Numbered from the stretch's first letter, positions 1 through 64,000 are shown. The stretch: DNA of 64,000 bases from Limisphaerales bacterium (GCA_965227305.1 OZ245740.1:9302512-9366511), one strand, 5' to 3'. A program made the numbers and translations. The notes: generated from the sequence alone by a model not told the origin.

Positions 1-1347
1 ATCACGGGCTTGGAATACTATGTGAACGAAGATCCGGGTGAAGGGAATGGCATCCCGTTGGCGATTGATCAGGAAGAGTTTGTCTTGCCGGTGGAAGGGC
101 TGGAGCCGGGAACGCACTTCCTGACGGTTCGCGCCAAAGAAGAGGTCGAGGGCGAAACGCTTTGGAGTCATCATCACACGGTGCCGTTCACCATCCGAGG
201 GGTGGATGAGGAACAACAACTGACCTCCCTATCCTATTTCTTCGATGACGACCCGGGCGATGGCAATCGGATTCCGCTGAGCCCGGCAGCGGCGGAAGTT
301 GAAATCCCGGTTGAGGGATTGGCCCCGGGGCCGCATCGCTTGGAATTTCGGATTGCCGAGACGTTTCGCGGTGAAGTGCGACCGAGTGGCTCGGTCAACG
401 TGCCGATCGCAGTCGATCCCGAGGATTTTACCGGGCGGAATACGCGGTTGGAGTATTACGTTGGCGACGATCCCGGATTTGGCAATGGGACCCCGTTGCC
501 GCTTGAGGGTGGGCTACTTGACATTCCCGCTTCGGGGTTGGCGCCGGGGTATCATTTGTTGACCGTTCGAGCACTGCAGGCGGGTCCCGGTGAGATGGAT
601 TGGAGTCTCGGCACGCAGCATGGGTTTGAGGTGCTGCCGAGTACGGCTACGGATGATGTGGAAACTGAATTGGCCGAGATCCGGTTCCAGTTCTTAACGG
701 GCGCGGGTCAGCTCACCGAGCCGATGGTGATGAATGCCGCGGGGAACGCCCTCTTTGATGGTTCGGTGGATGTCGTCTCGGATCTGCTGCGCCAACCCGG
801 TGTCCTTATCGGACGAGCGATCGCGGTGAACGTGCTCGGGCAGGAAAGTTCGGCGGCGTGGTTCGAGATTACCGTGGATGGGGATTTCACCTCGCCGTGG
901 CGCAATTGGCTGGCGCTTCATTTTTCCGAGGATCAGTTGAACGATGAAAGCATCACGGGACCCAATGCGGATCCCGATGCGGATGGGGTTCCTAATCTTC
1001 TGGAGCTGGCTACGGGAGGGGATCCTCTGAGCCCGGACACGACGGTCGGTTTGGTGGAACTGAGCCGAGCGGCGGATGGTTCGCTGGAGCTGCGGACCCG
1101 GGCCTTGTCGCGGGCGACGGCTTCCACCGAGGTGCCTTACGAATCGCAAGGATTGCGGTACGAGATCGAGTCCGCATCGGACGGCTTCAACAACTGGGCG
1201 ATCGAAGCCCTGCAACTCGCTCAGGAGCCTGCGGCCATCGATGAGACGGTTTCTGAATTGATCTTTCAAATCCCGTTCGAACCGGCGGAAGTCGCACCGC
1301 AGATCTTTCGATTGCGGGTGTCGCCCACCGATTCCTTTCAATTTTAA
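1..1347 (+). CDS. secreted repeat-domain protein (5' end lies outside the window)
   Basis: Frame 1 is open from nt 1 (ITGLEYYVNEDPG...) to the stop at 1345-1347. It has three ~70-aa internal repeats (LEYY/LSYF-x2-DDPG-x-GN-x-PL ... GL-x-PG-x-H-x-L-x-(V/F)R) and a C-terminal acidic motif, DPDADGVPNLLELATGGDP. Function unknown. Confidence 0.6.
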   Translation: MTGLEYYVNEDPGEGNGIPLAIDQEEFVLPVEGLEPGTHFLTVRAKEEVEGETLWSHHHTVPFTIRGVDEEQQLTSLSYFFDDDPGDGNRIPLSPAAAEVEIPVEGLAPGPHRLEFRIAETFRGEVRPSGSVNVPIAVDPEDFTGRNTRLEYYVGDDPGFGNGTPLPLEGGLLDIPASGLAPGYHLLTVRALQAGPGEMDWSLGTQHGFEVLPSTATDDVETELAEIRFQFLTGAGQLTEPMVMNAAGNALFDGSVDVVSDLLRQPGVLIGRAIAVNVLGQESSAAWFEITVDGDFTSPWRNWLALHFSEDQLNDESITGPNADPDADGVPNLLELATGGDPLSPDTTVGLVELSRAADGSLELRTRALSRATASTEVPYESQGLRYEIESASDGFNNWAIEALQLAQEPAAIDETVSELIFQIPFEPAEVAPQIFRLRVSPTDSFQF

Positions 1348-1373
1348 ACTAAGTAAGAGAAACGCTGATACAC

Positions 1374-2432
1374 ATGCATAACACGACCTATCGAATCCGA
1401 ACCTCCGCGTTGGTTCTTGGGCTGATCGCCTTTGTGGTGAGCACGGCTCAAGCCGCCATCATTCGTATCGACAACCGCCAGGGCCGTCCGACGGATTTCC
1501 CCGATCTGGGCACGGCTATTAGTAAGGCACAAGCCGGTGACACGATTTACGTGGCGGGCTCGACGGATAATTACGGGGTGGGCAAGGAGATCATTGTTAA
1601 CAAGCCCTTGAAACTGGTTGGTCCGGGTTACTTCTTGGATGACAACTTCCCGCGGAACCGGACGGAGTCGTTTCCGGCTTGGATTGTGGATCTTCGGATC
1701 GCAACGGAGGGGGCAGGGACTGAGGTGACGGGTTTGTCGATTCAGAGGCTTGAGGTCAATGCCGATGATTGTTTCATCCATCGGTGTTTTTTTGACACAG
1801 TGTTTATTGGTAGGGGGCGGAGCGTGGCTCGTACTCGTGTTCATCAGAGCTACTTTTCGTTTGATAACGATGGTAACACGAGCCTCCAATGGAATGGGCG
1901 CGATCTAATGTTCTCGAACAACCTGTTTATTGTGGATAATGAAGAAGAAATCACCGATACACGCTTCGGTATTGAGAATAGCGTCGATTCAACTGCAACC
2001 TTCTCGCATAACACCATTCTGAACGCTGAGATAGTGCAACATCGTTCGGGGTCGCAGACGACTTTTGAGGGAAATATTCTCTACCTTGCTAACAGTTCCC
2101 GCTTTAACCTCTTTCTGGAAGATAACGTTCGCATTAGTGAAAACAATATCGTCGGTCACTTGGATGGTCAGCGATACAACGCTCCGATACTGGACGAGAT
2201 CTTCCTTCGGACGGGATCCTCTGACGTCCGCTGGCAGTTGGGCTTGTCGGCCGAGAATCCCGCGCGCGGTGCCGGAGGCTTTGGTGAGGATCTCGGGGCT
2301 TTCGGGGGGCAGACGCCGTATGTGATTTCCGGCATCCCGCCGATCCCGCATTTCGAAATCTTTGAGGCTCAGTCCACCGTGGGACCGACCGGAACGCTGA
2401 AGGTCCGGCTCCGAGCCAAAGGCGGAGAGTAA
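1374..2432 (+). CDS. secreted protein, possible right-handed beta-helix fold
   Basis: 352-aa ORF starting 26 nt after the previous stop, with a signal-peptide-like N-terminus (SALVLGLIAFVVSTAQA). The ISKAQAGDTIYVAGS segment resembles beta-helix/pectate-lyase-like proteins (from memory, unverified). A strong hairpin follows the gene. Confidence 0.55.
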   Translation: MHNTTYRIRTSALVLGLIAFVVSTAQAAIIRIDNRQGRPTDFPDLGTAISKAQAGDTIYVAGSTDNYGVGKEIIVNKPLKLVGPGYFLDDNFPRNRTESFPAWIVDLRIATEGAGTEVTGLSIQRLEVNADDCFIHRCFFDTVFIGRGRSVARTRVHQSYFSFDNDGNTSLQWNGRDLMFSNNLFIVDNEEEITDTRFGIENSVDSTATFSHNTILNAEIVQHRSGSQTTFEGNILYLANSSRFNLFLEDNVRISENNIVGHLDGQRYNAPILDEIFLRTGSSDVRWQLGLSAENPARGAGGFGEDLGAFGGQTPYVISGIPPIPHFEIFEAQSTVGPTGTLKVRLRAKGGE

Positions 2433-2451
2433 GGTCGCGCGGTTTGAATTC

Positions 2452-2491
2452 AATCCCCGCCTCAAGAGGTTGAGGCGGGGATTCCCTTTGG
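2452..2491 (+). terminator. hairpin terminator after the 1374..2432 gene
   Basis: Perfect 14-bp stem AATCCCCGCCTCAA / TTGAGGCGGGGATT (2452-2465 / 2470-2483) with a GAGG loop, then CCCTTTGG. It begins 20 nt after the stop codon. Confidence 0.6.
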
Positions 2492-2494
2492 TTG

Positions 2495-2596
2495 GGCGAG
2501 CGTACTCGCGAGCCGTTCCTGCCCAGAGGGTTCTTGTGGGCCTAGGGTGTTTTGCGGACGCTTCTCTTGCCCAACGGCTCGCGGGTACGCTCGTCC
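2495..2596. repeat. inverted doublet of a REP-like element (REPIN-like)
   Basis: GGCGAGCGTACTCGCGAGCCGTT (2495-2517) and its near reverse complement CTTGCCCAACGGCTCGCGGGTACGCTCGTCC (2566-2596) flank a ~48-bp spacer. The same ~30-bp motif recurs at 9567-9596 and 29741-29767, and as split halves around the hairpin elements at 13.3 and 29.4 kb. Confidence 0.75.
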
Positions 2597-2690
2597 CACC
2601 GTTTGCCCAGCTTTGCCTTGCCCGGGGGGGGGCGCCCTTGTTTGTAGAAGGCGATTGACTTGGTGTCTGGGAAGTCCCTTAGTGGGGGAT

Positions 2691-4535
2691 ATGAATCGAG
2701 GGTTCGTTTGTTTCTGCCTTTTTCTTTGGTCCGCAGCTGCTGTCTCTGCGGATAACGGTCCTACTCCGCTCTTTAACTGGAGCTTTCAGGAGAAGTTTCA
2801 GTCCGAAGGCGGCCTTCAGGCACAGAAGGGTTTCACGCTGCCGCTCGACCAAGGAAAAACACTCCCCACTCCGCGTGGGTTGGCGCTGCTGGAACGGCGG
2901 ACGACTTCGGCCGTGCCCGCCGAAGGGCTCGATCTTCCGACTGGGAATCTCACCGTGTCAGCCTGGTTCAGCGTCCATGAACCGATTGTCTACGGGGGCA
3001 TCGTCGGCGCCCAGGAGGACAACGGGAATGCCGAAACGGGTTGGGTGTTGGGCTACGATCAATCCCGCTTCTACTTTGCCCTTTCGACGGACGCGACCAA
3101 TGACGGCGATGGTCGACTGGTCTTTCTGCGCTCGACCACCCGTTTCACTAAGGGCCGATTGTACCACGTGGTGGGGACCTATGATGGGGACCAAGCCGTC
3201 ATCTATGTGAATGGGAAACGGGAACAAGCCACGGATGCCGTGGGCGGTGGGATCGTTTACGAAAAAGGCACGCAGTTCGCCGTGGCGGGATACCGGGATC
3301 GCAATGAGGACTATCCCCATATCGGTGAGGTCGTGTCGGTTCAGGTCTATGATGTGACCGCCAAAGCAAAGTGGGTGGAACAAGAGTTCGCGCACAATGC
3401 CGCGCTCGCAAACGAGAAGCCGTTTGATCTGGAGGCGCACAAGCCATTCGAATTGTTGATTTCGCCGTACCTTCAGTTCGGCACGCGGACGGACATCACC
3501 GTGATGTGGGAGACGTCGAAGGCCTCGGTTGGGGAAGTGCGGTTTGGGGAGACGGCTGAGTGCGCTCAATCCGTCACCGGAGCGGACTTCGCCACGATTC
3601 ACGAGATCCAACTGACGGGACTGAAAGTGGGCACTCAGTATTTTTACCGGACGATTTCCACTTATGAGGGCGGGCAAGGAAGACAACAAATCGAGTCTGA
3701 AGTGCGGACCTTTCAGACGGATTCGACCCCGGATGCCGCATTTGCCTTTGCCATTATCAGCGATACGCAGGGGAATCCGGACGTTGCGGGCGCGTTGGCG
3801 AGTATGGCTTGGGAGCACCGTCCCAATTTCCTGCTCCTGCCGGGCGATCTGGTATCCACCGGCGGTGTGAAGAGCCAGTGGGTGAATGAGTTCTTTTTCA
3901 GCATGGAACCACTCATCTCCCGGGTGCCGTTCTTTCCCGTGTTGGGGAATCATGAGCAGAACGCGATGAACTACTACAACTATGCCTCGCTTCCCGAGCC
4001 GGAGTATTTTTACACGTTCCAACGGGGGAACGCTCAGTTCTTCATGATCGACACAAACAAACGGTGTGACCCCGGATCCGAGCAATACCAATGGCTGGAG
4101 AAAACCCTAGCCGCCTCCAAGGCGCAGTGGAAATTCATTTGCCATCACCATCCTCCTTATTCTTCCGACGAAAACGACTACGGCGATCTTTGGACGCAGA
4201 ACAAGAGTCGGCGTGGAGATCTGAATGCCCGCAACCTATCGGCGCTCTATGATCAATACGGAGTAGATATCGTTTGGACGGGGCACATTCATTCCTACGA
4301 ACGAACCTGGCGCATCAGAGCCGGTCGCCCGGTCCAAGAGGGCGGTCCCATCTACATGATCACGGGCGGCGGTGGCGGACCGCTTGAGACTCCCGGGCCG
4401 TTCCGGACCCCATTCGCCAACCTAGTCCGTCGCGGCCACCACTACGCCATGGTTTGGATCAACGGCGGGCAATTTGAGTTCAAGGCTTACGATTTGGAAG
4501 GGCGGCTTTTCGATACGTTCTCGATTCGTAAATGA
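2691..4535 (+). CDS. secreted LamG-domain / purple-acid-phosphatase-like metallophosphoesterase
   Basis: The ATG at 2691 gives signal peptide MNRGFVCFCLFLWSAAAVSA; the track start at 2547 lies inside the REP doublet. The protein has a LamG-like segment (LTVSAWF...LYHVVGTYDGDQAVIYVNG) and metallophosphoesterase motifs GDLVSTGG, GNHE, HHHPPYSS, GHIHSYER. Confidence 0.8.
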   Translation: MNRGFVCFCLFLWSAAAVSADNGPTPLFNWSFQEKFQSEGGLQAQKGFTLPLDQGKTLPTPRGLALLERRTTSAVPAEGLDLPTGNLTVSAWFSVHEPIVYGGIVGAQEDNGNAETGWVLGYDQSRFYFALSTDATNDGDGRLVFLRSTTRFTKGRLYHVVGTYDGDQAVIYVNGKREQATDAVGGGIVYEKGTQFAVAGYRDRNEDYPHIGEVVSVQVYDVTAKAKWVEQEFAHNAALANEKPFDLEAHKPFELLISPYLQFGTRTDITVMWETSKASVGEVRFGETAECAQSVTGADFATIHEIQLTGLKVGTQYFYRTISTYEGGQGRQQIESEVRTFQTDSTPDAAFAFAIISDTQGNPDVAGALASMAWEHRPNFLLLPGDLVSTGGVKSQWVNEFFFSMEPLISRVPFFPVLGNHEQNAMNYYNYASLPEPEYFYTFQRGNAQFFMIDTNKRCDPGSEQYQWLEKTLAASKAQWKFICHHHPPYSSDENDYGDLWTQNKSRRGDLNARNLSALYDQYGVDIVWTGHIHSYERTWRIRAGRPVQEGGPIYMITGGGGGPLETPGPFRTPFANLVRRGHHYAMVWINGGQFEFKAYDLEGRLFDTFSIRK

Positions 4536-4622
4536 AAGGCTATGTGGGAGTCTATGATGGGTGGCAGATAGGGGGCTGCTGCGATCATGCTCAATCCGTC
4601 TGGAGGAAATAGGCAAGTGGGA

Positions 4623-7217
4623 TTAGAAGGCACCTTCCGGCGCGGGGGCGTATTTGGATTCGAACAAATGCTTGTAGGGTTGCCCTATTTGTTCGAAGGA
4701 TCCGCTCATGGATTCCGGTTTGCCATTGCTATCCAGAGACTGAATCTCACATCTCACGCCGCCTGCGCCTTGGTGGACGGCAATTCCTATTTTAAGAGAC
4801 TGGGTTCCCTCTTCTAGCCAGATTGGATCGTTATATCGTCGTCTCATGAGTCTGGCATTGGATCCCTGACTCCGCATCAGCTGGATGAGAGCGATATGAT
4901 ATCTTTGAGGGGGAATTCGAGTTCGCATGAGAGCATCGATAATCTGAGCCCTGCGGGCACCGAGTTGATCTGTCAATTTATTCCGCCACGCCTCTTTGAG
5001 TGCTCTGGCTTCGTTTGGGAAGGCCTTTAGCTCGTATTGGTAGGTCGGGTGATCAAGCGGGTGGAGATTCTTCTTCTCCAACGCATGGAATCGGCTCTCG
5101 AATTCATGGTAGGTTCGGGTTACGAAGTTGATTTGCTTTTCCGTTAGCCCAAGCAAGGCGACGGTGCCGTTGGAGAGTTGGCCCGCCAGGTTCAACCCGG
5201 GAATGCCCAGTGTCGGAATCATGGATTTCGGTATATCACGATAGGGCTGGCCTTCAACGAAGTGAACGAGCTGCGACTCCTGTAGTTCCGAATAGTCTTC
5301 AAGGTGTTCCTCTTGATAGATCTGGATTGGTTCGTCTCCATCATCAAGGCTTTGTCTAACTCTTGCCCGCCATTGGGCCAAGATGGGTTTCATGCTGTCC
5401 GGAGCGTGTTGGTCCCACTCTGGCGGAAAGGGGCGGCCGCTACGACTCTGGCTGAAGTCGGCATCTTTTGCTTGGTGAAGCCCGATCTCCAGTTGGGTTC
5501 CGAGATCCTCCAAGCGGAAGGTGTAGTGATGGGAAAAGTGTTCTGGATTCTCAAGGTTGGAGGCGATCCATAACGCATTGGCTCGTTCCGTGCCCAAGAC
5601 GGATTCCAGTGTGGCTTTTAGACGGGCTCGGATCGCGCTGATTTTTTGGGGTTTGGGCGGAATCAACCGGAAGGTATGTGCTTCGAGGATTCTCTGAACA
5701 AGTCCGCCGGTTTGGAGGTTTGGGTGATAGTTTTCCGACTCGGGTTGCATCTGGGAGAACTTGAGTTGAAGCATTTCGTGGAAATACGCGGACAGGGCTT
5801 CGTTTATCTTCAAGGCGGTTTGGCGCGTGATTCCATTCGCTTTGGCGAACGGTACTGTGACTGCAACGCCATTGGTTCTTCCCGGTGTTGGGGTCGTGGA
5901 CGGGAGGCTCGACTGGTTCAGTAGGGCTCGGGGAACTCGTTGGAAATCGGAATCTTCGACCCACGGAAAGTAACGCACTTCGCCCTCGATTTCTCGCTCA
6001 AGGACTTGCAGTTCTAGGTTCTCCGGGTAAGGCGTGAAGTTTCTTGGGGTTGATGCTTCCACGCTTGGGCTTTCATTGAACCCGTCGGTATTCCCAACAT
6101 TGGCTTGCGGATCGCCCAGCCCATTGGAGAGGAAGGTGGTCAAGCAGAGACAGGCTGCCGTAAAAAGTCGACTACCGTTTCGCGACAATGGTGCGAGCGT
6201 GATGGAGTGGTCTGAGCGGCGATCCAGTAGAAACTCGATCCGTTGCACGAGTTGATGCTTTCGAAACCCGATGGAAAGCCCGCTGACTCCGGCGGTATGG
6301 GAGGAAAAGGACTGTGAGATCTTTGCCAGCGTTTTTGAAAATTCGAGTCCGCTCCATTCCTGAAGGACGTGATTGTCGCAGAGTTCTTCGCGCGCATGTT
6401 CGAGCTCTCGGTTCATCCAGTACACCAGAGGGTTCGGCCAATAGAACATCTGCGCCAGACGTTGGAGGAGGAGCACCCACGCGTCGCCGCGTTGAATGTG
6501 TGCGCATTCATGTGTTAGGACTTGTTCGAGTTCTGCTTCGGACAGGGTGCGTTCAATCGTGTCCGGTAGGATGATTATCGGGTGCCGCCATCCGAGCACC
6601 ATGGGAATACTCGTGCCCTCGGAAACGCGAACCGTCGGAATGGCGTCGAGACGAACCTGGGCTGCAACCCGTGCTAAACAGGCTTGTCCGGTCTTGCTCT
6701 TGAAGGCCGACGAATTGGCCTCGATTTGGCGTAGTCGACGCCACCCTAGAGTCCATCGAAGGGCCCAAAATATCAGCCCGGCAATCCAGAGGCAGAGAAC
6801 CAGAAAAGGCCACGGCGACGGAGCAGTGCGGTTTGAGGCGAACGACTCGGAACCGGCAGGTGCCTGCCTGATCCCAGGCTGTAGGAGGGGCACCATTGTT
6901 GGTGAATCGGCTTGGCCCCAGTCAAGGGCATTGCCGGCGAAGTCTTGTTGGTGGCTCAAGTGGTCCGACGCGGCTTGTGACATCACGGGGTGAGCGTTTC
7001 GCATCCAATCCGGCGACCACCGCCAGTTTAACTCCTTGGAAAGCAGCACGGTCGCTGGTAGGAGGATGACAGCCCACAAGACTCCCAACCAAACCTGATG
7101 ACGCCAGCGCGGGCTGTGTTTGCCGAGCAGCCATGCGATAAACGCGCCTAGCAGAATCAGCCCCGACGAGGTGATGATGATTTGGATCAGCCCACTGAAG
7201 ACGGTATTAGTGTTCAT
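4623..7217 (-). CDS. BlaR1/MecR1-type (M56) membrane signal-transducer protease homolog with a long unknown C-terminal region
   Basis: N-terminal TM segments and HECAHIQRGD (the HExxH of the M56 family). Its ATG overlaps the stop of the upstream BlaI-like gene (ATGA at 7214-7217). I recognise no motif in the ~560-aa C-terminal part. Confidence 0.75.
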   Translation of the reverse strand: MNTNTVFSGLIQIIITSSGLILLGAFIAWLLGKHSPRWRHQVWLGVLWAVILLPATVLLSKELNWRWSPDWMRNAHPVMSQAASDHLSHQQDFAGNALDWGQADSPTMVPLLQPGIRQAPAGSESFASNRTAPSPWPFLVLCLWIAGLIFWALRWTLGWRRLRQIEANSSAFKSKTGQACLARVAAQVRLDAIPTVRVSEGTSIPMVLGWRHPIIILPDTIERTLSEAELEQVLTHECAHIQRGDAWVLLLQRLAQMFYWPNPLVYWMNRELEHAREELCDNHVLQEWSGLEFSKTLAKISQSFSSHTAGVSGLSIGFRKHQLVQRIEFLLDRRSDHSITLAPLSRNGSRLFTAACLCLTTFLSNGLGDPQANVGNTDGFNESPSVEASTPRNFTPYPENLELQVLEREIEGEVRYFPWVEDSDFQRVPRALLNQSSLPSTTPTPGRTNGVAVTVPFAKANGITRQTALKINEALSAYFHEMLQLKFSQMQPESENYHPNLQTGGLVQRILEAHTFRLIPPKPQKISAIRARLKATLESVLGTERANALWIASNLENPEHFSHHYTFRLEDLGTQLEIGLHQAKDADFSQSRSGRPFPPEWDQHAPDSMKPILAQWRARVRQSLDDGDEPIQIYQEEHLEDYSELQESQLVHFVEGQPYRDIPKSMIPTLGIPGLNLAGQLSNGTVALLGLTEKQINFVTRTYHEFESRFHALEKKNLHPLDHPTYQYELKAFPNEARALKEAWRNKLTDQLGARRAQIIDALMRTRIPPQRYHIALIQLMRSQGSNARLMRRRYNDPIWLEEGTQSLKIGIAVHQGAGGVRCEIQSLDSNGKPESMSGSFEQIGQPYKHLFESKYAPAPEGAF

Positions 7218-7627
7218 GGTTTTCGCTCTTTCTTGCCGGCGTCTTTGATCAGGCTTTGAATGTGGAGGGCTTCATCTTTGCTCAGTTCACGGGATTCGAG
7301 CAGGGTTAGAACCAGGTCGGCACTGGAACCTGAAAAAGCATTCTCAACCATTTGATTCAGCATGTCGCCGAGGGTCGCCTTTTGTGATGCGGTGGCAGAG
7401 TAGTAGTGGATTCCAGCTTTGAGACGACGTTTCAGCCAGCCCTTCTGGTTGAGCCGATCCATGAGCGTCAGGACGGTATTGCGGGCCACCGACCGTTTCT
7501 CAAGCAGCCTCTCCCGGACCTCACTGACGGTTGTCTCATCCTGCTTCCAAACTTCCTGCATGATCTCAAGCTGACTCGGCGAAAGATCTGGGAGGTCCGG
7601 CGTTTTGGTTTTCTTGGTGCGAGTCAT
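7214..7627 (-). CDS. BlaI/MecI/CopY-family winged-helix repressor
   Basis: The internal ATG at 7627 (MTRTKKTKTPDLPDLSPSQLEIMQEVWK...) gives a typical ~137-aa size. LSPSQLEIMQEVW...TVSEVRERL...ARNTVLTLMDRLNQKGWLKR matches the family pattern. Two TACAnnTGTA boxes lie just upstream. Confidence 0.8.
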   Translation of the reverse strand: MTRTKKTKTPDLPDLSPSQLEIMQEVWKQDETTVSEVRERLLEKRSVARNTVLTLMDRLNQKGWLKRRLKAGIHYYSATASQKATLGDMLNQMVENAFSGSSADLVLTLLESRELSKDEALHIQSLIKDAGKKERKP

Positions 7628-7658
7628 GGGTTCATTCTGAAGGCTTGATTTCGAGCTG

Positions 7659-7696
7659 CCTACAACTGTAGGTGGGAACATGCCTACAGTTGTAGG
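7659..7696. promoter_or_regulatory. two BlaI/CopY-type operator boxes (TACAnnTGTA)
   Basis: CCTACAACTGTAGG (7659-7672) and CCTACAGTTGTAGG (7683-7696) are both perfect 14-bp palindromes, 24 bp centre to centre. They lie 32-70 bp upstream of the repressor ATG at 7627. Confidence 0.7.
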
Positions 7697-7949
7697 CAGA
7701 GTCAATACAAGTGTTCGAAATTATTTGGTAGGCGCTAGTGGTGCCGAAGTTTTTGTGGGGTACCCGAGAGATCCGAATTTCATACGATCGGCCAGGACAG
7801 AGATTGTGCCGTCGCCGCCATGGAAACGTTTCTTGAATATCTCGATCCCCAGGCTTGTCTTGAGGCGGCTTGAGCTCTCGAAGGGGGTTAGTCGGGCACG
7901 AGTTCTGTTTTCTCCCGCTTCCGTAGTGAACTCGCAATGGTTCCGGATT

Positions 7950-7997
7950 CTCTCCGGATGATCTCAACGAAGTTTGCCCCGCTGATCATCCGGAGAG
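7950..7997 (-). terminator. hairpin downstream of the 8057..9514 gene (possible terminator, no U-tract)
   Basis: Perfect 14-bp stem CTCTCCGGATGATC (7950-7963) / GATCATCCGGAGAG (7984-7997) with a 20-nt loop, 60 nt past the stop of the minus-strand gene. No T-run follows. Confidence 0.35.
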
Positions 7998-8056
7998 CCG
8001 GGTGGCTGAATTTCTGGTTTTCGGTTACGCCGTGGCAAACGTCATCGTCCGTTCCC

Positions 8057-9514
8057 TCAGAGTTCAAGGATTCGATAGAAGCGAGCCGTGGTCGTGGGAT
8101 CAACCGAAACTTCTACGGAGTGGGTTTCGCCATTTCCTTGAATTGGAGTGCCTTCGTCTTCCCAATCTCCGGATGCGATCACGTCGCGGGATTGCAGTTG
8201 GTAACGCTCGTCCGAGGCGGCAACGAATTCAATTGCGAGCCTGTCGGCGGCTATGCTTCGCGCCGTGAGATGGACGCCTTGCGGTTGGGGGGCATCGACT
8301 CGAAAGTGAAATACCGTCGTCTCACTGACCACGGTTTCGCCGCTGCTCTGAAGCTCACCGCTTGCTTCGAAACCTACGGCGTACGTTCCCGCCTGGGTGA
8401 ACGCCCAATTCATGTGGTAGTGTTCGCCAGCGATCAGATCTCTCGTGTCGTCACCGCTGATGCCGTCAGCGGAGTTGTAGTAGACCGTGGGAGTCCCGAA
8501 GACGTCGGTCTCGTATACGTAGAATTGTCCCGGTCCTTCAAAGCTTTTCATCGTGACTCGGAGTCGGTCATCGGCAAAGAGCCCGGGTGGCAGGTTATCT
8601 CCGGCGAGAGCCAGGAACAGTTTCTCTGGGATTTCGGCCTGGGGTCCCACCCAGACGGTCGTGCCCGGCGAGCCCAGAAACGCGAAGGCCGGATCGGCGG
8701 AGACGGTCACACGGCTGTTGGGTTTCACGAGGTAGAGGGCTTCATTGGCCTGGTAGGTTTCCTCTCTTGCGCCCCAAAATACTTCCAGCCGCAAGGTATC
8801 GTTGTCCCATACGATGGCTACGTCGGCATCTCCCTCATCCACCAGCACCGGGTCACAGGGTGGGACTGGAGAGACGTCGCCAACGGCGAAGCGGAACGTG
8901 GCCTCAGGGCTCGTCACTTGCTCGCCGCTTTGTAGCGTCCCTTCCGCTTGAAAGGTAACTTCATAGAGTCCCGGTGAACTGAAGGTCCAGTTCTGATGAT
9001 CGTGTCCACCGATGCCGAATGGAAGTGCATCCTGTTCATTAATGCCGTCGCCGGAATTTTGATACAGCTCAACGCTGCCTGAACTGTCTATCCCGTAGAT
9101 GGTGAAAAAGCCCGGGCCGTCCACCGATACGAGGCGTAGGTTCAAGCGATCGTTCCGGAATAGATTGGGGGCGATGCGTTCCCCCGAGACTCCGAGTAGG
9201 AGCACTCCGGTGCGTTCGATATGTGGAGCGATCCAAACCGGTGCGCCGGTCTCTCCGAGAAAGGCGAAATTGGGATTGGTGGGAATGGTGAGTTGGGTCG
9301 CGTCCGTGAGGTGGTAAACCGTCTCTTCCGGGGCGAGGTGGCCTTGCCCGGTCTCGGAGCCGTCGATGAAGAAGGTCCATTCGTCGTTTTCATACAGGAC
9401 TTCGATCGGGTTGTGGCCGGAATCGAGGATCAAGGGTTTTGTGGCTCCCCATGCGGTTTGGATGGCGATTAAAAAGGCGAAGGCGGTTTGGGTCGGTAGC
9501 GGAAAGGGTTTCAT
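8057..9514 (-). CDS. secreted protein with two tandem ~190-aa domains (possibly TIGR03769 / choice-of-anchor-M-like)
   Basis: Signal peptide MKPFPLPTQTAFAFLIAIQTAWG. An internal duplication has each copy ending in H-x-H-x-NW-x-F-x3-G-x-Y (GGHDHQNWTFSSPGLYEVTFQAEG; AGEHYHMNWAFTQAGTYAVGFEASG). The family name is recalled from memory and unverified. Confidence 0.7.
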   Translation of the reverse strand: MKPFPLPTQTAFAFLIAIQTAWGATKPLILDSGHNPIEVLYENDEWTFFIDGSETGQGHLAPEETVYHLTDATQLTIPTNPNFAFLGETGAPVWIAPHIERTGVLLLGVSGERIAPNLFRNDRLNLRLVSVDGPGFFTIYGIDSSGSVELYQNSGDGINEQDALPFGIGGHDHQNWTFSSPGLYEVTFQAEGTLQSGEQVTSPEATFRFAVGDVSPVPPCDPVLVDEGDADVAIVWDNDTLRLEVFWGAREETYQANEALYLVKPNSRVTVSADPAFAFLGSPGTTVWVGPQAEIPEKLFLALAGDNLPPGLFADDRLRVTMKSFEGPGQFYVYETDVFGTPTVYYNSADGISGDDTRDLIAGEHYHMNWAFTQAGTYAVGFEASGELQSSGETVVSETTVFHFRVDAPQPQGVHLTARSIAADRLAIEFVAASDERYQLQSRDVIASGDWEDEGTPIQGNGETHSVEVSVDPTTTARFYRILEL

Positions 9515-9566
9515 TGTTTATGGCTGTCTTAGAGATTTGTGGTCGGCGGTGTGTGCGGAGCCGTTT

Positions 9567-9596
9567 CTTGCCCAACGGCTCGCGGGTACGCTCGCC
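9567..9596. repeat. single REP-like element
   Basis: CTTGCCCAACGGCTCGCGGGTACGCTCGCC lies in the 106-bp gap between two minus-strand genes and is uninterrupted by the hairpin element. Confidence 0.7.
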
Positions 9597-9620
9597 CTAC
9601 CGGGGGGCTTCGTTGAGGCG

Positions 9621-10331
9621 TTACTGCGGTGGTTCGGCGAAGTTGTCCTTCTGATCGATCCGTTCCTTGAGCGGTGCAGCCTTGATGCCCTCGATATGGT
9701 TGTCGGCGAAGAGGTAGTTTGCACGGCCATTGAGACCCTCGTTGTCCGGTCCACCCGAGCGGTGTCGGTTGGGTTGGATATCGCTGAGCACGGATGGCCA
9801 ACCGTTGTTCCAGGCGCGCGAATGGGCGTGGTCCTTGAAAACCTCGGGTGGTGCGGCATCAGCAACTTCAAACAGGATCATGGTTGCCGTCGGTCGGGCG
9901 AACTGATCGAGGTTCCGTTGCGATCGAAGGACTTCTCCAAACGGGGTGATGAGATCCACGGCAGTGAATCCATTCAGCACGTACGTGGTCCCGCCGTTCG
10001 CGACTCGTTCGTGTCCGTGGCGGTCGGCGGGGCAATCACGTAGCTCATCGAGCGTACTAGTGTAGGGACTCAGTTCGTCGATCCATGATTCTTCGTGAGC
10101 GTCTATCCCGTGTCCGGGACCGGGTAGGATGCCGCGGTAGTCATCCGCGTACATCCGCATGGCGAGGCCGATCTGACGCATGTTCGAGCTGCAGCGAATC
10201 TGTTTCGCTTTGGCCTTTGCCGTGCTGAGCGCTGGCAAGAGTAGACCAGCCAAGATCGCGATGATGGCGATCACCACCAACAGCTCGATCAGAGTAAACC
10301 CTCGACGCCCCTTGAAGGTGTCTGGTTTCAT
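9621..10331 (-). CDS. prepilin-type N-terminal cleavage/methylation domain protein (pseudopilin-like)
   Basis: N-terminus [29 protein letters not shown], and a C-terminal [13 protein letters not shown] tail resembling DUF1559-type proteins common in PVC genomes. Confidence 0.8.
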
Positions 10332-10495
10332 AGATTGTGTATTATTGTAGTATTTTAGAAATGACTCCAGGCGGTCTGAATGTTGCAGACGAACTCGGAG
10401 TAGGTGCCCGGTGGCAATGCGGCGTACGGCTTGGTGCGAATCCAGCCCGGCTGTGTTAGCCGGTATTAGCCGATTGCGTTCGGGATGAGACGGAT

Positions 10496-11014
10496 CTAGA
10501 GAAGGTCCGTCAGGTAGGGGGGCGGTCGCGGGGCGCTGACCGGATCGAGAGATGAGACCGCGATTACGGACTCGGATCGGAGAATGGGTTCGAAACTCGT
10601 TGCCGGCGAACTTACTGGAGGCAGATCGGTCGTCGCCACATCCACCATCCCGGCGAGGAGTAACTCCGGCAGTCCGTGGTGTTCATGGTCGCCAGGATCG
10701 TGGTCTTTTTCCGGGGCTTTCGCATCAGAACCGGATAAATGAAGCGCATCGTTTTGTTGCCCGCTTTGCTGTTGGGTAGGGGTTTGAAGCGGGTGGGCCG
10801 TTTGCGGTTTGGAATGAAAGTGAACCTCCGCGAGATTCAGCGAGCCGTGACGAAGAACCAGGTGAAGGAACGGACTGTAATTCGTCAGCGCCCCGAGGAC
10901 TAGGGTGACCCCCAGTAGCCAGGCGAACGCGCGATCACTGATTCCACTATTTCCTTCCTGCCGATGCACGAGACTCAGTTTCGAGTGGCGATTTGGCTGG
11001 CCATGCTTGAACAC
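10496..11014 (-). CDS. hypothetical protein (one TM segment, His/Asp-rich stretch)
   Basis: 172-aa ORF on the same strand, 164 bp upstream of the pseudopilin gene, with TM-like [18 protein letters not shown] and [11 protein letters not shown]. There is no homology recognition, and the start is uncertain. Confidence 0.3.
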
Positions 11015-11340
11015 GAGCCAACCGTTTGAAGGTGCGGGTAGGTGGGGGTTCAGTCAATTCATTTCGATAGGCCTTGGATTTTGGACGCCGGAGTGATTTG
11101 CTGTAAAGAGATGGGGAGGCTTGTCGCCGTCTCATTGTAGAATTGACGTCAAGGGTAGCTTCGTCTTCAACCTGCTAGCCGTTCTGATGGGGGTGGCCGT
11201 TCAACCCGGAGCCTTTGGCTATTTGTGGGTCGAATTGCGGTAGAAGGCTTCCTCTACCGGTTTGCTTGGCCGGTATTGTTCGATTCTGCTCGAATCCGGG
11301 TGCCAGTCGTGAGCCTTGGCAAGTTTGCTGTGATCGTTTT

Positions 11341-12336
11341 TTAATCAGCCTCAGATGGGCTAGCTTCGACGCGCCAGCGGGGATCGATGACTTCGTTTGC
11401 GGGTTGGTAGCGGGCGTCGATGGAGAGTCTGAGACGGTTGCTTTGGTTGTCGAGTGCTCCGTGGAGCGTGAACCCGGAGAAAATGATGGCATCGCCGGCT
11501 TGGAAATGGGCCGTGAGCCAACGCCCGCCCAGTTCCTTCTGGGCTGCTTCGGGTTTCTTGGTGTACTGCCCGCCCCGGAAAAAACCGCCATGCTTGAAGC
11601 GGAGTCGAGTCGCGTTCTTACCCTCGGTTGCGTCCAGTCGGCAGTACTGCTGCCGCAGCCTCTCGCTCGTGTTGGAACCTTCCAGAACCATGATGGGGCC
11701 TCGTTCAAGGGGAACGTCTCCGACTGGAATCCAGATCGTGTGGATTCTGGGGGAGCCCTTACGGTGGTAGACGATGTCGCAGTGCGGGGCGGTGGCTCTT
11801 CCCGGTGACTTGACTCGAATCCAGGTGTGATCGATACACTTGGATTGGAATTGGAACAGGCTGCTGAACAGGTTTCGGATTTCGGCGGTGCGTGGGATGC
11901 GGCGAAGTTCGGGAAAGTTTCCGTTCTCGGGACGGAGATCGCTGACGAAGCCTGGGGCTGCGATGCCGTCTTCCAACGGGCGATTCGGATCCAAGGCGGT
12001 TTCCGTTTTCAACGCTTGGAGCAGTTGGCGGCGGGCTTCGATAACCGTGGATCGGTCGATGAGGTTGCGAAAGAAAAGATATCCGTGCGTGCTGAGTTTC
12101 GTCCGGAGTTCTTGAAAAGGATCGTCGAGTCTTGACTCCTCGAGTTCGCCGAACGCGTGCGGGGCGACGGTTAGGCGTCGACCGCAAGAAGTCACCTCTG
12201 TGGGTTGCGTTTGATGGGGGAAAGGAGTCACGATCTCACTTTGTAGCTGGGGAATGTATTCACGGAGGCTGGCATTAAGCCCTCGTGGGCACAGCCGCAT
12301 TGGGCGTATGGGTTCCGTTGCGTTTGCTCGGTGCAT
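11341..12336 (-). CDS. phytanoyl-CoA dioxygenase (PhyH) family Fe(II)/2-oxoglutarate oxygenase
   Basis: PhyH-like blocks: THGYLFFRNLI, RATAPHCDIVY (H-x-D), IWIPVGDVPLERGPIMVLEGS, FQAGDAIIFSGFTLHGALDN...R-x-S. The listed start overlaps the upstream gene by 62 nt, so a later start (e.g. GTG at 12231) is plausible. Confidence 0.7.
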   Translation of the reverse strand: MHRANATEPIRPMRLCPRGLNASLREYIPQLQSEIVTPFPHQTQPTEVTSCGRRLTVAPHAFGELEESRLDDPFQELRTKLSTHGYLFFRNLIDRSTVIEARRQLLQALKTETALDPNRPLEDGIAAPGFVSDLRPENGNFPELRRIPRTAEIRNLFSSLFQFQSKCIDHTWIRVKSPGRATAPHCDIVYHRKGSPRIHTIWIPVGDVPLERGPIMVLEGSNTSERLRQQYCRLDATEGKNATRLRFKHGGFFRGGQYTKKPEAAQKELGGRWLTAHFQAGDAIIFSGFTLHGALDNQSNRLRLSIDARYQPANEVIDPRWRVEASPSEAD

Positions 12337-13201
12337 TCACGGCGAGTACCGAACATTTTGGCTGTTTCACCACTGCCTCGGCCGTGCTGCCTAGGAGCAT
12401 TTGAGGCCAGGTGCAGTGCCCTCGCTTTCCGACGAGGATGAGATCGGCATTCCATTCTTCAGCGAATTCATTAATGCCTTGCCCCGTGTTGGCATGCTCA
12501 ATCACCTCCGTGAGGAATGGCTTTGAGATGGTAGCGGAAGCAAATTCTCTCAGTTTCCTGGAGATCGATTCTCGATAGGCTGTTTTTCGTTCTTCGGTGA
12601 TTTTGGGTAGCAGTTCGGAGGCGTAGTGTTTGCGCCAAGGTGGCGTAAAAACGTGGATCACGCAGACATGGCCCTGATCTAGTTCGGCGAGCTGCTCGGC
12701 TTGTTCCAGGACAGTTTTTGAATTCTCGGAGAAATCGATACAGGCGACGATTCGGGAGAAGCTTCCGGCCGTCTGTTGGTCGACCAAGAGGACGCGATCC
12801 GGACCTTTGCGCAAACACCGGACGGCCAGAGGGCTGGCGTTCGCATCCGGCTGGTCTTCGCTGTGCTCCCCGACGACCAGCAGGTCTGCCGCTATTTGCC
12901 GGGAGTAGGTGACCACGGATTCAATCTGAGTCCCCATTCTGACCTCAATATTGGCGTCGACCCGACGTTCGGCGAGGTGCTGTTCAATTCTTTCTTGGGC
13001 TGTTTGCTCCAGTTGCGATCGGATTTTGGTGGGGCTCGTTTCCAAGACTTCGGCCAGCTCGAAGGGGGTTCTTCCGTCGACGACATGGAGTGCGTGGAGC
13101 TGTGCTCGGGTGCGTTTCGCAAGTCGAGCGGCTTGCTCAAGGGCACGATTGGCACAGGGTGAGAAGTCCGTGGCGATGAGGATGTTTTCTAGTGATTTCA
13201 T
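12275..13201 (-). CDS. tandem-domain universal stress protein (UspA family)
   Basis: Two Usp-like halves: NILIATDFSPCANRALEQAARLAKRTRAQLHALHVV ... ADLLVVGEH, and RIVACIDFSENSKTVLEQA ... ADLILVGKRG...LLGSTAEAVV. Confidence 0.8.
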   Translation of the reverse strand: MKSLENILIATDFSPCANRALEQAARLAKRTRAQLHALHVVDGRTPFELAEVLETSPTKIRSQLEQTAQERIEQHLAERRVDANIEVRMGTQIESVVTYSRQIAADLLVVGEHSEDQPDANASPLAVRCLRKGPDRVLLVDQQTAGSFSRIVACIDFSENSKTVLEQAEQLAELDQGHVCVIHVFTPPWRKHYASELLPKITEERKTAYRESISRKLREFASATISKPFLTEVIEHANTGQGINEFAEEWNADLILVGKRGHCTWPQMLLGSTAEAVVKQPKCSVLAVNAPSKRNGTHTPNAAVPTRA

Positions 13202-13339
13202 AGTGGCGAGTTGTTAATCGCGAGAAAGAAATTACGAATAATTATTCGTAATATACAGAGGCAAATTGGAATGTCAAATCCAAATGCGATCGGGCATGGC
13301 TGAGCCATTCTCGATTTTTTTCCGGATGGTGGGGCGAGC

Positions 13340-13518
13340 GTACCAGACTGTGTAATAAGTCCTTTTCCACCTGCAGGTACGAGTGTGAAAGCGACAGCTC
13401 CGCTCTCGCACTCCAAAAAACGCTCGATATGCGGACGAAATTTGGAGTGCGAGAGCGGAGCTGTCGCTTTGGCCACCGCGATGGAATTGCCAACGTGATT
13501 TTATATACGGTCTGGTAC
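13340..13518. mobile_element. ~180-bp MITE-like hairpin element, copy 1, sitting inside a split REP
   Basis: Termini GTACCAGAC (13340-13348) / GTCTGGTAC (13510-13518). The core is a 30-bp perfect inverted repeat (13388-13417 / 13441-13470) with a 23-nt loop. It is flanked by REP halves GGCGAGC (13333-13339) and CCGCGAGCCG (13519-13528). A second copy in inverted orientation lies at 29426-29603. Confidence 0.7.
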
Positions 13519-13901
13519 CCGCGAGCCGTCGTCACAAGGGCAGCCGCTATCCCGGAAAAAATCCCCGCGCACAGCGGCAGGACCCCCGCTATCCGGAGGG
13601 CAGCCGGGGCTTCTTTAGCCGTTCACGCTCGCTCGACCTTTTCTGGCGCATCCCCGCTAGAGAAGAATTCGTTGGAAACCCGGTCGAGATGAGGCAGAGT
13701 AGGTGTGATGGAGTGGGACGGCTTGGAGGCTGCTGTTGCCTGCCAGAGCCGAGCGTGAAATGAACTGGGCGTGTGAAAAGTGCGGCGGGCCAAGTTTGGG
13801 ACGGCCTGACTGGGCCTGCATTGGCTCAGGCTGGTCTTGCTAGTGTCCTGAGGTCGCGCGTTTTTCTTCAACGGAAAAGGAAGTATCAAATACAGATCGC
13901 T

Positions 13902-15002
13902 ATGAAAATTGGGTTGCCGCGAGAGATTAAGAATCAAGAGCATCGCGTCGGAATGATACCGGCGGTGGTTTCGAGTCTGGTGCGTGAGGGGCACGAGGTG
14001 TTTGTGGAGACAGGGGCCGGGGATCGGGCCAGTTTTAGCGATTCGGCCTACACGTCGGCGGGTGCCACGCTCGTTCCCGCTGCCGCCGATGTCTTTGCCT
14101 CCGCCGAGTTGATTGTCAAGGTGAAGGAACCTCAACCGGAAGAGGTTGCGATGTTGGAAGCGCGGCACACCTTGTTCACCTACCTGCATCTTGCGGCGAA
14201 TCGGGCCCTGACCGAGGGCCTGCTTGCTAGTCGGTGTACGGCCGTTGCGTATGAAACCCTGTCGGTGCAGGGCCGATTGCCCCTTCTCGAACCCATGAGT
14301 GAGATCGCCGGGCGTATGTCCGCAATGGTGGGATCGTATCATTTAGCCAATCATCGGGGCGGCCGGGGCGTTTTGCTGGGAGGAGTGCCGGGAGTGGCGC
14401 CGGGACGCGTGATCGTCATCGGCGGCGGCACGGCGGGTGTGAATGCGGCTCGCGTGGCGACTGGCTTAGGGGCGGATGTCACGGTGCTGGAAGTTGATTT
14501 CGAACGGATGCGTTTTATTGATATCACGATGGATGGAACCCATACCATTTACTCCACACAGGCGAATATCTCGGATCTTTTGCCGCGTGCCGATTTGGTG
14601 ATCGGTGCCGTTCTGATTCCCGGTGCGGCCGCGCCTAAGTTGATCACGCGAGAGATGTTTCGGCTCATGGCGCCGGGGAGCGTTTTCGTGGATATTGCGG
14701 TGGATCAAGGCGGCTGTTCCGAGACGAGTCGGCCGACGACCCATGAGAACCCGACCTTCGTTGAGGAAGGCGTGGTGCATTATTGTGTGGCGAACATGCC
14801 GGGCGCTTTTGCTCGCACATCGACGCTAGCACTGAACAACGTGACGGAGCGTTGGATCCTACACATTGCCCGGGCGGGCATCCGTGAGGCATGCGAACAG
14901 CAGGTGGATCTTCGAAGTGCGGTGAATTGTCATCAAGGTGCCTTGACCTGCGGTCCGGTGGCGGAAGCGCATGGACTGACGGCATCTGAGTTGCAGTTTT
15001 AG
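13902..15002 (+). CDS. ald: alanine dehydrogenase
   Basis: The ATG at 13902 gives [21 protein letters not shown]..., the canonical Ald N-terminus, and the NAD fold [28 protein letters not shown]. At 366 aa the length is typical. Confidence 0.9.
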
Positions 15003-15025
15003 CGCTCGCCCACCTTTGTTTGTCC

Positions 15026-16600
15026 TTAGTCAGCGGGGTTCCGGAAGGCGTAGAGATCGAACATGGTGGCCACGTAGAGCGTTCGATTGGCGGCAACGGC
15101 GGTCGCGCTGATGGGGGCTCCGAAGTCGATCTCCGCTAACACGTTCCGCTCACGGCTCGCCGCGAATACCCAGAAGTCCCCACGCCGGGATCCGATGTAA
15201 ACCTTACCGTCGGCGACGAAAGGAGAAGCCCAGAATTCACCCCTTGCTTCGTGCCTCCACTGGAGTGCTCCGGTGACGGCGTCGAAGCAGTAGACGAATC
15301 GGCTGTTGTCGGCTTGGAACACAAGTCCGTCGACGACAGCAGGGGTGGAGAACACATGACGGCCGAGATCGGCTGACCACTTCTCCTGACCGCTTTCCGC
15401 ATCGAGGCATTTGAGCCAGGCGGCGTTCTTTCCCCACCACAAGTCGCCGCCGCCAGCCAGGTAGATGGATTGATCGTGAAACACGGGCATGCCGTAGAAA
15501 TTACTGGGACCTTCGCGCCGGTTCTGGTGGAAGCGGTGCACGTTCTCTTTGGGAGCCGTGGGGTCGTAGTCGTGACGCCAGACGCTTTCGAGGGCAACGA
15601 CTTGATCGGATTTTGGCTCCTTAGCTACGGGCGAAAATGCGTAGACCATTCCGTTGCCCGCACCGAAGAAAATGAGTGGGCTGCCGTCGACCACGCCCAT
15701 GGACGGAGCTGACCAGGTGCAGTGAAATATGTTGGGACCAATACCTTCTTGGTCGCGAGCGAGTAGTCGACCCGTGTGTTTGTCGAGCACGACAAGGCTG
15801 GGTGCCTGAGGTCTGCGAATCTGCTTGTGGGTATTGTCGACGCCGGTGCCGGTATTGAGGTAGAGGTGATCGCCGTGAATGAGGATTGAACTATGCGCGC
15901 CGTCATGAGGCCAGATGCCCGACTCTTCCACTAAGTCATGAATCCACAGAATATCGGCATCTAAAGACCCCGGGGTTAGAATGGGCCCGTCGGGTTCGAG
16001 ACGTTCCGGATTGATCTGTGCCCCCTTTTGCGGAGCGGGGGGACGCGCTGCGCTTGCAGGGGGCGTCATGTGACGGCCTTCATCCATGAAAGGACCGTCA
16101 TTGCCATCACTGAGCCCTGCCGCATCCAGACAGAGGACTTCTCCGCGATTGCTGACGACGTACACGCGATTCCCTTCAACGGTTACGGGGGAAGAGATGC
16201 CACTTTTGGGCCAGTCGAAATAGGGGTCCTCGCTCCGTTTGGGGACCACGAGTTGCCAGAGAAGGGAGCCGTTGGATTCGTTGAAACACATCACGACGCC
16301 GCGATCGCCGGAGTGTTTCAGGTCTCTGGGGTGGGCGTTATTGGTGCCGATGTAAACGCGACCATCGACGATAACCGGGGTCGCATGAGCCTCGGTGCCG
16401 AGTTGTGCTTTCCATTGCAGGAGGCGCGAGTTATTCGGATCCGGTTTGGTCGGGAGGTCGAGTTCGGACGATACCTGGTTGCGTCCCCAGGCTTGACCCC
16501 ACTGGGCCCGGTCGGCCGCCACGACGGTCGAGCTGGCAACATGCCAATACAAACCACTAGCGATGAGGAGGGAGAGCGAGAGTCTCGTTAGGCCCAACAT
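15026..16600 (-). CDS. secreted PQQ-like beta-propeller repeat protein
   Basis: Signal peptide LLIASGLYWHVASSTVVAA and repeated propeller blades (ATPVIVDGRVYIGT, SSPVTVEGNRVYVVS, GMVYAF, STPAVVDGLVFQ, ASPFVADGKVYIGS). Confidence 0.75.
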   Translation of the reverse strand: MLGLTRLSLSLLIASGLYWHVASSTVVAADRAQWGQAWGRNQVSSELDLPTKPDPNNSRLLQWKAQLGTEAHATPVIVDGRVYIGTNNAHPRDLKHSGDRGVVMCFNESNGSLLWQLVVPKRSEDPYFDWPKSGISSPVTVEGNRVYVVSNRGEVLCLDAAGLSDGNDGPFMDEGRHMTPPASAARPPAPQKGAQINPERLEPDGPILTPGSLDADILWIHDLVEESGIWPHDGAHSSILIHGDHLYLNTGTGVDNTHKQIRRPQAPSLVVLDKHTGRLLARDQEGIGPNIFHCTWSAPSMGVVDGSPLIFFGAGNGMVYAFSPVAKEPKSDQVVALESVWRHDYDPTAPKENVHRFHQNRREGPSNFYGMPVFHDQSIYLAGGGDLWWGKNAAWLKCLDAESGQEKWSADLGRHVFSTPAVVDGLVFQADNSRFVYCFDAVTGALQWRHEARGEFWASPFVADGKVYIGSRRGDFWVFAASRERNVLAEIDFGAPISATAVAANRTLYVATMFDLYAFRNPAD

Positions 16601-16817
16601 TGGGAGATGATTGAGGACGCGAACGATAAAGTCCAGAGCGAGTCCGCGCCCTCAAGATGGGCGAGAGCGAAGCTACTGGTTTCGCCCGGACCGCTGGGTT
16701 GGAGCCAACCGCCGATCGTCCAAGCTGGGGCCGCGATCCCAGATGGAATTGCGTTTTCCGAACTACACGCCGATAGTAGAGCCGAATCCTCCCTGGGACG
16801 CTGATTACTTTGATTCT

Positions 16818-18371
16818 ATGAAACAGTCGATCGTGAGTATGATTATGGGGCTCGGGTCCTTGCTGGCCATATTGCAGGCAGCGGATCGTCCCAACATCTT
16901 GTTCATCTATACGGATGATCAATCCCACCGGACGGTGAGCTGTTATCCCGAGGCCTTCGACGGGGTGCGGACGCCCCATATTGATTCCTTGGCTGCGCAG
17001 GGCGTTCGGTTCTCACGCGCTTATATCGGGGCTTGGTGCATGCCTTCACGGGCCACGATGTTGACGGGGTTGCATCAACATGGAATTGAATCCATGCGGA
17101 TGGAAGGGCGATATCCCGGGAGTGCCTACGACCCTGAGCAATGCCGTTTCTGGCCGAGCGTCTTTCGAGCGAATGGGTACACGACCGCTCACATTGGCAA
17201 GTGGCACACGGGCACGGACACGGGTTTTGGCCGTGATTGGGATTATCAGATTGTTTGGAATCGTCCGAAGTACCCCGAGAATGCACCCAACTACTACGAC
17301 AATCAATTGACGGTTGCCAATGGAGGTGAACCGCGGATGGTGACGGGGTACACGACTGACAATTACACGCAGTGGGCCGTGGACTACATTCATGGGAAGG
17401 GGCGAGAGCCCGGAAAACCCTGGTACCTCTGGCTTTGTTATGGTGCCGTCCACGGTCCGTTTACGCCCGCGGACCGGCATCGGGACGCGCTTGCAGAGAT
17501 GGAGGTGCCAATTCCTCAGGACGTTTACCCGCCGAGACCGGGGAAACCGGCCTATGTGGACCAAATGGCGTTTTGGGAACCCGGGAAGAAAGGTGCTCCC
17601 GTGGAAAGACAAGTCCGGGCCAAGGCGCCGGTAGGGATGAAAGATTTTCCGGGACGTTCGTTGCGGGACTGGGTGCGGCAGTATCATCAGGGTGTGTTGG
17701 CCATTGACGAGGGCGTGGGGCGTTTGTTGGCCGCGCTGCAGGAGAGTGGGCAGGACGAAAACACCTTCGTGGTCTTTACTTCGGATCAGGGATTTGCTTG
17801 GGGACAACACGGGTTTAAATCCAAGGTTGCGCCCTATGACGCCACCGTCGCGGCGCCGCTGATTGTGCGTCCCTTGCCACGGGATGCGGTTTATACCGCC
17901 GGGAAAGTGGTCGACGCTCCCGTGAGCGGCGTGGATCTCCCTCCGACGTTCTTCGCACAAGCCGGTCTGGAACTGCCCTGGGCGATGCATGGGGAAGACT
18001 TGAGCCCGTTGCTAACGCGAAGAGAGAGCCGGCGCGCGTCCGCCGCCATGTTGGTTCACACCGGGAAACGGTATGGTTCCGCCACGGATCGCATTCCTGG
18101 AATCGAGGATGCCGCTTTGTTTCATGGTCCGGGCGTGCCGTGGTACGTCATGTTGGCCCAAGGGAATTATAAGTATGTAAGAACATTGATTTCCGGTGAG
18201 ACGGAAGAGCTTTACGATCTCTCGATGGATCCTACGGAACTTAACAATCTCGCCGAGCAGGCACGGTATCGGGACTCCTTACTCCGATTTCGACAAGCGA
18301 CCCTGGATGAGCTGACGCGAACCAAGGCGGGCTTCGTCGGCGCGATGCCCAGGACCAAAGACATGCAGTGA
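16818..18371 (+). CDS. sulfatase (formylglycine-dependent, Cys-type)
   Basis: The ATG at 16818 gives signal peptide MKQSIVSMIMGLGSLLAILQA. PNILFIYTDDQ plus the C-x-P-S-R motif (AWCMPSRATMLTG), and FVVFTSDQG. Confidence 0.85.
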   Translation: MKQSIVSMIMGLGSLLAILQAADRPNILFIYTDDQSHRTVSCYPEAFDGVRTPHIDSLAAQGVRFSRAYIGAWCMPSRATMLTGLHQHGIESMRMEGRYPGSAYDPEQCRFWPSVFRANGYTTAHIGKWHTGTDTGFGRDWDYQIVWNRPKYPENAPNYYDNQLTVANGGEPRMVTGYTTDNYTQWAVDYIHGKGREPGKPWYLWLCYGAVHGPFTPADRHRDALAEMEVPIPQDVYPPRPGKPAYVDQMAFWEPGKKGAPVERQVRAKAPVGMKDFPGRSLRDWVRQYHQGVLAIDEGVGRLLAALQESGQDENTFVVFTSDQGFAWGQHGFKSKVAPYDATVAAPLIVRPLPRDAVYTAGKVVDAPVSGVDLPPTFFAQAGLELPWAMHGEDLSPLLTRRESRRASAAMLVHTGKRYGSATDRIPGIEDAALFHGPGVPWYVMLAQGNYKYVRTLISGETEELYDLSMDPTELNNLAEQARYRDSLLRFRQATLDELTRTKAGFVGAMPRTKDMQ

Positions 18372-18384
18372 CGATGGCATGCCA

Positions 18385-19197
18385 CTAGAGCCGATCTCGG
18401 TGAGGTTCCGCGTCCCGGTTCCAACGTGATAAGGCTTCGTCGCTGGTAGACGAGAACAAGGCCTCAAGCCCGAGCGATTCAGCGTGCCCGTCGCAGAATC
18501 CGATGTTCAGTTGCCCGAGGTGACGTCGTCGTATGCGTCGATCGGAACTCGGGCGGTTCTTGGATTCAGTTGCGCTGCGGCCGATCTTCGACATGCCGTC
18601 GCTCATGGTATTTCCCCAGCCGATGACGCCGTCACCGATGGCGATCATTGAGGACGGCACGCGGACTTGCGTTTGTCTTACGGGCACGATCTCCTGCAAT
18701 GCCGTGTCTGCAGCGCCACCCAGTCCGAGATTACCAACTCGGTTGACTCCCATTAGGCCGTCCATGTTGTAGCCATATTCCATGTAGCCTTCTCTGGGAT
18801 CCATGGCGCGGGGCCGCGATGTCCCCGGACAGTCGAATACGGTGCCTTCAACGGTCAGGTTAAGACTCCCGGTCTTCGGGAAAATACTGGAGATCCAGGT
18901 CGTGCCTTGCGCAGTGTGTCTTCGCCGTTGTGCCGTCGTTGCGATGAAGAGGGGGTATGCATCGTTGTTGGCTACAAAGCCGGCTAGGGCAACGAGTTGT
19001 TGCCGAATGTTCGAGAGACAGGTGGCACTTCGCGTCCGAGTCTTTGCTTTCCCTATGGCGGTCAGTGTGATGGCGGCAAGAACTGCGAGGATCGCGATGA
19101 CCGTCATGAGTTCAGTCAGGGAAAAGCCGGCGTGCCGCCCGTTTCGGGAACGGGCGCGTCGTATCCTTGATGACCTGCGCTTCTTTGGAGGATTCAT
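18385..19197 (-). CDS. prepilin-type N-terminal methylation domain protein with H-x9-DG tail
   Basis: GFSLTELMTVIAILAVLAAITL N-terminal motif and C-terminal HLGQLNIGFCDGH (H-x9-DG). Confidence 0.8.
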   Translation of the reverse strand: MNPPKKRRSSRIRRARSRNGRHAGFSLTELMTVIAILAVLAAITLTAIGKAKTRTRSATCLSNIRQQLVALAGFVANNDAYPLFIATTAQRRRHTAQGTTWISSIFPKTGSLNLTVEGTVFDCPGTSRPRAMDPREGYMEYGYNMDGLMGVNRVGNLGLGGAADTALQEIVPVRQTQVRVPSSMIAIGDGVIGWGNTMSDGMSKIGRSATESKNRPSSDRRIRRRHLGQLNIGFCDGHAESLGLEALFSSTSDEALSRWNRDAEPHRDRL

Positions 19198-19270
19198 CTC
19201 TGGTGGTGAATTGTGATGGAACTAGGATGTGGTTTGGCAGCCCGGATTGAAATGGGACATGAATCCGAGG

Positions 19271-20041
19271 CTATTCGTTTTGCCCCGTCAGAAAGGATTT
19301 TTCTGCCTGCTCGAAGTCCCCGTCCGGCGCCGTGAGCTCAATCCGGCGACCTTTGCTGGTGGCGTAAATACGGGCCCATCCGCCATCGGGAAGCGGGCGA
19401 GGGGTGCGTTCGCGGATGAGAAAGACTTCCGGACCCTCATAGGTGGCGTTGCTTGGATTTAGAAACTCGACTTCGGATGGGACCGGGCCGCTGAGGAGCT
19501 GGCTTTGCGACAGCTCGTCTAGTCGCTCGCGACCGAATCCGGGTGCCGTGTCTGCCGCTAGGTTGCGCTCAAGGGTGTGCCAGGAATCTGGGTAGGTGTC
19601 TTTTGCGGCGATTGCGAGGAGTCCATAGAGGTTGGTAAAGAGCCGAATGATTTGCTTCGATTTGTTTTGGGCCTCTCTTCGGGCTTTATGGAGATTACCC
19701 TCATTGGTTGCCGCTTGCATTTGGTCCTGAACGGAATCCAGTTCTGCCATCATCTCGTCGATATCGGTCAGGGCGATTTGTCTCAGACCCGCCACCTCAC
19801 CTCGTAGGCGAATCAGTTTGCGGTTTTCTTCCCGCAGTCGAGCGAGCGTAGTGGCATCTGGAGCCGCCGGAGGGGTGTCCGCGAGTTGGGTTCTTAGGTG
19901 AGCGACTTCGTTGGCGATTTCCCTTTGCGCCTGAATCTCGTGTTGGAGTCGGGCCTGCTCTTGACCTCGATGGAGATAGAGCAAGAGGCAGGCAAGCCCG
20001 TAGAAGCCGCAGCCGGCAAAGATGAGAATCGTTTTTGACAT
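19271..20041 (-). CDS. membrane-anchored coiled-coil protein, paralogous to the C-terminal half of the upstream sigma-fusion protein
   Basis: The ATG at 20041 gives MSKTILIFAGCGFYGLACLLLYL (TM), followed by a heptad-rich region. The C-terminal block EVFLIRERTPRPLPDGGWARIYATSKGRRIELTAPDGDF aligns with QYVLFREKQPRQLPNGTWERCYTHCDGSVITYRSDSPDF of the 20070..21563 product. Confidence 0.6.
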   Translation of the reverse strand: MSKTILIFAGCGFYGLACLLLYLHRGQEQARLQHEIQAQREIANEVAHLRTQLADTPPAAPDATTLARLREENRKLIRLRGEVAGLRQIALTDIDEMMAELDSVQDQMQAATNEGNLHKARREAQNKSKQIIRLFTNLYGLLAIAAKDTYPDSWHTLERNLAADTAPGFGRERLDELSQSQLLSGPVPSEVEFLNPSNATYEGPEVFLIRERTPRPLPDGGWARIYATSKGRRIELTAPDGDFEQAEKSFLTGQNE

Positions 20042-20069
20042 GATGGGTTGGGGGTGACTGCCGATCAGT

Positions 20070-21563
20070 CTATTCAATGGCTTTTTGATAGGCGGGGAGA
20101 TGGCGCAAGGTTTCTGGAATGGTGGGATCGGTGGCGACCAGATGATGCTTCTCTTCCACTGCGACGAAGTCTGGGGAGTCAGACCGATAGGTGATCACGG
20201 AACCATCGCAGTGGGTGTAGCAGCGTTCCCAAGTGCCATTGGGAAGTTGGCGCGGTTGCTTCTCTCGGAACAGGACGTACTGGGGTTCATTGACACTCAC
20301 GGGGCGGGCGTGTTTCACCCATTCGAAGTTTTCCAAGTGTAGATTGCCCCCGAATCCCTCGGTGTAGTGGTGCGCGAGTTCGTTGGTCATCTGGATGAAT
20401 CGATTGGGAAACGTGTCGTCGTGATCGGTAGCCCAGACTCGGCTGGCCATGCCTATGGTCTTGAGTGCATTAACGGTGTGATCGCGAAGGACTTCGGCAG
20501 CGATCTCAGCTTGGATGCGTTCGGTCCGCTGCTGGGCTTGAGCCAACTGCTCACGTCTTGAACCCAGCATTGCATGGAGTCTTCTTTTCTCATCAAGGTC
20601 CTCCACTCCGAGTCGTTTTGCTTCGGCTTCGAGAAGGGCCAGTTCGGGAAGCTTGGACTCCAGTTGCTGCATCTCATCATGCTGCTGGAGGACGTGGTTT
20701 TGAGTCATTGCTGCTTCGCGCAGATCTGCCAGGGCAACGTTGGTTTGGAGGAGAGATTCCAGCTCAGACCGGCTTTGGTTCAATGCGTTGTGCTGAATGA
20801 TGAGGGGCACGGTGATGGCCGTTGCGGCTGCGATAGTGAGGGTTGTTTTGAGATTCATGGCGGTAATCGTCAGTTTGTTTAGGAGGTAGAGTGAGGTGCC
20901 CGTGCCGACGGAGGCTGCCGCTGCTGCGGGGATAATGCTGGCCGCCAACCCGGTTGGGGCGAGCTGTCCGGCTGCGGTCGTGAGCAGGGTGGCCATGGAG
21001 GTGGCCTTCAGCGGTTTGCCCTGAGACTCGATGTAGGTCTTGAGTTTCGCGAGGGCCCGCGAGACCCGTTTTTGTGCCGCATCGTCGGAAACACCGAGGG
21101 TTTGTCCAATATCGGCGAAGCTCTTCTTGCGAAAGAAGCGGAGAATCACGGCGATACGGTCCTGATCCGGGAGTTGATCCAGCCCGTCATCCAAGAGCGG
21201 CAACAGTTGGTCTCCTGGATCCGGTGCGTTCGCGGGATCGTCGGGTGGGGTGAGTTCCATGGTTTGCCTTTCTCGCTCTAGGCGACGCACGTTGGCCCGA
21301 ACGCACTTGCTGGCGGCGAAGAAGGCGGCACGGTGAAGCCATCCGGCCAGCGGGACGTGCGCGGGAATCCGGTTCGCCTTGCGGGCCAAGTCGATAAAGA
21401 CGCTCTGGGTGACATCCCGTGCGAGATGGTCATCTCGGGTGATGCGTCGCGCGGTGCCCCACACTTGGTCCACGTAGCGATGAACAAGTTCCGCGAACTC
21501 GAGTTCGGCCTGATTCTGTGCATAGCGTTGCAGCAATTCGTGATCGCTCGTCATTTCCTTCAC
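20070..21563 (-). CDS. ECF-type sigma-70 factor fused to TM segment(s), coiled coil and a C-terminal domain
   Basis: Region 2 (FAELVHRYVDQVWGTARRITRDDHLARDVTQSVFIDLARK) and region 4 (LPDQDRIAVILRFFRKKSFADIGQTLGVSDDAAQKRVSRALAKLK). These are followed by hydrophobic segments (TLTIAAATAITVPLII) and ~250 further residues. Confidence 0.75.
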   Translation of the reverse strand: MKEMTSDHELLQRYAQNQAELEFAELVHRYVDQVWGTARRITRDDHLARDVTQSVFIDLARKANRIPAHVPLAGWLHRAAFFAASKCVRANVRRLERERQTMELTPPDDPANAPDPGDQLLPLLDDGLDQLPDQDRIAVILRFFRKKSFADIGQTLGVSDDAAQKRVSRALAKLKTYIESQGKPLKATSMATLLTTAAGQLAPTGLAASIIPAAAAASVGTGTSLYLLNKLTITAMNLKTTLTIAAATAITVPLIIQHNALNQSRSELESLLQTNVALADLREAAMTQNHVLQQHDEMQQLESKLPELALLEAEAKRLGVEDLDEKRRLHAMLGSRREQLAQAQQRTERIQAEIAAEVLRDHTVNALKTIGMASRVWATDHDDTFPNRFIQMTNELAHHYTEGFGGNLHLENFEWVKHARPVSVNEPQYVLFREKQPRQLPNGTWERCYTHCDGSVITYRSDSPDFVAVEEKHHLVATDPTIPETLRHLPAYQKAIE

Positions 21564-21910
21564 TCTATAACACCCAAGGGATTCTGAATCCGACAGCCTT
21601 TCAGCAGGAATTCTTTTTTGTGAGATTTTGGTCCTTAAATGAGGCCTTTAGCGAGCTGGGCCAACGATTTTTGAAGAGATCGAGATGTCGTGATCGTGAA
21701 GCCCCTGGATTACTGGGCCAAGGAAGGGGAGAATCTCTCGGTGTCGTAAAATAGAGCTATCATACTGCTTTTAGTGGGTACAGTTAATGTAGCCCTAAAC
21801 ACGCCATTGCCTCCTCTAAACCAGATATGGAGATGAAATGGGTTTGATGCGTGTTTTGTTTGAGAATAAAAGGCGTTTGATAGCAACCCCATAGATTGAA
21901 AGGACATCCC

Positions 21911-22771
21911 ATGCGGAAACTTATCTTCTCGGCTGACGGCCCATTCCTGCTGATCGACAAAGCGCGCACACGTCGTATTCCTGCACTGGATCTCGCGACT
22001 CGGAATTTGGCGGACTCTTTAAATCGACTGACCGCTGTGATTACCGTGACGAAGGATGCGGAGGCCGATGCACTGAAGAAGTCCGCTGCGGCACTAGCCG
22101 GGCAGTTGACGGAACGGATCGAGGGAGCCGTGGGGCCACTGGATCGCGATGGTGGGGTGGTTTATACCGACGCGGAGGGAGGCTTTACCTGCGGCTCTGA
22201 AGGCCGTCCGCCTATTCCGCTCCCGCCGGAGCCCGAAGTACTGCCCACGCCGGATGAACTGAAATCGGCGGGCGTTCTTGATAGCACGTCGGTGCGCTTG
22301 CTGAGTCGAGCCATCGAACACGAAATGAACGTGATCGAGCTCTTTGAGGATCCGCGTGAGATTGCCGAAAAGTTGGATGTTGAGTTAGATGAAGAAGGGA
22401 TCTCGACGCTCCGTTCCCTCGCGCCGTCTCGGATTGATCGCATATCTGATCCGGTACAACGCGAGGTGGTTCAGTACCTGCATCGGGTGCTTGAAGACGG
22501 GCGCTATACGGACTCCTTCCTCGCCAAGCCGGCGTCCGTTTCGGCTGCGCTTGATATCAAGTTGAGCGATGCCGCCTTCGATCGGATTTTGAAAGGAGCC
22601 TCCACCGGTTTGGGTGGGGGGCAGTTTGCTGAGCCGGTGTCGATTGCGGTTGGAATCACGGTGATTGTGGTGGTTGATTCGATTGTGGTGGGGTTGGTGG
22701 TGACGGCAACGAAGGCTAGTTTCGAAGGGCTTCGTACGGTTACGGATCGGTCGGGATTGCAGAAGTTCTAA
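21911..22771 (+). CDS. hypothetical 286-aa protein; candidate substrate/partner of the downstream radical SAM enzyme
   Basis: ATG at 21911 preceded by GAAAGGA. There is no signal peptide. Acidic helical segments are followed by GLGGG and then a Val/Ile/Thr-rich stretch, QFAEPVSIAVGITVIVVVDSIVVGLVVTATK. The stop overlaps the next ATG (TAATG at 22769-22773). Confidence 0.65.
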   Translation: MRKLIFSADGPFLLIDKARTRRIPALDLATRNLADSLNRLTAVITVTKDAEADALKKSAAALAGQLTERIEGAVGPLDRDGGVVYTDAEGGFTCGSEGRPPIPLPPEPEVLPTPDELKSAGVLDSTSVRLLSRAIEHEMNVIELFEDPREIAEKLDVELDEEGISTLRSLAPSRIDRISDPVQREVVQYLHRVLEDGRYTDSFLAKPASVSAALDIKLSDAAFDRILKGASTGLGGGQFAEPVSIAVGITVIVVVDSIVVGLVVTATKASFEGLRTVTDRSGLQKF

Positions 22772-24714
22772 TGGTTTCTCAAATCCAAGAGCCCGGGCCA
22801 ACTGTCGGCACGGAGCCGTGCGTCTGGTTGGGTTCGCTGCCGTGGACCAATATCACGCAACCGAATCTCGGCCTTGCGATACTGAAGTCCGTGCTTGCGG
22901 ATGAGGGCATTTCGGCACGAGTGGAACATCTGAATCTTGAGATGTTGCGCTTTTTGCGAGAAGGGACTTATGTCGGGCTGGCTCAGATCTGGGCGCTGAA
23001 TGATTATGTTTTTACGGGTAATCTGGATGCTCAACCGGTCGGGAATCGGCGTCGCTTGGTGAAAGAAACCATTGCCGAACTTTGGTGGTCGCCGACCTAC
23101 AACAACGGGGATGTCAAGGATCTCGACGCGGTGACGGCGGGGATCGATAAGCTGCGGGACGAGACGGTTCCGGCATGGCTGGAAGAAACGGCGGACCGGT
23201 TGGCTGCGGAGCCTTTCACCCTTTATGGCATGACGTGTGTCTTCGACCAGACCTTTGCTTCGATTGCCCTTGGCAAGGCGCTGAAGGCCCGATCGCCCGA
23301 TCGCTTGATCGCGCTTGGTGGTTATGCGGTGAGAAGCCCGACGGCGGAGATGTTGATTCGGGCATTCCCGTGGATCGATGCCGTCTGTATCGACGAGGGC
23401 GAACCAGTGATCACGGGCTTGGCTCGCGCTTCGGTTGGTCAAATCGCGCTGGATGAAGTGCCGGGGCTTGTGATTCGAGACGAGGCCGGGGCTCCGAAAC
23501 GAACGGCTGACGCCGAACGTTGGCAAATGGATTCCATCCCGATCCCGGATTATACCGATTGGTTCGAGGATCTGAAGCGCTTGTCTCGGGACCACCTGTT
23601 GGACATTTCGACCTTTGGAATGCCGGTCGAGAATTCGCGGGGTTGTTGGTGGGGTGCCAAAAAGCACTGCATCTTCTGCGGTATTTACGACAGTGATCTG
23701 GCCTATCGGCAGAAGTCCCCCGAGCGGGCACTAGAACAGCTGGATGTTCTGTCTGAGCGTTGGGGGGAAAAGCGTTTTCGCTTTGCCGATTATATTTTGC
23801 CGAACTCCTACTACAACACGTTGATCCCAGCGCTTTCGAAACGCGACTATAGCTTGGCCTGCGAGATCAAGGCCAACGTGCAAGGGGACAAGTTGCAGCT
23901 CTTGGCCGATGCCGGGTTTGTGGATGTGCAACCTGGGATCGAGAGCTTCTCGTCCGAGATCCTTCGTTTGATGGATAAGGGGGTTCGATCGACTCGGTGC
24001 GTCTATCTCATGCGGGTGGGGCGTGCCGTGGGCATCAAGGTGTTCTATAATCTGCTGCACTCCTTTCCCGGCGAGGGATTTGAACCGTATGAAAGAATGT
24101 TGCGCATGGTCCCGCGGCTGCGCCATTTAGATTCGCCGATGAGCAAGATCCCGGTCCAGATTACTCGGGGGGCACCGCTTCAGGTGGCTCCGGAGCGATG
24201 GGGCTTGCCGGTATCCGATCCGGAGCCGCGCTATGACATTTTGTTGTCGGAAGACTACGTCACCGCCAATGGTTTTTCGGCGGCCGACTATGCTTACTAC
24301 TTTAACCGGGTGCATCATGTGCCCGAGAAACTGCGATCGCTGCACCGGCGGCTCGCTGTCGAACTCCAAGCCTGGACCCGCATGGACGAACAACAGACGG
24401 CCACGTTGGTGCGGAGCGGTGAGGATGGAGGGCGACGAATTCAAGATGGCCGCTTTGGCGACCCGGTAGCCCATGACTTGTCGGAATTGGAGGCGGCGCT
24501 CTTGGACCTGATGGATGAGCCTGTGCCACTTGAGAGCGTGCGAGCCGAGGCGCGGGGAGGTTCTCTGGAAGCGATAGATGGGGCACTGGCCCGACTCGAC
24601 GAACTCGGGCTCTATTTCGAAGATGAAGGTGACGTTGTTGCCTTACCGTTGCCCGAAGCCCGAGGTGTCAATACCGCGGGCTGGATGAAGACACAGATCG
24701 GCGAACAGAATTAG
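22771..24714 (+). CDS. B12-binding-domain (class B) radical SAM enzyme, RiPP-maturase-like
   Basis: 647 aa. The N-terminal region is typical of class B rSAM enzymes (LPWTNITQPNLGLAILKSVLADEGI). The Cys motif RGCWWGAKKHCIFCG is C-x7-C-x2-C rather than C-x3-C-x2-C, and I associate it from memory with the TIGR03975 rSAM_ocin_1 family. The family assignment is unverified. Confidence 0.75.
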   Translation: MVSQIQEPGPTVGTEPCVWLGSLPWTNITQPNLGLAILKSVLADEGISARVEHLNLEMLRFLREGTYVGLAQIWALNDYVFTGNLDAQPVGNRRRLVKETIAELWWSPTYNNGDVKDLDAVTAGIDKLRDETVPAWLEETADRLAAEPFTLYGMTCVFDQTFASIALGKALKARSPDRLIALGGYAVRSPTAEMLIRAFPWIDAVCIDEGEPVITGLARASVGQIALDEVPGLVIRDEAGAPKRTADAERWQMDSIPIPDYTDWFEDLKRLSRDHLLDISTFGMPVENSRGCWWGAKKHCIFCGIYDSDLAYRQKSPERALEQLDVLSERWGEKRFRFADYILPNSYYNTLIPALSKRDYSLACEIKANVQGDKLQLLADAGFVDVQPGIESFSSEILRLMDKGVRSTRCVYLMRVGRAVGIKVFYNLLHSFPGEGFEPYERMLRMVPRLRHLDSPMSKIPVQITRGAPLQVAPERWGLPVSDPEPRYDILLSEDYVTANGFSAADYAYYFNRVHHVPEKLRSLHRRLAVELQAWTRMDEQQTATLVRSGEDGGRRIQDGRFGDPVAHDLSELEAALLDLMDEPVPLESVRAEARGGSLEAIDGALARLDELGLYFEDEGDVVALPLPEARGVNTAGWMKTQIGEQN

Positions 24715-25130
24715 CCTGGGAACAGGGAGCCGCGGATGGCGCCCCATACGCGATCTGTGACGGTACGGTTCTCGACCTTCCCTGGAAGGTAGGCCGAGCA
24801 CGGTATCGAGAGGGAGCGCGTCAGGAGCATTTGGCTGATCTAAGGAGGAAGTTGTCGTGTTAGTGGCCAGGATGTGGGCCGTTTTCCTTTCCTGGTCTAC
24901 GTATGCCGTCTTGGTTTGAGGCAATGCGGCTTGACATTAGGGAGTCTACGGTGCTTTCTGAGGGTAGCTCGGAGCGTTGGGAGACGCTAGAGTGATCAAG
25001 GATTAAGCACTAGGACACTCCCCTTATGAAACTGCTGAACCAGAATGGAGCTGGCAATCGTACTGACTGCGGTGTCGATTCCTCCCTTTTCTTGGCGTCT
25101 GCCACGGGGCGCCTTCTTGTTGCAAGGGCA

Positions 25131-25769
25131 ATGCCTTTTTCTCTCGTTTCCTCCGTGAGCTTGGGATTTGCCAGAGCTCGGCTGCTGGGGCTCGTTGTCG
25201 GGGTTTGTCTGGCCCTAAACATGTACCCCGCTCAGGGGCAAATTACGCTGACTGTTTCTCAAGACGGCAGTGGTATGAATGTGAGTGTCTTGAATGGAGC
25301 TGTCTTCACGGCTACGAGTTCATTCGTAGGCAATAATGTCTTTTTCGGTGTTACCTTAAAGAATCTGCTAATCGGGAACACGGTGGTGCAGACGTCATTC
25401 AACGAGCAGGGATCGTTTGCGCTCAACGGACGCAAGACGAATATTTACAATGGGACGTTGTCACATGGTGGTAGAGACGCGACGGATTTGGTTTTGGGAT
25501 TCGATGCCTTTCCCGAACCCTATTCACAAAATGATCAGATCCCCCTAGGTCCAGGGAGCGTGAAGATTGTCGGTGTGAATTATAATTTCACTGAGTTGGG
25601 CTCGAATGGAACGGCCTATTTGTTCGACGTTAACGGCACGGTACTCACCGATTCTTCCGTGACTTGGACCCTCGTGCCTGAGCCCGAAACCTACGCTGCG
25701 ATAACCGGGCTCGTCTGTGTCGGATTGGTGGTCTTCCGTCGTTCCTCGCGCCCGCGAGTTACGGTCTGA
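25131..25769 (+). CDS. PEP-CTERM sorting-domain protein
   Basis: The ATG at 25131 gives a signal peptide. The C-terminus VPEPETYAAITGLVCVGLVVFRRSSRPR has PEP motif + TM + Arg cluster. The mature part is ~65% identical to the next gene's product (by-eye estimate). Confidence 0.8.
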   Translation: MPFSLVSSVSLGFARARLLGLVVGVCLALNMYPAQGQITLTVSQDGSGMNVSVLNGAVFTATSSFVGNNVFFGVTLKNLLIGNTVVQTSFNEQGSFALNGRKTNIYNGTLSHGGRDATDLVLGFDAFPEPYSQNDQIPLGPGSVKIVGVNYNFTELGSNGTAYLFDVNGTVLTDSSVTWTLVPEPETYAAITGLVCVGLVVFRRSSRPRVTV

Positions 25770-25790
25770 TCTCCATGTTCATGGTGGGGG
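25644..25790 (+). repeat. 147-bp near-identical duplicated block (copy 1) covering the PEP-CTERM tail, stop codon and 21 nt beyond
   Basis: Differs from 26464-26610 at only 3 positions, all synonymous. The rest of the two genes is much more diverged. Confidence 0.85.
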
Positions 25791-25977
25791 CTGTCGGATC
25801 CTTGTTTGGGAGCTTGTGGAAGTCCATTTCTTCTTTTGGTGTCCGAGTTTTCGATTGTAATACATCCCACTTGACATATGCGGACTTGCGTAGTTCGGTT
25901 AGTGGATGTTGTGGCGTCGGGAGGTGTCCAAGTGTCCGAGGAACTGGGTCTTTTTGTAAGCTTTTAAACGTTTTCTA

Positions 25978-26589
25978 GTGAAATTGTGCTCCATCGAATC
26001 TCGGCTTCTGGCAATGATTGCGGGGGGCTGTCTGTTACTGAACATAGGTAGCATTCACGGGCAAATCACCCTGACTGTTTCTCAAGACGCTAGCGGTTTG
26101 AACGTGAATATACTGAACGGTGCCGTTTTTACTGCGACTTCTTCATCTGCGGGCAACAACAATTTTTTTGGCGTCGTATTCAATAATCTACTGGTGGGCA
26201 ATACAGTGGCTCAGGTTTCCTTTGAGCAAGGAAACTTTTCGATCAATGAATTGACGACGAACATTTTTAATGGAACCAGCCAGTCGCCACCCAGGGATCT
26301 AACGGATCTGTTTTTAGGATTTGATGTCCCTTTCGTGCCATACTCGGTGAATGACCAGATCCCTCTAAGTACGGGGAGTGTCCAGATTACCGGTGTAAAT
26401 TATAATTTCACCGAGTTGAGTTCCAGTGGGACTGCATTCTTGATCGACGGCAGTAGTAATGTGCTCACCGATTCTTCCGTGACTTGGACTCTGGTACCTG
26501 AGCCCGAAACCTACGCTGCGATAACCGGGCTCGTCTGTGTCGGATTGGTGGTCTTCCGTCGTTCCTCGCGCCCGCGAGTTACGGTCTGA
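25978..26589 (+). CDS. PEP-CTERM sorting-domain protein (tandem paralog)
   Basis: GTG start at 25978 (an alternative ATG lies a few codons in). Signal peptide LLAMIAGGCLLLNIGSIHG and a PEP-CTERM tail identical to that of the preceding gene. Confidence 0.8.
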   Translation: MKLCSIESRLLAMIAGGCLLLNIGSIHGQITLTVSQDASGLNVNILNGAVFTATSSSAGNNNFFGVVFNNLLVGNTVAQVSFEQGNFSINELTTNIFNGTSQSPPRDLTDLFLGFDVPFVPYSVNDQIPLSTGSVQITGVNYNFTELSSSGTAFLIDGSSNVLTDSSVTWTLVPEPETYAAITGLVCVGLVVFRRSSRPRVTV

Positions 26590-26610
26590 TCTCCATGTTC
26601 ATGGTGGGGG
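26464..26610 (+). repeat. 147-bp near-identical duplicated block (copy 2)
   Basis: See 25644-25790; the offset is exactly 820 bp. Confidence 0.85.
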
Positions 26611-26858
26611 CGCTGATTCGGAGTAGGATCTTGCTAGCTTAGCAGCACCTCCGTGAGGTTCATGTCGAGTTGCCGACTATCGACTTCCAGATTTCAGTTT
26701 CTGATTTTTGAATGGGGGGGTGATTCGATCTTCGATGTGAAAGTCAGGGGTTAAGATACAAAATCGGGGGAGGTGAGTGTCTCTTGAGTGGAATGTCCTT
26801 TTGCGGCTCACTCAAACCCAGTTCCGCTACCGGCGCTTTGCGTGTTCGGAATCATTGA

Positions 26859-29297
26859 ATGAATGATCTGAAGCTCGCTTTGCGTCGCATCTCAAAAAAG
26901 CCCTCGTTTGCCTTCTCCGTGGTGTTGACCCTAGGGATTGGTATTGGCGCAGTTACGGGGCTGTTGAGCGTGCTTCAGGGTGCCCTTTGGACTCTTCCAC
27001 CGTTTGAAAATCCGGAACGGATCGTCGTGATTTCGAAGCGGCGATTGGATGGGCAGACGTACCGGAACGGTATTGCGGGCTACGAATGGCGGGAATGGCA
27101 GACGGCATCGGGGCTATTCTCGGAAATGGCGGTGTACGACTGGACTTTCGATTTTTTGAGGTTCCCTGATGGGAGTGAGGCTGTGAAAGGGATGCGGGTC
27201 ACCCCGGCCTATTTTAGACTGACCGGACGGCAGCCCGTGCTCGGCCGCTCCTTCTTGCCGGCGGATGAAGACGCTTCGGTTGTCCTCATTGGGGACGGGC
27301 TCTGGGAGCGGCATTTCGGCCGAGATCCCGATATCATCGGTCGAAAGATAAGCTTCGCTCGCCGTGAGCCTCCCTTGACGATCGTGGGCGTGATGCCGGA
27401 AGAGATTCGTTTTCTCCCGGTGGCTTCCGCAATTGGGGAACCCAACTACGATGTCAACGATTGGGTGGATTTTTGGCTTCCGGCTCCCGTGGGACAGCCC
27501 TATCCGGACGACGGTCACTGGAGCGTCGCGGCGCGACTTTCACAAGGGCGTTCTGCGGCGAGTGTGGAGCGAGACTTAATGGCTGTCTCAGAGCGTCTGG
27601 TGCCGGAACGTTCTGAACTTGAGGGCGTAAGGCCTGATGTCCGTTTGCTGACGGATGTACTCAATGAGGCCGGGCGGGAATTCCTGCTACCGATACTTGG
27701 TGCTGCGATCCTGGTATTCTTGATCGCTTGCCTCAATGCTTCTGGGCTGATCCTCGCTCGGGGCCTTCATCGGCAAAAGGAGTTTTGTGTTCGAATGGCC
27801 CTCGGTGCGCGACGCGGGACGCTGTTGGGGGAGGTTCTATCCGAAGCTTTGGTGCTGGCGGCCCTGGCGGGTGGGGTTGGAGTGATTCTCGCTTGGGTTG
27901 CGGTGCGTGGGATAAGGGCGGTTGGCGTCGGGGTGATTCCGCGGCTTGATGCGGTTCAATTGAACTGGGATGTGTTTCTGTGGGGCTGCGGTGCGGCGTT
28001 GCTTGCGGGCTTCCTGGCTTCGCTGGTTCCAATGTTGTGGGCGTTTCGTCTCGATCCCAACTCAAGTCTCAAGGCCAGCGGCGCGAGTGCCGTCGTTGGT
28101 CCTATGGAGCGGCAGTTGCTGAGAGGGGTCGTGGCCCTGCAGATTGCCCTGACGATTGCGTTAATGACTGGGGCGGGCCTGCTGGTTGAGACCATGCGAG
28201 CTTTGGCTGCCGTTCGGCCCGGCTATGTCACGGAGAACATCCTGACAATGAACGTCACAGATGTGCGGCGGGAACAGTTTTTCGCGTTTCACGAACAGGC
28301 CCTTGCCAGATTCTCCGGTCTACCCGGAGTCCGAAGCGCGGCCTTTGTTTGGGGGTTACCATTGACGGGAAACCGTTGGTTGACGAACGCGCGCATTGAG
28401 GGACGGTCCAACGACGGCACCTTGGGGGATATGGTCTCGCTGCCGACCCGGGCAGTGACGCCGGGATACTTTGAGCTGATGGGGCAGAGCATCCGATCTG
28501 GACGAGGGTTTCCGAATGAGGTTTCGAGAGATACGAATCGAATCGTCTACCCGCGTGTTGCCGTGATCAATGAGGCGATGGCGGAACGCTTATTTGGGGC
28601 AGCCAATCCAATCGGAAGCAAGCTCATCCTTACGGACGACGAGCGCCAGCCGCCGGTTGAGGTCATCGGTGTCGTGACGAACGCCCGAACGGACTCGCTG
28701 GATCGCGAGCCGGAACCAGAGATTTATTTTTCTCTTTGGGAAGCGATCGCGTTTACCAAACACCTCTTGGTGAAAACGGTCGCTGAGCCTCGTCAACTCA
28801 TCCAAGTGGTGGAGCAAGAACTGCGAGCCATTGAACCCACCCTGGCGATCAGTGACGCCAAGGCCCTTTCCGAGATTCGGAACGAATCTGTTGCAATCCC
28901 CGAGTTTGTTCTGCAGCTGCTGAGCGGTTTCTCGGCGATTGCCTGTAGCTTGGCTGCGGTTGGTTTGCATGGGATCCTCACGCTTTCCGTGAACTCAAGG
29001 CGGCTGGAAATCGCCATCCGAATGGCGATCGGAGCTCGCGCGAACCAGCTTGCAAAACTGGTTCTTCGAGACGCGCTGCTGCCGGTTGTGATTGGGCTTG
29101 TCCTGGGGTGGGGCGGGGCGATTGCCCTCGGTTACATTTTGAAGGGAGTTCTATTTGGTGTGACACCTATGGAGCCTGCAGTCTTGCTCGGGATTTCTTT
29201 GTTGTTCCTGTTGGTGGCCGTGATGGCCGTTGTTCTTCCGGCTCGACGTGCCGTGGCGATAGACTCGATGGGAGCGTTGCGTGCTGAGTCGCTTTGA
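26859..29297 (+). CDS. duplicated FtsX/MacB-type ABC permease (ADOP-like orphan permease)
   Basis: 812 aa. N-terminus MNDLKLALRRISKKPSFAFSVVLTLGIGIGAVTG. There are two FtsX-like 4-TM halves, each preceded by a large periplasmic loop, and no adjacent ATPase gene. Confidence 0.8.
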   Translation: MNDLKLALRRISKKPSFAFSVVLTLGIGIGAVTGLLSVLQGALWTLPPFENPERIVVISKRRLDGQTYRNGIAGYEWREWQTASGLFSEMAVYDWTFDFLRFPDGSEAVKGMRVTPAYFRLTGRQPVLGRSFLPADEDASVVLIGDGLWERHFGRDPDIIGRKISFARREPPLTIVGVMPEEIRFLPVASAIGEPNYDVNDWVDFWLPAPVGQPYPDDGHWSVAARLSQGRSAASVERDLMAVSERLVPERSELEGVRPDVRLLTDVLNEAGREFLLPILGAAILVFLIACLNASGLILARGLHRQKEFCVRMALGARRGTLLGEVLSEALVLAALAGGVGVILAWVAVRGIRAVGVGVIPRLDAVQLNWDVFLWGCGAALLAGFLASLVPMLWAFRLDPNSSLKASGASAVVGPMERQLLRGVVALQIALTIALMTGAGLLVETMRALAAVRPGYVTENILTMNVTDVRREQFFAFHEQALARFSGLPGVRSAAFVWGLPLTGNRWLTNARIEGRSNDGTLGDMVSLPTRAVTPGYFELMGQSIRSGRGFPNEVSRDTNRIVYPRVAVINEAMAERLFGAANPIGSKLILTDDERQPPVEVIGVVTNARTDSLDREPEPEIYFSLWEAIAFTKHLLVKTVAEPRQLIQVVEQELRAIEPTLAISDAKALSEIRNESVAIPEFVLQLLSGFSAIACSLAAVGLHGILTLSVNSRRLEIAIRMAIGARANQLAKLVLRDALLPVVIGLVLGWGGAIALGYILKGVLFGVTPMEPAVLLGISLLFLLVAVMAVVLPARRAVAIDSMGALRAESL

Positions 29298-29425
29298 GTT
29301 GGCAGCAATCCTCCGATGATTACCGGATCTTGGTATTGGTAGATTTGGGAGGACACGGCCCAGAATGTTGATTCGGTCGCCCTGGTGATTGATAATTGGT
29401 GCGTCGGTTCCGGATGGTGGCGAGC

Positions 29426-29603
29426 GTACCAGACCTTGTAAATAATCCCGTTGGCAATTCCATCGCGGTGAAAGCGACAGCTTCGCTCTCGCACTCCAAA
29501 AAGCGCTCGATTTGCGGACGAAATTTGGAGTGCGAGAGCGAAGCTGTCGCTTTCACACTTTCTTACATGCAGGTGGAAAAAGACTTTTTACACGGTCTGG
29601 TCC
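29426..29603. mobile_element. ~180-bp MITE-like hairpin element, copy 2 (inverted relative to copy 1)
   Basis: Termini GTACCAGAC (29426-29434) / GTCTGGTCC (29595-29603). The core arms are 29471-29500 / 29524-29553 with a 23-nt loop. Flanking REP halves are GGCGAGC (29419-29425) and the degenerate CCGTGAGTCGG (29604-29614). Confidence 0.7.
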
Positions 29604-29740
29604 CCGTGAGTCGGTGGCACGGTGGTGAACGGCTGACGAGAGCCGTCCGTTGCGCACCGACCACATTCGCCAATCACTTGGATAGACGGGGAGCGCCATG
29701 ATGCGCCGTGATCCGTTTCGGGTTGACGAATACACTCGTG

Positions 29741-29767
29741 CCGACGGCTCGCGGGTACGCTCGCCCC
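29741..29767. repeat. single REP-like element
   Basis: CCGACGGCTCGCGGGTACGCTCGCCCC lies ~45 bp past the lpdA stop. Confidence 0.65.
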
Positions 29768-29810
29768 CCCTTCCGGAGTCCCAAGATGGAGACGTGTTAG
29801 AGATGACGTT

Positions 29811-31229
29811 CTACCCTCGGCGGTAGTGGGTGGCGTGGCCGTAGAAGACGTCAGCGGCTTCCATCAAGGTTTCTGTTAGCGTCGGGTGGGGATGGATTGT
29901 TTTGGCGAGGTCGTAGGCGGTGGCGCCCATTTCAAGGGCGAGGATGGCTTCGCCGATGAGTTCGCCGGCTCCATTGCCCACAATGCCGACGCCGAGGAGT
30001 TGCTGGGTGTCGGGATCGAAAATCATTTTGGTTAATCCGTGGCGTTGGCCCACAGAGATGGCGCGGCCAGAGGCGGCCCAGGGGAACTTGGTGACTCGGT
30101 GTTGGATACCTTTTTCCTTCGCCGCAGTTTCCGTGAGTCCGCACCAAGCGATTTCCGGATCGGTGAACACGACCGCCGGAATGTGCGGGGCCAGTTTGGG
30201 TTCTTCAGCGTCATAGAAGGTGTCCACGGCTTGCCGTGCTTCGTAGTGCGCTTTGTGCGCCAGCATCGCGCCACCGATGCAATCGCCGATCGCAGCGATG
30301 TGACTTTCTCCCGTTGTGAGTTGCTCGTTAACTTGGATGAATCCGCGTCGATCGATTTCGATCGCCGTGTTTTCAAGACCGATGTCTTCGGTTCGCGGCG
30401 AGCGTCCGACCGAGATCAGGACGCGATCAAAGGTCTGGCTCATTTTCTCTTGGTCCGACCTGATGATCTCAGCCGCTATTTCCTGCCCGTGGGTGGCCAG
30501 GGAGTTCACTTTGGCTTCTAGATGGATGGCCTGGTAAAGCTCTTTGGCGATCTTGACCACGGGTGTAATGAGGTCGGGATCCACCCCAAGGAGGAGGCGG
30601 TTCTGAGTCTCTACGAGAGTAACTTCACTGCCGAGCCGAGCGTAGACGCTGCCCAATTCCATCCCGATGTAGCCCCCGCCCACTACGAGGAGGCGCTGGG
30701 GGATCTCTTCCAAGGCGAGCGCGCCACGGGAAGTCATCACGCGCGGGTTTCCGAGATCAAAGGCACGGGGTAAGGTGGCTCGAGAGCCGACCGCAATGAT
30801 CGCCCTTTGAAAGCGAACGAACTGTTGGCCTTCCGTCGTCTCCACCCGGAGTGTGTGACTGTCTTCGAAGTAACCGCGGCCCTTGATGACTTGCACCTTC
30901 CGTGCCGCAGCTAGGGAATCAATTCCCTTGGCGAGGGTTTGGATGGTTTGGTCTTTCCACTGGCGAAGCTTGCTGAGGTCGATCTCAGGTTTGCTAAAGT
31001 GGATGCCGAACTCATTGGCGGTCTCGGCTTGGTCTAGGAGGTGGGTGGCGTGGAGAAGGGCTTTGGAGGGGATGCATCCTCGATGGAGGCAGACGCCTCC
31101 GAGCTGTTCTTCCAACTCGACGATGAGCACATCCTTTCCGTGGTCCGCAGCGTAGAAGGCGGCGGCGTAACCGCCGGGGCCGCCGCCGAGGACGAGGAGT
31201 TCGGTTTCGTGATTGGGGGTAACCGTCAT
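29811..31229 (-). CDS. lpdA: dihydrolipoyl dehydrogenase (E3)
   Basis: The ATG at 31229 gives MTVTPNHETELLVLGGGPGGYAAAFYAADHG. Redox-active GGVCLHRGCIPSK. Its start overlaps the aceF stop (ATGA). The 5' extension to 31397 in the track is rejected. Confidence 0.9.
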   Translation of the reverse strand: MTVTPNHETELLVLGGGPGGYAAAFYAADHGKDVLIVELEEQLGGVCLHRGCIPSKALLHATHLLDQAETANEFGIHFSKPEIDLSKLRQWKDQTIQTLAKGIDSLAAARKVQVIKGRGYFEDSHTLRVETTEGQQFVRFQRAIIAVGSRATLPRAFDLGNPRVMTSRGALALEEIPQRLLVVGGGYIGMELGSVYARLGSEVTLVETQNRLLLGVDPDLITPVVKIAKELYQAIHLEAKVNSLATHGQEIAAEIIRSDQEKMSQTFDRVLISVGRSPRTEDIGLENTAIEIDRRGFIQVNEQLTTGESHIAAIGDCIGGAMLAHKAHYEARQAVDTFYDAEEPKLAPHIPAVVFTDPEIAWCGLTETAAKEKGIQHRVTKFPWAASGRAISVGQRHGLTKMIFDPDTQQLLGVGIVGNGAGELIGEAILALEMGATAYDLAKTIHPHPTLTETLMEAADVFYGHATHYRRG

Positions 31230-32530
31230 TGGCCTGGGTATCGCAATTCCGTTTCGGTGAACGCTGTGAGGGCTTTGATAAGGTCGAGGGTGAATCGAAC
31301 GGCCGTGCCGCCGTCGATGGTGCGGTGGTCGTAACTGAGGGTGAGCGGGAGCATGAGCCTGGGGACGATCTCTCCCTCCGCGATCGCTGGTTGCCATTGG
31401 CCTCGGCCGATTCCGAGGATCGCGGACTCAGGCCGATTGATCACCGGCGTGAAATGGCTGCCGCCGATCCCGCCCTGATTGCTGATGGTGAAGGTGCCTC
31501 CGGTCATGGCTTCCTTACCGAGCTTGCGAGAACGTGCCTGGTTGGCTAGTTCCGGAATCTTGCCCGCGATTTGTGGCAAAGACAGGGAATCGGCGTTGGA
31601 GATGACGGGAACCATGAGGCCGTGCTCCGTATCTGTTGCGATGCCGATGTGAAAGTAGTCTTTGAAGACGATCTCTTGCGTCGTCTCGTCAATACTAGCG
31701 TTGAAGATGGGGTGCGCTTGTAAGGCTGCAACGCAAGCCTTCACGGCTAACACGGTGAGGGTGAGCGGTGTGCCGGCTTCTTTCCATGCGGGTGCGTTGG
31801 CTTTTCGGGCCGCTTCGAGTTCGGTGATGTCGATCGTTTCGAATTGCGTGACATGGGGTTGCAAATTCTTGCTGTCGACCATGTGCCGACTGATTGCTTT
31901 CCGGATCTCGGAAAGGCGTTCGCGGCGTATCGGACCCCACTTTTCAAATGGGATTGGGGCGGGCTTGGGGTGTTCTGTCGGCGTGGTCGCATCCGCCGTC
32001 GGTGCGGTGACTGCGCCCATCAGTCCGTGAATCCAGTTGCGAAGATCACTGAGCTCGACTCGACCTCCGGGAGAAATCGTAGGCACCAGGCGCAGGTCCA
32101 ACGCGAGTTGATGGGCGATCCGTTTGACGGTAGGGGATGCGGCTGGTTGTGGACCAGTGGGTTTCGAGACGGCGGCCACTGCAATGGGTCTCGGCGCCGT
32201 CGGGCGCGGGTTAGACGAGGCAACCTGTGCAGGCGCCGGGACCGGGTTTGTGGGCGGGGCAGATGGTTGGGGGGCAGTTGACTCTGGGGCCGATTGGCCC
32301 GTGCCGCTGTACTCTAGAATCGCTTGGCCAACCTTGACGGCGTCGCCCGGTTTCACGAGCAGATTCGCGATGGTCCCGTCTTGGGAAGCCGGGATGGGCA
32401 GAACGGCCTTCTCACTCTCGATTTCCAGGAGGGTTTGGCCGGCTGTGACGGTGTCGCCGGCTTGGACGAGAACCTCGACAACGGTTCCCGAGTCGATGCC
32501 TTCTCCCAGATTGTCGAGTCGTTCTTGCAT
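31226..32530 (-). CDS. aceF: dihydrolipoamide acetyltransferase (E2) of pyruvate dehydrogenase
   Basis: Lipoyl domain (LLEIESEKAVLPIPA), Pro/Ala linker, E3-binding domain (PTVKRIAHQLALDLRLV), and catalytic domain with LSYDHRTIDGG. Confidence 0.88.
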   Translation of the reverse strand: MQERLDNLGEGIDSGTVVEVLVQAGDTVTAGQTLLEIESEKAVLPIPASQDGTIANLLVKPGDAVKVGQAILEYSGTGQSAPESTAPQPSAPPTNPVPAPAQVASSNPRPTAPRPIAVAAVSKPTGPQPAASPTVKRIAHQLALDLRLVPTISPGGRVELSDLRNWIHGLMGAVTAPTADATTPTEHPKPAPIPFEKWGPIRRERLSEIRKAISRHMVDSKNLQPHVTQFETIDITELEAARKANAPAWKEAGTPLTLTVLAVKACVAALQAHPIFNASIDETTQEIVFKDYFHIGIATDTEHGLMVPVISNADSLSLPQIAGKIPELANQARSRKLGKEAMTGGTFTISNQGGIGGSHFTPVINRPESAILGIGRGQWQPAIAEGEIVPRLMLPLTLSYDHRTIDGGTAVRFTLDLIKALTAFTETELRYPGQ

Positions 32531-32549
32531 GGTTTCGATCGGCGTCGGT

Positions 32550-35258
32550 TTAGACGAGTATGGCGGCTACTTTTTCGGGGTCCACGTCGAGTGATTGGAT
32601 CGCTTCTTGGACGATCTTGAGTTCGATTTGTTTTCGTTGGGCTAGTTGGTAAAGCACGGCAATGGCGGTGCACTCGGCGTCCACTTCGAAAAAGCGCCTG
32701 AGGGCCGAGCGCGAGTCGCTACGGCCGAAGCCGTCGGTGCCCAATGAGTAAAGGCCGCCCGGCACCCAAGGCGCGATTTGGTCTGGCAGCGTGGACACAT
32801 TATCGGAGACCGCGATGAACGGACCTTCCTCGTCGGCGAGGAGGGTTTCCAGGTACGAGCGGCGTGGTGTTTCTAGCGGGTGCAGGGTATTCCATCGCCG
32901 TGCCTCGCGAGCTTCACTCCGGAGGCGTTTGTAACTGGTCGCACTCCAGACATCGGCGCTGACACCGAAGCCCTCGAGGAGTTCCTGGGCTTCCAGTCCC
33001 GAGCGGATAATCGGGCCGCTACCGAGGATGTGCGCCTTGATGGGAGCTTCCGGGTTTCCAGCTTGGTAGCGGTAGAGACCGTTGAGCACGCCTTCGTCCA
33101 CGCCCTCTGGCATCGGTGGTTGTGGGTAGGCGTCGTTGTAGAGGCTGAGGTAGTAGAGCAGGTTTTCGTTTTTCTGATACATCCGCTCAATGCCGTCTTG
33201 GACGATGAGGGCAACCTCGTAGGCGAAGGCCGGATCGTAGGCCATGAGGCTCGGGAAGGCGCTTGCGTTGAGCAGACTGTGACCGTCTTGGTGTTGCAAG
33301 CCTTCGCCGTTCAGAGACGTGCGGCCGGAGGTGGCGCCGCAAAGGAAGCCTTTGGCGCGCATGTCGCAGGCCAGCCAGATCAAGTCGCCGACGCGTTGGA
33401 AGCCGAACATGGAGTAGTAGACGTAGAAGGGAACCATCGGGGTTCCCAATGAGGAGTAGGAGGTGGCGGCGGCGATGAATGAGGACATGGCCCCGGCTTC
33501 GGTGATGCCTTCTTCGAGGATTTGCCCGTTCTTGGATTCCTTGTAGTAGCTGATGGAGCTGCTATCGACGGGTTCGTAAAGTTGGCCTTTGCTGGAGTAG
33601 ATTCCGATTTCGCGGAACAGCCCGTCCATGCCGAAGGTGCGGGCTTCATCGGGAATGATGGGGACGATTTGTTTGCCGACGGCTGGGTCACGGAGGAGGG
33701 TGCTGAGCAGGCGCACAAAGCCCTGGGTGGTGGAAGCAGGGGATCCATTGGAGCCTTTGGTCACGCTGGCGAACTTTTCAAACGCGGGCGTGTCCACCGG
33801 CATGGTGATGGTTTCACGGTTGGGCAGGAAGCCGCCGAGGTCTTGGCGTCGTTTGAGGAGGTATTGAATCTCGGGGCTGTCGTCGTCGGGGCGATAGAAC
33901 GGTGTTTCGGCGATTTCTTCGTCGGTGATCGGAACGTTGAAACGTTTCCTGAAGTGCCGGAGTTCGCGTTCGTTCAGTTTCTTTTGTTGGTGAGAAATGT
34001 TACGTCCTTCGCCCGCTTCCCCGAGGCCGTAGCCCTTAATCGTCTTTGCCAGGATCACGGTGGGGCGGTTGGTTTCCTGGTGGGCGCGGTGGTAGGCGGC
34101 ATAGACTTTGTGCACGTCATGACCGCCCCGGAGGAGTCGGCGCAAGGCATCGTCGGTCAGATGGTTGACCATGGCCTTGAGGTCGGGGTGGGTCCCGAAG
34201 AAGTGTTTGCGAATGTAACTACCGGGTTCGACGGTGTATTTTTGGAATTCGCCGTCGACAGTCTCCTCCATGCGTTGGCGCAAGAGGCCTTGATGGTCTT
34301 TAGCGAGCAGCTCGTCCCAGTCCGATCCCCAGATCACCTTGATCACATTCCAGCCAGCGCCGCGAAAGGCCCCTTCGAGTTCTTGGATGATCTTGCCGTT
34401 GCCGCGGACGGGGCCGTCGAGGCGTTGGAGGTTACAATTCACGACCCAGACGAGGTTGTTGAGACGTTCGCGACTCGCCAGGGTGAGGGCCCCGAGGGTT
34501 TCCGGCTCGTCGGATTCCCCGTCGCCGACGAAACACCAGACCTTGGGCTCTTGTTTCCCGTCCATTAGCCCGCGATCGATCAAGTAGCGGTTGAAGCGGG
34601 CTTGGTAGATGGACATGATCGGGCCCAGACCCATCGATACCGTGGGGAACTGCCAGAAACTTGGCATCAGGTACGGATGGGGGTAGGAACTGAGCCCTCC
34701 GTCCGGGTGTAATTCGCGGCGGAAATTCCGCAGCTGTTTTTCCGAGAGCCGACCTTCGAGAAAGGCGCGAGCGTAGGTGCCGGGCGAGGCGTGCCCTTGG
34801 ATATAGACCTGGTCGGCCGGGCGATCGCCGTTGCTTCCTCGGAAGAAGTGATTGAAGCCCACTTCGTACAAGGTCGCGCTAGAGGCGAAGGTTGAGATGT
34901 GCCCGCCAATCCCTCCTTCCGAGCGATTGGCGTTGACGACCATAGCCATGGCATTCCAGCGCACGAGGCTCTTGATGCGATGCTCCAACTCACGATTGCC
35001 CGGGAACGCCACTTGTTCCGCGGGCGTGATCGTGTTGACGTAGGGAGTGGAGATCGGGGTGGTCTGTGGGTGGCCTTCCTCACCGGCGCGTTGCATCACG
35101 TCCTGCAAGAAGCCGGCTCGCAGCGGTTGCGGGACGGACTGCAGACAGGTGCCGAGAACGGTGGAAAGCGACTCTTGCAGTGGGCGATCCGGGTTTTCAT
35201 CGGGCAAGGGCCGGATGGGGAGAGCCGGGGGAGCGTCGAGTCTGCGATCTGAGTTCAT
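32550..35258 (-). CDS. aceE: pyruvate dehydrogenase E1 component, homodimeric type
   Basis: 902 aa. Typical AceE blocks: GGHISTFASSATLYEVGFNHFFRG, GDGESDEPE, HQDGHS. Confidence 0.9.
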   Translation of the reverse strand: MNSDRRLDAPPALPIRPLPDENPDRPLQESLSTVLGTCLQSVPQPLRAGFLQDVMQRAGEEGHPQTTPISTPYVNTITPAEQVAFPGNRELEHRIKSLVRWNAMAMVVNANRSEGGIGGHISTFASSATLYEVGFNHFFRGSNGDRPADQVYIQGHASPGTYARAFLEGRLSEKQLRNFRRELHPDGGLSSYPHPYLMPSFWQFPTVSMGLGPIMSIYQARFNRYLIDRGLMDGKQEPKVWCFVGDGESDEPETLGALTLASRERLNNLVWVVNCNLQRLDGPVRGNGKIIQELEGAFRGAGWNVIKVIWGSDWDELLAKDHQGLLRQRMEETVDGEFQKYTVEPGSYIRKHFFGTHPDLKAMVNHLTDDALRRLLRGGHDVHKVYAAYHRAHQETNRPTVILAKTIKGYGLGEAGEGRNISHQQKKLNERELRHFRKRFNVPITDEEIAETPFYRPDDDSPEIQYLLKRRQDLGGFLPNRETITMPVDTPAFEKFASVTKGSNGSPASTTQGFVRLLSTLLRDPAVGKQIVPIIPDEARTFGMDGLFREIGIYSSKGQLYEPVDSSSISYYKESKNGQILEEGITEAGAMSSFIAAATSYSSLGTPMVPFYVYYSMFGFQRVGDLIWLACDMRAKGFLCGATSGRTSLNGEGLQHQDGHSLLNASAFPSLMAYDPAFAYEVALIVQDGIERMYQKNENLLYYLSLYNDAYPQPPMPEGVDEGVLNGLYRYQAGNPEAPIKAHILGSGPIIRSGLEAQELLEGFGVSADVWSATSYKRLRSEAREARRWNTLHPLETPRRSYLETLLADEEGPFIAVSDNVSTLPDQIAPWVPGGLYSLGTDGFGRSDSRSALRRFFEVDAECTAIAVLYQLAQRKQIELKIVQEAIQSLDVDPEKVAAILV

Positions 35259-35264
35259 TTTGGC

Positions 35265-37094
35265 CTAGGCGGGTTGGAGGCTGGCGTCGGATTTGGCTTT
35301 TGTGCGGGGTTTGAACAGGTCTCGGGTCTGCGGGGCGGATTTCAAGTGATTGGTCAGGGCCGGCATGCCCATGCGTCGATGGAAGGTGCCCATGTCTTCC
35401 TGATCGGTCTTGGATTCTTGGTAGAACTTGAAAAGTGTTTCCACGACGTCCGCGATGCGGTCTTTGGTCACCATCTTCAGCACGGGTGTGCCATCCTCAT
35501 CCACGAGAGGCTGGCCTTGATGGCGGGCATCCTCGCTGCCGAAGAGCCGGAGTTGATAGCGGTTGCGGCCGCTGCCCACCCATCCGATGGTTTTGGTGGC
35601 GGGACGAGAGCACTGGCGTTCGCAGCCGCTGACGCCGAGAGATTCCGTCATGTCCCCCCAACCCCGACGGTCCAACTCATCGATCAACTCGGGGAGGAAC
35701 CGTTCTGAATCCGTGTAAGACAAGCGGCAGGTCGGTAAACCGACGCAGGCAATGGAATGGCGTCGGAGCTTCGAGTAGGGGGCTCCTTGACGCGTACCAT
35801 ATCCGTATTTTTCCAAGTCCGCTGAAAAGGCGGCGCGCTGATCTTCAGCAAGATTGGTGAACAGGAGATCTTGATTGGGCGTAATCAGGATCTCGGCGTC
35901 GTAGCGGTTGACGAGTTCCTGAACCATTTGCTTAAGGGCAAGAGATTCATCGTCGCGAAGACGGCCGTTTTCGACGAAGAGCCCATAAGTCCACTGGTGA
36001 TCGGATTCTTGGAGTGTCCAGCCGTGGTGCAGATTACGGGCGCCGGGGTCGTGGTGAGGATCCGGCAATTCAAAGCGATTGCCGATTCGTTCACGAACTC
36101 GATCTTGGAACCAGGCAATGCCCTGAGTTTTGATCACGAATTTGAGACGCGCCCAGATTCGATTCTGACGGTCGCCCCATTCCTGGTGCACGCCGACGAT
36201 CGCATCCAGCCCGGCTTTGAGATCATCTGGTGAGAAGATACCGAACGGTTCTCCTAGGGTGCTGAGAGACGGTTTGCCGTTCTTTTCGCCCTGGCCGCCG
36301 CCTACATAGACTTGGAATCCCGAGACTCGGTCCGCTTCAATGACAGGGGAAACCCCGATGTCGTTGGTTCGGCATTCGACACAGTTGTCTGGGATGAGGA
36401 GTCCGCTCTCGGGATCACGCGTCACGGCGGCGAAGGCGAGTTTGAACTTTCGGTTCAACAGGGCCGGGCCGTATTGAAAGCGATCCTCCGGTTGCCGGGG
36501 CGGTGCCTTGGGGTTGATCCCGAACACTTGTAGGTGGGGCCCGAGTGGGAGTTGGAAGTAGGCTCCAAATGCTTCGGCGTGGGCGTGGGCGTTATAGGCC
36601 AGGGAGTGCCGCGATAGCGGGCAGCCCATGACATTGCGCATGTTGTCGCCACAGCCGTTTAAGGCATAGAAACCGGTATCCGCGACTCGGCGCACGACTT
36701 CAGGGACGTCCGCTTTTTTGAGCCAGTGGAACTGGACGTTTTGGCGCGTTGTTAAGCGGAGCGACGGGCGCCCATCGGGATCAATGGTATACTGATCCGC
36801 GATCTGGTTCAGGATGCACCATTGATCTTTGTTAAGTGGACCGCCGCCCGGAATGGTCATCCGGAGCATGTACATCCAGTCCTTTTCTTTCCCCCGATGA
36901 TCGCGGTTGAATTCCAGATAGATTCCGTGGCTCTTGGCGAGTTGCTCGCACTCCCACTGAAGTCCTTGAAAGGCGGAATCTGCGAAGTCCTCGGTGAGCG
37001 AGCCGCCGTAGTCTCCCTGGGCGAGTTTGTTCTGCTCTTCCTTGGAAAAATCTTCGGGCGCCGTTTTGAGGTTGAGAGAGTAGGGATGCGTCAT
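35265..37094 (-). CDS. ferredoxin-dependent sulfite/nitrite reductase hemoprotein (siroheme/4Fe-4S)
   Basis: NirA/Sir-type duplicated fold. Cluster cysteines occur in ACVGLPTCRLSYTDS and VSGCERQCSRP. Its start overlaps the ferredoxin stop (ATGA), and its stop lies 6 nt before the aceE ATG. Sulfite versus nitrite specificity cannot be decided by eye. Confidence 0.8.
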   Translation of the reverse strand: MTHPYSLNLKTAPEDFSKEEQNKLAQGDYGGSLTEDFADSAFQGLQWECEQLAKSHGIYLEFNRDHRGKEKDWMYMLRMTIPGGGPLNKDQWCILNQIADQYTIDPDGRPSLRLTTRQNVQFHWLKKADVPEVVRRVADTGFYALNGCGDNMRNVMGCPLSRHSLAYNAHAHAEAFGAYFQLPLGPHLQVFGINPKAPPRQPEDRFQYGPALLNRKFKLAFAAVTRDPESGLLIPDNCVECRTNDIGVSPVIEADRVSGFQVYVGGGQGEKNGKPSLSTLGEPFGIFSPDDLKAGLDAIVGVHQEWGDRQNRIWARLKFVIKTQGIAWFQDRVRERIGNRFELPDPHHDPGARNLHHGWTLQESDHQWTYGLFVENGRLRDDESLALKQMVQELVNRYDAEILITPNQDLLFTNLAEDQRAAFSADLEKYGYGTRQGAPYSKLRRHSIACVGLPTCRLSYTDSERFLPELIDELDRRGWGDMTESLGVSGCERQCSRPATKTIGWVGSGRNRYQLRLFGSEDARHQGQPLVDEDGTPVLKMVTKDRIADVVETLFKFYQESKTDQEDMGTFHRRMGMPALTNHLKSAPQTRDLFKPRTKAKSDASLQPA

Positions 37095-37339
37095 CAGCTA
37101 TCACCTCCTGTCCCATCGCTGCCGATGGCTTCTACGGGGCATCCGTCCAGGGCCTCTTGGCACAAAGCGGTTTCCTCTTCGTTCTCGGGTTGTTTGTAGA
37201 CGTAGCTGTAGCCGCCGTCTTCAAAGCGGGTGAAATTGTCCGGCGCCGTCTCACGGCAGAGGTCGCAGTCGATGCACTGGTCATCAACGTAAAACGTTCC
37301 TGCGGTGTTCTCGGGGTAGCGGTTGTCAATTTCAGCCAT
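37094..37339 (-). CDS. small ferredoxin
   Basis: 81 aa. CIDCDLCRETAP plus a distal CP (LDGCPVEAI), typical of single-cluster bacterial ferredoxins. Confidence 0.7.
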   Translation of the reverse strand: MAEIDNRYPENTAGTFYVDDQCIDCDLCRETAPDNFTRFEDGGYSYVYKQPENEEETALCQEALDGCPVEAIGSDGTGGDS

Positions 37340-37360
37340 GATGGTTTGCCTTGGAGTTGA

Positions 37361-37404
37361 ACTTAAATAAGTTTTGACTTATGTAAGTTTTAACTTATTT
37401 AAGT
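37361..37404. promoter_or_regulatory. array of three 12-bp palindromic operator-like boxes (ACTTA-nn-TAAGT)
   Basis: ACTTAAATAAGT (37361-37372), ACTTATGTAAGT (37377-37388) and ACTTATTTAAGT (37393-37404) sit at a 16-bp period. They fill 44 of the 101 bp between the divergent ferredoxin and HTH-regulator start codons. Confidence 0.65.
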
Positions 37405-37440
37405 TGCAAAGCAAGAGCGATTCGCAAAGTTTTTCTATCC

Positions 37441-38097
37441 ATGCCAGAAAAAAACCAACAAGAGGCTACCGAGCTGGGCGCAGGTCCGAAGCGGGTCATG
37501 CAGCTACTCAAGCAGCTGGGCCCGTCCACTGCGGAGTCGCTGGCTGAGCCCTTGGCGGTAACCGGCACGGCCATTCGGCAGCATCTGTATACGTTACGAG
37601 ATCAGGGCTTGGTGGCGTCGCGGGATGAGCCACGGCCCATGGGGCGTCCTGCTAAGATTTGGGAACTGACCCAGGCGGCAGCCGTTCACTTTCCGCAGAA
37701 CGGTTCGCCCCTGGTGGAGAGCCTGCTCCGCTCGGCCCAAGAGGCTTTGGGAGCCACTCGGATGGAGGCTGCGATGTGTGGTTGTGTCGACGATCAAGTC
37801 GCGCGATATCGCAAGGGCTTGTCGGGCAAGCGCACCTTGTCAGCTCGACTGAAGGCGCTGGTAGCCATGCGCGATGCGGACGGGTACTTGGCGCAGTTGG
37901 AGCGTCAGGCCGATGGTTCCTTTGTGCTTTACGAAAACCATTGCCCGATTTCAGGTGCCGTGGCCAGTTGCGCGCAGCTGTGCGATGCGGAGCTCCTCAT
38001 CTTCCAGCAACTCTTCACCGGCGAGGCCGACGTCGAGCGGCTGGAGCATATGGGTGGGGGAGATCGGCGGTGTTCCTACCGGATCTCCTGCCGGTAA
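37441..38097 (+). CDS. winged-helix transcriptional regulator with Cys-rich C-terminal domain (ArsR/SufR-like)
   Basis: wHTH region (RVMQLLKQLGPSTAESLAEPLAVTGTAIRQHLYTLRDQGLV...GRPAKIW). C-terminal cysteines at CGC, HCPISGAVASCAQLC and RRCSYRISC. Confidence 0.7.
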   Translation: MPEKNQQEATELGAGPKRVMQLLKQLGPSTAESLAEPLAVTGTAIRQHLYTLRDQGLVASRDEPRPMGRPAKIWELTQAAAVHFPQNGSPLVESLLRSAQEALGATRMEAAMCGCVDDQVARYRKGLSGKRTLSARLKALVAMRDADGYLAQLERQADGSFVLYENHCPISGAVASCAQLCDAELLIFQQLFTGEADVERLEHMGGGDRRCSYRISCR

Positions 38098-38124
38098 ATC
38101 TGCAGGAGGGGCTCGTTCGGGCGC

Positions 38125-38571
38125 TTAGGCCTCGGGCGTGATTTTGAATAGCGTCTGCCCGAATTCAACGGGTTGGCCATTCTCGGTGACTGCTTCTTCG
38201 ATCGTGCCGCTCACTTCAGCTCGGATCTCGTTTGCGACGTTCATGGCTTTAATGATCCCGATGACGGTATCGGCTTCTACCTTTGAGCCGACTTCAACCA
38301 AGGGGGGAGACTCAGGAGAGCGTTGGGTGTAGAACGTGCCGACCATTTGAGATTTGATTTCATCGATGGAGGGAGCCGCTGGCTCGGTCTCCGCAGCCGG
38401 TGCTGGAAGGGACGGCGGGGCCGTTTGGGTGGGCGAAACCGGGGCGGGAAGCGGAGCGATTTCGGGGCTGCGATGAATGCGAATCTTGAAGTCTTCCGTT
38501 TCCAGATGGAACTCGGTGACTGAGTTGCCTTCCAAGAGTTCGGCGATCGATTGGATGGTGTCGATGTCCAT
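38125..38571 (-). CDS. biotin carboxyl carrier protein (BCCP)-like protein with non-canonical KAMN in place of EAMK
   Basis: Colinear with E. coli AccB: MDI...I..L.E...V.E, a Pro/Ala linker, MVGTFY, and GQPVEFGQ.LF.I. At the biotinylation hairpin, however, it reads IIKAMNVANEI, encoded by AAA GCC ATG AAC at 38250-38239. Confidence 0.75.
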   Translation of the reverse strand: MDIDTIQSIAELLEGNSVTEFHLETEDFKIRIHRSPEIAPLPAPVSPTQTAPPSLPAPAAETEPAAPSIDEIKSQMVGTFYTQRSPESPPLVEVGSKVEADTVIGIIKAMNVANEIRAEVSGTIEEAVTENGQPVEFGQTLFKITPEA

Positions 38572-38631
38572 GTCTCTTAGGTCTTTCTACTCTCCCGGTT
38601 GAAAGCTGTAACGATCGTTGAATTCGCAATA

Positions 38632-40134
38632 CTACGTGGCGTCCGCGAGTTCCTTTTCGAAGTCGACCAGCTCTTTAATTTGGATCAGGAACCAGCGGTC
38701 GATTTTGGTGATCTCGAACACATCACCGACGCTCAATCCGGCGCGGAACGCGTGGCGGATGAAGTAAATGCGATCGGCATTGGGCGTTCCCAGTTTGGGG
38801 CGAATGATGTCGAGTGGGAGGATGTCTTGGTCCTCAAAGACTTGGTCGCCGACGCGCCATGTCTTGGTGTTGCCACCCAGGCCGTCGTATCCGTTTTCCA
38901 GCGAGCGCAGGCACTTCTGGAGCGATTCCTTAAACGTTCTCCCGATCGACATGGCCTCCCCGACGGATTTCATTTGGGTGGTCAGTGTGGAGTCCGCCTG
39001 AGGGAATTTCTCGAAGGCGAATCGGGGGATCTTGGTCACGACGTAGTCGATGGTCGGTTCGAAGCTGGAGGGCGTGACGCGGGTAATGTCGTTTTGGATT
39101 TCATCCAGATGATAGCCGACGGCCAATTTGGCGGCGATTCGGGCGATGGGAAATCCGGTCGCTTTGGACGCCAATGCCGAAGAGCGTGAAACACGAGGAT
39201 TCATTTCGATCACGATCATGCGGCCGGTATCCGGACAAACGCCGAACTGAATATTTGAGCCGCCGGTCTCAACGCCGATCTCGCGAATGATCGCGAAGGA
39301 GGCGTCACGCATGATTTGGTATTCTTTGTCGGAGAGGGTTTGGATCGGGGCCACCGTGATGGAATCACCCGTGTGGACGCCCATCGGGTCAAAGTTCTCG
39401 ATGGAACAGATAATCACGCAGTTGTCGGCCTTGTCCCGCATGACCTCCATCTCGTATTCCTTCCAGCCTAGGAGGGACTCTTCGATCAAGATTTCGGAAA
39501 CCGGGGAACGCTCCAGCCCGCGCTTGGCGATCACTTCGAACTCTTCACCATTGTAGGCGATTCCGCCGCCCGTCCCACCCAAGGTGTAGGCGGGGCGAAT
39601 GATGAGGGGAAACTTCCCGATCTTCGCCGCCCGTTCCTCGGCTTCTTCAAAGGTGTGGGCCGTGTAGCTTCTCGGGAGATCCATCCCGATCTTGATCATG
39701 GCGTCTTTAAACTCCTGCCGATCCTCACCTCGCTGGATTGCGTCGGGTTTGGCCCCGATGAGCTCAACGCCCAGTCGCTCCAATGAGCCGTCTCGATGCA
39801 TGGCCATGGCGGTGTTGAGGGCCGTTTGCCCCCCAAGGGTTGGCAGCAAAACGAGTTTGCCCTCGGCATTGCGCGCCTTCATCGCCGCGAGTTCTTTGAC
39901 GATGATTTTCTCGACGCATTCCGGCGTGATGGGCTCGATGTAGGTCCGGTCCGCGAACTCCGGATCGGTCATGATCGTGGCCGGATTGCTATTCACCAGG
40001 ATGACCCGAAACCCATCCTCTTGCAGCGCTCGGCACGCTTGAGTGCCGGAGTAGTCAAATTCGCAGGCTTGGCCAATCACAATCGGACCAGCACCAATGA
40101 TGAGGACGGAATCAATGTCAGTTCGCTTCGGCAT
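38632..40134 (-). CDS. carB: carbamoyl-phosphate synthase large subunit, N-terminal half only
   Basis: [58 protein letters not shown]... is colinear with E. coli CarB up to the oligomerisation domain ([19 protein letters not shown]). It then hits a clean stop at 500 aa, and the next ORF is unrelated to CarB. Confidence 0.85.
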
Positions 40135-40570
40135 AGAGTTTTTCTGTAATGAAATCGTGTTGGGTTACCCCCTCGGCAATTCTTTTTGGCCAATTTTGGC
40201 TTGTAAAGGCCGACAAAATAGATCCGTTCGCAACCGACGACAGTGAACGGGCTGGCCGTCGCAAGGGGGCACCTGCGCTGACTTCAGTGTGCGTTTGAGT
40301 CCGATGATTGCCAATCAATAATCCCGTTTTTTTGCCGGCCGACTCGCCCCCCCCGGATCGAGGATCCTCGTCTGCAAGATGCGAAAAACCAGGGAAAAAC
40401 TCGATTGAGTGATGAATCGGGTGGAGTCTAAATCATGATGTTTGAATTGCGAATAAGTTTTCGCATAATAAGCAGCTTACGATCGCTGTCAAACTGAAAG
40501 TGGGAAAGTACGAGTCGAGAGTGGGGTGGAAGCGGGGGCAGGGACTCCGTCGCCGCCGCTGCTCTCCGCT

Positions 40571-41986
40571 TCAATTGTTGGCTGGGGCGGCTTGAGGGAG
40601 GGATTCTTCGCGGGGTAGGGCGCGGACCCCAGCCGAGGTATCTTCAACCCAGGGTGTGTAATCAATCGAGAGGGCGGTTCGCTGAGTGTTTCCTCTCGTG
40701 TCTGCCTTGTCTGCGGCGGGGATTGCCAGTGAGACAATGTTTCGGTTTTCAAGCAGGTGGGCGTAGAGATTCCGGAGGTGAGGGGCCACTTTGAGTTCAT
40801 TGGGGCAGAGCGCGGAATGCTTGTCCTCTCCCCGGGCTGAGTAGCCGTAAACCACCAGGTCGTTTTTGAACATTCGGCCGAAGGATTCGAAAATGCCTCC
40901 ATTGAGGTCGGTGTAGTAATCCTCCTTAAAGAGCTCGGTGAGACTTTCGCTGCTCATGACGATGCCAACCATCTGATTCGTGGCCTTAAACAGGTAGTCG
41001 GCCAGGCGTAAGTGACGATAGTAATTCGTGATCAGAACGGGGTGACCGAGTTTTCTGAGTTGCTCGGCGCGGGCAAGGAAGTCTTGAGAGTCTCGCTTGG
41101 GACCGGAAGGAAGATTCTTCAGGTTCATTTCCAGCAGCACGACGGGCTCTTGACCTTTATTGCGGGGTTCGTGTTGGAATTGATTCGTGGCGGCATCCAA
41201 GCGGTCCAGTTGGAGTTTCGAAAAGGTTTGGAATGTCCCGCGCTTTACGAGAACGGGTTTCTTGTAGAGCATCTCGGTGGGCTGCACGACGTCTCCCGAA
41301 GCGGTGAACATGGCAGAGCGAGTGAGGCCAAACTCCACCAACTTCAAAGCAATGAGTCGCGAGTCGAGCTCTGGGAACGCCGGGCCGGACATGCGAATCA
41401 TGTCTATTTCCACTCGATCCAAGGTAAGCTCATCCATCAGTGACTGGAGGAATTCGTCCGGTCGGCTTGCGAGCTTTGTGGCCCCGAAAATGAGATTGAT
41501 ACCCAGGACGCCGACCGCGTCTTGTTGGCGGTTCACGTCATTGTCTTTGAGTCGGACGTGTATGATCACGTCCGAGGGATCCGCCGCCGGTTCATGTTGG
41601 AATCGAATGCCCATCCAACCGTGCCCGTCTGCATCCCGCTTGAAACTGCGCGTGGCTACGGTGTTGGCGTAGGCGAAGAATCGGCTATCGATGTCTCTTT
41701 GGGTTTGCAGGCGCTGGATTAGGAGTTCGAATTCTCGATCCAGCATGGTGGTGAGTCGTTGCTGGCTGACGTAGCGGGGCGTTGGACCGTAGATGGCGTC
41801 GCTGACATCCATGTCATAGGCTGACATGGTTTTGGCGATCGTACCCGCCGCTCCGCCGACGCGGAAGAACCACCGGGCCGCTTCTTGCCCTGCGCCAATC
41901 TCGGCCAGTGTGCCGTAAACCGTGTTGTCGAGATTCAGTTGAAAGGCTTTTTGGGACGTATCGATTCGAGGTGGATGGAGCGTCAT
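40571..41986 (-). CDS. conserved hypothetical cytoplasmic protein
   Basis: 471-aa ORF, 66 bp downstream of and co-oriented with the TolC-like gene. It has no signal peptide or TM. The block GTLAEIGAGQEAARWFFRVGGAAGTIAKTMSAYDM looks conserved, but I cannot name the family. Confidence 0.6.
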   Translation of the reverse strand: MTLHPPRIDTSQKAFQLNLDNTVYGTLAEIGAGQEAARWFFRVGGAAGTIAKTMSAYDMDVSDAIYGPTPRYVSQQRLTTMLDREFELLIQRLQTQRDIDSRFFAYANTVATRSFKRDADGHGWMGIRFQHEPAADPSDVIIHVRLKDNDVNRQQDAVGVLGINLIFGATKLASRPDEFLQSLMDELTLDRVEIDMIRMSGPAFPELDSRLIALKLVEFGLTRSAMFTASGDVVQPTEMLYKKPVLVKRGTFQTFSKLQLDRLDAATNQFQHEPRNKGQEPVVLLEMNLKNLPSGPKRDSQDFLARAEQLRKLGHPVLITNYYRHLRLADYLFKATNQMVGIVMSSESLTELFKEDYYTDLNGGIFESFGRMFKNDLVVYGYSARGEDKHSALCPNELKVAPHLRNLYAHLLENRNIVSLAIPAADKADTRGNTQRTALSIDYTPWVEDTSAGVRALPREESLPQAAPANN

Positions 41987-42052
41987 GGTTTAGTAAGCGA
42001 TGGGGTGGATTACGTAAGGGTCCGGTTGCGACGAGGAGAGGCCTCAGTCGAT

Positions 42053-43597
42053 TTATGGCGATCTCATGCTGAACGAACGTGGGTTTAGGTTGTGGATGAT
42101 CTCGATCGGATGGGCGTCTGCTTCTTCGATGAGCCTGCGGCAGTCAATGCCGGTGGCGACCATGAGACTCGCGACGGCTACGTAGTAGTCGCGGAGGACA
42201 TCGATCTCCGTTAGGCGTGCTTGGAAGGCGCTCTGTTCTCGAAGTTGTAGGGTCAGAAAATCGACGGCGCCTAGGGCGAATCGGTCGCGTTCGACGTCGT
42301 GGAGTTGGGTTGCCAGGCTTACGTTGGTGCGCGCTTGTTCGATTTGTTCCCAGGCGGCTCGGACCGCCGAGTGCGCGTCCCAGACATCCGTGGCGATTTG
42401 GTCCATGGCCAGTTGGGCGTCCAGCTGCAGTTGGTCGATCTTAGCTTGATTAACTTGGAGTTTCCCTTTGGCCGCCCGGCGTTGGAGGGGCATTTTGAAT
42501 TCGAATCCAAATTCGACTTCGAACTCATTGGTGTCTTTGTAGAGCTGATCGCCGAGGCTTTGGCCAGCCGATACGTAAGCATTTAAGTAGGGTTGGAGCT
42601 GGTTCTTGAAGAGTCGCGTGTCGATGTCGAGTTGCTCAAGCTTCAACTCAAAGAGGCGAACTTCCGGACGCTCTGACGCAGCGTATTGGAGGGCCGGACT
42701 TAAGGTTTCCTGGGGAAGCGGTTCGGGTGTCGGAAAGGCCGGAGGCAATTGCCGTTCGGAAGGTAGGACCGGATTGCTGTCCCCGTCGCGGTAAAACAAG
42801 GATAGCGCAGCCGTGGCGGCCTGGAGTTGGCGCCGGGCTTTGGTGGTGGAGAGTTCGCGGCTCACGACCAGCTGCTGGTTCTCTAGGGCAGCGATGGGGG
42901 CCATGAGGCCTTGGGTGATTTGGGTTTGAATTGCTTCGTTGCGTTCTTTGGCGACATTGAGGAGCGACTCGGTGATCGCGAGCTTGCGACCGGCGGCCAA
43001 CCAATGGAAGTAGGTCCGCATGGCACCCAAGGAGAGATTGAGATGCTGGTTTTGGATGTAGGGATCGGCGAGTTCCTGGTCGATATTGGCGCGATAGATC
43101 GCAGCGCGGCGGGGATCTATCGCGCCGTCCCGCAACAGGGGGACGCGGAGGCCGATGGTGGGGGTGCCACCGCCGTTGGTGCGGCGGCTCCGATAGTAGT
43201 CGGGCAAGAAACCTTCGGTGTAGCGATAGTTGCCGTAGATTGTGACCCCGCGCAGGTTGGTAAACTGCTCGAAGCCGGCTTCGGCGGTGGTGCTCTCGTA
43301 GAATCCGGCGGGAGACTGGAAAAGCTTGAGATACGTTTGCAGATCCATCGCACCTAGGGCATGACGAACGGTGCCGCGGGCGATGTCTCGCTCGACCAAG
43401 ACCGAGAGGTAGGGCGGATAGTATTCGGTTACGGATTTTAAGACCGTGTTGAGACTCAGGGTTTCAGACGCCCGTTCTTGAGCGGTGCCGACCGTTGACA
43501 GAGCGAGGAGAAAGCCGAAGAGAAGCCAGCCTCCGGCCCGAAGCCAGGCGCGCGGTGCCTTACAGAATATACGGTCGTTTTTGAGCATGGCTTTCAT
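42053..43597 (-). CDS. TolC-family outer-membrane channel protein
   Basis: The ATG at 43597 (MKAMLKND...; signal WLLFGFLLALSTVGTAQE) overlaps the HlyD-like stop (ATGA). It shows the two-fold repeated helical/beta architecture typical of outer-membrane efflux proteins. Confidence 0.75.
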   Translation of the reverse strand: MKAMLKNDRIFCKAPRAWLRAGGWLLFGFLLALSTVGTAQERASETLSLNTVLKSVTEYYPPYLSVLVERDIARGTVRHALGAMDLQTYLKLFQSPAGFYESTTAEAGFEQFTNLRGVTIYGNYRYTEGFLPDYYRSRRTNGGGTPTIGLRVPLLRDGAIDPRRAAIYRANIDQELADPYIQNQHLNLSLGAMRTYFHWLAAGRKLAITESLLNVAKERNEAIQTQITQGLMAPIAALENQQLVVSRELSTTKARRQLQAATAALSLFYRDGDSNPVLPSERQLPPAFPTPEPLPQETLSPALQYAASERPEVRLFELKLEQLDIDTRLFKNQLQPYLNAYVSAGQSLGDQLYKDTNEFEVEFGFEFKMPLQRRAAKGKLQVNQAKIDQLQLDAQLAMDQIATDVWDAHSAVRAAWEQIEQARTNVSLATQLHDVERDRFALGAVDFLTLQLREQSAFQARLTEIDVLRDYYVAVASLMVATGIDCRRLIEEADAHPIEIIHNLNPRSFSMRSP

Positions 43598-44982
43598 TGT
43601 TTGTCGATCTGTTTGCCCATGGCACTGTCTCGGTCGACGGTGGGTGGGAAACCGTTCATTTGCCGCCACACTTCGAACCAGAGGGGGACGCGTTCCAGGA
43701 GTACCCAGCCTTGAACTTGGATGCCTTGGCGCATGATCGGCGGTGCGGGCCAGGTGATCTCGGTCACTTCGCCATCGTCACCAGTGATTTGATCCGGTAG
43801 GGCTGCGACTAACACGCGGAACATCCCGGCCCCGTTGTCGATCGCGTCGACAAAGATGATTTCCCCGCCGAAGGTTCCGACGGCTACGCTGGGCCAGCCG
43901 ACGAATTGAATCGCTGGCCAGCCTTCGAACTGGAGCCGCACCGGACTGCCGCGGCGAGTGATCGTGCCATCCTCAGCTACTTCGCGTTCTTGGATCAGGG
44001 GCATGTCATTGCCGTCGATCCAGAGCTCGGCCACGTATTCTTCCGTTTCAGGGATAATGGTGCATAGCGGGGAACCGGCCTTTAGAAAGGTGCCTTCCGT
44101 GGCTCGCAAACGGTAGACGATACCCGCTCGGGGGGCGGGAATGGTTTGCCTTCCGGTTTGGTTGAGCTTGATGGTGATGTCGCGCAGTTCTTTTTCCGCC
44201 TTGGCGAGATCACTTCGGGCTGATTCAACCGAGGCGCGGGCACTTTCCAGATTGGCCTCCAGGTCTAGGCGGGTCTTGGCGAGTGAGGCCTGAGCCTTTA
44301 GCGTTTCGGCCCGTTTGCTATTGCGTTGCATTCGGGCCAACTCCCAGTCGCGCTCCGATGCCAAGCCCCGGGGATCTTTATAGAGAGTTTTGATGCGATC
44401 GAATTGGAGGTCGGCCGCCTCTTCGGCAAAGCGGGCCGCTTCGATTTGCTGTTCGCCGATGCGTAAGGCTTCGGGGAGCGAGGTTTCGAGTTGAGTCACC
44501 CGGTTCTTCAGTCGCTCGTGGCGTTCCTTGGCCGCGTCGCGCTGGTTGGTCACATCTTCCTTTTGGTCCCGCAAGTTATTCAAGAGGTCTGGGTCATTAT
44601 CAGCGAGTCGTACCAGCATGTCGCCCATCTCGACGCGTTGCCCTTCGACGACGGCTACTTCGACGACGCGGCCGGGGAGGGGAGATTCCACCAACACGCT
44701 TCGTTCCATAGGATTGAAGGCCGTGACCTTGCCTTGTCCGGAAACAAATTGCTGCCAGGGAAGAAACAGAAGCGCCAGTAAGAGCAGCAGGAAGGCGGCG
44801 GTCAGGCAATAGTTCAGGCGTCGAAACGAGACAGGCAAGCGCGTTCGATCGATACACTGCAAATCGGCGCAGTGGTCGAAGAGCGGCATGGCCGTGCTGA
44901 ATCCGGTCGGTTCTTGAGCGGGAACTTTCCCGCTTTTGGGCGACGGGTTGGTTGCGGCGTCGGTTTGGCTAGGACGTGTCAT
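43594..44982 (-). CDS. HlyD-family membrane fusion (periplasmic adaptor) protein
   Basis: The ATG at 44982 overlaps the ABC gene stop by 1 nt. TM anchor LTAAFLLLLLALLFLPW, a lipoyl-like barrel (ESPLPGRVVEVAVVEGQRVEMGDMLVRL), and a long coiled coil. Confidence 0.8.
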   Translation of the reverse strand: MTRPSQTDAATNPSPKSGKVPAQEPTGFSTAMPLFDHCADLQCIDRTRLPVSFRRLNYCLTAAFLLLLLALLFLPWQQFVSGQGKVTAFNPMERSVLVESPLPGRVVEVAVVEGQRVEMGDMLVRLADNDPDLLNNLRDQKEDVTNQRDAAKERHERLKNRVTQLETSLPEALRIGEQQIEAARFAEEAADLQFDRIKTLYKDPRGLASERDWELARMQRNSKRAETLKAQASLAKTRLDLEANLESARASVESARSDLAKAEKELRDITIKLNQTGRQTIPAPRAGIVYRLRATEGTFLKAGSPLCTIIPETEEYVAELWIDGNDMPLIQEREVAEDGTITRRGSPVRLQFEGWPAIQFVGWPSVAVGTFGGEIIFVDAIDNGAGMFRVLVAALPDQITGDDGEVTEITWPAPPIMRQGIQVQGWVLLERVPLWFEVWRQMNGFPPTVDRDSAMGKQIDKQ

Positions 44983-46670
44983 CAGGCGTGGCTGGCTTCG
45001 GCCGTAGATTGGGTTTCGGGCTTGAGGTGGATGACGCGATCGCACCGTTTGAGAATCTGAGGATCTCGGCTGGCAACGATCAGAGTCCAGGGGCGTTCGG
45101 GTTGGAACAGGGTGTCGAGAGCGCGGGCGAACTGATGGTCGTCAAGCCCGTCCAAGACTTTGTCGAGGAGGATGACCCGCGGCTGGCCAGCGAGGAGTCG
45201 GGCCAGGCAGATGAGTCGATTTTCGCCACTGGATAGGGGGCGGCCGCCGGCTTCGAGGACTGTATCGAGGCCGTTGGGTAGCTGCCGGATCCGTTCGAGC
45301 AAGCCGACTTCCGCCAGGTGATGGCGCACGGCGTCCATTGAGATGGACTCATTGCCGAGTCGAACGTTCTCGCCGATCGAGCCTTCAAACACTTCGGTGT
45401 GTCGCATGAATCCCATCTCGGACCGAATCGTATCCAGGTGCCATAGGCGGATATCGCGATGATCGACCAAGACCGTACCGCTACGCGGAGTTCGCAACCC
45501 GTACGCTAAGTCCACCAGGCTCCCCGTGCCGGAGCCCAGCGAGCCGGTGATCCCAACGAATTCTCCGGGTTTGATTTCGCAGTTGAAGTCGGAGAGCAGA
45601 TTGCGGTCGAAGCCAAAGGTGAGATCCTCGAAATCAACGGCGAGCGGCCCTTCGGAGAGTGCGAAACGTTCGCCGGTTTCCCGTTCGATGGAGAGATCCA
45701 CAATACTACCCAGCTTATCGGTAGCGGCGAGGGCGTCATACCAGATCTCGATGTGTTTTCCGAGTCCAACCAGGGCCGAAACGATGGCACTCACAATGAG
45801 CTCACTAGCTACGAGCTGTCCCAGAGTCAGCTCTCCCCCGAGCACCAGCGCCCCACCGACTGCCAAGAGGCCGGCACTGGCCAAGGCTTGCAGGCCCAAA
45901 AGCCCAACGATCTGACGGATCAACACCCGATAGTGGGCTTTGCGTTTGCTGAGGTATTGGTCCACGTAATCGTGGGACCGTTTGAGGGTGAGTTGTTTGC
46001 CTGCCGGAGCCTTGAATACGACGGGGAAGAGGACCAACTGTTCGAGCCATCCCGCCACGCTATGCTTGGCATACGATTCGCGGATGCTGGTTTCAACGCC
46101 GTGTCGTCCCAAAGGAAAGAGGATGAAGAGCAGCGCTGCCACCAGGATCACGTCAAAGGCCAGAAGAAATGGGTGGTAGAAGGCCAAGACCAGCATACCA
46201 ATGCTGGAACTGAGCACGACGTTGACCCCATCGAGTAGGATAATGGCACTACTCTTCTGCAAGGTGGTCACATCGAGAAAGCGGTTGATCAGTTCCTGCG
46301 TTCGCGATTGTTCCCATGAGCTAAAGCGGAGCCGTGGGAGACGGAATGAGAGATCCGTCGCCAGGCGGACAAAGATGCGTTGTTGAATCAATTCTGAGAC
46401 GTAGTGCTGAGTGGCACTGATGAGTGACAGCAGGATCAAGAACGTCAGCAGGGCAAAACTGAAGACTAGGAGCGTCTGCAGATAGACCTGCTGTTGCCCG
46501 CCGAAGGCGATGTTTTGCACCACGGCATCGACGGCCAGCGGGGTAGCGAGGTAGAGAAGGCCGGTGATGACGGAGAAAGAAATGATGACCGTGATGTCTC
46601 GTCCCTCTGGCCGCAGGAGAGACAAGAGCCGTGTAAACGGCGAGATCTTTTTGGCGGTGTCGGCTGTCAT
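44982..46670 (-). CDS. ABC exporter (TMD-NBD half transporter) with a degenerate nucleotide-binding domain
   Basis: The 6-TM exporter domain is followed by an NBD in which Walker A reads GSLGSGTGS (no Lys), the Q-loop FMRHTE, the signature LSSGE, Walker B VILLDK (Lys instead of catalytic Glu), and the H-loop position LIVASRD (Ser instead of His). Confidence 0.8.
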   Translation of the reverse strand: MTADTAKKISPFTRLLSLLRPEGRDITVIISFSVITGLLYLATPLAVDAVVQNIAFGGQQQVYLQTLLVFSFALLTFLILLSLISATQHYVSELIQQRIFVRLATDLSFRLPRLRFSSWEQSRTQELINRFLDVTTLQKSSAIILLDGVNVVLSSSIGMLVLAFYHPFLLAFDVILVAALLFILFPLGRHGVETSIRESYAKHSVAGWLEQLVLFPVVFKAPAGKQLTLKRSHDYVDQYLSKRKAHYRVLIRQIVGLLGLQALASAGLLAVGGALVLGGELTLGQLVASELIVSAIVSALVGLGKHIEIWYDALAATDKLGSIVDLSIERETGERFALSEGPLAVDFEDLTFGFDRNLLSDFNCEIKPGEFVGITGSLGSGTGSLVDLAYGLRTPRSGTVLVDHRDIRLWHLDTIRSEMGFMRHTEVFEGSIGENVRLGNESISMDAVRHHLAEVGLLERIRQLPNGLDTVLEAGGRPLSSGENRLICLARLLAGQPRVILLDKVLDGLDDHQFARALDTLFQPERPWTLIVASRDPQILKRCDRVIHLKPETQSTAEASHA

Positions 46671-46829
46671 GGTTGTGTGTGAAAAGAGGTGTTCGGAACG
46701 GCGTGTAAGCGTCTTGGCAAGGGCCGGTGCTTCCTTGGTGCAAGCCGCACTACAGGATTGGAATGTATCATTAAAGGGGCCTTGTGTCTTGAGATTCGGT
46801 GTTTGAATAAAACCGAAGACGCTCTCTCC

Positions 46830-49637
46830 CTAACCCGTGGTCCGTTGACCGCTTGCAATCGCGTTGACGACTACCAGGAGCTCGTTGAGGACGCTTTCCT
46901 TGGGTGTTTTCCGCCATTGGCGCAACAACCGTATTTGGTGCTGATGCAAGAGACGGAGACTGCGATCCCGTGCGTGCAAGGTGCGATAGAAGCGCGGGCG
47001 CCGAGTCTTCGTCGGCGTCTTCAAAAGGGTTTGGAGCCAGTGATGCGTTTTCTGGTGTTCGTCAAGGATCCGGGAGAGGAATTCCTTGCGAATGCGGCTG
47101 TCCGTTACGAGTTTCGCGTAGTCGCTCATGATGGAGGTGTCGGCACTTTCCAGACTACCTTCGAGGTTGAAGAATACGTAGCGTAGAAAGGGAACGTGAG
47201 TGACGTTTGCTGCGAGGGCCTCAAACAGATCCGGTGCTTCCCCGTAGAGCGCCTCCAGGGCACTGCCGGCACCATACCAACCGGGCAAGTAGAAGCGGGC
47301 TTGGTTCCAACTGAAGGTCCATGGGATGGCTCGCATGTCTTGAATCGTACGTTTGCCCGTGCGCGCGGCCGGGCGGGAGCCCATCCGGCTGTGGGAAAGG
47401 ACATCGATTGGCGTGGCCTGATGGAAGAACGCCTCAAAACCGGGGCGGTGGATCAGCGCTTGGTAGGCGTCTCGGCTGGAGACGCTGAGATGGTCCATGA
47501 TTTGATTCCATCCCTCGTCGGTTTCGGTCTCAAAGGGACGGGCATGACTGGCGAGGGTGCCGGCCAGGAGTAGTTCCAGATTGTGGGCCGCGGTGAGGAC
47601 GTTGCTGTATTTTTGTCCGATGGTTTCACCTTGCTCGGTCAGGCGTAGCCCGGCGGTGACGCTGCCACCCGGCAGCGCGTCGAGAAATCGATGCGTGGGG
47701 CCCGCTCCCCGGCTGATCGTCCCCCCGCGTCCGTGGAAAAATTGGATGTCGACCTTGAGCTGGCGACCCGTCTCGGACATTTCAATCTGTGCCCGTCGGA
47801 TAGCCCAGAGACTGGCAATGATACCGCAGTCTTTGTTGCTGTCGCTATAGCCCACCATGACCTGTTGTCGGGGACGGCCCGGGTTCTTGCGTCGGGACGG
47901 TTTTCGGAGCCAGGCATCGTCAATCTCGTGATCGATGGCGCGGTCCCAGAAGGGTTGGCTGTGTTGGGTCACGGGATGCTTGAGGAAGGCCTCGATGATC
48001 GCGGGGCCGTTTTCCAGATCTTGGCGAGTTTCGAACAAGGGGACGATTGGGAGCAGGCAGACGGGCTTTTTCTGGTAGGTCACGACCATGCCGACCTCCC
48101 GGCAGAGCACATAGACCATGAGAAGGTCCGAAAGATTTCGCGTCATGCTAATGATGATTGAGCCAATGCCTGCTCGACCCTCATGCCGGATTTTGTCGAG
48201 GCAGGCGCGGAGGCATTTCAATGTCTCAGTGGCTTCTTTGCCGAGTGGCGTGAAGCGATTGGTCAACGGGCGAGAGGTCTTGAGTTCTTCATTCAGGAAA
48301 GCCACCTTCTTGTCTTCGGACCACTCTTTGAATCGTTTTGCCAGCCCAGGCTGGGTGGCGTCCAAGAGTTGGCCGAGGGCTTGCTCGAGGTAGGACGAGT
48401 TTTGCCGGATGTCCAGGGTGGCGAGATGGAACCCGAAGATGTCTGTTTCCCGTTGTACGGGCGCCAATTCGTGATCGACGAGTCGATGCGCACCTACTTG
48501 GTTTAGCGAGTTTTCTAGGATTCGGAGGTCCGTCTGCAACTCCGTTACTCGGCGGTAGGTGGGGCTGTTTTCATTGGTTCCGTCGGTAGTGGGGAGTCGT
48601 TTTCGAAGGTAGAGGACGTACTCGCGCCAGGGTTCGTCCGCAATCACGGGTCCAGTGGTGGGACGCCCCAGAGTGCGCCGAAGGTGGTGCAGCCGTTTTG
48701 CCAGATCCGGGGGGAGTTCTTGATTCTGAGCTGAGAGGGGGAGGCGTTGGCTCAGAGCCAGCAGGCGAGCGTCCGCGAGTTGTAGGGCGCGCTGGCGCAA
48801 GGCGGTGAAGGTGTCGCGGGTGACAGTGGCCGTCACAAACGGGTGGCCGTCCCGATCACCGCCGACCCAGGTTCCGAATGTGATCTGAGGCAGATTAAGG
48901 CTGCGCCGAGTGCCCTTCGGGCGCCATCCAAGCCGGGTTGCAATTTGTTTGAGCCGTTGATCGTGCACACGGATGGCTTCCGGGAACTTCTCGCCGAGGT
49001 AATACAGCACAGTTTCCCGCTCGGCGACGAGGTCCGGCTTGGTTGCCGGAATCTCTCCGGTTCGCCAGAGTCGTTCCAGCGTGTTCTTGATTTGGGCGCG
49101 CAGGATGGCTCGCTCCGTTTCGGTGTAGAGCTGGTTTTCTAGTTCGAAGAGGTTCAAATAGAGCTCCCGATGCTGGTCGAGGATACTCCACTTTTTGGAC
49201 TCGGTCGGATGCGCCGTGAGAACGATCTCCACTTCGGCATTGCCCAGCTGTGTCGACATGAATTGGGCCGCGCGCGTCGAGGGGCAGAGTGATTGGATCT
49301 GCTGTACCCAGGTTCCAGACATCGCCTTGGTGTCGGGCTGTGCGGATCTTTGGCGCGCGATTTGATTCGCGGCGTTTTCTTCTACCAAGTTCAGGAGCTG
49401 GAATGCAATAGAGAGAACCCTGGCTGTCTCTTGATTGAGAGAGGGCTTGGCCGCATTACCATTCAGAAGCGCACTCGCCAGATGGGGGTAGCCGATTTCT
49501 ACGAGCACTTCTTGGAAGCACCCGAGAAGAAACTCGTAGTCGCGCTCTATCTTCTCAAAGCCCTGATCCACAAAGGGGTCGACTCCTTGGGACGGCTTGG
49601 TCGCGCTTTTTGGGGATTTGTTTGACGATTTTGTCAC
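46830..49637 (-). CDS. ppc: phosphoenolpyruvate carboxylase
   Basis: 935 aa. VLTAHPTE, VMVGYSDSNKDCG, FHGRGGTISRGAGP, and a C-terminal ...GQRTTG. Confidence 0.9.
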   Translation of the reverse strand: MTKSSNKSPKSATKPSQGVDPFVDQGFEKIERDYEFLLGCFQEVLVEIGYPHLASALLNGNAAKPSLNQETARVLSIAFQLLNLVEENAANQIARQRSAQPDTKAMSGTWVQQIQSLCPSTRAAQFMSTQLGNAEVEIVLTAHPTESKKWSILDQHRELYLNLFELENQLYTETERAILRAQIKNTLERLWRTGEIPATKPDLVAERETVLYYLGEKFPEAIRVHDQRLKQIATRLGWRPKGTRRSLNLPQITFGTWVGGDRDGHPFVTATVTRDTFTALRQRALQLADARLLALSQRLPLSAQNQELPPDLAKRLHHLRRTLGRPTTGPVIADEPWREYVLYLRKRLPTTDGTNENSPTYRRVTELQTDLRILENSLNQVGAHRLVDHELAPVQRETDIFGFHLATLDIRQNSSYLEQALGQLLDATQPGLAKRFKEWSEDKKVAFLNEELKTSRPLTNRFTPLGKEATETLKCLRACLDKIRHEGRAGIGSIIISMTRNLSDLLMVYVLCREVGMVVTYQKKPVCLLPIVPLFETRQDLENGPAIIEAFLKHPVTQHSQPFWDRAIDHEIDDAWLRKPSRRKNPGRPRQQVMVGYSDSNKDCGIIASLWAIRRAQIEMSETGRQLKVDIQFFHGRGGTISRGAGPTHRFLDALPGGSVTAGLRLTEQGETIGQKYSNVLTAAHNLELLLAGTLASHARPFETETDEGWNQIMDHLSVSSRDAYQALIHRPGFEAFFHQATPIDVLSHSRMGSRPAARTGKRTIQDMRAIPWTFSWNQARFYLPGWYGAGSALEALYGEAPDLFEALAANVTHVPFLRYVFFNLEGSLESADTSIMSDYAKLVTDSRIRKEFLSRILDEHQKTHHWLQTLLKTPTKTRRPRFYRTLHARDRSLRLLHQHQIRLLRQWRKTPKESVLNELLVVVNAIASGQRTTG

Positions 49638-49727
49638 ATTGTGTTTGATTATGTATTCGTTGTCGTGAATCGTGAATTACGAGTTCTTGTTCGTATATAC
49701 TGCGTGAAGAACACGTAGTCAAATGAA

Positions 49728-50045
49728 ATGAAGAATCCATCGGAATCGACTGAAAAAAAATCGAGTTGGACGTTTCTATCGAACCACGCTCACGTCTTGA
49801 TCTGTTTGGCGCGGGACCCTGATATGGTGCTGCGCGAGGTGGCCCAACATGTCGGGATCACCGAACGGGCCGTGCAAAAGATTGTGGCGGATCTAGAAGA
49901 AGCCGGAGCCTTGAAACGCAAGCGTGAAGGGCGTCGCAACCACTATACCATCAACCGACAGCTACGCTTGCGACACGCGCTGGAAACGCACGCCGAAGTG
50001 GGGAATCTAGTGGACGCGGTCGCCCGGGTGGATTTGCAGATGTGA
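49728..50045 (+). CDS. small winged-helix DNA-binding protein
   Basis: 105 aa, divergent from ppc. LREVAQHVGITERAVQKIVADLEEAGALKRKREGRRNHY. Confidence 0.65.
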   Translation: MKNPSESTEKKSSWTFLSNHAHVLICLARDPDMVLREVAQHVGITERAVQKIVADLEEAGALKRKREGRRNHYTINRQLRLRHALETHAEVGNLVDAVARVDLQM

Positions 50046-50323
50046 GGCGTCCTTTTCGGGGCATGCTTGGGTGAGTTGCCTGTGATGAGTTTCTTGATTG
50101 ATTTGCAGTAGGAAAAAGATGGTTAGAGGCAAGGGGTGATTCGGATTCTTTGAACGGATTGTAATTGAGGCCTGGGTGTGGGAAGGCTAGGGATACAGCA
50201 CGGGGTATCCGCTGGCCGGAAAAGAATCCGTAGATGCACGTATAGCAATGCGTGGATCGCGCCGCTAGATTCTCTCGGTCAATGGCTGCCTAGTTGGAGA
50301 CCTTGTTTCAACCGCAGAACAGT

Positions 50324-50515
50324 ATGAACCTGACGAGACTGCTATTTGCTATTTCACTCATCGTAACGATTACTACGAGTGGCATTGGTCTTGCGCGGGA
50401 CTTGTTACCACCGACCCTAGAGCCATGGGCGAAGGTCTTGATCTTTACCTCTTTCCACGTCCTATTGGCGTTTCTATTGGGGTGGAGCGGGGCTTCCGCT
50501 AGGGAGCGATCTTAG
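50324..50515 (+). CDS. possible small two-TM membrane protein
   Basis: The ATG at 50324 gives MNLTRLLFAISLIVTITTSGIGL...KVLIFTSFHVLLAFLLGW. There is no homology recognition. Confidence 0.3.
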   Translation: MNLTRLLFAISLIVTITTSGIGLARDLLPPTLEPWAKVLIFTSFHVLLAFLLGWSGASARERS

Positions 50516-50622
50516 CTCTCCCATGGGTTGCGCTGCCGATTCGCCTCACTCGGACGCGATGTGGTTTGGGTATAGTCGGATTTAGGTGGTTATTATAGTC
50601 GTCTTTGGATAACTCTCTATCC

Positions 50623-51945
50623 ATGCATCGCGCTTGGATTGTGTTATTTGGATTGGCGACGTTGGCCTCGGTTCATGGTGCTCTACCGGTTATTGATGGG
50701 GATGTGTCTGAGTGGTCCGATGCTTCCATTCTTGCGAGGGACAAGCGCGGGGATGCGGATGGGGCCTTCGACTTGGGCCAGGTTTCGGCGCTGAGTAGTG
50801 GGACGAAACTGTATCTTCGATTCGACAGCGGACGGGTCTTGAATCTGCAGTCTGGCCCGGCCGAGGATGGGACTCTCCAAATCTTGATCGACTCGCCCGG
50901 GAAACCTCAACTGGAGATTGATTTTCGGAAGCGGGCGCTCTCCCTTGGCCGCACACCTCTTCGTTGGTCCGAACTGGGGTTTGTCTGCCTGCCAACTTAC
51001 GCATCTGGCGAATTTGAGCTCGTGATCGATCTCGCCCGAGTCGGTATCGGTCCCGGTGATCGGGTTTCGATCAACTTTGGTGGTTCAGACCAATTGGATC
51101 GCCCGATCGAGCTGGTCCTTGAGGAAGCGACTGAACGTCCTGAGGAACCGATTGCTTTGTCATCGAATGGTGCCGTTCGAATCGTGAATCTGAACACCTT
51201 GCGCGAAGGATTTGGAGATCCCGAGCGCTCTTCATCGATCCAGCGACTCCTGGCGGCTTCAGATGCGGATATTATTTGTCTACAAGAAGAATGGGACGAG
51301 CAGAAGTTTCGGAACGCGGTTCCCGAGGTGGTCGCCACTCCCGCTGATCGTAGTCTGAACGTGGCTTGGTCCCGAGGACGGGCAATCGTGACAGAATGGC
51401 CGATGGAGCGTCTAGCGATCGATCTGGATAGTAACTTGGCTTGTCGGGTGGATCTGCCTAGTGGGGAGTCCCTGGTGGTCTTCAACCTTCATTTAAAGTG
51501 TTGTGGCTCGGCGACTGGCTCAGAGGAGACACGTCGAATCCGCCAGGCGAATCAGTTGGTGGCGGGGATCAAAGCGATCCGTAGGGGGCAGTATGGTGAG
51601 AAAGCCAGAGAGGCAGGTTTTGTTTTGATTGGTGACTACAACTTGGTGGGATCGCGCGAACCTGTGACGATTCTGGAGTCCGCAGGGATGCAGGCCCTCG
51701 CGTTTTCGGTCCCAGATGGCGGTGCTGCCTATACGTGGCGAGGCATTAATGGGCGCGAGTCATTCTATCCTGGGCGATTGGATTGGCTCACCTATGACCC
51801 CCGGAAATTGCAGGCGACCCAGAGTGTGATCGTCGATACGACCCGGATGTCTCAGAGCGCGCTCAGGCGGCTCGGCTTGAAGCGCGATGACAGTCTTGCC
51901 AGCGATCATCTTCTCTTGGTTGCGGATTTTGTCGTGGCGCGTTAG
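50623..51945 (+). CDS. secreted endonuclease/exonuclease/phosphatase (EEP) family protein
   Basis: The ATG at 50623 gives signal peptide MHRAWIVLFGLATLASVHG. The C-terminal half has EEP motifs (IVNLN, DADIICLQE, GDYNLV, SDHLLLVADF). Confidence 0.75.
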   Translation: MHRAWIVLFGLATLASVHGALPVIDGDVSEWSDASILARDKRGDADGAFDLGQVSALSSGTKLYLRFDSGRVLNLQSGPAEDGTLQILIDSPGKPQLEIDFRKRALSLGRTPLRWSELGFVCLPTYASGEFELVIDLARVGIGPGDRVSINFGGSDQLDRPIELVLEEATERPEEPIALSSNGAVRIVNLNTLREGFGDPERSSSIQRLLAASDADIICLQEEWDEQKFRNAVPEVVATPADRSLNVAWSRGRAIVTEWPMERLAIDLDSNLACRVDLPSGESLVVFNLHLKCCGSATGSEETRRIRQANQLVAGIKAIRRGQYGEKAREAGFVLIGDYNLVGSREPVTILESAGMQALAFSVPDGGAAYTWRGINGRESFYPGRLDWLTYDPRKLQATQSVIVDTTRMSQSALRRLGLKRDDSLASDHLLLVADFVVAR

Positions 51946-52406
51946 GAGGCGGAGTCTTGGCTGCCCTTCACGGTGTGGCTCGGGTACGCGGGAACGCCGG
52001 GCGAAATGGTGCCGCCAGAATTGGGAGGAACGGGATCACGATGCGGGGGAAACCTCGGTCTGCTGGCTCTTGCAGGAAATTATCCTAGGTGACACTAGTG
52101 ATGGCTGCGGTCTGGTAATTCCGATGATGGTGCAACCTTTTCGAATGAAATCGTATTTTGTTATTGCGAGAGCGTGATTGCTGGGCGGGCGGGAGTCGAA
52201 TTCCCGTCCTTTGTAATCCTACGGATTTCAGGAACGCGGTCTTTGGCGCTATCATTTGTATGTTGGCTACCATTCATGTAAGTCGTGCTGTTAGAGAGCG
52301 TCTTGGTGTGAGTTTGTGGTTCCGCTTGTCCGATTTTGACCTTTATGGCGGAGTTGACAGCGAGAAACCGTTTTTTAGGCTTGGTGTTGCAAGCAAGAGA
52401 ACGGTT

Positions 52407-53144
52407 ATGGCTGGCAAAACTGATTTGGACGGAGCGCGAGACTTTGCCACGACACGATGGAGTGTTGTGTTGAAGGCTGCCGATGAGGAGGAACCCGCGC
52501 AAATGGAGGCTCTCACGAGTCTCTGTGAAACTTACTGGCATCCACTTTATTTCTTTGCCCGGCGGAAAGGGCAGAGTTCCCATGAAGCGAAAGACCTTAT
52601 TCAGGGATTCTTTTGTCGGCTGTTGGAAAAGAATTTTCTCAAAAGTGTCGATCCCAGAAAGGGGCGATTCCGGGCCTTCTTGATCACCGCGCTGAAACAC
52701 CATATGGCGAACGAATGGGATAGGCAGAATGCTCAGAAACGCGGTGGGGGCGCTCATCACGTGTCTTTGGATTTCGAGCGCGCCGACGCCCTCTATGCGC
52801 AACAGGAGGGCGGACCCGTGGAAGCGGAGTCGTTGTATGATCGGACGTGGGCGTTGACCCTGTTGAATGGCGTTTTCGAACAACTGCGGTTGGAGTATGA
52901 GCAGCGGGACAAGGGCGAATTGTTTGCCTACTTACGGGCGAGCCTACTGAAAACTGAGGGGACAATGAAGTATGAGGAGGCCGCGGAGAAGTTTGGAGTG
53001 GCATTGGGGACGGTCAAATCTGACGCTAAGCGGATGCGAGACCGTTTTGGCGAACGGCTAAGAGCTGCGGTGGAAGAAACGGTGGATCACGAGCGTGATG
53101 TGGATGACGAGCTTCGCTACTTAATATCTCAGGTTGGATCGTAG
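52407..53144 (+). CDS. ECF-type sigma-70 factor (PVC-type, kinase-associated)
   Basis: The ATG at 52407 gives MAGKTDLDGARDFATTRWSVV...YWHPLYFFARRKG...EAKDLIQGFF, and region 4 YEEAAEKFGVALGTVKSDAKRMRDRF. It sits immediately upstream of a Ser/Thr kinase. Confidence 0.8.
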   Translation: MAGKTDLDGARDFATTRWSVVLKAADEEEPAQMEALTSLCETYWHPLYFFARRKGQSSHEAKDLIQGFFCRLLEKNFLKSVDPRKGRFRAFLITALKHHMANEWDRQNAQKRGGGAHHVSLDFERADALYAQQEGGPVEAESLYDRTWALTLLNGVFEQLRLEYEQRDKGELFAYLRASLLKTEGTMKYEEAAEKFGVALGTVKSDAKRMRDRFGERLRAAVEETVDHERDVDDELRYLISQVGS

Positions 53145-53187
53145 GTGGAGTCCATGGGGATCTGATCTTGATGATGCCGTTGTCGAA

Positions 53188-56100
53188 ATGAAGGAAGACT
53201 CAAACCGAGATTCTGATTTTCCGGATGGCGAGAATCCGGATTCCGAGATCGCCTTACAGGCGGCTGATCTCTTGCGTATCGCATTGACCGCTGGTGGCCC
53301 GGGAGGGCGTCCCGAAGAAGCCATGGAGGGGCAGGTTCTAGGGGGGCGCTACCGGATTGTTTCTCTATTGGGCGAAGGAGGCTTTGGCGAGGTCTATCGA
53401 GCCGAACAAATTGCCCCTGTAAAACGGGATGTGGCGGTCAAGATCTTGAAGGGTGAGGTGAGGCGAGACGAGGCCCGGGCTCGGTTTGAGGGGGAAAGGC
53501 AGGCATTGGCCCGAATGTCGCATGCTCACATCGCAAAATTTTTTGATGCCGGCGTGAGTGAGGGGGGGCGCCTTTACTTCGTCATGGAGTTTGTTTCGGG
53601 AGATTCCATCACGCGATATTGCCATAAGAAAGCTGTCGATTTGCGGGGGCGCCTAGAGATGTTTCGCAAGGTTTGCGATGCGGTGCAGCATGCCCACCAG
53701 CGTGGGGTGATCCACCGCGATCTGAAGCCTTCGAATATTTTGGTGGAAGATCAGGACGGGGTGGGTGTGCCCAAAGTGATTGACTTTGGAATTGCGAAAG
53801 CGATGTCGCCCGAGGTCGGAGATTCTCTCTTTGTCACGCGGAGCGAAGCGCTAATGGGAACGCCAGCGTATATGAGTCCGGAACAGGCTGAGTTGGGAGC
53901 CGCAGTGGTGGATACTCGGAGTGACGTCTATTCTCTAGGAGTCATTTTGAATGAGCTGTTAACCGGTTCCCTCCCGCATGAACTCACGGGGAAAAGCCAT
54001 CATCAGGTGCGACAGACGATCATCGATGACGATCCCATCCCCCCGTCTGTTCGTGTTCGGATGAATCAAGGGCGGTCGAGCAAGGCGGTGGCGAAGAAGT
54101 TGAGTTTAAAGTTGGATCAGCTGAGCCGCTCGTTGCGGGGTGACCTGGATGCCATCGTGTTGCAGGCTTTGGAACGAGAGCGGAATGATCGCTATTCGTC
54201 TCCCCTAGACCTTTCGTTGGATGTAGATTCTTATCTTAACGATCGCCCCGTGATGGCGCGGAGTCTTGGCCTGGGATACCGGGTCGTGAAATTGGTCAAG
54301 CGCCGTAAACAAAGGGCGCTAGCCGCGGTGGCCGTGCTGGGATTGGTCTGTGCTGCAGGGGTGATGGCGTTCTTCCGGGCGCAGGATCGTGAGCGGCAGA
54401 TTGGTGCCACCCTGGCCGCCGGAACCCGGGCGCTAGAGCGTGATGACTTACTTGGGGCGTTGGTGCCCTACGTTTCGGCAATGGATCTTGAGCGTTCGGA
54501 TTCCCGGGCGCAACGAACTCACCGTCATCGGGTTGGTTTGATCATGAACAGCCTGCCTCGCCTCGGGCAAATGTGGTTCCCCGGAGTGAGCGTCACGAAA
54601 GTGGCCGTCGCGCCCAGCGGCGAGGAGGTGGCGGTGGGGTGCGAGGACAGTTTGGTCCGGGTCTATCGTATGGGGGAGGACGAGCCGCGTGTGACGCTTC
54701 CGCATGAGGCAGGTAAGGTGTTCGATTTGAAGTACAGTTCTGATGGTCGCTTCTTAGTAGTGGGCTATGCCCCATCCGATATGGTGGTTTGGCGAGTGGA
54801 AACCGGATCGAAGGAGAAGGTCATTGAGACGGACGATAAGATTACGTCGCTAACCTTCCTGGATGGCGATGACCGATTGATTCTCGGGACGCTCCGTTCC
54901 GGATTGTACCCCAATCTTCTGGTCGGCAATTGGCGAGAAGACGCTGTGTTCTCGGAGATTCCTCTCGGAGAGGATACGACCTATCCCAATGTAAACTCAT
55001 TGGGCATTGGGGCTGTTGGGGAGAACCCCATTGTGATTGCTGCGCCCGTTGAAGGCCCTATCCACTTCTTGGATGGCGAGACTCTGGAGCCGAAGGGCGA
55101 ACTTCGGGAACCTTGGCTCGGCTGGAAGGGGAATCTTGGCGTGCACCCAAACTTGCCGGAGTTCGCGTTCGCTATGGAAAGAAGCGTTCGTTTGGTGAAC
55201 TTGGAGACTTTGGAGGAATTCGATTCTGTCGAGCACGAGCATCACGTTTCTTCGGTGTCCTACAGCCCGGATGGTCGATTCCTGGTAACCTCAGGGCTGG
55301 ACAAGACGGTACGGGTATGGGGACGGAACGAAACGGACGGGAACGTGGAATACCGTCTCGTGTGCGCCCCAATTCGGCATGGGAGTGAGACTCAATCCTC
55401 GACTTTTGCTCCGGACAGCCGCCGCCTTGTGGTCGGGACCGACTCAGGAATCGTAAGTGTTTGGGACCTCGCTCCGATTAATTGGGCGGTCGATAACTTG
55501 GCGAGTCGGTTGACGAAGAATGGGAAGTATTTGTTTTCACAAACAGGAGATGAACTTGTGATTAGCCGGCTCGAAGGTTCCATTGTCGAGAGGATAGAGG
55601 GCGATATTGCGGCTAGTGAGGTCTATGTGTCTGCCGATGAACAACGATTCTTGATTTGCGGTCCGACAGCGGAGAAGGGGGCCGAATCCCCATTGACGAT
55701 TCGGGTGTTGGCGCGCCAAGCGGGGCAACTCGTCCCGCTATTGAACCGGGAGTTGGAGGCGGAAGCGTCAATCCTGGCAGTCGATCCCGGGATCGAACGA
55801 GTGGTCTACTCGTTGACGAATGACGACCAGGCCGTTCTGAGCCTACTCGATGTGAACGGTGGGGAAACGGTTCGGTCGGTGTTGAGTCGGGAGCAGGGGG
55901 CCAGTGAGTATCATCGTCCGTTCGAACAGCCGAAGAGTCGTTTTCATGGTATCCGTGGGGTCTTCTTCGATCCGGTAAACGAGTCCGCGATATTCTGTTT
56001 CACAGCCGCAAAGGTGTTTCACGGTGTGATTGGAGAACCTCTGGATTTCTACGGGGAAGCCGAAAACCCGGGTTACCGGAGTTCATTCGTGATCAGTCAT

Positions 56101-56775
56101 ATCAGTTTAGCCCCGGACAACCGCACGCTGATTGTTTCGGTGACCGACAATGGATTGACCGATCTTTGGGCCGAAGTATGGGATTTCGAGACGGGAGAGC
56201 CGACGGGTGCGCGACTCCGGCACCAAGATGGAGTCGTACATAGTGAGTTTGGTCCGGAGGGTAAACTGTTGGCGACGGCGAGTGAAGATGGCTATGTGAA
56301 AATCTGGAACTGGGATCGTGGGCGCTACACCTTGCGGTTCGCGATCGAGAATGAGAATGATGTGCAACGCGTGACCTTTTCGAGCGGAGGCCGGTGGGTG
56401 GCGGCCGTGATGTCGGATCGCGTCCAGCTGTGGGATCTCGAGCGAGGGACGCCGCTCGGACCGGGGGTGATGCGGCTCTGGGGAGGTAATCAGAGTATTG
56501 CCGGCGCGATGTTTGCTCCGGATGATTCCGCACTCTTAGTTCAACGGGAGAGAGGTGATGTCGTGTCGCTTTCCCTCATCCCGGAGGAGCGTACTTTGAA
56601 AGCGTTGCTTCCGCTCGTAGAGCTATTGTCGTCGCAGCGCAACGATCCCCGGTATGGGCTACAACCGCTAGAGACCACTGAGATGGAGGCGCTCTGGAAA
56701 GCGGTTTCGAAGGACTATCCGGAAGTCTTCGAGGTCTCAGAACAAGAACTGGATCGCTGGAATCGCGATCGATGA
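53188..56775 (+). CDS. Ser/Thr protein kinase - TM - WD40/beta-propeller fusion protein
   Basis: Kinase motifs GEGGFGEVY, VAVK, HRDLKPSNIL, DFGIAK, GTPAYMSPE. TM segment ALAAVAVLGLVCAAGVMAFF, then ~800 aa with WD-like blades (VWDL, VRVWG, VKIWNW, VQLWDL). The start could be the ATG at 53188 or the TTG at 53134, which overlaps the sigma gene. Confidence 0.85.
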   Translation: MKEDSNRDSDFPDGENPDSEIALQAADLLRIALTAGGPGGRPEEAMEGQVLGGRYRIVSLLGEGGFGEVYRAEQIAPVKRDVAVKILKGEVRRDEARARFEGERQALARMSHAHIAKFFDAGVSEGGRLYFVMEFVSGDSITRYCHKKAVDLRGRLEMFRKVCDAVQHAHQRGVIHRDLKPSNILVEDQDGVGVPKVIDFGIAKAMSPEVGDSLFVTRSEALMGTPAYMSPEQAELGAAVVDTRSDVYSLGVILNELLTGSLPHELTGKSHHQVRQTIIDDDPIPPSVRVRMNQGRSSKAVAKKLSLKLDQLSRSLRGDLDAIVLQALERERNDRYSSPLDLSLDVDSYLNDRPVMARSLGLGYRVVKLVKRRKQRALAAVAVLGLVCAAGVMAFFRAQDRERQIGATLAAGTRALERDDLLGALVPYVSAMDLERSDSRAQRTHRHRVGLIMNSLPRLGQMWFPGVSVTKVAVAPSGEEVAVGCEDSLVRVYRMGEDEPRVTLPHEAGKVFDLKYSSDGRFLVVGYAPSDMVVWRVETGSKEKVIETDDKITSLTFLDGDDRLILGTLRSGLYPNLLVGNWREDAVFSEIPLGEDTTYPNVNSLGIGAVGENPIVIAAPVEGPIHFLDGETLEPKGELREPWLGWKGNLGVHPNLPEFAFAMERSVRLVNLETLEEFDSVEHEHHVSSVSYSPDGRFLVTSGLDKTVRVWGRNETDGNVEYRLVCAPIRHGSETQSSTFAPDSRRLVVGTDSGIVSVWDLAPINWAVDNLASRLTKNGKYLFSQTGDELVISRLEGSIVERIEGDIAASEVYVSADEQRFLICGPTAEKGAESPLTIRVLARQAGQLVPLLNRELEAEASILAVDPGIERVVYSLTNDDQAVLSLLDVNGGETVRSVLSREQGASEYHRPFEQPKSRFHGIRGVFFDPVNESAIFCFTAAKVFHGVIGEPLDFYGEAENPGYRSSFVISHISLAPDNRTLIVSVTDNGLTDLWAEVWDFETGEPTGARLRHQDGVVHSEFGPEGKLLATASEDGYVKIWNWDRGRYTLRFAIENENDVQRVTFSSGGRWVAAVMSDRVQLWDLERGTPLGPGVMRLWGGNQSIAGAMFAPDDSALLVQRERGDVVSLSLIPEERTLKALLPLVELLSSQRNDPRYGLQPLETTEMEALWKAVSKDYPEVFEVSEQELDRWNRDR

Positions 56776-56780
56776 TCACA

Positions 56781-56819
56781 CCCACCTTCAATCGGTTGTG
56801 CGGCGCGATTGAAGTGGGG
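56781..56819. terminator. imperfect hairpin between convergent genes
   Basis: CCCACCTTCAATCG (56781-56794) pairs with CGATTGAAGTGGGG (56806-56819): 9 perfect bp, then a 2-nt mismatch. It lies between the kinase stop (56775) and the 165-aa gene stop (56854). Confidence 0.35.
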
Positions 56820-56853
56820 GCGGGCGGAGGTGGTTCCTGGTATCTCAGCTGTC

Positions 56854-57348
56854 CTAAGCTTGGGCGATGCGGCCAAGTTCCGTGACGATCGTTTCGAGTT
56901 CGCTTTGAAGCTCCGCAAGCTGTTGGAAGAAGGTTTGGTAGTCCTCCCATTTCGACTCGTCGTCTACGAAACCGGACGGATTATGTTTTTCAGCTGTGGC
57001 CTGGGATAGTTCATACTTGGAGAAGCTAGTGTGCCACTGGGTGAGGAATGGGCGCAGTCTCTCGTTTAGGATGGAAAGGGCTGCGGCACCAACTGAGTCG
57101 GTCTCTTTCGCGACGTCCGGGCCCGCGGCCTTGAGGACATTGCGCGTGATTTCGAAGAGACTGTAGAGTGAGTTTAGGGCTTCACGGATGGATCCGTGAT
57201 GAGCTTCAAGCGGCTGGACGGTAACCCGAGTCGTGAGTTCGATGTACAGAGCCCAGGCAGCATTCCGTTGAACCGGAGTGACCTCGATGTTGAGGGCGCC
57301 CACATGGGGCAGATTGACGCGGATTTTTGGTGTTCTTATTTCACTCAT
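56854..57348 (-). CDS. unknown ~165-aa helical protein, paralog A
   Basis: The ATG at 57348 (MSEIRTPKIRVNLPHVG...) is chosen because the alignment with the 63103..63666 product begins there. Shared blocks are NLP, AAWALY(I/V)EL-x-TRV, GS(I/V)REAL-x-SL, SVG, LNE-x2-RP-x-L-x2-WHTS. There is no signal peptide or TM. Confidence 0.65.
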   Translation of the reverse strand: MSEIRTPKIRVNLPHVGALNIEVTPVQRNAAWALYIELTTRVTVQPLEAHHGSIREALNSLYSLFEITRNVLKAAGPDVAKETDSVGAAALSILNERLRPFLTQWHTSFSKYELSQATAEKHNPSGFVDDESKWEDYQTFFQQLAELQSELETIVTELGRIAQA

Positions 57349-57410
57349 CGTATTGCTCGGTTGTTTTTGTTTTTTGCTTTGTCTGGTTGATGGCTGTGGT
57401 GCTGCCGCTG

Positions 57411-59936
57411 CTACCAAGGATTCTGGCTCGGCCATTGGCCCAGCTTTTGCAAGAATGGCTTGGCCAGAGATCGGTTCCATTGTTGAGAGGCGAGAGTTTT
57501 TACGTTGCCGTTCCGAAACCAGAACGATTCGTGCTTTTCGTGGTATACAAGATTGTCAAAGCCCCGACCGTGGTTTCGGGCATTCGTTTGGATCAAAACT
57601 CGGAAACACCAGTCCCAGGCTTCGGTTCCGAGCAACAGATCCGGAAAGTGTTCGACCTGCTCTCGCCACCATTCTTGGGTAAAGGCAACGAGATCCACAC
57701 CGTTGAATCGTTCTCCTTGTTGAACCTCGTTCTTGGTTAGTAGCCGATCGAGTCGATCGAAGTCTCGGCGTGCTGAATAGCAAGCTTCAGTGGATTTCAA
57801 GGTTTCGCGAATCTGTTTGGGAGCCTGCGGCGAGAGGCAGACGTCGGTATTGGTCAATACTAGTAGGCTTTCTGCGGGTGCTTCCTCCAGCATGAGCGAG
57901 ATGACGTCTTTGACATAGGGGAGCCGACGGCCTCCATCACGAAATAGGCGGGGGAGGTTGTCGTAGTCGATCGGGCAGAGCTGCCAGCGGTCTGATTGGC
58001 TGACCCATTGCCGGGAAGCAGCCGCTAAGTGGTTGCGTCTTTGGGTTGCCTGATCGAGTGGGTGGTGCAGCACGAAGCCATTGGAGATCATGGGCTCATC
58101 GGGTGGTCCCTGAGTCCGTATTGGTACGGTAAAATTTGATGGTGTGCGATAGGCCCTTTGACCGCTTCGATGTTCAAATCGCGGAATCCCGGATGGGGCT
58201 GAATGGGCTAGGGTTCCTTTTGAATAGGTGGATTCGGCTGGCTCTGGAGTCAGGTTTGGGATTGTTTTCCAAAGGGCAAAGCTAAAGCAGCCACTCCCGC
58301 CCAGGTAGGCATCGAAGAAAGCTCCGTGAATAGCCAACCAGCGAATGAATTCGACACACTTCCAGTGGCGCTCCCGGTCGATGACCAGTTGTCCCGAGTC
58401 GAGAAGCGGATGATCGTCTGCATTGAGTCCAAACCACTTCCAGGAGGGATCCCCATCGCTCATGTTGACGATGTCTTTCCATACCATGACGCCGTGGGAT
58501 TGGTAAGCTGGGCTTTTGAAGAGGGAATCAAGCTCGGAGACGGCACATGAATCCGCATCGAGTAAGAGGACGTGTCGATACTGCGTATGGGTGAGGGCGT
58601 ATGCCTTGAGTCGCCAGTCCATTGTCGGGGCGTGTTTTGAATCGGTCTGGATGATTCGAATGTTTAGGCGCTCCAGTTCCTCGGTGTTGGATTCCGGAAT
58701 CGAATAGCTGTCTCCCACCCAAAGTTCGACCGGGAGCCGTGGTTCATACTTCCGCAGGTGTCGGAGTGATATCAGGGCATTGTGGAAGAAGTGGCGGGTC
58801 CCTGCACAACAGACGATTCCGGTTCCCTTCATTTTAGGTGGCTGGGTGGCGAGGGCATGGACGGTGTGTTCAATGGCTACGCGTGCCGCTGAGGCACTCA
58901 TGCCCTCCGATTCGAATCGACTTCTAGGCGTTGCTTTGATGGCTTGAGCGGCCTTTTTCCATTCCCCGGCACTGAGCGATTGGCAGACGCCGCCGTCATA
59001 GTAAAGGGATACTCGCTTTGAGACATCCTGTGGCGTGATTAGATCCATACAGCGGGGGAGGTTCTCGCGAACATCCACGCAGAGTTTTTTGGATTCATCT
59101 CTCGGATCATTGTCGTAGAGCGGAGTGACGCGGGCTTTCCAACATCCGGCGGTGGCGCAGCATGGGAGGGCTCCGATGGTATGGATAAATTGATGACTGG
59201 GATAAGCCTCCCAGTTCGGAGGCTCTCGGCCGCCGGCAACCACGACACAGGGTCTTTCCCCGGGGCGATAGCGGGGGCTGGGAGTCGCCGCAGCGAGATG
59301 CATCAGGAACGTTACCCCGCAGAGAACGCCTTCCGCATGATACATGAGCCGGACCATCTGACGGATCGAGGTTTGTCCACGTAGATCGAGTGCGTTTTTG
59401 AGAAACGGATGCCAGTGCCCGCTTTGTCCGACTTGCACGAAGAGTATCTTGCCGCCGAAGTGATTGACGACTTCTTGGTAACGTTCCGAGCTCCACCACT
59501 TGATGGTCACGTCGAACTTCCCCCCGGCGCAGACGATCCAAAACGGGACATCGGAACCGATCTGCTCTCGAACCTGCGAATGCCAACTCCGTTCGGCAGG
59601 AGACAGGTGGATGTCTCCGCGAAACTCCGTTGGGCGCATGTTCAGGCCGAGTCGATGGTTCAGAAACTCGACGAAACCTTGCAGACAGTGGACCGGCTCC
59701 CGATTTGCTCGGTTGATGAGTGGATAGCCGCAGTCCAACTGCAGGCACTCCGGATCATCTTCTGAGAGTGGCGTAATGTAGGGATTGTGTTCCCATAGTT
59801 CTCTTGCGCTCGTGCGAACATCGGTGAGGAATCGACCGGGATAGTGGCGATGCAGATCTCGGACGGCGCCGGTTAACATGACGATGTCTCCCGGCGACAG
59901 TCCGCAGCGGAGGATCAGCTTGGTGGGGGCACTCAT
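57411..59936 (-). CDS. three-module glycosyltransferase fusion protein (GT9-like + GT-A DxD module + third GT-A-like module)
   Basis: 841 aa. Residues ~1-340 are heptosyltransferase (GT9)-like (KLILRCGLSPGDIVMLTGAVRDLHRHYPG...NPYI) with the Cys cluster LPCCATAGCWK...C...C. The middle resembles the putative-mannosyltransferase type (GIVCCAGTRHF...LPVELW...HVLLLDADSCAV). The C-terminal ~200 aa carry LLVLTNTDVCL. Family names are recalled from memory. Confidence 0.7.
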   Translation of the reverse strand: MSAPTKLILRCGLSPGDIVMLTGAVRDLHRHYPGRFLTDVRTSARELWEHNPYITPLSEDDPECLQLDCGYPLINRANREPVHCLQGFVEFLNHRLGLNMRPTEFRGDIHLSPAERSWHSQVREQIGSDVPFWIVCAGGKFDVTIKWWSSERYQEVVNHFGGKILFVQVGQSGHWHPFLKNALDLRGQTSIRQMVRLMYHAEGVLCGVTFLMHLAAATPSPRYRPGERPCVVVAGGREPPNWEAYPSHQFIHTIGALPCCATAGCWKARVTPLYDNDPRDESKKLCVDVRENLPRCMDLITPQDVSKRVSLYYDGGVCQSLSAGEWKKAAQAIKATPRSRFESEGMSASAARVAIEHTVHALATQPPKMKGTGIVCCAGTRHFFHNALISLRHLRKYEPRLPVELWVGDSYSIPESNTEELERLNIRIIQTDSKHAPTMDWRLKAYALTHTQYRHVLLLDADSCAVSELDSLFKSPAYQSHGVMVWKDIVNMSDGDPSWKWFGLNADDHPLLDSGQLVIDRERHWKCVEFIRWLAIHGAFFDAYLGGSGCFSFALWKTIPNLTPEPAESTYSKGTLAHSAPSGIPRFEHRSGQRAYRTPSNFTVPIRTQGPPDEPMISNGFVLHHPLDQATQRRNHLAAASRQWVSQSDRWQLCPIDYDNLPRLFRDGGRRLPYVKDVISLMLEEAPAESLLVLTNTDVCLSPQAPKQIRETLKSTEACYSARRDFDRLDRLLTKNEVQQGERFNGVDLVAFTQEWWREQVEHFPDLLLGTEAWDWCFRVLIQTNARNHGRGFDNLVYHEKHESFWFRNGNVKTLASQQWNRSLAKPFLQKLGQWPSQNPW

Positions 59937-59965
59937 GGGAGCAATGAGAGAGGGTGAGAGTCGGA

Positions 59966-60265
59966 TTAGGGACCAGCGCAGGGAGACGGACTATCCCAAT
60001 CGGGACTCGTGCTGGGCGAGGGCCTATCGTAGTCCGGGCTCGTGCTCGGCGAGGGGCGATCATAGTCCGGGCTGGTGCTTGGTGACGGGCGATCATAGTC
60101 CGGGCTCGTGCTTGGCGATGGGCGGTCCCAATCGGTGTCTGGACAGTCGCCGGGATGGGTTCCTGTCGGGCCGTTTGTCGTGCCTGTGCCTGAGCGGTCG
60201 GCGGCAATGATTCGTAGTTCTTGCCCTGGTTGGAGGACGATGGTGACTGGTTTGGAATTCGGCAT
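59966..60265 (-). CDS. 99-aa protein with Ser/Thr/Pro-rich 11-aa tandem repeats
   Basis: The ATG at 60265 gives MPNSKPVTIVLQPGQELRIIAADRSGTGTTNGPTGTHPGDCPDTDWDRPSPSTSP(DYDRPSPSTSP)x3 DWDSPSPCAGP. The stop lies 30 nt before the glycosyltransferase ATG. An alternative ATG exists at 60313. Confidence 0.55.
   Translation of the reverse strand: MPNSKPVTIVLQPGQELRIIAADRSGTGTTNGPTGTHPGDCPDTDWDRPSPSTSPDYDRPSPSTSPDYDRPSPSTSPDYDRPSPSTSPDWDSPSPCAGP
59992..60123. repeat. four tandem 33-bp units (plus a degenerate fifth to 60156) encoding the 11-aa repeat
   Basis: Units at 59992-60024, 60025-60057, 60058-60090 and 60091-60123. The last two differ at a handful of positions (GATCATAGTCCGGGCT(G/C)GTGCTTGG(T/C)GA(C/T)GGGC). 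Confidence 0.85.
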
Positions 60266-60627
60266 GATGAGGGTCTCTCTGACTAGTTGTACTTTTGTGT
60301 TTCGGTCTCGCAAAGCGGGACCTATTCAAGTTACGAAGCAAAATCGGACGAGTCGTCTTTTTGATTTTACTTTGTATTAGTCCTAATCAGCGACGGCGCC
60401 AGTCGGGTTGCATTCTCGTCGAAAAAAAAGTGACGGCTGCAGATTCTTACGGCTCGCGCTCGAGCATGAGAGTTTCTCTTCAATTGCAACCCTGTGTCGG
60501 ATTTAGCTTAAAGGATTTGGAAGAATGTTGTTCTCCAGTCCGGAACGCGACTGTGCGCGTTGGCTGAGGACTCTGCCTTGAGGCAGGAAGGATTCAATCT
60601 ATAGCAAATGTAGCGAAGGCAGTTTAT

Positions 60628-63048
60628 ATGAGTTCGAGAGCAGAGCCGGAATCACACGTAGAGACGGAAGCCATGACCCTAGATACCGGTTCGGGGTGTT
60701 ACTATGTGAGAATCATTCCGACGATTCCGAGGGCGGGGATGGACTATTTTCATGGTACGATTCGGATTGAGAGTATTGAAGACACCAGAATCTGTAGCGG
60801 CGATATCTACCGACACTTGGAGGGTACGACTGGGCCGGAAACATCTTTTGGTGCGGCGGATGCAATTCCCATTTTTCCCCGCGATCAATACTCCTGCTAT
60901 TTGGAAACCGCAGTCATTGAAGAAGCTTCTCCGGATGCGGACGAGTTTTCGGTGGAGCTAAAACTCTTTGCCTATGAGTCCAAGTCAGCGGAGTTGCTTG
61001 ACTGTGGAAAACGAATGCTGCGGCTCGCCCGAGCGGAAGCCCCCAAAGCCCTCATAGGAACCTCTTTTGGGGAACGATTCTATCGCGGAGAAATGAGAGC
61101 CGCAGGGGGGAGGCTTGAGGGAGTCGTGGAGATGGGGCGGGTGTCAGAGACTTATTTTCGGCGGGTTTCATTGGAAATCGATTGCATGCCAGACTGCTCG
61201 GCGCCGTTGGATAACGGAAGCGGAGTAGAATGGAGAGACGTTTTTGAGAATATTGGTTGGAAGCTCGATGCGTTGCGGGTTGAGGATGTACCGGAAACAG
61301 AGCTTCGGAAGGCCTTCCCGAGCGTGGGGCGGGTTTGGTCGACGAGTCAGTTGCATGCGGCAATGGAAACGTTTCGCTCGCCGGACGCGGACTTGGATCA
61401 GAGATGGCACTACCATCTCTTGTGCGTGCCGCAGATAGCCGGGTTCGGTCGCGGGGTCATGTATGATGGGGCCGTGAATGAGGCGGGGTCGCCGCCGCGG
61501 GAAGGGGCCGCCATTGCTTCCGACTACCGTTTTCCAGAGGCGGAGGATGTGGATTGTGACGCTCGTGAGTCCCGATTGTGGGGCTATACCCAATTTGCGG
61601 GCGATCAATTCTCCCAAGCGAGTGCGCTCTACTTTCGGACCGCGGTTCATGAAGTCGGGCATCTCTTTGGCTTGGGCCACAATCAGCGTGATGATGGCTT
61701 CATGACTGCCAGTAATATCGTCGCTCGAAATAACTCACTTCGGCGGGTTGCCGGATTGTTTCAGAAATGGGGGAATGCCGCCTGCGAACTCAAGATATTG
61801 GAGAGTGGAACGAAGGACTTCCGAATGATGACGGAAAAAGCGTACGAGATACTGAGTGAACTTGATGAGGGGGAAGCGGAGGAGAAAGCGCCCTACTTCC
61901 GGCAGAAGCATGCGATTGCGAAGCACATCCGAGACACGCACGCGTTTACGACCATTGATGCGGCGGAAGAGTATGACCAGTTGATCGACTCGATTCGGGC
62001 TTTTCCCGACAACATCCAATGGCAATTTGGCGATCTGGATCTTCGTCATTTGCGTCATGGGCCGGACGCCGCCGTGCGGCCGGGATCTCGCTGTGGGACT
62101 GGTGCGATCGAACAAGGAGATGAGACACGGCCGGAACAAGCATCGGGGATGGAACTTGAGTTGGTGCCGTTGGAGCCGACCTTTCCGTTAGGTGCGCCGG
62201 TTCGAGTGTTTTATCGAATTCGAAATACGACTCATTGGACATCCCGACCAACCTGGCTCCAAGCACCGGGCAGTCTCGCGCTCAAGGCCGGCTGCGTTTC
62301 ATTTGAAGTGCGGTCGCCCAGCGGTCGCCGTACGGAGATCCGTGCGCTGATGACCATGGAAGATCAGGAGGATGTTCCCGTCATCCTGGGACCCGGAGCC
62401 TCGCGAAGCCATGCGGCAACCTTGTTTGCCAATGGGAGCGAGTGTGCGTTCCCGGAAGCTGGCGACTATGAGATTCGGGCTCGGGTCGAGTGGACTCAAC
62501 CTGTGACCGAGTATGGAACCTGCGTGGAGCCTCCGAAATTCCATTTGTCTCGCGCGACGAGTGTTCGGGTGGAGGCACCGACAGATTCGAAACACGCGAT
62601 TCAAGCCCGGGACCTCATTTCTCGAAATGATCTTCAGCGCGGTATTGTCATTCGAGCGGGAGTGCGCAACGAGAAGACGCCGTTGGAAGCTTATTTTGAT
62701 TCGATCGGATCGGAATCCCCTCTCTGCCGTCACTTTCAAGCCACCTTTGCTCGGGCAGCATTTGAGCGGAATCGCTACGGTTCAGCAGGAGAGGTGGTTA
62801 GCGAACTCAAGCATGCCGCGGATCTGATTACGGAATCGATGGTTCTAACGCCGGCAGAAATCACCTGCTTTTTGGATTGGATCGCTGAGAACGAGACGTC
62901 CCTGGGGGCGGATGGGGTGCGCGCGAAAAAGGCCCTTCTTGGGCACGCCAAAACAGTAAGGAAGCGAATTCCTCGTGCCGAAGCGGATGAACAGCTCTCA
63001 AAGTTGCTGGATCGCTTCGGGATTCAAGCGAAGTTTGGGAGCCTGTAG
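60628..63048 (+). CDS. signal-less 806-aa protein with metzincin zinc-binding motif
   Basis: HEVGHLFGLGHN (HExxHxxGxxH, nt 61648-61680) around residue 341. There is no N-terminal hydrophobic segment. A beta-sandwich-like middle region is followed by a helical C-terminal region. Confidence 0.65.
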   Translation: MSSRAEPESHVETEAMTLDTGSGCYYVRIIPTIPRAGMDYFHGTIRIESIEDTRICSGDIYRHLEGTTGPETSFGAADAIPIFPRDQYSCYLETAVIEEASPDADEFSVELKLFAYESKSAELLDCGKRMLRLARAEAPKALIGTSFGERFYRGEMRAAGGRLEGVVEMGRVSETYFRRVSLEIDCMPDCSAPLDNGSGVEWRDVFENIGWKLDALRVEDVPETELRKAFPSVGRVWSTSQLHAAMETFRSPDADLDQRWHYHLLCVPQIAGFGRGVMYDGAVNEAGSPPREGAAIASDYRFPEAEDVDCDARESRLWGYTQFAGDQFSQASALYFRTAVHEVGHLFGLGHNQRDDGFMTASNIVARNNSLRRVAGLFQKWGNAACELKILESGTKDFRMMTEKAYEILSELDEGEAEEKAPYFRQKHAIAKHIRDTHAFTTIDAAEEYDQLIDSIRAFPDNIQWQFGDLDLRHLRHGPDAAVRPGSRCGTGAIEQGDETRPEQASGMELELVPLEPTFPLGAPVRVFYRIRNTTHWTSRPTWLQAPGSLALKAGCVSFEVRSPSGRRTEIRALMTMEDQEDVPVILGPGASRSHAATLFANGSECAFPEAGDYEIRARVEWTQPVTEYGTCVEPPKFHLSRATSVRVEAPTDSKHAIQARDLISRNDLQRGIVIRAGVRNEKTPLEAYFDSIGSESPLCRHFQATFARAAFERNRYGSAGEVVSELKHAADLITESMVLTPAEITCFLDWIAENETSLGADGVRAKKALLGHAKTVRKRIPRAEADEQLSKLLDRFGIQAKFGSL

Positions 63049-63102
63049 AACCAGTGGCATCAGGTTTGTTTTGTTAGTTTGAAACATTAAATCACTTGAG
63101 TG

Positions 63103-63666
63103 ATGAGATTTGTTCTTAAGAGTTTTTCGCTGAATCTCCCCGGCGGTCTTGGGGGTGTCGGACTGGATTTGAGTGAAGCGGCGGAACGGGCTGCCTGGGC
63201 GCTTTACGTGGAGCTGGGCACGCGCGTTTCCACCCAGGAACTGACGCCGGGTAAGGGTTCGGTAAGGGAGGCGCTTAGTTCGTTGCACGCTTTATTCGGT
63301 TTGGTACGGGGCATTCTTCGGGATGGGGGGGTGGATGTTTGTCGATCCGGTGAGAACCGTGAATCTGTCGGGACGGTTGCGATGCGGCTGCTCAATGAAG
63401 TGATCCGACCGCGATTGGTGGTGTGGCACACGAGCTTGTGTCACTACGAGGCCAAGGTGTGGCAAGGCATGGTAGAAGAAGGGAAATGTCTTCCAGGGTC
63501 TCGCGAGCTAGCCGGGGCCTTGGTGGATGAAGGTTCGTGGCCCGGTCATGACGAGTTCTATGTAGAACTCAATGAACTGAATGCCAAAGTTGTAGCCTAC
63601 ATCGAAACGTTCGGAGCCCTTGCGGGCGTTGTGGAATCAAGACACGTGGAGCCGATCGGATCGTAA
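63103..63666 (+). CDS. unknown ~187-aa helical protein, paralog B
   Basis: Starts 55 nt after the metzincin-like gene and is colinear with the 56854..57348 product (see that entry). Confidence 0.65.
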   Translation: MRFVLKSFSLNLPGGLGGVGLDLSEAAERAAWALYVELGTRVSTQELTPGKGSVREALSSLHALFGLVRGILRDGGVDVCRSGENRESVGTVAMRLLNEVIRPRLVVWHTSLCHYEAKVWQGMVEEGKCLPGSRELAGALVDEGSWPGHDEFYVELNELNAKVVAYIETFGALAGVVESRHVEPIGS

Positions 63667-63842
63667 GGCAAAGCTGTGTCAATGGGCTCTTGTCGAATCA
63701 TGAGATTTCGGGCCGGACAGCGTTTGAGTATCGGAGGGAAGACCCTTGATTTCGAATCCAGTTCTCAAGAGTCTGCAACCTTCACGAGCGCTATTCGTAA
63801 TCATTGTATGTGAAACGCGAAATAGAAGGTGAAACACAGACG

Positions 63843-64000
63843 ATGGACGCTGTTGTCAAAGGGCCCTTGGGGGTTATCTTATGCCGTCATCAAGCGGATC
63901 ACTCGTTGGCACCGTTTTTGGAGGCTGCCGAAGCCGTTTTGACAGGGGAGGATGGGGTTGAGAATTACTATGTTCGGTCGCAGCAGGCCTTGCCGGTCCC
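63843..64000 (+). CDS. 5' part of an unidentified ORF running off the window
   Basis: ATG at 63843 preceded by AAGGTG; the frame stays open to nt 64000 (MDAVVKGPLGVILCRHQADHSLAPFLEAAEAVLTG...). There is no homology recognition. Confidence 0.3.
   Translation, partial: MDAVVKGPLGVILCRHQADHSLAPFLEAAEAVLTGEDGVENYYVRSQQALPV

Follow-up and report, generated by a model that had tools for sequence, protein, structure and literature searches.

The 64,000-nt stretch of DNA analysed here (the window), which is ordinary chromosomal DNA of a Verrucomicrobiota whose AceE has its best named matches in Verrucomicrobiales, contains two copies of a nearly perfect hairpin that differ by a paired base change in their arms, and the question raised by this locus is what such a hairpin represents. 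An earlier note on the sequence had argued from the paired change that the stem itself is under selection, either as an RNA or as a DNA structure. The explanation that we find fairly probable is instead that the hairpin is a REP-type head-to-head homodimer, forming the core of a mobile and selfish 172–173-bp element that has been inserted in the centre of another short repeat, herein called R1.

With regard to the hairpins themselves, the earlier description could be confirmed. The arms of copy 1 were 30 nt long and 100% complementary, and the perfect arms of copy 2 were found to be longer than claimed, at 33 nt. The C/T change in one arm was matched by a G/A change in the other, with perfect pairing in both copies, and the 23-nt loops were indeed nearly identical, with 21/23 matches in direct orientation but only 11/23 as reverse complement. 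In total, the two cores differed at 4/86 positions (95% identity), accounted for by the paired arm change (2) and the loop (2). A search with the arm 30-mer, allowing up to three mismatches, gave four sites in the window, being both arms of both copies, against 0.00 in 100 shuffles, and the 201-nt regions folded as single-stranded DNA at -59.6 and -62.1 kcal/mol (z = -9.0 and -9.4 versus shuffled sequence). These properties of the hairpins are far beyond chance. The features of the two cores were as follows.

13388-13417, minus strand: copy 1 left arm, holding the REP-like unit GGAGTGCGAGAGCGGAGCTGTCGCTTT on the minus strand at 13388-13414 (covariance model, 52.6 bits)
13418-13440, no strand: copy 1 loop or spacer, 23 nt, AAACGCTCGATATGCGGACGAAA
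13441-13470, plus strand: copy 1 right arm, holding the unit on the plus strand at 13444-13470 (covariance model, 48.4 bits)
29468-29500, minus strand: copy 2 left arm, 33 nt perfect, with the unit on the minus strand at 29471-29497 (52.8 bits)
29501-29523, no strand: copy 2 loop or spacer, 23 nt
29524-29556, plus strand: copy 2 right arm, 33 nt perfect, with the unit on the plus strand at 29527-29553 (53.6 bits)

The unit found in each arm was 27 nt long (GGAGTGC-GAGAGC-GRA-GCTGTC-GCTTT) and had an anatomy of its own, with a foot (GGAGTGC), an 8-bp stem of which a 6-bp part was variable, a 3-nt loop and a tail (GCTTT). Using a 19-nt word from the arm as query against 185,579 representative genomes, we obtained 25 loci, of which 11 were found in one marine Verrucomicrobiota MAG, CAYFGX01, that is related to the window organism (AceE 83% identical); the remaining loci were from Acidobacteriota, Thermoguttaceae, Isosphaeraceae, Limisphaerales and Eisenbacteria. 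The few word matches located inside coding sequence were read as chance. A covariance model recovered only four units in the window (two doublets), i.e. the four arms already described, and gave further units and one extra doublet in the other loci, and a metagenome scan anchored on both feet yielded 1 true member (L027) among 11 matches. In all units the foot was GGAGT(GC). Partner units, which the search word had left free, had kept the foot GGAGTGC and the tail GCTTT and had covarying stems (GGAAGC/GCTTCC, TGAAAC/GTTTCA, TGAAGC/GCTTCA and GGGAGC/GCTCCC), and a scan of viral contigs with free stem triplets gave five units, with the triplets complementary in 5/5. Over 20 distinct units the 8-bp stem was 90.6% paired, versus 29–44% when the partners were slid, and double-sided changes were seen in 4/8 pairs, with 0/500 shuffles reaching the observed covariation score. 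The stem of the window unit, GAGAGC/GCTGTC, holds an internal G-G mismatch.

Units occurred either singly, head-to-head (13 doublets, Verrucomicrobiota) or tail-to-tail (6 doublets, other phyla), with head-to-head pairs seen in the Verrucomicrobiota MAG CAYFGX01 and tail-to-tail or single units in Acidobacteriota, Thermoguttaceae and Isosphaeraceae. In most pairs the two units had unlike stems. In other phyla, single units often began 3-13 nt 3' of a stop codon, reading in the sense direction (L018, L020, L023, L006, L003 and L025). On viral contigs, the units at 5289-5323 and 6226-6260 (+) of L053 and at 414-441 of L050 were found between structural genes of the minus strand, preceding the next start codon by 11-35 nt, such that the mRNA reads AAAGC..GCACUCCA; this orientation is opposite to the after-stop-codon pattern of Acidobacteriota and Thermoguttaceae.

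REPs are built of a foot, a stem-loop and a tail (PMC3733652, Di Nocera 2013), and both REPs and REPINs form head-to-head and tail-to-tail homo- or heterodimers that can adopt either a long-hairpin or a clover fold (PMC3116915, PMC3733652). The present unit falls within the 20-40 nt of a REP and has an unpaired 5' foot and a conserved stem-loop, and its inverted doublets could be folded as either one long or two small hairpins. As compared with REPINs and BIMEs (PMC3116915, PMC3733652), the similarities thus comprised the unpaired foot, the 6-9-bp stem, the small loop and the short tail, the inverted homo- and heterodimers, whose spacer is conserved when they are head-to-head, the extragenic location and the alternative ‘long hairpin’ or ‘clover’ folds. 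The differences were the foot GGAGTGC, the Verrucomicrobiota host and the surroundings of the doublet, since REPINs have not been described with terminal inverted repeats (TIRs) and a target duplication of their own, whereas the window doublet sits inside such an element.

When the literature was searched by unit sequence, nothing relevant was found in main texts or in the Di Nocera supplements, but a match was obtained in the table of ‘REP manually identified in REPtrons’ given by Quentin 2018 (PMC6006769, Table S1). In that table, GGAGTGCGGCAGC-CAT-GCTGCCG flanks the subclass 2.2 tnpA_REP gene ABY36092.1 of the record CaurA01, and GGCGTGCGGCAGC-CAT-GCTGCCG is also given beside this gene. These REPs share with the window unit the foot, the GC...AGC/GCT...GC frame of the stem and the 3-nt loop, and in foot and stem they were identical to the units of the viral contigs L049, L051 and L052; the window units are unlike them in having the stem GAGAGC/GCTGTC with its G-G mismatch and in coming from another phylum, and the CaurA01 REPs adjoin a transposase gene whereas the window copies do not. 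The code CaurA01 we take to denote Chloroflexus aurantiacus. The window foot did not carry the guide motif GT[AG]G, or that of the CGTC superfamily; it fits the GGAGTG/GGCGTG of one subclass 2.2 REPtron and resembles the GTGC/GGTGC of others (PMC6006769, Table S1). Class 3 TnpA_Y1 structures having a ‘CnGA foot’, as found in Planctomycetes and Acidobacteria, were also considered and were rejected because of a foot mismatch. Based on the organisation, which is like that of REPs and REPINs, together with the match in foot and stem to the CaurA01 REPs, we file the hairpin as a REPIN-like, head-to-head homodimer of a REP-type unit, with the association to a RAYT being taken from the PMC6006769 table only.

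It had been suggested earlier that the hairpin could be a recognition structure for a transposase of the RAYT type. As to the family this appears right, considering the REP-type inverted doublet and the match of its unit to REPs located beside a tnpA_REP gene, but no such enzyme was encountered, neither in the window nor in about 450 kb of loci, where tblastn with RayT and IS608 TnpA queries gave only matches with E>0.4 and no RAYT- or IS200-like genes. A weak tblastn match in L021 was rejected as a transposase because it was antisense to an esterase-like gene. Pfam scans of 39 ORFs of the 64-kb window gave no transposase of any kind. By analogy with other REPs, the unit may be the recognition hairpin of a RAYT-type (Y1/HUH) enzyme.

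Each hairpin doublet is the core of a larger, non-coding insertion of 172–173 bp that is bounded by TIRs and interrupts an R1 repeat, with the following features.

13343-13515, no strand: element copy 1, in the order TIR, segment A, hairpin doublet, segment B, TIR (from TIR search, sequence and alignment)
13343-13361, plus strand: copy 1 left TIR, CCAGACTGTGTAATAAGTC
13497-13515, minus strand: copy 1 right TIR, CCAGACCGTATATAAAATC on the minus strand
13340-13343, no strand: duplicated target to the left of copy 1, GTAC, or TA at 13341-13342 if the TIR begins CCAGAC
13515-13518, no strand: duplicated target to the right of copy 1, with TA at 13516-13517
29429-29600, no strand: element copy 2, 172 bp, in an orientation relative to R1 that is opposite to that of copy 1
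29429-29447, plus strand: copy 2 left TIR, CCAGACCTTGTAAATAATC
29582-29600, minus strand: copy 2 right TIR, CCAGACCGTGTAAAAAGTC on the minus strand
13319-13342, plus strand: R1 left half interrupted by copy 1, TTTCCGGATGGTGGGGCGAGCGTA, with the right half at 13516-13529
29405-29428, plus strand: R1 left half interrupted by copy 2, with a diverged right half at 29601-29614
29744-29766, minus strand: intact R1 (paralogous ‘empty site’), GGGCGAGCGTACCCGCGAGCCGT
2494-2516 (plus), 2574-2596 (minus) and 9575-9597 (minus): other intact R1 copies in the window, uninterrupted

A 19-nt TIR consensus, CCAGACYGTGTAAWAARTC, was found at both ends of both copies. It had five matches in the window versus 0.05 expected, of which four mark the element ends of copies 1 and 2; the fifth (40649-40667, three mismatches) was judged unrelated. 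Segments A and B, located between the hairpin and the TIRs on either side, were unique sequences of about 26 nt. The short repeat R1 was interrupted by both elements at the same place, between GGGCGAGCGTAC and CCGCGAGCCGT, and the four intact R1 copies carried a single GTAC each. Removal of the element together with one TA from copy 1 restored an exact intact R1, wider flanks included, and copy 1 is therefore bordered by a duplicated TA, or by a duplicated GTAC depending on where the TIR is taken to start; at copy 2, one border read GTAC and the other GTCC. The target-site duplication and empty site typical of a MITE were hence present, with empty sites that are paralogous and not orthologous and with a pattern that cannot be told apart from that expected if an element ending in GTAC inserts 3' of a GTAC without any duplication. 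No orthologous empty site was found among the relatives with AceE identities of 81-87%, in which the gene order after lpdA differs, and the loci of these relatives held neither units nor TIRs. Because even the closest of them (AceE 87%) has a different synteny, the case for mobility rests on the paralogous R1 copies.

The R1 consensus, [AT]TCCGGATGGTGGGGCGAGCGTAC[CT]CGCGAGCCGT[CT]G, was common to the window and the related MAG, with further sites in L001 (~2668), L017 (~4450), L002, L013 (~2505), L027 and L046. R1 mostly lay 14-120 nt 3' of a stop codon, read in the sense direction, and it was the preferred insertion site of the 173-bp element. R1 itself might be a REP-like sequence, act as a terminator or serve as a binding site for a protein; a tRNA-like reading of it was rejected after a tRNA scan, and tRNA and tandem-repeat scans found nothing.

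Diverged elements having the same layout and R1-like flanks were present in the MAG loci L002, L013 (twice), L017, L021 and L024, and also in L027. In L014, however, a homodimeric doublet was found in an R1-like site without the shell of TIRs and segments A and B, which suggests that the doublet can move or persist apart from its shell. That doublet (~4990-5095) was located directly 3' of an R1-like left half, ATTCCGGATGGTGAGACGAG, and its palindrome was lengthened by GAGCGTG/CACGCTC. No further TIR matches were found in the window or in 39 loci, and none in plasmid and phage collections, nor did the window or the 39 loci contain any autonomous IS with the TIRs of the element (CCAGACYGTGTAAAAA ends).

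These features bring the element close to known MITEs. Correia elements of Neisseria and similar MITEs are about 100-170 bp long, intergenic, bounded by TIRs and flanked by a TA duplication, occur in both orientations and give a long RNA hairpin; no cognate transposase is known for them, nor for the element described here. The present element is like them in size, TIRs, TA duplication, occurrence in both orientations and long hairpin fold, but shares no sequence similarity with them, has R1 as its target and has as its core a REP-type doublet that also exists alone. Insertion sequences that target REPs, such as IS1397, ISKpn1 and IS621-like elements, insert at a fixed position in short repeated palindromic or extragenic sequences, which the present element also does, but it differs from these in being non-coding and in having a target, R1, that is not the unit it carries.

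It could accordingly be asked whether the element is a plain MITE derived from a DDE transposon, for example from a TA-duplicating IS630/Tc1-like element, with the palindrome as incidental cargo having no RAYT-type role. The 19-bp TIRs, the TA or GTAC duplication, the small size without any ORF, the occurrence in both orientations, the precise interruption of R1 and an overall layout like that of Correia-type MITEs would all agree with such an origin. We nonetheless consider it unlikely, as the core unit exists without a shell in many lineages, including the shell-less doublet of L014, as no autonomous IS with these TIRs was seen, as the apparent duplication has the alternative reading given above and as a unit of this type figures among the REPs adjoining a tnpA_REP gene (PMC6006769). 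Within the explanation that we favour, i.e. a REP-type homodimer carried by an R1-inserted element, the outer TIRs and the target duplication would reflect either MITE-like mobilisation through a DDE-type transposase or target-specific insertion next to GTAC.

Turning to the paired change, on which the proposal of a selected 30-bp stem had been built, the changed site was found to be the middle nucleotide of the triloop of each unit (GAA versus GGA). This position varied in 4/15 related arms, against 0/135 at nine other unconstrained positions (Fisher p = 7e-5), these nine being the positions after the triloop site that were likewise left free in the search word, and the corresponding column was among the least conserved of the unit alignment. 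Changes without compensation, which the earlier note had named as the observation that would speak against selection, were seen in other copies: the two arms of L014 differed both at the triloop centre and at a second site, and L021 and L024 each had an uncompensated G/G mismatch in the foot, although this is a small sample. Among the other doublets (n=10), seven had unlike arm types, including the chimera of L027 discussed below, with 17-22/27 Watson–Crick pairs between the arms, and three had both arms of one type, with 25-26/27 such pairs, whereas the internal pairs of the unit were 6-8/8 in every unit, and 7-8/8 in all except the chimeric arm of L027. Across the family it is therefore the small hairpin that is conserved, rather than the 30-bp stem. 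If mutation were uniform and independent, a paired change of this kind would have a chance of about 0.6%, but it comes as much less of a surprise where the site is hypervariable, tolerated and part of a palindrome, and the ‘compensatory’ change makes a poor case for a selected RNA. Selection on the stem is thus not supported by the paired change, whereas the accompanying statement that the hairpin is not merely a decaying repeat was borne out, the pattern not being one of random decay.

A structured small or cis-acting RNA, with the 30-bp stem under purifying selection and the paired change being truly compensatory, would explain why both window stems are perfect in spite of four differences between the copies, why the fold is very stable and why the cores are better conserved than the flanks (95% versus about 88.5% identity), which could indeed reflect purifying selection on the hairpin. 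Rfam gave nothing at gathering score, with the sole match being to a miRNA hairpin model at 42.9 bits (cut-off 110), and thus lent no support to a small RNA, and neither a family match nor covariation of the long stem was found, with the inter-arm pairing outside the window ranging over 17-26/27. As the long stem is not kept in the family (17-22/27 in doublets with unlike arms), as uncompensated changes occur in L014, L021 and L024 even at the site in question, as that site is the hypervariable apex of a small hairpin and as the genomic contexts of the two copies are inconsistent, we regard this as a very improbable explanation. Furthermore, the loop is found in both orientations, so that no single strand-specific RNA is conserved.

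The orientation of the loop also says something about how the arms may have been kept alike. Segments A and B of the two copies matched each other as reverse complements (40/45 and 37/42), whereas the loops matched in direct orientation, which shows that the orientation of the loop is uncoupled from that of the element body. Both loop orientations were represented among the homodimeric elements, one by window copy 1 and L024 and the other by window copy 2 and L021. In L027, moreover, the left arm of a head-to-head doublet (2212-2295) was a chimera, its outer half being of the TGAAGC type and its inner half of the GAGAGC type, which looks like a partial conversion tract from one arm to the other. 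Correction of quasipalindromes by template switching, with flip or flop of the loop, is a process whereby one arm is copied from the other and the loop can become inverted without any selection for structure. This is a mutational mechanism and not an element family, and its operation here is suggested by the loop orientations and the chimeric arm, which fit with arm-to-arm copying, or recombination at the palindrome, keeping the arms identical. Since the triloop site is the most variable, the arms of relatives differ and the loop is inverted relative to the body, the perfect stems most likely come from homogenisation between the arms or from recent copying of a mobile palindrome. The 30-33-bp arms would then be perfect because both are of one unit type and because copying between them keeps them identical, possibly through intrastrand template switching, through gene conversion at the palindrome or through a snap-back intermediate formed during copying, and the same process could invert the loop. 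The ‘compensatory’ pair would accordingly go back to a single change, tolerated at the triloop apex and then transferred by copying from one arm to the other, rather than to two independently selected substitutions in an RNA stem, and compensatory-looking changes are reported to be common in REPINs and BIMEs (PMC3116915, PMC3733652). A flip of the loop would also be mimicked if the doublet had entered, independently and in either orientation, a shell that was already in place, and the doublet of L014 in an R1-like site without a shell is in line with such entry; with only about 13 doublets, the arguments for both flip and homogenisation build on small numbers. An invertible promoter switch was also considered and was rejected, as there was no recombinase gene nearby and the 23-nt spacer is too short for recombinase-mediated inversion.

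With regard to the genomic context, copy 1 was flanked by the divergent genes usp and ald and lay upstream of a promoter-like site of usp, copy 2 was flanked by a macB-like gene and lpdA, which are convergent, and no single regulatory role fits both positions. The usp site (13250-13277, minus strand) was a strong sigma-70-like match, TTGACA-16-TATATT (11/12), and as it lies between the usp start and the element, that promoter was not displaced by the insertion. A role as terminator or insulator, another of the earlier suggestions, finds no support in these positions, one being between divergent and the other between convergent genes. In a terminator scan, a small hairpin with a T-rich tail was flagged on the plus strand of copy 2 and none in copy 1, the T tract being 3-4 nt. 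It is conceivable that the host has co-opted the element as a bidirectional terminator or as a stabiliser of mRNA 3' ends, as reported for some REP/BIME sequences, and the location of copy 2 between convergent genes with its terminator-like hairpin, as well as the frequent start of single units of other phyla 3-13 nt past a stop codon in the sense direction, point that way. This seems rather unlikely, however, as copy 1 lies in a divergent promoter region, downstream of no gene and with no terminator-like site flagged, as the T tract is so short and as the units of viral contigs lie opposite to the direction of transcription just upstream of start codons, and it would in any case be a secondary effect that leaves the origin of the element unexplained.

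Perfect palindromes can also extrude as cruciforms, and binding of IHF, DNA polymerase I and gyrase has been reported for REP/BIME sequences (in the background of PMC6006769), such that the hairpin might be a structural site in DNA, involving a cruciform, nucleoid or gyrase binding or a domain insulator, that is kept for chromosome organisation. Having only two copies in 64 kb, arms that are non-complementary in most family members, an element clearly inserted into another repeat and nothing seen here that was specific to such a role, we find this extremely improbable. The hairpin is probably selfish mobile DNA, and the element as a whole is, or was, presumably mobile and selfish.

A bolder proposal, which we find doubtful, is that the GGAGTGC-footed units constitute an undescribed cross-phylum REP lineage (Verrucomicrobiota, Planctomycetota, Acidobacteriota, CaurA01 and viral contigs), of which the head-to-head doublet was captured in Verrucomicrobiota as the core of an R1-homing element with TIRs and a target duplication, giving a hybrid of a Y1/RAYT-type REPIN and a DDE-type MITE in which the loop flips and flops via a snap-back single-strand intermediate.

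Some other features of the window and its relatives were also observed. Two tandem paralogous ORFs of 247 and 203 aa (25026-25769 and 25978-26589) had no Pfam match and gave repeats (25232-25781 versus 26055-26601) that were 70-83% identical in DNA and spaced 820 nt apart. An AT-rich, near-perfect palindrome with 22-nt arms and a 2-nt gap (37360-37405), located between divergent sulfite/nitrite-reductase-like and ArsR/HTH genes, is a likely operator site, and an imperfect 39-nt inverted repeat (7634-7721, 74% complementary, 10-nt gap) was found upstream of a BlaR1-like M56 peptidase gene. In L045 (4318-6821, MAG CAYFGX010000061.1), lpdA was absent after the PDH E2 gene, with about 2.5 kb containing only tiny ORFs in its place, and in L041 (15479-16645), from another relative, lpdA was followed by a gene with a faint DDE_Tnp_IS1 match; the stretch that follows the PDH operon seems to rearrange easily.

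The kind of feature studied here is ordinary and its packaging is unusual, with a nesting in three layers whereby a unit doublet lies in a TIR element that in turn lies in an R1 repeat. For annotation, loci of this type call for a label of repeat or mobile DNA rather than candidate sRNA, and a ‘compensatory’ pair should not by itself be taken as evidence for a selected RNA structure, because arm-to-arm copying at a tolerated site of a palindrome can produce one. The findings extend REP/REPIN-type elements to Verrucomicrobiota and document a foot variant that so far has been recorded only in a supplementary table. If the flip of the loop is active, the element would offer a simple natural setting in which to study hairpin-templated copying.
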